From assembly GCF_000008365.1 (NCBI RefSeq), contig NC_006908.1:120001-152000 (forward strand): DNA of 32,000 nt, given 5' to 3'. Origin of the DNA: Mycoplasma mobile 163K (GTDB lineage Bacteria; Bacillota_I; Bacilli_A; Mycoplasmatales; Metamycoplasmataceae). Below, piece by piece: positions 1-32,000 of this stretch (position 1 is the first letter of the stretch; every line of letters begins with the position of its first letter). The translations under genes were made by a program, and so were the position numbers. The notes under the pieces are model-generated. The model made no database searches and was not told the DNA's origin. It was given only the letters and a program-made list of their open reading frames with translations.

Positions 1-842
1 AATTGATGTAATCTAATAATGCCTTTTGTATCTCTTCCTGCACTACCAGCTTCTGAACGAAAGCAATTTGTGAATGAACTAAATTTTGAGTTTTTTTCCA
101 AATCGATTATTTCATTATTAAATAAATTAGTAACTGGCACTTCTGCTGTTGGAATTAAATATAAATCATGACCCTCTATTTTGAAAAGGTCCTCTTTAAA
201 TTTTGGTAATTGACCTGTTCCATACATCATTTTAGAATTAACTAAAAAAGGAGGCATTATTTCACTATAACCATTTTTTTCATGAGTATCAAGCATAAAT
301 GATTCAAGAGCTCTAATTAATTTTGCTCCAGCATTTTTGTAGACAATAAATCTTGAACCACTCAATTTCGCCCCTCTAGAAAAATCAATCAAATCTTTTT
401 CTACACCAATTTCATAATGTGGTTTTTTAGCTTTAACAAGTCCTCTACCAATTTTTGGAAATTCTTTTAGAATGACATTATCAGTATCATCTTTTCCAAA
501 AGGAACATCATCTAAAGGTATGTTAGGAATAAAAGAGATCAGTTCTTGTATTTTGTTTTCAATTTTAGTTGATTTTTCTTCCAAAATACTTAGTTCTTTC
601 TTAATGTTCTCAACTTCATCCATAAAAAATAAAGCATCTGTTTTATTTCTCTTTGCTTCTCCAATTTTTGAAGAAATTTCATTTCTTTTAGATTGTAATT
701 CACTTAAAGAAATCAATATATTTGCTCTTTCAGTTCCTAATGTATATAATTTTTCAATTTCTGAGACATTAAAATTAGATCTTTGTTTTAATTTTGAAAT
801 TACAAAATCCTTATTTTTTAAAATTAATTTAATATCTAACAT
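1..842 (-). CDS. serS: seryl-tRNA synthetase, N-terminal ~280 codons (3' end runs off the window)
   Basis: Reverse-strand translation from the ATG at 842-840 reads MLDIKLILKNKDFVISKLKQR..., the coiled-coil tRNA-binding arm. It continues with ...GAKLSGSRFIVYKN..., ...YLIPTAEVPVTN... and ...FRSEAGSAGRDTKGIIRLHQ (class II motif 2 of SerRS). No TAA/TAG was seen in frame. Confidence 0.95.
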   Translation of the reverse strand, partial: MLDIKLILKNKDFVISKLKQRSNFNVSEIEKLYTLGTERANILISLSELQSKRNEISSKIGEAKRNKTDALFFMDEVENIKKELSILEEKSTKIENKIQELISFIPNIPLDDVPFGKDDTDNVILKEFPKIGRGLVKAKKPHYEIGVEKDLIDFSRGAKLSGSRFIVYKNAGAKLIRALESFMLDTHEKNGYSEIMPPFLVNSKMMYGTGQLPKFKEDLFKIEGHDLYLIPTAEVPVTNLFNNEIIDLEKNSKFSSFTNCFRSEAGSAGRDTKGIIRLHQ

Positions 843-928
843 AGCATTTTCATTTTACTACATTTTTAATGTTTAAAAATTTTTTGATTCTTAAAAGAAA
901 AATCTTTAATGTAAAATAAAAACATATA

Positions 929-3133
929 ATGAATAAAAATACTTCTTTTAAAATAAAAGCAAAAATTAAAAATGTTATTTGGAAAAATCCAAATAATTTA
1001 GGCATAAAAATTGTTAATTTAGCAATTCTTGAAGACGAATTTAATTATTTGAAAGAAAAAGAATTCCCAGCTAAAGATTATAAATCTATGTTAGTTGAAG
1101 AATTAGAATATGAATTAGATGTAAGTTTTAGTGATGATTCTAAAAAAACACTTTATATTAACAATGCATCAATAACGTTTCCAAATACAGCAAAAAAATT
1201 GATAAATTTTTTTTCATCTTCTCTATTTCCAGGTATCGGAAAAACCTCAGCAACTTTAATTGTTGAAAAATTAAAAATTGATTCTATAGAAAAAATAGTG
1301 GATCATATTGAAGACATTTCAATTTTAATTGGGCAATCAAAAGCTAAAGTAATTCAAGAAGTAATTGAAAATAATTATAATAATTATGAAGCTCATCAAT
1401 TTTTTATAATTAATTCTTTACCCATTTCTTTGTTAGAAAAATTTAGCTTTTATTATGGCAAGAAAAATCTATTAAATAAATTAAAAGAAAATTTATATAA
1501 GATTGTTTATTTTGATCCCTCTGTAAAATTAGAACTTTTAACAAAAATTCACAAACTTTTAAATTTGAAAATTGATGAATTAGAATTTTTAAAAGCTAGT
1601 ATTTACAAAATTCTTTTCCTTTATACCAATAATTCAAATAACACCTACATGAGTTTAGATTTTTTGTTCAAATCTTTTTCTGAAAAATTTAGTTATATTA
1701 GCCTAGATAAAGTTAAATTTTCTGATTTAATAACTTTTTTAAAAAATGAAAAGCATCTAGATTTTTTTAAAATAAAAAATAAAATTTTTGTTATTAGTGA
1801 ATTTTTCAAAGATCACGAAAAATTTATTTTTGAATACATTAGTAGTCTTGAAAAAAAAATTAGTCAGCACACTTTTAATTTAGAAAAAATTATCAATTCT
1901 AAAACTTTAGATTCAATTCAAAAAGAAGCAATAATTTATTCTTTAAATAACTCTTTTAATATTATTAGTGGAATTCCAGGTAGTGGTAAAAGCGCAATTA
2001 TTAAAAGAATTTATAAAAAAGCAAAGGAAATTTATAAAGATGAAGAAATTCATGTTTTAACTCCAACAGGTAAGGCAACAATAATTTTAAAACAAAATAA
2101 TCAAGAAGCAAAAACCATTCACAGTTTTTTAAAATGAAACAAAGATAATAATCAATTTGATTTTAAAACTATAAATTATGATCATGTTAAAGTAATTATT
2201 ATTGATGAATTTAGTATGGTAGATACATATGTTTTTAGCACTTTATTAAAAGTAGTTCCTAATTTAGAAAAATTAATACTTGTAGGTGATTACAATCAGC
2301 TACCTTCTATTAAAGGTGGTCAAATTTTAAAAGATTTAATTGAATCTAATCTTTTTAAAGTCTTTTTTTTAAAAACCAATTATCGTCAAAAAGATAAATT
2401 TGATATTATGAAAAATGCTTTAATGGTTAATGATGATTTGATTCCTACATTTAATTCAGAAAATACTTTATTTCTAGAAGCTTCTTCAGAAAATTATTTT
2501 AATAAATTAACAACTTATCTTGATCTTTTTATTGAAAAACATCATAATTACACTTTTTTTGAAACTATGAATTTAATAAATATATTAAGCGTTAAATATG
2601 AAGGATATGGAGGCATTAACGAAATTAATCAAAGTCTTCAGAATTATTTTCAAAGACATTATTTTAAAGATAATCAACCTTTTTATAAAACTCCAAATTT
2701 AAAATTATTCATAAATGATAAGGTGATTCAAATTGAAAATGATCCTGAAAACGATGTCTATAATGGTGAACTTGGTTTTATTAATAATGTTAAATTGAAA
2801 GAAAATAAAGAAATTGATTTAATTAGTGTTGATTTTGGAAATAAAATAATAACTTACAATTTGAATAATTTTTTGCAATCAGTAAAATTAGCTTATGCAA
2901 TAAGTGTTCATAAATTTCAAGGCTCTGCTTCAGAAATTTTAATTTTTTTAATATTTAAAAATCAGAAAAAATTATTATCTAAAAAACTTATTTATACAGC
3001 TTTTAGTAGAGCAAAATCTTTTTTAATAGTAATTGGTGAACACGAAGCTTTTAGTATAAGTGTTGCAAAAGAAAATAATTTAGATAGAAAAACCTATTTA
3101 AGATATTTACTAAATTTCAATAAAATGAAATAA
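929..3133 (+). CDS. recD2: RecD2-type SF1 DNA helicase (RecD/TraA family), 734 aa
   Basis: Track ORFs 929..2137 and 2216..3133 are both in frame 2 and join through a TGA at 2135-2137, with no TAA/TAG between them. There is an HhH-like GIGKTSATLIVEKL near the N-terminus. Helicase motifs present are GIPGSGKS (Walker A, ~1972-1995), IIIDEFSMV, LILVGDYNQLPSI, TNYRQ, AISVHKFQGSASEILIF and YTAFSRAKSFLIVIG. Confidence 0.9.
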
Positions 3134-3273
3134 GTTAATTTTAGAACTGTTAACAATATCTACTCTTATAATTCTATAGCATCAAATTCTAAATATTTTT
3201 AGCTTTAAGTTCTTTTTGAATTGTAGGAAGTGATTTTATCAAAGCTGCATCTTTTTCAACTTTTTCAAGTCTA
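2485..3273. repeat. Left copy of a long direct repeat (recD2 3' end, intergenic spacer and 3' end of the downstream minus-strand gene)
   Basis: Aligns base for base with 5710..6499. The offset is 3225 nt and becomes 3226 after an A5 (2535-2539) versus A6 (5760-5765) difference. Only a handful of substitutions were seen by eye. Confidence 0.95.
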
Positions 3274-3385
3274 GATGTGACTCTATCTGATTTTGAATTC
3301 ATGTTTTTAGAAAGACTTTCAATTAACTCTAAAATTTTAATTTGATTTTTTAACTTCTTTTTTAAATATCTATATTTTTTACTTT
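3189..3385 (-). pseudogene. Decayed remnant of the coiled-coil protein gene (paralog of 6415..6783)
   Basis: The minus-strand reading ends ...SRLEKVEKDAALIKSLPTIQKELKAKNI* with its stop at 3189-3191, against ...NRLENVEKDVVLIKSLPTIQKELKARNI* in the intact copy. Only 37 codons follow the first ATG (3302-3300). An upstream in-frame TAA lies at ~3385, and the N-terminal half and most heptad units are missing. Confidence 0.65.
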
Positions 3386-3814
3386 AGATTTTAATTTAAG
3401 TAAAAAACCCTTATGTATTTAGATAAAACATAAAATTATTACTTTCTTTTTTGTAAGTAGGAATTATTTATGTAAGTATAGAGCATACTTAATTTATTTC
3501 TAAAAGATGTTTTTGTAATTTTAAAGCTAAATTAAAATTCATTTCAGTTTTTTAAAACTTAAAATAATTTCTAAATAACAAATAAAAATTATTTTCCTTA
3601 AATTCTTTAAGAATAGTATTTCTTTGTTCGTTTTATATATTTTTTAGTAGAGTTATTTGCATCTAATAGTTAGATTAATGAAAATTTTTTAAAATCGCTA
3701 CTCTATTACAAGATATAAATTTTAGAGTTTAGTTTTTATTTACCATTTTTAGATCTAAAAGTTTTTAAATTAACAAAAAAGTTTTTATTTAAAGAAATAA
3801 TATAAACTTTATTT

Positions 3815-4604
3815 ATGGACAAAGGTTTAGATTTATTGATAGATTCATTAAAAAATTTGAAAAAATTTGCATCTTATGGTGCAAAAGGTAAGGATTTTGA
3901 AGATAAGGTTAAATCAGAGTTAGAAAAAATGCATTTTAAACAGACATCATTGAAAATTACTGATCCATTAAATCTTTTTCAGGAATTTCTCGAAGAACAC
4001 AAAAAATCAGTTTTTGAAGAAGTAGTAAAAAAACTAAAAGACCAAGTTTTAGATAAAAAAAATTTTGAATCAATTTCAAATTTATTTAGAAAATTTTTAG
4101 GTGAAAGTAATAAATATTTGTATGTGTATCAACCATTTGGTTCGCAAGATTTTCCAGATTTTTTGGTTTTTACAGAAAATTGAATCATTCCTTTAGAAGT
4201 AAAGTACTCCGAAAAAACGAATGGACAACCAAAATGAAATTCCAATATTCCAAAATCAAATTCAATTTATTTGCAAATTCTAAAAATTTTACTTATTTTT
4301 TAGGTGGAGATTATATTTCTCCAGAAATAAGAATAGAATTCATAGATTATTTTGAAAATTTTAATGAATCAAAAAAATACAAGACCAATTAGTTAAAATA
4401 AAAGATCTTGCTGAGGAAAATAAAAAGTTGAAAAATCCTTTTGGAATCTATCCAAAAATAAGAATTGATTATTTGCAAAGAGATGATTTCAAAATTGGTG
4501 AGAATAAATATCCCCGCAATACAACTTTATTCGATTTTTCTAAAAAGAATAATTGAGAAAATTTAGTTATTAAATATTTATGAGAATTAAAAAATGAAAA
4601 ATAA
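3815..4604 (+). pseudogene. Type II restriction endonuclease (PD-(D/E)xK-like), disrupted by two -1 frameshifts
   Basis: Frame 2 (3815-4303) contains ...YVYQPFGSQDFPDFLVFTENWIIPLEVKYSEK, a PD-x12-E-V-K arrangement, and hits TAG at 4301. The sensible continuation is in frame 1, with TAG at 4390. It then moves to frame 3 and ends at TAA 4602-4604, overlapping the methyltransferase start by 11 nt. The span is 790 nt, so adding 2 nt gives 263 codons plus stop. Confidence 0.6.
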
Positions 4605-5523
4605 TAAGCTAGATCAATTTTATACAAACCCAAAAATAGTAGATTCTTTACTAAAAATTGTTTTTGATCTTTTTTACTCTTTAAGAAATGATCAAAGTCA
4701 GTACACTTTTATTGAACCGTCAGCAGGTTCGGGCAATTTTATTGATGGACTTTATAAATTAGGAGTTGATATTAAAAAAAATGTAAGGGCTTTTGATATT
4801 GACCCAAAAAATAATAGTATTATTGAAAAAAAGGACTTTTTTGATGTAAATTTCAATGAAATGAATTTAAATAAGAAAAAAACTGTCACCATTGGGAATC
4901 CTCCATTTGGAAAAAAAGGAGATTTAGCTCTTAAATTTTTAAATAAAAGTTTAGAGCATAGCGGAATTGTTGCATTTATACTTCCAAAAATTTTCAATAG
5001 ATATTTAACACAATCAAAAGTAAAAAATGATTCCAAACTTATTTTTCAACAAAATATAGATTCCAATTCTTTTTTGGTAAATGATAGAGAATACAATGTA
5101 AATTGTTGTTTTCAAATTTGAATTAGCCCAGAAGTAAAAGTTTCCATATCTAATCTTAGATTGGAAAAGCAAATAAAAGCATTAACTTCTGATGTTGAAT
5201 TATTTGTCCACAACAATACGAAAGAAACATTAAAATATTTCGATAAAAAAAAATATAATTGAGATTTTGCTGTTCATAGACAAGGTTATTATGATTACAA
5301 TAAAAAAATTATTAACCCAAAAAAATTAATTCAGAATAGACAATATCTATTCATAAAATGCAAAAATGAAGAAATAAAACAATATGTTGAAAAAATTGAT
5401 TTTAGTAAACTTTCAAAGGAAAATTCAACAACAATTTTTGGTTTTTCAAATTCAGATTTTTACAAAGAACTTTATGAATTAATTTTGCACGAATTTTCTG
5501 AAAAGGAATTTAATTTTGATTAA
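4594..5523 (+). CDS. N6-adenine DNA methyltransferase, gamma class (motif I before motif IV), 309 aa
   Basis: The frame-1 ORF 4594..5121 continues through TGA codons at 5119 and 5260 to TAA at 5521-5523. It has N-terminal DQFYTNP, the AdoMet motif I FIEPSAGSGNF (~4711-4743) and the catalytic motif IV IGNPPFG (~4891-4911). Confidence 0.9.
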
Positions 5524-5709
5524 AGTCTATTTTAATTTTAAAATAAAAATAGAAACTTAATAAAAAGTTTTAAATATTTGAAAATAGCAAATTTCTTTTG
5601 CTGATTTAATAATTTAATATAGTATATATTTCAAAACAAGATTGAAAAATAATTTTAAAAATTAGCAAAATATTTATATTTAATTAATTTTTTTTCCTTT
5701 ATAAGGATA

Positions 5710-6359
5710 TTCAGAAAATTATTTTAATAAATTAACAACTTATCTTGATCTTTTTATTGAAAAAACATCATAATTACACTTTTTTTGAAACTATGAATTT
5801 AATAAATATATTAAGCATTAAATATGAAGGATATGGAGGCATTAATGAAATAAATCAAAGTCTTCAGAATTATTTTCAAAGACATTATTTTAAAGATAAT
5901 CAACCTTTTTATAAAACTCCAAATTTAAAATTATTCATAAATGATAAGGTGATTCAAATTGAAAATGATCCTGAAAACGATGTCTATAATGGTGAACTTG
6001 GTTTTATTAATAATGTTAAATTGAAAGAAAATAAAGAAATTGATTTAATTAGTGTTGATTTTGGAAATAAAATAATAACTTACAATTTGAATAATTTTTT
6101 GCAATCAGTAAAATTAGCTTATGCAATAAGTGTTCATAAATTTCAAGGCTCTGCTTCAGAAATTTTAATTTTTTTAATATTTAAAAATCAGAAAAAATTA
6201 TTATCTAAAAAACTTATTTATACAGCTTTTAGTAGAGCAAAATCTTTTTTAATAGTAATTGGTGAACACGAAGCTTTTAGTATAAGTGTTGCAAAAGAAA
6301 ATAATTTAGATAGAAAAACCTATTTAAGATATTTACTAAATTTCAATAAAATGAAATAA
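5710..6359 (+). pseudogene. Truncated duplicate of the recD2 3' end (last ~204 codons)
   Basis: Nearly identical to 2485..3133, with the same stop position (6357-6359 versus 3131-3133). It has no helicase N-terminal half, no ATP-binding motifs and no convincing start or RBS. The one-base A-run difference at 5760-5765 puts the first ~50 nt out of frame. Confidence 0.9.
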
Positions 6360-6499
6360 GTTAATTTTAGAACTGTTAACAATATCTACTCTTATAATTC
6401 TATAGCATCAAATTCTAAATATTTCTAGCTTTAAGCTCTTTTTGAATTGTAGGAAGTGATTTTATCAAAACTACATCTTTTTCAACATTCTCAAGTCTA
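5710..6499. repeat. Right copy of the long direct repeat
   Basis: See 2485..3273. It includes a copy of the last ~650 nt of recD2, the 55-nt spacer and the 3' end of the coiled-coil gene. Confidence 0.95.
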
Positions 6500-6783
6500 T
6501 TTTCAACTTTTTCAAGTCTATTTTCAACATTCTCAAGTCTATTTTCAATTTTATCTAATCTTGTGTTTATACTTTTTATACCACTTGAAAGATTTTCAAT
6601 TTTAGTATCAAAACTTTTAGAAAGATTTTCAATTGCATTTAAAATATTTTGATTTGATTTTGTAGCTTCTTTTTTGATAAAAACTCCTTCAATAATATAT
6701 TTATAAGAATTACCATCATTAAAAATTTCTTCTAATTTTTGAATTTCTGATTTTCTTATTATTTCTAATATTTTCTTTTTCAA
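6415..6783 (-). CDS. Small coiled-coil protein with heptad repeats (122 aa); possibly related to the mycoplasma DUF16-type coiled-coil family
   Basis: TTG start at 6783-6781, preceded by a strong SD (AAAGGAGAAGTA on the coding strand). The C-terminal half reads ...RLDKIENRLENVENRLEKVENRLENVEKD..., a perfect heptad periodicity. The family assignment is from memory of the motif style only. Confidence 0.7.
   Translation of the reverse strand: MKKKILEIIRKSEIQKLEEIFNDGNSYKYIIEGVFIKKEATKSNQNILNAIENLSKSFDTKIENLSSGIKSINTRLDKIENRLENVENRLEKVENRLENVEKDVVLIKSLPTIQKELKARNI
6483..6545. repeat. Three tandem 21-nt units inside the coiled-coil CDS
   Basis: CAACATTCTCAAGTCTATTTT (6483-6503), CAACTTTTTCAAGTCTATTTT (6504-6524) and CAACATTCTCAAGTCTATTTT (6525-6545). 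Degenerate units flank the array. The units encode ENRLENV/ENRLEKV on the minus strand. Confidence 0.95.
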
Positions 6784-8076
6784 TACTTCTCCTTTAATTT
6801 TATCTTTTTTGTATAAACTTTTTAAAAAGTTTCAATTTTTTAAAGTTTTAAAACTTTTTTCTTGCAAATTTTAATTCAAGTAAAAAACACTTAAGCAATT
6901 AGGAAAACTTACAATTATTCCTTTTTGTTATAGAAATTATTTTTATAAAATATAGAAAAGTTTTAATCTTTTAAGGCATTTAAAAAAATATAATAAAAAA
7001 CCATACTTGAAAAAATTAAGACTTTATATTATATTTTGTAATCAATTGATTGATTTTAGATATTTATTTTCCCTTCAATTACAAATAACTTAAAATAAAT
7101 TTTCTTAATGAAAATAATCATTAAAAAAGAAATTTTCAATTTAAAATCTTTTACACTTAGTAATTACAAATCTTTACTTTTTAATTCTTTTATTTTTCTT
7201 TATCAATTGAAAATAAAAATTTTAATTAATTTTTATTCAGGATTAAGTACTAACTACTTTTGCATTTCTTTCAATTTTAATTACAACATGTGAAATAGTT
7301 AAAATTGCAAATCATAATAACAATAGGCACTAGAATATTGAATCAACTAAACTAAATTTTAAAGAAATTCATATTACTAAAGAAATTAGTTTTTCATATA
7401 TAAAATATAAAACAAACTAATCATAGTAATTTTTTATCTTACAAATTAAATAATCAAAATTTAAATGAATTTGTAATGTTCATAGAATCTTTTAATGCAA
7501 TTACTTTTGCTTTTTTTAAAAAATCTAGTAATTTTCTAGCAAGTTTTACTTTAAATTCTGGTGTTTTAGGCACAATAATAGTTTTGATTTAACTATTAAA
7601 GATACAAAAGCATTTTAAATTTAAATGTCCTATAAGTTTATAAACGTACTTTAAATAAAAAAATTTTTAGAATTCTGATTCTTTCAAACTTTATTCTATA
7701 AAACTAAAGATTTAAAATTAAGAAAAAGCAAGACAATTCAAGAAACAAGTTCACATTTTTATGACTAATCTAAGAAAATAAAATATGAAATTAGTAATTA
7801 AAAAAAAGTACTAGTTATAGAATATTTCAAGAGATTAAATTTAATTTCATGAAGGCAATTTTCTATAAATGATATTTCATATTTGTAGTATCATTATTTT
7901 AAAACTTTCAATATTTATTAAAAAGCAAAATAACTTGTTTTTTAATAAATTTACCAAGCTCCTCTCTTTAAAAGAAAATAAATTCTAAAAAATAATTAAG
8001 CCTAATTTTTTGTTAAATTTACTTTATTATGGCATAGTTAAATATTATGTTAAAAAATATTATGAAAGTGAGAAAT

Positions 8077-9525
8077 ATGAAAATTAAAAATAAATTAATT
8101 GTAGGATTAGGAACAATTGCTACTATTGCAATTCCTACAATTACAGTTGTAGCTTGTGGAACAGTTACAAATCCAAATGTATCAACAGAAATTGCATCAA
8201 TTGCAGGACTAAGAGGACTAGCAGGAATATCAGATTCAACTAATTTAACTCCAAGTCAAACTAGTGATGTAAGATTATATATTGAAAAAGAAATTAGTTC
8301 AATTGGAGAATTAGAATTAACTGGAAATTTTAAAAATACTTTACCTTCACAAATTACAAATCAAAATTTAAATCAATTTGTTAAAACACCAGAGCAATCA
8401 AATGGAGTAGCTTTTAAGTTATTTTTAGATGAGACATATGGAAGAAATGATGAAGATGGAGAAATAACTGTATTTATTAGCGGAACTGCTCTAGGTGTAA
8501 CACATTCAAATCACTTTGATTTTCATTTTTTAATTGACGATTTTAAAGAAGAGCAAAAAGCTGATACTATTAAAGATGCTATTAAAAAATTACCACCATT
8601 AGAATTAATTGGAAATTTTAAAAATACTTTACCTTCACAAATTACAAATCAAAATTTAAATCAATTTGTTAAAACACCACCTACTTCTAATGGGGTTACT
8701 TTTTCTTTAAGTTTAATTAACAGTAATTGAGAATGATTAGAATTTTTACCGGAAGATATTAGAGATAATTTTTCTGCAAATGATGCTGAAGGAGAATTGC
8801 TTGTTGCTATTTCAGGAACATATCAAGGTTATACTTTAAGACCTATAATAGTTCCTGATTCTTCAGTAAATTTTCAAGACATTTTTTTAAGAGATTCTAC
8901 AGTACAACCCATTAAAGGATTTAAAATTAGTGATAATAGTTCAAAAATTTTAAGTGCTTTAAATAAAATAACTACTTTAAATAAAACAGGTGATTTTACT
9001 AGTACTTTAGTTACAGAAATTACAAATGAAAATTTAAATCAATTTGTTATAACACCAGAACCTATTGATGGAGTAGAATTTACTTTGAATTTAATTAGAA
9101 GAGATGAAGAATTTGGTGAGCTACATATTTACATAACAGGTACTTACCAAGGAGATAAACATGTTACTTCTTTTTGAAAAGGAAGATTTAATCCAAAAAT
9201 TATTAAAGTATCAGGATTTCAAATTGATGAAACAATTATTACAATTAAAGAAGCACTAAGAAAAATTCCTAGATTTTTAACACTACTTAGTGATTTGAAT
9301 TTGGTTATTGCTTCAACTGTTACAAATCAAAATTTAAATCAATTTGTTAAAACACCAGAACCTATCAATGGAGTAAGCTTTACTTTAAGAATCTATGAAA
9401 GAGATGATGATTCTTTGGAAATAGTTGTTATTGGAACATATCAAGACTTGAGATGATTTAACACAAATATTCATTCTTCTGGTGGAAATCCAATTAGAGA
9501 ATTAGAATTTAAAGATATAGATTAA
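8077..9525 (+). CDS. Modular surface lipoprotein, 482 aa, four tandem ~96-126 aa modules
   Basis: Track ORFs 8047..8730 and 8797..9177 plus the downstream sequence are all in frame 1. They join through TGA codons to TAA at 9523-9525. The signal peptide MKIKNKLIVGLGTIATIAIPTITVVAC has a lipobox Cys. Alternative in-frame ATGs lie at 8047 and 8062. The motif (I/V)TNQNLNQFVKTP...NGV.F.L...GE..V.I.GTYQG recurs four times. Confidence 0.85.
8311..8391 (+). repeat. 81-nt internal direct repeat, copy 1
   Basis: TTAGAATTAACTGGAAATTTTAAAAATACTTTACCTTCACAAATTACAAATCAAAATTTAAATCAATTTGTTAAAACACCA. It is identical to 8599..8679 except for one base (C/T at repeat position 11). Confidence 0.95.
8599..8679 (+). 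repeat. 81-nt internal direct repeat, copy 2 (288 nt = 96 codons downstream of copy 1)
   Basis: See 8311..8391. Confidence 0.95.
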
Positions 9526-9551
9526 TCTTATTGATTCTGATAATAAAAAAC

Positions 9552-9586
9552 AAAATAAAATGAGAAATCTATTCTCATTTTATTTT
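9552..9586. terminator. Bidirectional rho-independent terminator between convergent genes
   Basis: A perfect 15-bp stem, AAAATAAAATGAGAA (9552-9566) pairing with TTCTCATTTTATTTT (9572-9586), with a 5-nt loop. It is flanked by an A-run on one side and a T-run on the other. It sits between the lipoprotein stop (9525) and the nucleotidase stop (9616). Confidence 0.8.
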
Positions 9587-9615
9587 TTGCTAGTTTTAGT
9601 ATAAATAAAATTATT

Positions 9616-11862
9616 TTATAAACTTACAATTGAATTAAATCTATTAATTATTTCCTTTGCAAGATCATTACTAGGATTAATTTTAATTCTTGTTGCTTCA
9701 TTTGGTCTAATAAAAATTTTTTCATAATTAACATCTCGATATTTTGAATTAGGATCAAGACTTAAAGTTTCCAAAGCCTTACCATATTCTGTTATAACTT
9801 GAGTTAGTAATCTTCCTGAAACTATTTCTGTTTGTGTTTTTAAAATATTAAAACCATCACCACCTGCTTGTAAGAAATCATTTATTGCTAAATTAAATTC
9901 ATCACTATCCAAAATCTCTACACCTTCATATTTGATAGAAGTAACTGAATTCGTAGCTAAAATTGCATTGTTTGAATTATTATTTGCAATTGCGTTTAAG
10001 CTGTAATTTACTTCTAAATTATTAGATACTTGTAAAAAACCTCCATCTTGTCACTTAGTAGCTGAGATTCTAAATAATTCTTTTAAATCTTTACCTGTAA
10101 TTTTAACAACTTTTAAAAAATTGTTAAATGGACTAACAGCTAAAATTTGACCATTAGTTACTATGAAATTTTTAGATGCGTCAACATCAATTGAAGATCT
10201 AATTCCACCACCATTGAAAATGGAAATAATTTTAGGATCAGGTTCGCCTTCTACTTGTCTTAAATTAGTATTATTTTCAACTCAATATTTTAATGAATCT
10301 GATACAAAGTTTCCAATATTTGTTTCCAAAGTTCTAACTGTTCTTTCAACAGTTCCATTATTTAGAACCCCTGTTGCTAAATCAAAGCCAAATTTAAAAG
10401 CTTCTGTAGAAGATGTTTTTTCAAAAGCTGCTGCAGCTGTAGCAATTTGCTCATCCGCTTCTTTTACTCTTTTTAATGAATCTTTTTCTAATAAAAACTC
10501 ATCTAAATTAATGTACTTATTTGCATAATTTACAATTTTTCCAGTGCTTTTATCAAAATCAAAATTAACTTCCCCAATATGTCTAGTATGATCACCAGTT
10601 TGAACTAAAAAAGCATTATTTACTTTTTTACCAATTTCATATCTTTGGTGTGAGTGTCCATCAATAATTAGATCAATTTCATCTATTGCTTCGGCTAATT
10701 GAATCGAAGTTCTTACACTAGTTGCATCATCTCCTAAATGACCATAAACAACGATTAAATTAATTCCCATCGCTTTTAAAGATGCAATTTGTGATCTTGT
10801 AGTTTCAATTACATTTTCTCATTTTAAATTAGCAATTCCTGCAGGGTTTGTTTTGAATTCGGTATCTTCAGTAGTTAGAGGAATTAATCCAACTTGTAAA
10901 TCGCCTTTAATTGTTTTGATTTTCGTTCCAGGAATAAAAGATTGATTAGCAATTTCTGTTCCTAATGTATCGATATATTTAACATTTGAAGAATAAAAAG
11001 GAGCCATTTGAGAATATTCTAAAAAAGTTTCTTTTCCTCAATCAAATTCATGATTACCTGCTGAAATACCATCAAAACCAATAATATTTGCTACTATTGA
11101 AGCTGTACGACCTTTATCTCTATCTGAAACTCCTGTACCTTGAAAATAATCACCTGCATCTAAAAGTAAATCAGGATTTTTTGTGTTAAAATAAGCAGCA
11201 AAATTGTTTAAACCAATATGTCTATTAAATTGACCTTGATCTTCTGTAAATCTTCCATGAATATCATTTGTATGGTTTATTGAAATATTTTTAACAATCA
11301 TATGATCTTTATCAAAATCATCTAAATTTGTTTTATCTAAAAATGTATTTATTAGAAAATTCCTTGCATTAATCATATTTTTTCTAAATTGTGATCTGAT
11401 ACTATTTGTGCTTATTCTTGAATTAGTTTGTTTAAGCTCAAGTTCAAATCCAACATCTTTTGAACCCTGAACATCTTCACTTATAATAAATTTTTGATTA
11501 GTTGCTTTTTCTTCTCTTGTATAGTTTATTCCTTGTAATTGTGTATCAAAATTTATCACATAAGAAAAAGTCCCATTTTCAAATGATGTTACAAAAGCAG
11601 ATGAATTTACAATATTAATTTTTAAATATTCTAAATTATTTTCATTCCATTTTGATACTTCATCTTTTAATTTTGCTAATCTATTATTTACAGCATCTTC
11701 AATATCTGTTTTTGTAATATTGTTATTAACATATTCTAAAAAAGTGGATTCATTTTTATTTATTTGAGTGACTGAGCTACAAGCTATTATTGTTAAAGAT
11801 GGAGTAATTATTGAAAAACTAATCCCGCTTCCGATTAAAAATTTTTTGATTGATTTTTTCAT
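9616..11862 (-). CDS. 5'-nucleotidase / calcineurin-like metallophosphoesterase family lipoprotein (UshA-like), 748 aa
   Basis: Four track ORFs (9616..9912, 10282..10770, 10819..11007, 11038..11862) share one frame. I checked the gaps codon by codon and they contain only TGA, with no TAA/TAG. The signal peptide MKKSIKKFLIGSGISFSIITPSLTIIAC has a lipobox. Metallophosphatase motifs are NHTNDIHGR, LLLDAGDYFQG, AGNHEFD, VVYGHLG and IIDGHSHQ. The C-terminal half is 5'-nucleotidase-like. Confidence 0.9.
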
Positions 11863-11946
11863 TTATACCCCAATTTAATTTTATATTAATGCAATTATAT
11901 GTAAATTAATGAACTCTATTTTTTGAATATTTAAAAAAATATAAAT

Positions 11947-11970
11947 AAAAAGATAGGAATCTATCTTTTT
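11947..11970 (-). terminator. Hairpin terminator immediately downstream of ald
   Basis: AAAAAGATAG (11947-11956) pairs with CTATCTTTTT (11961-11970) around the loop GAAT. On the minus strand the stem is followed by T-rich sequence. It starts 7 nt past the ald stop (11977-11979). Confidence 0.6.
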
Positions 11971-11976
11971 TTATTA

Positions 11977-13110
11977 TTAAAGCAATTTTTCTAAAGGAAC
12001 AAATTCTAATTTTAATGCTTTAGCAATATTTTCGTTTGTCATTTTACCTTTATAAGCTAAAACTCCTCCAAAAAGCTCTTTAGCACTTTTAATTGAATTT
12101 AAAAAACCCTTATTTGCAATTTCGTGAATGTAAAATTCAGTTGCATTTGTTAAAGCGAGTGAAGCGGTCCTTGGTGTTGCTCCAGGCATATTTGGAACCG
12201 CATATTGTAAAATCCCTTTATATTCACTAATAGGATTGCTATGAGAAGTAGGAGCAATAATAGTTTCTACTGAACCACCTTGATCTATTGCAACATCAAC
12301 AATTACTGAACCTTTTTTCATACTTTCAACATGAGTTTTTGTAATAAGTTTTGCTACTTTTGCTCCTGGAATATGAATTGTAGATACAACAAGATCAGCA
12401 TCTTTAATGTGTTCTGTCAAAGTTTTCTCATCTGAAACATAAGCTTCAAACTTTCCTTTACTTAAAGTTGAAGCATTTTTGAATTCTTTTGATTCATTTA
12501 ATTGTTTGATTAAAGCTTCGTTTTTATCTAAAACAACTGTATTTTGACCAATTATAAGAGAATTTCAAGCTGCACTTTGTCCTACAATACCTCCACCTAC
12601 AACCAAGGTTTTACCATGTCTAGTTCCTTCTATTCCACCTGGAAGAATTCCAAAACCTTTATTTTGTTTTTGTAGATAAAATGCCCCATTAAGAATTGCT
12701 AATTTTCCTGCTACTACTGACATTGGAGCTAGCAAAATATTTTTATTGTCTTTTCTAACTAATTCATATGCTAAGCCAATTGCTTGCGAATCCATTAAAG
12801 CCTTAGCTAATTTTGGGTCAGTTGCCAAATGGAAATATGTAAAAATTACTTGATCTTTTTTGAAAAATTTGAATTCACTCTCTAATGGTTCTTTAATTTT
12901 AATTATGAATGGACTTTTTCAAACTTCTTCTTGAGTTGATATTTTTGCGCCACTTTTAATAAAATCTTCATCCGAAAAACCCGCTTCAAGTCCTGCATTT
13001 TTTTCAATCAACACTTCATGTTTATTTTTTACTAAATCACTAACTATATTCGGTGTTACCCCTATTCTAAATTCATTATTTTTGATTTCTTTTGGGAATC
13101 CTATTTTCAT
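11977..13110 (-). CDS. ald: L-alanine dehydrogenase, 377 aa
   Basis: Track ORFs 11977..12420, 12565..12828 and 12919..13110 share one frame, and the gaps were checked and contain only TGA. The N-terminus is MKIGFPKEIKNNEFRIGVTPNIVSDLVKNKHEVLIEKNAGLEAGF. The Rossmann motif is LVVGGGIVGQSAAW, and ...SVIVDVAIDQGG... and ...YAVPNMPGATPRTAS... are also present. An AGAAGG SD precedes the ATG. Confidence 0.95.
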
Positions 13111-13155
13111 TTTAACCTTCTTGTTTTATATTTTTATACTAATATTATAAAATAA

Positions 13156-13179
13156 AACTTATGAAGTTAATCATAAGTT
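13156..13179 (-). terminator. Hairpin terminator between gyrB and ald
   Basis: AACTTATGA (13156-13164) pairs with TCATAAGTT (13171-13179) around a 6-nt loop, with A/T runs on both flanks. It lies 25 nt downstream of the gyrB stop on the minus strand. Confidence 0.55.
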
Positions 13180-13203
13180 GTTTTTATTTATTCAAATTGA
13201 AGA

Positions 13204-15147
<1,944 letters not shown>

Positions 15148-15401
15148 TTAATTTTAAAAATAACTTCAATTATTTTAACATATTATGTTATTTCAGAACT
15201 AAAAATGTGTGTTTTAAGATTGTTAAAATTCTTTATTTTTAGATAAAACTAAGAACAAAAAATAAAATCTTTATTACTTTTCTAGCTCTAAAAAATCACA
15301 TTTTTAAATTGTTTTTATGATATTATTTGTATATATATTATTTTATAATTATGCATTTGAAAAATTTTGCATTTGTTATAAAAATAAAATAAAGGAGAAA
15401 T

Positions 15402-18400
15402 ATGGGTTTTAGTTTAAAAAAGAGTCTTATTATTGGACCAATTATTGCAGTAGGAGCTATTGCAATAGGAGTACCAGTAATTGTAGCAACAACTTTTAGA
15501 GCAAATTCAGAAGAATCAAGCACAATTTCAGTTGAAGAAGTAAAAAACGATAGGTTAATAAGCAATATAAATGCCTCATATGTAGGAAACGCTAGTGCTG
15601 TTACAACATCTAATTTAGTAATTAATAATTTTACTTTGAATAAATCAAAAAATCCAAGAATAAAATATGAAATAACAAAAATAGAATCTTCTTCATTAAA
15701 AAATTCTGCAATTGTTACATTTCAAGGATTTGTGGTAAATGATCCAAACTTTATTCCTGTTGTTTTTGTTTCAGAAGTAGGTGGCTTTTTATTTAGTGCT
15801 GAACAATTAAAAAATGATCTTAATTCTAGAATGATTGCTCCATCATTAAATTCTGCTGCTTTAAATAAAAAACCTTCAAAAATTACTTTAGAAGATTTGG
15901 TAAATCCAAATTTAAATCTTTTAAGTGCTTCGAATTTATTTAATTCTTTAACTGTTACTTTTTCTTATGAATTAGGAGAATTTAATGATAATTTAAGTCC
16001 TAATTATGGAAGAGACATTATTGTTAATTTTATTGTTAGTGGAATTAACAATACTTCATCTCAAGGTTCTTATAAAACAAAAATAGAAACAGGAATTGAA
16101 AACTTTATTAGCTCAGAAATTGTAAATAACAACATAACAGGAACAATTAATGGTTTAGATAATCAAGCGAGCAAGGCTATTTTGGTTTCCAAAAATAAAG
16201 CAAGCAATAGAGCACTTGAAATTTTATCCACTGATTACAATATTGAGAATTCATATATTTTATCTGTCAATTTAAATGGAAAAAATCATGACATTAAAGT
16301 GAATCAAAAAATTGGATCTGTAAAATCTGCAAATGACATAAATGGAGAATTATTTTTAGAAATAATAGTTAATTTAGATCTTTCTTCACTAGTAATTAAT
16401 GAAACTCCAGGACCTAGTAATTTTATTTTTAATTTTTCTCAATTAGAACAAGGATTTTTAAGTAACGACAAAATTGTTGATTCAACTAATGAAGCAATGA
16501 GTACTTTGAATATTTCAAACATAATAACTTCTAATGATATTTTGCTTCAAAATTCAAAAGATGTTTTATCTACAAATTGAAATGTAAATAGTTTTAGAAT
16601 CGATTCATCAAAAAATAGTTTTGTACAAAACTCAACTATTTTAGGTGCTAATGAATCTGTGAGATATAACTTAGTAATAAGTAAAGTAGATCCTATTTTA
16701 GGAACAAACTCTGCTAATTTAACTATTAGTGCAATTCCTTTAATTTCAACAACAACTAATAAAACAATTATTTTAGGAACAATTATTTTTGCTAGTCCGA
16801 TAGATTCTATTATAGTCGCCCAAGATACAATTGCTCTTGATGATTTGATTATTCAATCTATAATCCCTACTTTTCAAAACTCAACAAACTTAATTAGTTT
16901 AAATAGTCTACCTTCAGAATTATCAAATAATTTAAACACTACAAATTTTTCAAACCATTTTAATTTTCAAATTCCTTCAAATGCTCCAATAGGTACAACA
17001 TATAAAATTCTAAAAATAAATCAAACTAATGATTTTTTTGGCCAAATGGATTTAGAAGTGGAAATTTCTATTCCAAGATCTTTTTTAAGTAAAACATATG
17101 TTGTAAAAGTTTCAGGTTTTAATACAACACATAGAAAAACCTTAACTGCGTTTAATGAAATTAGAAATAATCCAGCAAACGCTAATTTATTTATTCCGAC
17201 TTTTACAAGTATAAGTTCTCAAAATAACACAAATGTTGATCAAGTTATACCTGCAAATTTAAATTTAAATAAAACTCTTCTAGACCAGTTTGCATTAATT
17301 GACCCAAGTGTTAGCCTTGAATTTGAAATTATAAGTAGAAATTCTCAGGAAGGAATAATCAGTGGAAATATTATATTAAGTGCATCTAATTTAAGAAATC
17401 CAAATACCCCAACTGAATTAAGAGGAGTGGTTAAATATAGTTTTTCTCTTGGAGGATTTTTATCAACAAATGCAATTAATATTGAGTTATTAGAAAATGC
17501 ATTTAATAATTTGCCAACAATTACTCTTAATAATAATGCTTTAAATTTAGTTAAGCTACCTGGTCTTATTACATCTAATGATTTTAATCCTATAACTTTA
17601 TCAAATAATGTTAGAGCAAGATATTTAACAGGGTTAAATAGTATTACAAATATTAATATAATTACAGGTTCATTAGATTTACAAGTAGAATTATCTGTTT
17701 CGAATGACTCAACTAATCCTAATTCTACTTCTAGATCTGTTTTAGTTCGTCCTATAACAGTAAGAAATTTACCTACTTTACAAAATTACATGAATCATTT
17801 GGCAACAATTGTAAAACCTGATTTGCTATTAAATAGTCAAAACAATACTTTATTATTAGCATCACAAATATCTGAAAATAATATATTTCCAGTAAATCCT
17901 GTTTTTCCTGGGACTACAAATTTAGTATTTAATTTAAACACAAATTTGATTAACTTTATAGAAAATGTTTTTACAAATATTCAATTTAAAATAAATAAAT
18001 TCACGCCAAATGATATTAATGGTTCAGCTGAAGTAGAAATAGAATTATTTGTAACAAGTCAAAATGTCCCAAGTTTAAACATGTCTGTAATTTCTTCTGT
18101 TTATACTATTAATTTGCTTCCTAATACTTTTAGTTCAAATAGAACTGTAATAAACACTGAAATGCAAACTTTGGCAAACATTATCATCAGTAGAAATCCA
18201 AATGATTTTATCTTATTTAATGGTCCAAAAATATCCACAAATCCTTCGCTTGTGAAAAATGAAGATTTATCAGTTAATTTATCAAGCTTAAGTTTTGGAG
18301 AATTTCCAAATTCTCAAGATGTAAGTTTTGATGCTCAAATAGTTTCGATAAATTCAGAAAAAGGAACTTTAATTGTCAATTTAAGAGGAACAAGAGCAAA

Positions 18401-18788
18401 TGAAAACTTTATTTCTAATGTTTCACTAGAACTTACAGAATTTCAAACTGATTCAAAAAGTGTTTTAGAGGCTATAAATTCACTAGAAAATACCATAATA
18501 ACAAATCCTCAATTAGTTTTTAATGGAAGAACTTCAACAGGAGCAATTCAAACAATGGAAAACACAACTGTAAATCAATTAAATGCCCAAAGTTTTTCAT
18601 TTGATTTTGAATCGAATAATCAACTTTCTAATTCTGGAACTATAAATCCTAAAAATCTAATAAGATATTTTATTGTAAATATTAATACGACACCAACATC
18701 TGGAACTGTTAGTGTTCAAATAAGATTAGAAAAAGGCAATACTGTAGAATTTAAAAATATCACAATTCAAGGATTTAAAACTAATTAA
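15402..18788 (+). CDS. Large signal-anchored surface protein, 1128 aa, built of ~10 divergent ~100-aa modules
   Basis: Track ORFs 15402..16580 and 16659..18788 are both in frame 3 and join through a TGA at 16578. A strong SD (AAAGGAGAAAT) precedes the ATG. The N-terminus MGFSLKKSLIIGPIIAVGAIAIGVPVIVATTF is hydrophobic with no lipobox Cys. Module-end motifs recur: VTFQGF, EVGGFL, LEQGFL, KVSGFN, SLGGFL and ITIQGFKTN*. No Cys was seen. Confidence 0.85.
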
Positions 18789-18820
18789 CTTTTGCAATCA
18801 AAAGTACATACACAAATATG

Positions 18821-18848
18821 TTGATATATTAGTAAAACATAATATAAT
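18821..18848 (+). promoter_or_regulatory. Sigma-70-type promoter in front of the giant gene
   Basis: TTGATA (18821-18826), a 16-nt spacer, then TATAAT (18843-18848). It lies 30 nt upstream of the ATG at 18878, with the SD AAGAGGTAG in between. Confidence 0.5.
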
Positions 18849-18877
18849 ATAAGTAAGCTTAATTAAGAGGTAGTAAA

Positions 18878-21800
18878 ATGACAAACAAAAAAACAAAATT
18901 AATTTCTGGAATAACAGCAACAGTTGTAGTTGCTTCAGCAGTTGGAATCGGAGTAGGAACATCTTTTGCAATAAATAGTGAAAGGGAAGTCGATCAGTTA
19001 AGAGCAATAAGTAATGCAAAAATATTTCCAATTTTAAAACAAATGCCTTTTGGAGGTGTTGAAAATTCTAGCAATCCTATTAAATTTCTAGAAGCTTTTA
19101 ATGCAAAAAGATTAGATACTAATCTAAGTCCAAATGCTTTACCTATTTGAAATAATTCAAATTTTGTTTCTTTTGATATTGTAGAAATGGCAAAAATTTC
19201 AGGAATTTCAGAAACTGTTCTTGATAATTTTTCTTTTAAGGTTGAAAAAGCTATTATTTCTAATGCAAATCCTAATAATCTAAATTTAACTATTATTGTA
19301 GTTTCTAAAAATGACAGCACTCTTTTTACAAAATATGAAATTTTGATTTCTGATTTTCTTTCAGAAGAATCATATATTCAAAAAGCAGCAGATATTATTT
19401 CTACAAAAATTAGAACTTCAAATATTACAACAACAAATTTAATTGCCCAAAGAACTTTAGCATCAAAAGTTATTGCTTCGCAACTTTCTGATTTTATTAG
19501 AGATAATATTCCTTTTAATAACTTAGTAGATGCAAATGACATCAGTTATGCTTTTGAAATTTTAAGTTCAAATGATAACTTAGGGAATATTGAAGCAAAA
19601 ATTACAATAATTCCAAGATTTAGTATTGAAAGAATAGTACTCGAATCAATTACTTTAAATGGATTTTCAACTACAACTAATCAAGAAATAATTCAAATTC
19701 AAAACAATATTCAAAATGCTTCCGAATTAAGTTTTAATTTTACTCCTCAAGCAGAAATTTTAACTATTGATAATGTAAATTCAAATAATATTCAAAATTT
19801 AGCAAAATTAACTCAAAATCCAAATCCAGGTCTTAAATATGAAATTCAAACTGATTCATTGATAATAAATAAAGAAACTAATTTGATTAATTTTGATGTT
19901 TTAATTTCTGATGCTTCAGGAAGAAATGTCGAAACCACAAAAAGATACAAAACTTCAGTAACTTTTAGACCTTTTACTATTTTTGCTTTTGATCAATTAG
20001 ATTTTGTAATTAAGGGAGAAAAATTAAATCAATTTTTATCACAAGAATTAAATACTTTAGACTTTGTACCTGCTACAAATCCTAATTCTAATTTAACCTA
20101 TACAGTTCAAAGCACAAGAATTATTAGTTTTAATTCAGTACTTTTAACAATTCGTGTTGTTCAAAATAATACAAGTAACTCACAAACATATGAAACTATT
20201 GTTAATGCAGGTTTTAGTTCAATTCAAAATAGACAAAATGCAATTTTAACTTTAATTAAAGAGCAAGAACCCGCTCCTATTTCTAAAATTGTTTTAGAAA
20301 ATACTTTGGCTTCAAATGTTCACCCTTCAAACTTTAACAATCCTGATTTTTCAAACATAATTCCATTATCTTTAAGAAATTTGCCAAATTTTTTTCCAGC
20401 AATTACTTATTCAATTTTAAACTCTGATAATGCAAATGGAACTCTTGATTTAAGAGTAAATGTTTCATTACCAGGAATGCCACAAATTGGATATACATCG
20501 AAATTTAACACTTTAAAAAGTAATGATTTTGTTCAAAATTTAATTCAATTAATTTCAAATAGAAAATTAAGTCCAATTTTAAAAACACTTACTCCTTCTA
20601 TAACAATTCCTACTATATCTTTAGAATCAATCGCAAATGATTTAGTTGCTCCAAATCAAGCTCAATTAATGTCAGGGAATAATCGTATTACTTTACCAGA
20701 AGGAGCAGTAGTAACTTTTGAAATAAATAGAAATACAGGAACACAAGGGGTTTTAAATCCAAATGATATCAATGGGACTTTAGATATTTCGATCAATTTT
20801 ACTCTTAAATTATTAGGAGATGTAGCTATTTACCAGGGTAATTATACTGTTACAATGACAGGTTTTTCAAGTCAAGAATTGAGAAATTTAGAAAATATTG
20901 CTAAATTTCAATCATTAGGGTTAAGACCTATTTATAACAATCCTTCAGTTTTAGCTTCGAACCTTTTACCTTCAAATATTAATTTAAACAATTTGAACCA
21001 ATTTCAAGTTCCTGTTTTTGATCAAGTAGCTTTTCCTGATCTAACTTTAAGAATTAAATCAATTTTAAATCCAAATAATGTTTTAGGATCTATTGATGTT
21101 ACTGTTGAGCAAAAAATTATCAAAAATGGAATCACAACAACTAGAGATAATGTAATTACAATTTTTGGATTCAGAACTGAATCTGCAGATAATGCTTTAA
21201 GTGTAATTACTAATTACATCAACACAATAAATGGAAGTGATGGACAAGTTGTAATTAAATTTAAAAATACAGTAAATCCAAACGAAACTTTAATTGCTTC
21301 TTTAACTCAAAATGATGTTGATTTCGAACCTTTTAATTTTGGTGAAAACGAACTTTTTCCTTCTCTTTCTGCTGAGGTGAGTGCAATTAGAATAAACCCC
21401 CAAGATCCAACTATAGCTCAAATTTTGATTTTAGTTAAATCCAATGTTTTAGTAAATGGACAAAATGTTCAACAAGTTTATATTCAAAACATTCCGGGTT
21501 TTGCACCTCAAGAATTTATTATTAATCGCGAAATACTAAAACAATATATTGAAAATGGTAATTTATCAAATACTTTAATTTCACCAATTTTATTACCAAC
21601 AATTGTTAAAAATTTGACTCTACCAAATACAGTTTCTTTAAGTTCATTTGAAACAACTACTTTAAGTGATCCGTCAAATCCTAATATTAATTTAAGATTA
21701 ATAGGAGTAGCACAAGGTGTTGTTAATCCAATTACAAATCCACCAGTTGCAACAAGTGTCGTTGCAACAATAAGTGCTTCATTAGGTACAGGAGATTCTG

Positions 21801-24800
21801 TAGTGACTCAAACATATATAGTTACAATTGAAGGTTTTGCAACACCAATAGGTATGGCTAATCAAACTATTGCAAATAATGAAGTTGCAAATATTGCTTC
21901 TAGAGCAGTAGCTAGTTTGAGAGACGAAGCTAAAAAAACTTTATCTGTTTCTCAACTTTTACCAAGCGATTTTAATTTAAGATACCCAGCAAATTCAACT
22001 TCAATTGTTCCAATTTCAGATTTATCAATAACACAAATAGAAGCCGATCCTAATGATTCTACAATTGCTGTTTTAACAATTCAAGTTATTATTAGAGTAA
22101 ATTCCTTTAACAACAGTTTGAATTTTGGTATTGCAACTTATACTCAAAAAATTCCAGGATTTTTAAACCAAGATAGCGGAAGAATTGCTTTAGGTTTTAG
22201 AGATTTAGCTTTAAATGCTAATGATTTAATTATTTTTAATGGAATTAAAGGTGATACAGGAGTCGATGCTGCAATTCAAAGTGGAAAAGATAATTTCACT
22301 ATTAATTCCCCTATAGGTTTTGAAAATATTATTTTTTCAATTCAGGACTTTGATTCAACAAGTACTAATGCTTCCAGAGGAGAATTAGGCTTTGTAATTA
22401 AAGGTGAGTTTAATGGGCAGATATTATTATCTTCAACAATAAATCAAAAAATTGTTGTTTCAGAATTTCTAGCAGAAAATCTAGCGATATTAAATGCAGC
22501 AACTGAATTTGGAGTTATTTTAAAACCAGAATTTAATTTAAATTCAAATAGACCTACAGCTTCACAAGCAAGTAAAGATAATTTTTCAATTAATTTTTCT
22601 CAAGCACCTGATCCAAGAGTTGAATATGAAATTACCAATTTAGTTCAAGGTGGTGAAGGGCAAGTAGATGGAAACACTGTAACCCTTACAATAATAATTA
22701 CTGTCATTGGAACAAATGTTTCTAGAACTTACAACACAGTATTTAATGGACTGGCCACTCAGAGTTTTGTAAATAATAGAACTTTAGTAAATGCTTTTAT
22801 AAGTACACCAGATTTTAATACAAGTATTTTAAGTGAAGGAGATAAAAATAAAGCAGTATTAGATTTAGTCGCAGATGATTTTACAATTAACAACACAGAC
22901 CCGAATATTAGAGTTCAAATTTCAAAAATTGAGCCTTCAGCTTTAAGCTCAACAACTGCCTCAATTACTCTTTCAATTTCTACAGGAAAAGATTTAGATG
23001 TTTTTTCTAGTGATGTTATTATTACAAAAATAGGATTTTCAAATCCAACTGTAGCCAACAACAGAAGATTGATTGAAAATTATTTATCATCTTCTGATTT
23101 ACAAAAACCATTTTATGTTGTTGAAAATAATATCCTTCCTGAATTTGTAGCAGCAAATTCTTTGAGCAAAAACAACTTTGCTATTAAAGCTATTTCAGGC
23201 GCTTTTTCTGTTATTAAACAAGAAATTACTAATTTAACTTTACAAGTAGGAGTAGATCCTGCGATTGCAACAAGTCTTACATTAACAGTAGAATACTCTT
23301 TAGGTGAAGGAGCAAATAGAGCTACTATTATTAAAGAATATGAAATTCAGGGATTTGCAACAGCTGCAAAAGCTACTAATTTTGAATTATTAAATAGATA
23401 CATGACTTCAGGGAATTTATCTAAGCCTGTTTTTCAACCTGGTTTTTTTGCTAATGAAGTAGATATTCTTACAGTTCAAACTAACATTAATAGATATTTA
23501 ACAACAAATCCTTTAGATGGAATATTCCGTCCTATTGTTTTAACTTTAGATAGTATTATTTTTGAACAAGGATCAGAAACAACTGGAATTGTGACAGTAA
23601 GAGCCTCAAATGGAATTGGAGATGATATTGCAAGTGAAACTTATGAAGTAAGAATTGAAGGATTTTTAACTGCAATACAAAACCAAAATGCAATCATTGC
23701 CTTAAATTATAGAAATAATTTAGCAAATAGAAGGGTACCTCAATTAAATGACGATATTGTTAGAGCTACAACAGCTGCATCCAATTTAACAATTAATTCT
23801 TTTAATATTGCTCAACCAAATCCCAATCCTTCTAATATAAGATTATCAATTACAAGAATCATTTTACCTGAAGGAATTTCTCCAGCAGAAGCTACAAGTG
23901 TTGAAGTTGAAGTTACTATTTTTGTAGGAAACGGTAATGCTCTTTCAAACACAATTAAATATACAACTTCTTTTGCTGGTTTTGCTAATTTAGCAAGAGA
24001 ATTAAATAATGCTGCTTTAAATGAATATATTAAATCGCCAAATAGATTAATTCCTAATTTAGTACCAACAATTGAAAAAAATCAAGTGTCAGCAAATTCT
24101 ATTGTTGTAAGTAATTTAATTTTTCCAAATAATCAAGGATCTATCGCAACAATGCAAAATAACATTACAATAAACCTAAGCATTGGATCGGTAAATGTTT
24201 CTCCCAATAATCCAAATGCAATTATTATTGTTATTAATGCTTCTGCAGGAACTCAAGTCTCAAATATTGTTAGAGGAACATATTCAATAACTATTGATGG
24301 ATTTGCAAATGAAGCAGCAGCAATAAATTTCAGAATTTTAAATAATTATGTGCAACAACTAAGGCAAGATCCAAAACCTATAAATCCAAATATTTTCTTA
24401 TTAAATTCAGCAGATTCAGCAGCTCCAATTGTTAGAGATTTATTTACAATTGATTCTCCATTTATTTTTAATGGAACAAATATTAATTTAAGAATTGAAA
24501 GAGGAATTTCTATTCCAAGTGATAATCTTGCAAACACTACTTTAGAAGTAAGAATTTCAGCTTCTATTGGAAATGAAAAAATTGAATATGGAGTAAGATT
24601 CACTCAATTTGCATCACTTGAAAGACAAAATAATATTAATGATGTAAATAATTATATTGATAATGTAAATAACAGAGCAAGAGCAATGTTAAATCCAGAT
24701 GCAACAAATTTATCAACTTTTGAAGCAAGAAATAATAATTTTACCTTGATTAATTCACCTTTAGCATCTACTGGTTTAAATCTTGTAATTACTTCTGTTT

Positions 24801-32000: not shown

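Follow-up and report, generated by a model that had tools for sequence, protein, structure and literature searches.

How did a type II restriction–modification (R-M) gene pair come to stand between two long direct copies of host sequence? The question is raised by a locus in Mycoplasma mobile 163K, a fish mycoplasma and a model organism for gliding motility. The locus lies in a 32-kb window (NC_006908.1, positions 120,001–152,000), which is the whole stretch of DNA analysed here and whose first letter is position 1 of all coordinates given below. Open reading frames were called with genetic code 4, in which TGA encodes tryptophan as it does in M. mobile; table-11 calls, in which every gene was fragmented, were replaced by these. 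The reading developed below is that an R-M cassette placed between kilobase-scale direct copies of the recD2 end and its neighbour represents a known insertion footprint in a new bacterial group. We treat this as a candidate reading with an even chance of being correct, for which a strain carrying the empty site is the proof required.

Organization of the repeat pair

The left side of the locus is formed by recD2 (929–3133, plus strand), an intact gene encoding an SF1B helicase of 734 amino acids under code 4. Its product contains the Pfam domains AAA_19, AAA_30, SH3_13 and UvrD_C_2 and aligns end to end with a 731-residue relative (P0121), with conserved columns extending through K734. The closest relative, 53% identical at the amino acid level, is located on a contig (L006) that ends 10 nt past the stop codon, while the other relatives recovered from protein, genome-contig and metagenome searches (the last using a two-sequence profile) are about 29–38% identical; the genome-contig search gave only one, at 32%. 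The serS–recD2 arrangement is conserved in L006 at 69.5% nucleotide identity, so that the left outer flank looks native. Within the code-4 ORF list, the neighbours comprise only serS, recD2, the endonuclease (R) and methyltransferase (M) genes, a coiled-coil gene (cc) and lipoprotein genes.

The comparison of the window with itself, a check proposed in the initial annotation, returns by megablast exactly one long repeat pair, in which positions 2485–3273 match 5710–6499 at 98.7% identity over 790 columns. The left near-identical copy takes in the final 649 nt of recD2 and, across a 55-nt spacer, the 3′ end of a coiled-coil remnant. The copies, in direct orientation, measure 789 nt (left) and 790 nt (right), and a base-by-base comparison finds 10 differences between them, in agreement with the ~790-bp near-identical repeats noticed at the outset. 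Weaker and older homology, previously placed as far as ~3480 and ~6960, is likewise traceable by alignment to about 3490 and 6965 at about 75–84% identity, and includes segments at 3305–3363 versus 6615–6675 (84%, E 5e-11) and 3358–3450 versus 6837–6929 (76%, E 6e-13). The left diverged extension (3274–3490) holds the rest of the coiled-coil remnant and a homologue of the region upstream of cc, and the right one (6500–6965) holds the rest of cc together with about 100–180 nt of its upstream region. With these diverged parts included, the repeat measures about 1006 nt on the left and 1256 nt on the right, the left copy being ~250 nt shorter because it lacks 167 nt and a further ~86 nt, most of which corresponds to four 21-nt tandem units.

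The right copy begins with a recD2 3′ fragment (5710–6359, plus strand), a pseudogene lacking the 5′ part of the gene and carrying a 1-nt insertion at 5760. This insertion leaves a residual open reading frame of 204 codons (5745–6359), matching the ~204 recD2 codons originally counted in this copy. The fragment is followed by the intact coiled-coil gene MMOB0970 (cc, also cc150; 6415–6867, minus strand), which encodes 150 amino acids, or 122 from the RefSeq start at 6783, and in which ENRLE[NK]V is encoded by 21-nt units repeated in tandem. Its counterpart on the left, cc′ (3192–3377, minus strand), is a pseudogene of 62 open codons whose start region is deleted, and is 50–61% identical to proteins of the family (tblastn E 4e-14 to 3e-15). 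The two copies are therefore complementary in the way first described, the left holding an intact recD2 and the right an intact cc, but the 37-codon stump reported for the left copy has to be replaced by these 62 codons and the adjoining homologue of the upstream region.

Identity between the copies is distributed as a mosaic. The first difference is a 1-nt indel in an A-run (2535/5760), followed by substitutions at 2591, 2620 and 2626. An identical core of 572 nt (2627–3198, corresponding to 5853–6424; 100%) then extends up to a second group of substitutions at 3199, 3210, 3244, 3247, 3261 and 3264. If the 10 differences were placed uniformly, an identical run of 572 nt would have a probability of 2.1e-5. 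The profile thus passes from the identical core through edges of 3–8% divergence (2.8% on the left) to about 20% divergence accompanied by deletions. A single recent duplication is not a sufficient explanation of this mosaic, which requires an additional process; the pattern points to gene conversion within an older duplication, with the core as a putative recent conversion tract.

The coiled-coil gene belongs to a dispersed family, with at least two further paralogues in the M. mobile genome, located by accession numbering ~79 genes upstream (AAT27504, about MMOB0180) and ~472 genes downstream (AAT28055, about MMOB5690). Among the intact copies, of which there are at least three, the N-terminal 66 residues are identical except for one substitution in P0242. 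Exchange with these paralogues could be the source of part of the identity pattern, and, given this family, copies of the repeat may also be present elsewhere in the genome. In four related contigs (L010–L013), which stop 48–184 nt after cc, the cc homologue lies directly downstream of an orthologous gyrB-like gene (76% nucleotide identity). The M. mobile cc is found on the same side of its gyrB-like gene, 6.3 kb away, and on the basis of this shared neighbour the right outer flank also looks native.

The insert: an intact methylase and a decayed nuclease

The two copies enclose a unique insert of ~2.2 kb (3491–5709), in which R and M are preceded by a 324-nt leader and followed by a 186-nt tail. 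The code-4 ORF list contains no reading frame in the insert besides R and M, and no integrase, transposase or phage gene near it. Additionally, the 32-kb window as a whole contains no tRNA gene, and no terminal inverted repeats of the insert rise above the AT-rich background. The ORF list and the repeat search thereby uphold the initial view that integrase, transposase and terminal inverted repeats are absent. The insert's GC content (16–26%) resembles that of the flanks, and this lack of contrast is counted against an insertion.

R (3815–4604, plus strand) is a pseudogene of a type II restriction endonuclease that retains the PD...ExK motif as FPDF...PLEVK and is of full length, but is distributed over three frames. 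Specifically, tblastn with the 266-residue Mycoplasmopsis felis protein and with two further homologues (L007 and L004) follows it through frames 2, 1 and 3, and alignment to intact homologues (L002 and L004) locates the frameshifts as −4 nt after 4264 and −1 nt after 4371; intact homologues are 262–266 amino acids long. The claim that the insert carries only an endonuclease/methyltransferase pair accordingly stands as regards its gene content, but not as regards an intact endonuclease reading frame. M (4594–5523, plus strand) is intact, with a product of 309 amino acids (AAT27581) that is annotated as ‘type II DNA methylase’ and assigned in precomputed data to Pfam PF26055 (Mtase_EDM2), while searches of a local Pfam copy and of PDB sequences gave no match. 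The protein carries an AdoMet motif I (EPSAGSGNF) and a catalytic motif IV (GNPPFG), from which it is predicted to be a methylase. The first 11 nt of M lie within the end of R, an overlap also seen in homologues. Because R is frameshifted, the unit has ceased to function as a selfish R-M system, and the locus now consists of a solitary methylase and a nuclease pseudogene.

Related cassettes in other species

Homologues of the methyltransferase with 45–71% identity occur in many Mycoplasmopsis, in Ureaplasma, Acholeplasma multilocale, Mesoplasma and Hepatoplasma, and in Helicobacter pylori. The corresponding R-M pairs occupy differing loci: between sua5 and fpg in M. felis, in an R-M island in M. 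cynos, near rpsD in U. canigenitalium, and beside a DEAD helicase gene in a metagenomic contig (L002). To judge from these sequences, the cassette is clearly patchy in distribution and mobile between species.

The M. mobile cassette shares with those of Mycoplasmopsis felis, M. cynos, M. pullorum and Ureaplasma canigenitalium the order R then M, with M starting 11–14 nt inside R, as well as methyltransferases that are 50–54% identical and a common nuclease core, QPFGSQxFPDF...PLExK. Unlike in M. mobile, the R gene is unbroken in M. felis, M. cynos strain L040 and U. canigenitalium, and a (TA)n tract present in R of these four species' cassettes is degenerate in M. mobile. The four cassettes also reside at loci unrelated to that of M. 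mobile and lack kilobase-scale flanking repeats. The M. felis pair is bracketed by a direct repeat of only ~55 nt, which occurs just twice in 12.9 kb and is counted in favour of the insertion reading; counted against it, no flanking repeat of the cassette is found in M. cynos, U. canigenitalium or H. pylori. A flanking repeat in M. pullorum was rejected as a target duplication, as it corresponds to a promoter-like element present in three copies. Within the collections searched, phages yield only distant solitary methylases, no mollicute phage carries the cassette, and neither does any true mollicute plasmid; one apparent ‘plasmid’ match is the M. cynos chromosome.

Comparison with known modes of insertion

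A class of R-M units termed ‘insertion with long target duplication’ has been described (Nobusato et al. 2000, as cited in Furuta, Abe & Kobayashi 2010, PMC2853133). In the main article of Furuta et al. 2010 (text and tables; PMC2853133), the class comprises inserts of less than 20 kb containing both R and M, flanked by a repeat of more than 30 bp that has at most 10 extra copies in the genome, associated with neither mobility genes nor a site-specific target, and matched by a single-copy empty site in a related genome. Their Table 3 lists repeats of 24–423 bp, obtained in a screen that looked at 1 kb of flank, and a third class of that study consists of ‘chance insertions between repeated sequences’ (PMC2853133).

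Measured against the same definitions (Furuta et al. 2010, PMC2853133), the M. mobile insert is shorter than 20 kb and holds homologues of both R and M, its flanking repeat exceeds 30 bp, and mobility genes and a site-specific recombination target are absent. The repeat is present in two copies in the 32-kb window, its cc portion having at least two dispersed relatives elsewhere in the genome. The locus resembles the class in that R and M stand alone in a short insert between long direct repeats of ordinary host sequence, without transposase, integrase or tRNA gene, the repeats constituting a substrate for excision or amplification. It differs in having a much longer repeat, of which 790 nt are near-identical and which amounts to about 1.0–1.25 kb overall (24–423 bp in their Table 3) and spans a whole gene and part of another, and further in its mollicute host, its R pseudogene and its mosaic identity profile. 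The footprint recognised in the initial annotation, of the kind described by Kobayashi and co-workers, is thus partly supported: the anatomy agrees with it, while the dead nuclease and the mosaic repeat limit the support. Membership in the class, assigned here from anatomy, is putative, no empty site having been found among the relatives recovered. That annotation also pointed to no described example from a mollicute, and none is listed in the text or tables of the main article by Furuta et al. 2010 (PMC2853133).

An intact gene, an insert, a 3′ gene fragment and a directly duplicated homologous segment are also the products of Campbell-type single-crossover integration, as of a suicide plasmid. 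This mode of integration gives the end product seen in M. mobile without any recombinase encoded by the element, and sets no limit on the length of the duplicated segment. Unlike a Campbell-type integrant, however, the M. mobile insert contains no vector backbone or replication gene.

Proposed history and alternatives

We infer that the event was an insertion rather than another rearrangement. A mobile type II R-M cassette, consisting of a PD-ExK nuclease and an N6-adenine-type methylase (PF26055), would have entered the junction between the convergent recD2 and coiled-coil genes, with ~1.25 kb of target sequence being left on each side, made up of 216 codons from the 3′ end of recD2, the spacer, the complete cc gene and its upstream region. 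The duplication may have been generated by a staggered-break ‘long target duplication’ or by a Campbell-type crossover of a circle carrying R-M and one copy of the target, two mechanisms that sequence alone cannot tell apart. Of each duplicated gene, a single functional copy would then have been maintained by selection: the left one for recD2, the right one for cc. The two frameshifts in R, together with the loss of ~250 nt and the start from the redundant cc copy, indicate that the event is not recent. Subsequently, the recD2 part of the repeat would have been re-homogenised by gene conversion, producing the 572-nt identical core.

In an alternative that we consider unlikely, R-M is an older resident beside cc′, and the recD2 3′ end, cc and the right flank were imported from a related cassette-free strain, through homologous recombination on the right and an illegitimate join at 5709/5710 on the left (homology-facilitated illegitimate recombination). 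The junction at 5709/5710, which displays neither microhomology nor any other feature, is in keeping with such a join, and the divergence between cc′ and cc far exceeds that between the recD2 parts, as expected of alleles from different lineages. Moreover, cc′ retains family-consensus residues where cc150 deviates (K in ...KAKNI and A in DAALIK), and so is more than a degraded version of cc150, which also favours an import. The 572-nt core beside a left edge of 2.8% divergence would nevertheless still call for gene conversion, or for a donor that was itself mosaic; also counted against the import are the lack of any available donor-type sequence and the clear mobility of the cassette family between species.

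Slightly less probable again is a history in which the duplication came first, by recombination among cc copies or by tandem segmental duplication, and the cassette subsequently inserted between them by accident, which corresponds to the third class of Furuta et al. 2010 (PMC2853133). The multi-copy nature of cc makes a pre-existing repeat a possible rival, and likewise favours models based on recombination, as this family evolves in concert and its three intact copies have N-terminal halves identical but for one residue, and the old divergence between cc′ and cc suggests that the duplication could predate the rest. Against this, the repeat includes 649 nt of recD2, a single-copy housekeeping gene outside the cc family; the insert exactly fills the gap between the copies, with nothing else there; and only two copies are present in the 32-kb window.

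Lower still in our estimation, and offered as a speculative extension, is the idea that the locus is the fossil of a hypothesised ‘release and re-invade’ step, in which an R-M circle excised by recombination between long repeats, with one 1.25-kb copy of the recD2 3′ end and cc as its arm of host homology, would have re-integrated by a single crossover mediated by host RecA.

Both junctions of the duplicated structure are reproduced in an independent Logan contig (L001, from reads SRR29904084) that equals window positions 3216–5739 at 100% identity. In this contig, sequence with SNPs specific to the left copy runs into the insert, which in turn continues into 30 nt of the right copy. Both frameshifts of R are present in it, and it breaks exactly where 31-mers become common to both copies, as expected if there are two. 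The concern over an assembly artefact raised in the initial annotation is answered by this short-read contig, in which the junctions and frameshifts recur, showing that they are no assembly error. Although assemblies typically go wrong at near-identical repeats such as these, 3.2 kb apart, an artefact of the reference sequence is thus very improbable, as the copies differ at 10 positions and the independent unitig (SRR29904084) both matches 3216–5739 perfectly and ends as two copies predict.

Implications for M. mobile and the Mollicutes

With a methylase that has no working nuclease partner and that lies between 790-nt repeats, loss of the cassette should be tolerated. Deletion or amplification variants may therefore exist in M. 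mobile cultures, which bears on methylome and genetic work in this organism. Were the ‘release and re-invade’ scenario true, a minimal genome would harbour an element that has no recombinase and for which host-gene fragments serve as the mobility module. Should an empty site be found, recombinase-free insertion of R-M units with long target duplication would extend to the Mollicutes, at kilobase scale and with the inclusion of whole genes, and the locus would further reveal the later fate of such an insertion, in which the nuclease is lost, the methylase is kept, the redundant gene copies decay and the repeats undergo gene conversion.

Gene order of the locus

The window has a GC content of 25.7%, and continuous genes appear only when TGA is read as tryptophan (ORF calls in code 4 versus table 11). 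Code-4 ORFs place serS, ending at 842 on the minus strand, before recD2 (929–3133, 734 aa; AAA_19, AAA_30, SH3_13 and UvrD_C_2 domains), a minus-strand coiled-coil remnant (cc′) between recD2 and the nuclease gene, the nuclease gene itself (3815–4604, a pseudogene across three frames), the methylase gene (4594–5523, 309 aa, 100% identical to AAT27581, "type II DNA methylase [Mycoplasma mobile]"), a recD2 3′ fragment (5710–6359) and the intact minus-strand coiled-coil gene MMOB0970 (cc, 6415–6867). The initial annotation describes this locus correctly overall, apart from minor revisions to the remnant's length and to the nuclease gene's integrity: where it placed an endonuclease/methyltransferase pair between the copies, an intact methylase stands beside a nuclease pseudogene.

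Farther downstream, a predicted lipoprotein gene (8047–9525) holds four diverged tandem copies of a ~158-nt unit (8289–9412), 61–75% identical to the reference copy and spaced 288–378 nt, which indicate a predicted, internally repetitive surface protein. Three very large successive plus-strand ORFs follow at 15402–18788 (1128 aa), 18878–28429 (3183 aa) and 28482–32000 (>1173 aa, cut by the window end); their sizes and order match gli123, gli349 and gli521, the gliding genes of M. mobile, which they probably represent.

A mosaic direct repeat

Self-comparison of the 32-kb window yields one long repeat pair, 2485–3273 and 5710–6499, at the coordinates first annotated, and base-by-base comparison finds 10 differences between the copies. 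These comprise a 1-nt indel within an A-run (2535/5760), recD2-side substitutions at 2591 (Val to Ile) and at 2620 and 2626 (both synonymous), and six substitutions at 3199–3264, all within the 3′ end of the coiled-coil reading frame; the 572 nt at 2627–3198 contain zero differences. Beyond 3273/6499 the weaker homology noted earlier persists at 76–84% identity with deletions in the left copy (3305–3363 matching 6615–6675, E 5e-11; 3358–3450 matching 6837–6929, E 6e-13) and is traceable to about 3490 on the left and 6965 on the right. The duplicated unit, ~1256 nt on the right versus ~1006 nt on the left, thus spans the last 216 recD2 codons, the spacer, and the whole coiled-coil gene with its upstream region.

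Random placement of 10 differences over 789 nt would leave a stretch of 572 or more identical nt with a probability of 2.1e-5. Selection cannot be holding the copies identical, since the right recD2 fragment is frameshifted and has no start, and the simplest reading of the alignment is that the 572-nt core represents a recent gene-conversion tract within an older duplication. That older divergence survives at the repeat edges, at 2.8% on the left and at 8% on the right, climbing to ~20% plus deletions.

The coiled-coil family is small and restricted to M. mobile and close relatives. Its members carry 21-nt tandem units (7 aa, ENRLE[NK]V) in variable number, and they include at least two further intact M. 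mobile members, AAT27504 and AAT28055, which lie outside the window and far apart by accession order; two family members bear the UniProt name "Expressed protein". The first 66 residues of AAT27504 and AAT28055 match MMOB0970, bar one substitution in the paralogue P0242, which suggests concerted evolution among the dispersed copies. Given this common N-terminus, the intact cc may have been overwritten by paralogues after the duplication, adding to the divergence contrast. The remnant retains family-consensus residues where MMOB0970 deviates, so decay from the present right-hand gene alone does not account for it.

A decayed restriction-modification cassette

Motif I (EPSAGSGNF) and motif IV (GNPPFG) are both present in the methylase, which belongs to a wide but patchy family found in many Mycoplasmopsis species, Ureaplasma, Acholeplasma multilocale, Mesoplasma, Hepatoplasma and H. 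pylori at 45–71% identity. In M. felis, M. cynos, M. pullorum and U. canigenitalium it starts 11–14 nt inside the 3′ end of the upstream gene; this partner encodes 262–266 aa in M. felis, M. cynos and U. canigenitalium. A PD...ExK-like core (QPFGSQxFPDF...PLExK) is present in the M. felis protein. The M. mobile nuclease gene is full length and aligns to homologues once gaps of 4 nt (after 4264) and 1 nt (after 4371) are introduced. With its three frames it is a pseudogene as judged by this alignment, leaving the methylase effectively solitary. The remainder of the insert consists of a 324-nt leader and a 186-nt tail, both devoid of code-4 ORFs; the insert has no tRNA gene, shows no base-composition contrast with its flanks and, as initially reported, its ends form no inverted repeats beyond the level of the AT-rich background.

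An in-frame (TA)n microsatellite of 17–31 nt, encoding YIYIYIY, sits directly upstream of the catalytic core in the homologous nuclease genes (M. cynos L040:4513–4537 and L041/L042; M. felis L008:5507–5537; the starts of contigs L002, L004 and L007) and forms a break point of short-read contigs. In M. cynos, the strain with an uninterrupted 262-aa gene has a 25-nt tract, and tracts of 21 nt go with a reading frame broken into 115 + 116 aa; this 4-nt length difference between strains suggests a phase-variation switch for restriction. The M. mobile tract is degenerate (4115–4129, TATTTGTATGTGTAT).

Origin of the duplication

We give an even chance to the reading in which the duplication was linked to the insertion, with decay and gene conversion afterwards. 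The cassette could have entered by the route that Kobayashi's group has put forward, a long staggered target duplication, or a circle carrying the cassette and one target copy could have integrated in Campbell fashion; the two routes yield the same final structure, and sequence cannot separate them. In favour of an insertion, the R-M pair occupies unrelated contexts elsewhere: between sua5 and fpg in M. felis, an R-M island in M. cynos, the vicinity of rpsD in U. canigenitalium, and beside a DEAD helicase in metagenomic relatives. Both outer flanks in M. mobile look native. The serS–recD2 arrangement is kept in the closest available relative (69.5% nt identity), whose contig reaches 10 nt past the recD2 stop, and in four metagenomic contigs reaching 48–184 nt past cc the coiled-coil homologue is the immediate downstream neighbour of the orthologous gyrB-like gene (76% nt identity); M. 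mobile has its cc on that side of the gene too, at a distance of 6.3 kb. The remaining relatives are too distant for locus comparison.

In these nearest metagenomic relatives, contigs break off right after recD2 (one sample) and shortly after cc (four assemblies), a hint that these junctions may contain repeats or vary between strains there as well. In M. felis (CP141032), a direct repeat of ~55 nt (L008:5096–5170 and 6932–7000) flanks the cassette between sua5 and fpg. Just two instances of its exact 24-mer core exist within 12.9 kb, which makes the M. felis locus a candidate for a second mollicute insertion with target duplication.

It is unlikely that the cassette was resident beside cc′ and that a cassette-free strain supplied the right copy through one illegitimate joint at 5709/5710. 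Similarly improbable is a duplication promoted by the dispersed coiled-coil family, into which the cassette landed later by chance. An assembly artefact, which the initial annotation wished to see excluded, is highly implausible, since a Logan unitig from the unrelated run SRR29904084 is 100% identical to 3216–5739 (both nuclease frameshifts included), joins left-copy-specific SNPs (3244–3264) to the insert, continues from it 30 nt into the right copy, and ends where the copies begin sharing 31-mers, as expected if both exist.

Relation to known R-M insertions

Furuta, Abe and Kobayashi define the class by inserts that contain both R and M, measure <20 kb, are flanked by a repeat >30 bp and carry no genes of mobile elements; the repeat is low in copy number, and the site is empty in another genome (PMC2853133). 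The first four of these six features are present at the M. mobile locus, which makes it a probable member of the class. As to copy number, the window holds one pair, and the cc part has at least two further family members in the genome. Confirmed cases have repeats of 24–423 bp in proteobacteria, cyanobacteria and an actinobacterium, from a screen of 1 kb of flank only; in agreement with the initial annotation, mollicutes are absent from the main text and tables (PMC2853133). Compared with those cases, the M. mobile duplication is unusually long, its host is a mollicute, and its cassette has already decayed. The repeats are still a good substrate for deletion, and with a dead nuclease M. mobile should be able to lose the cassette without post-segregational killing.
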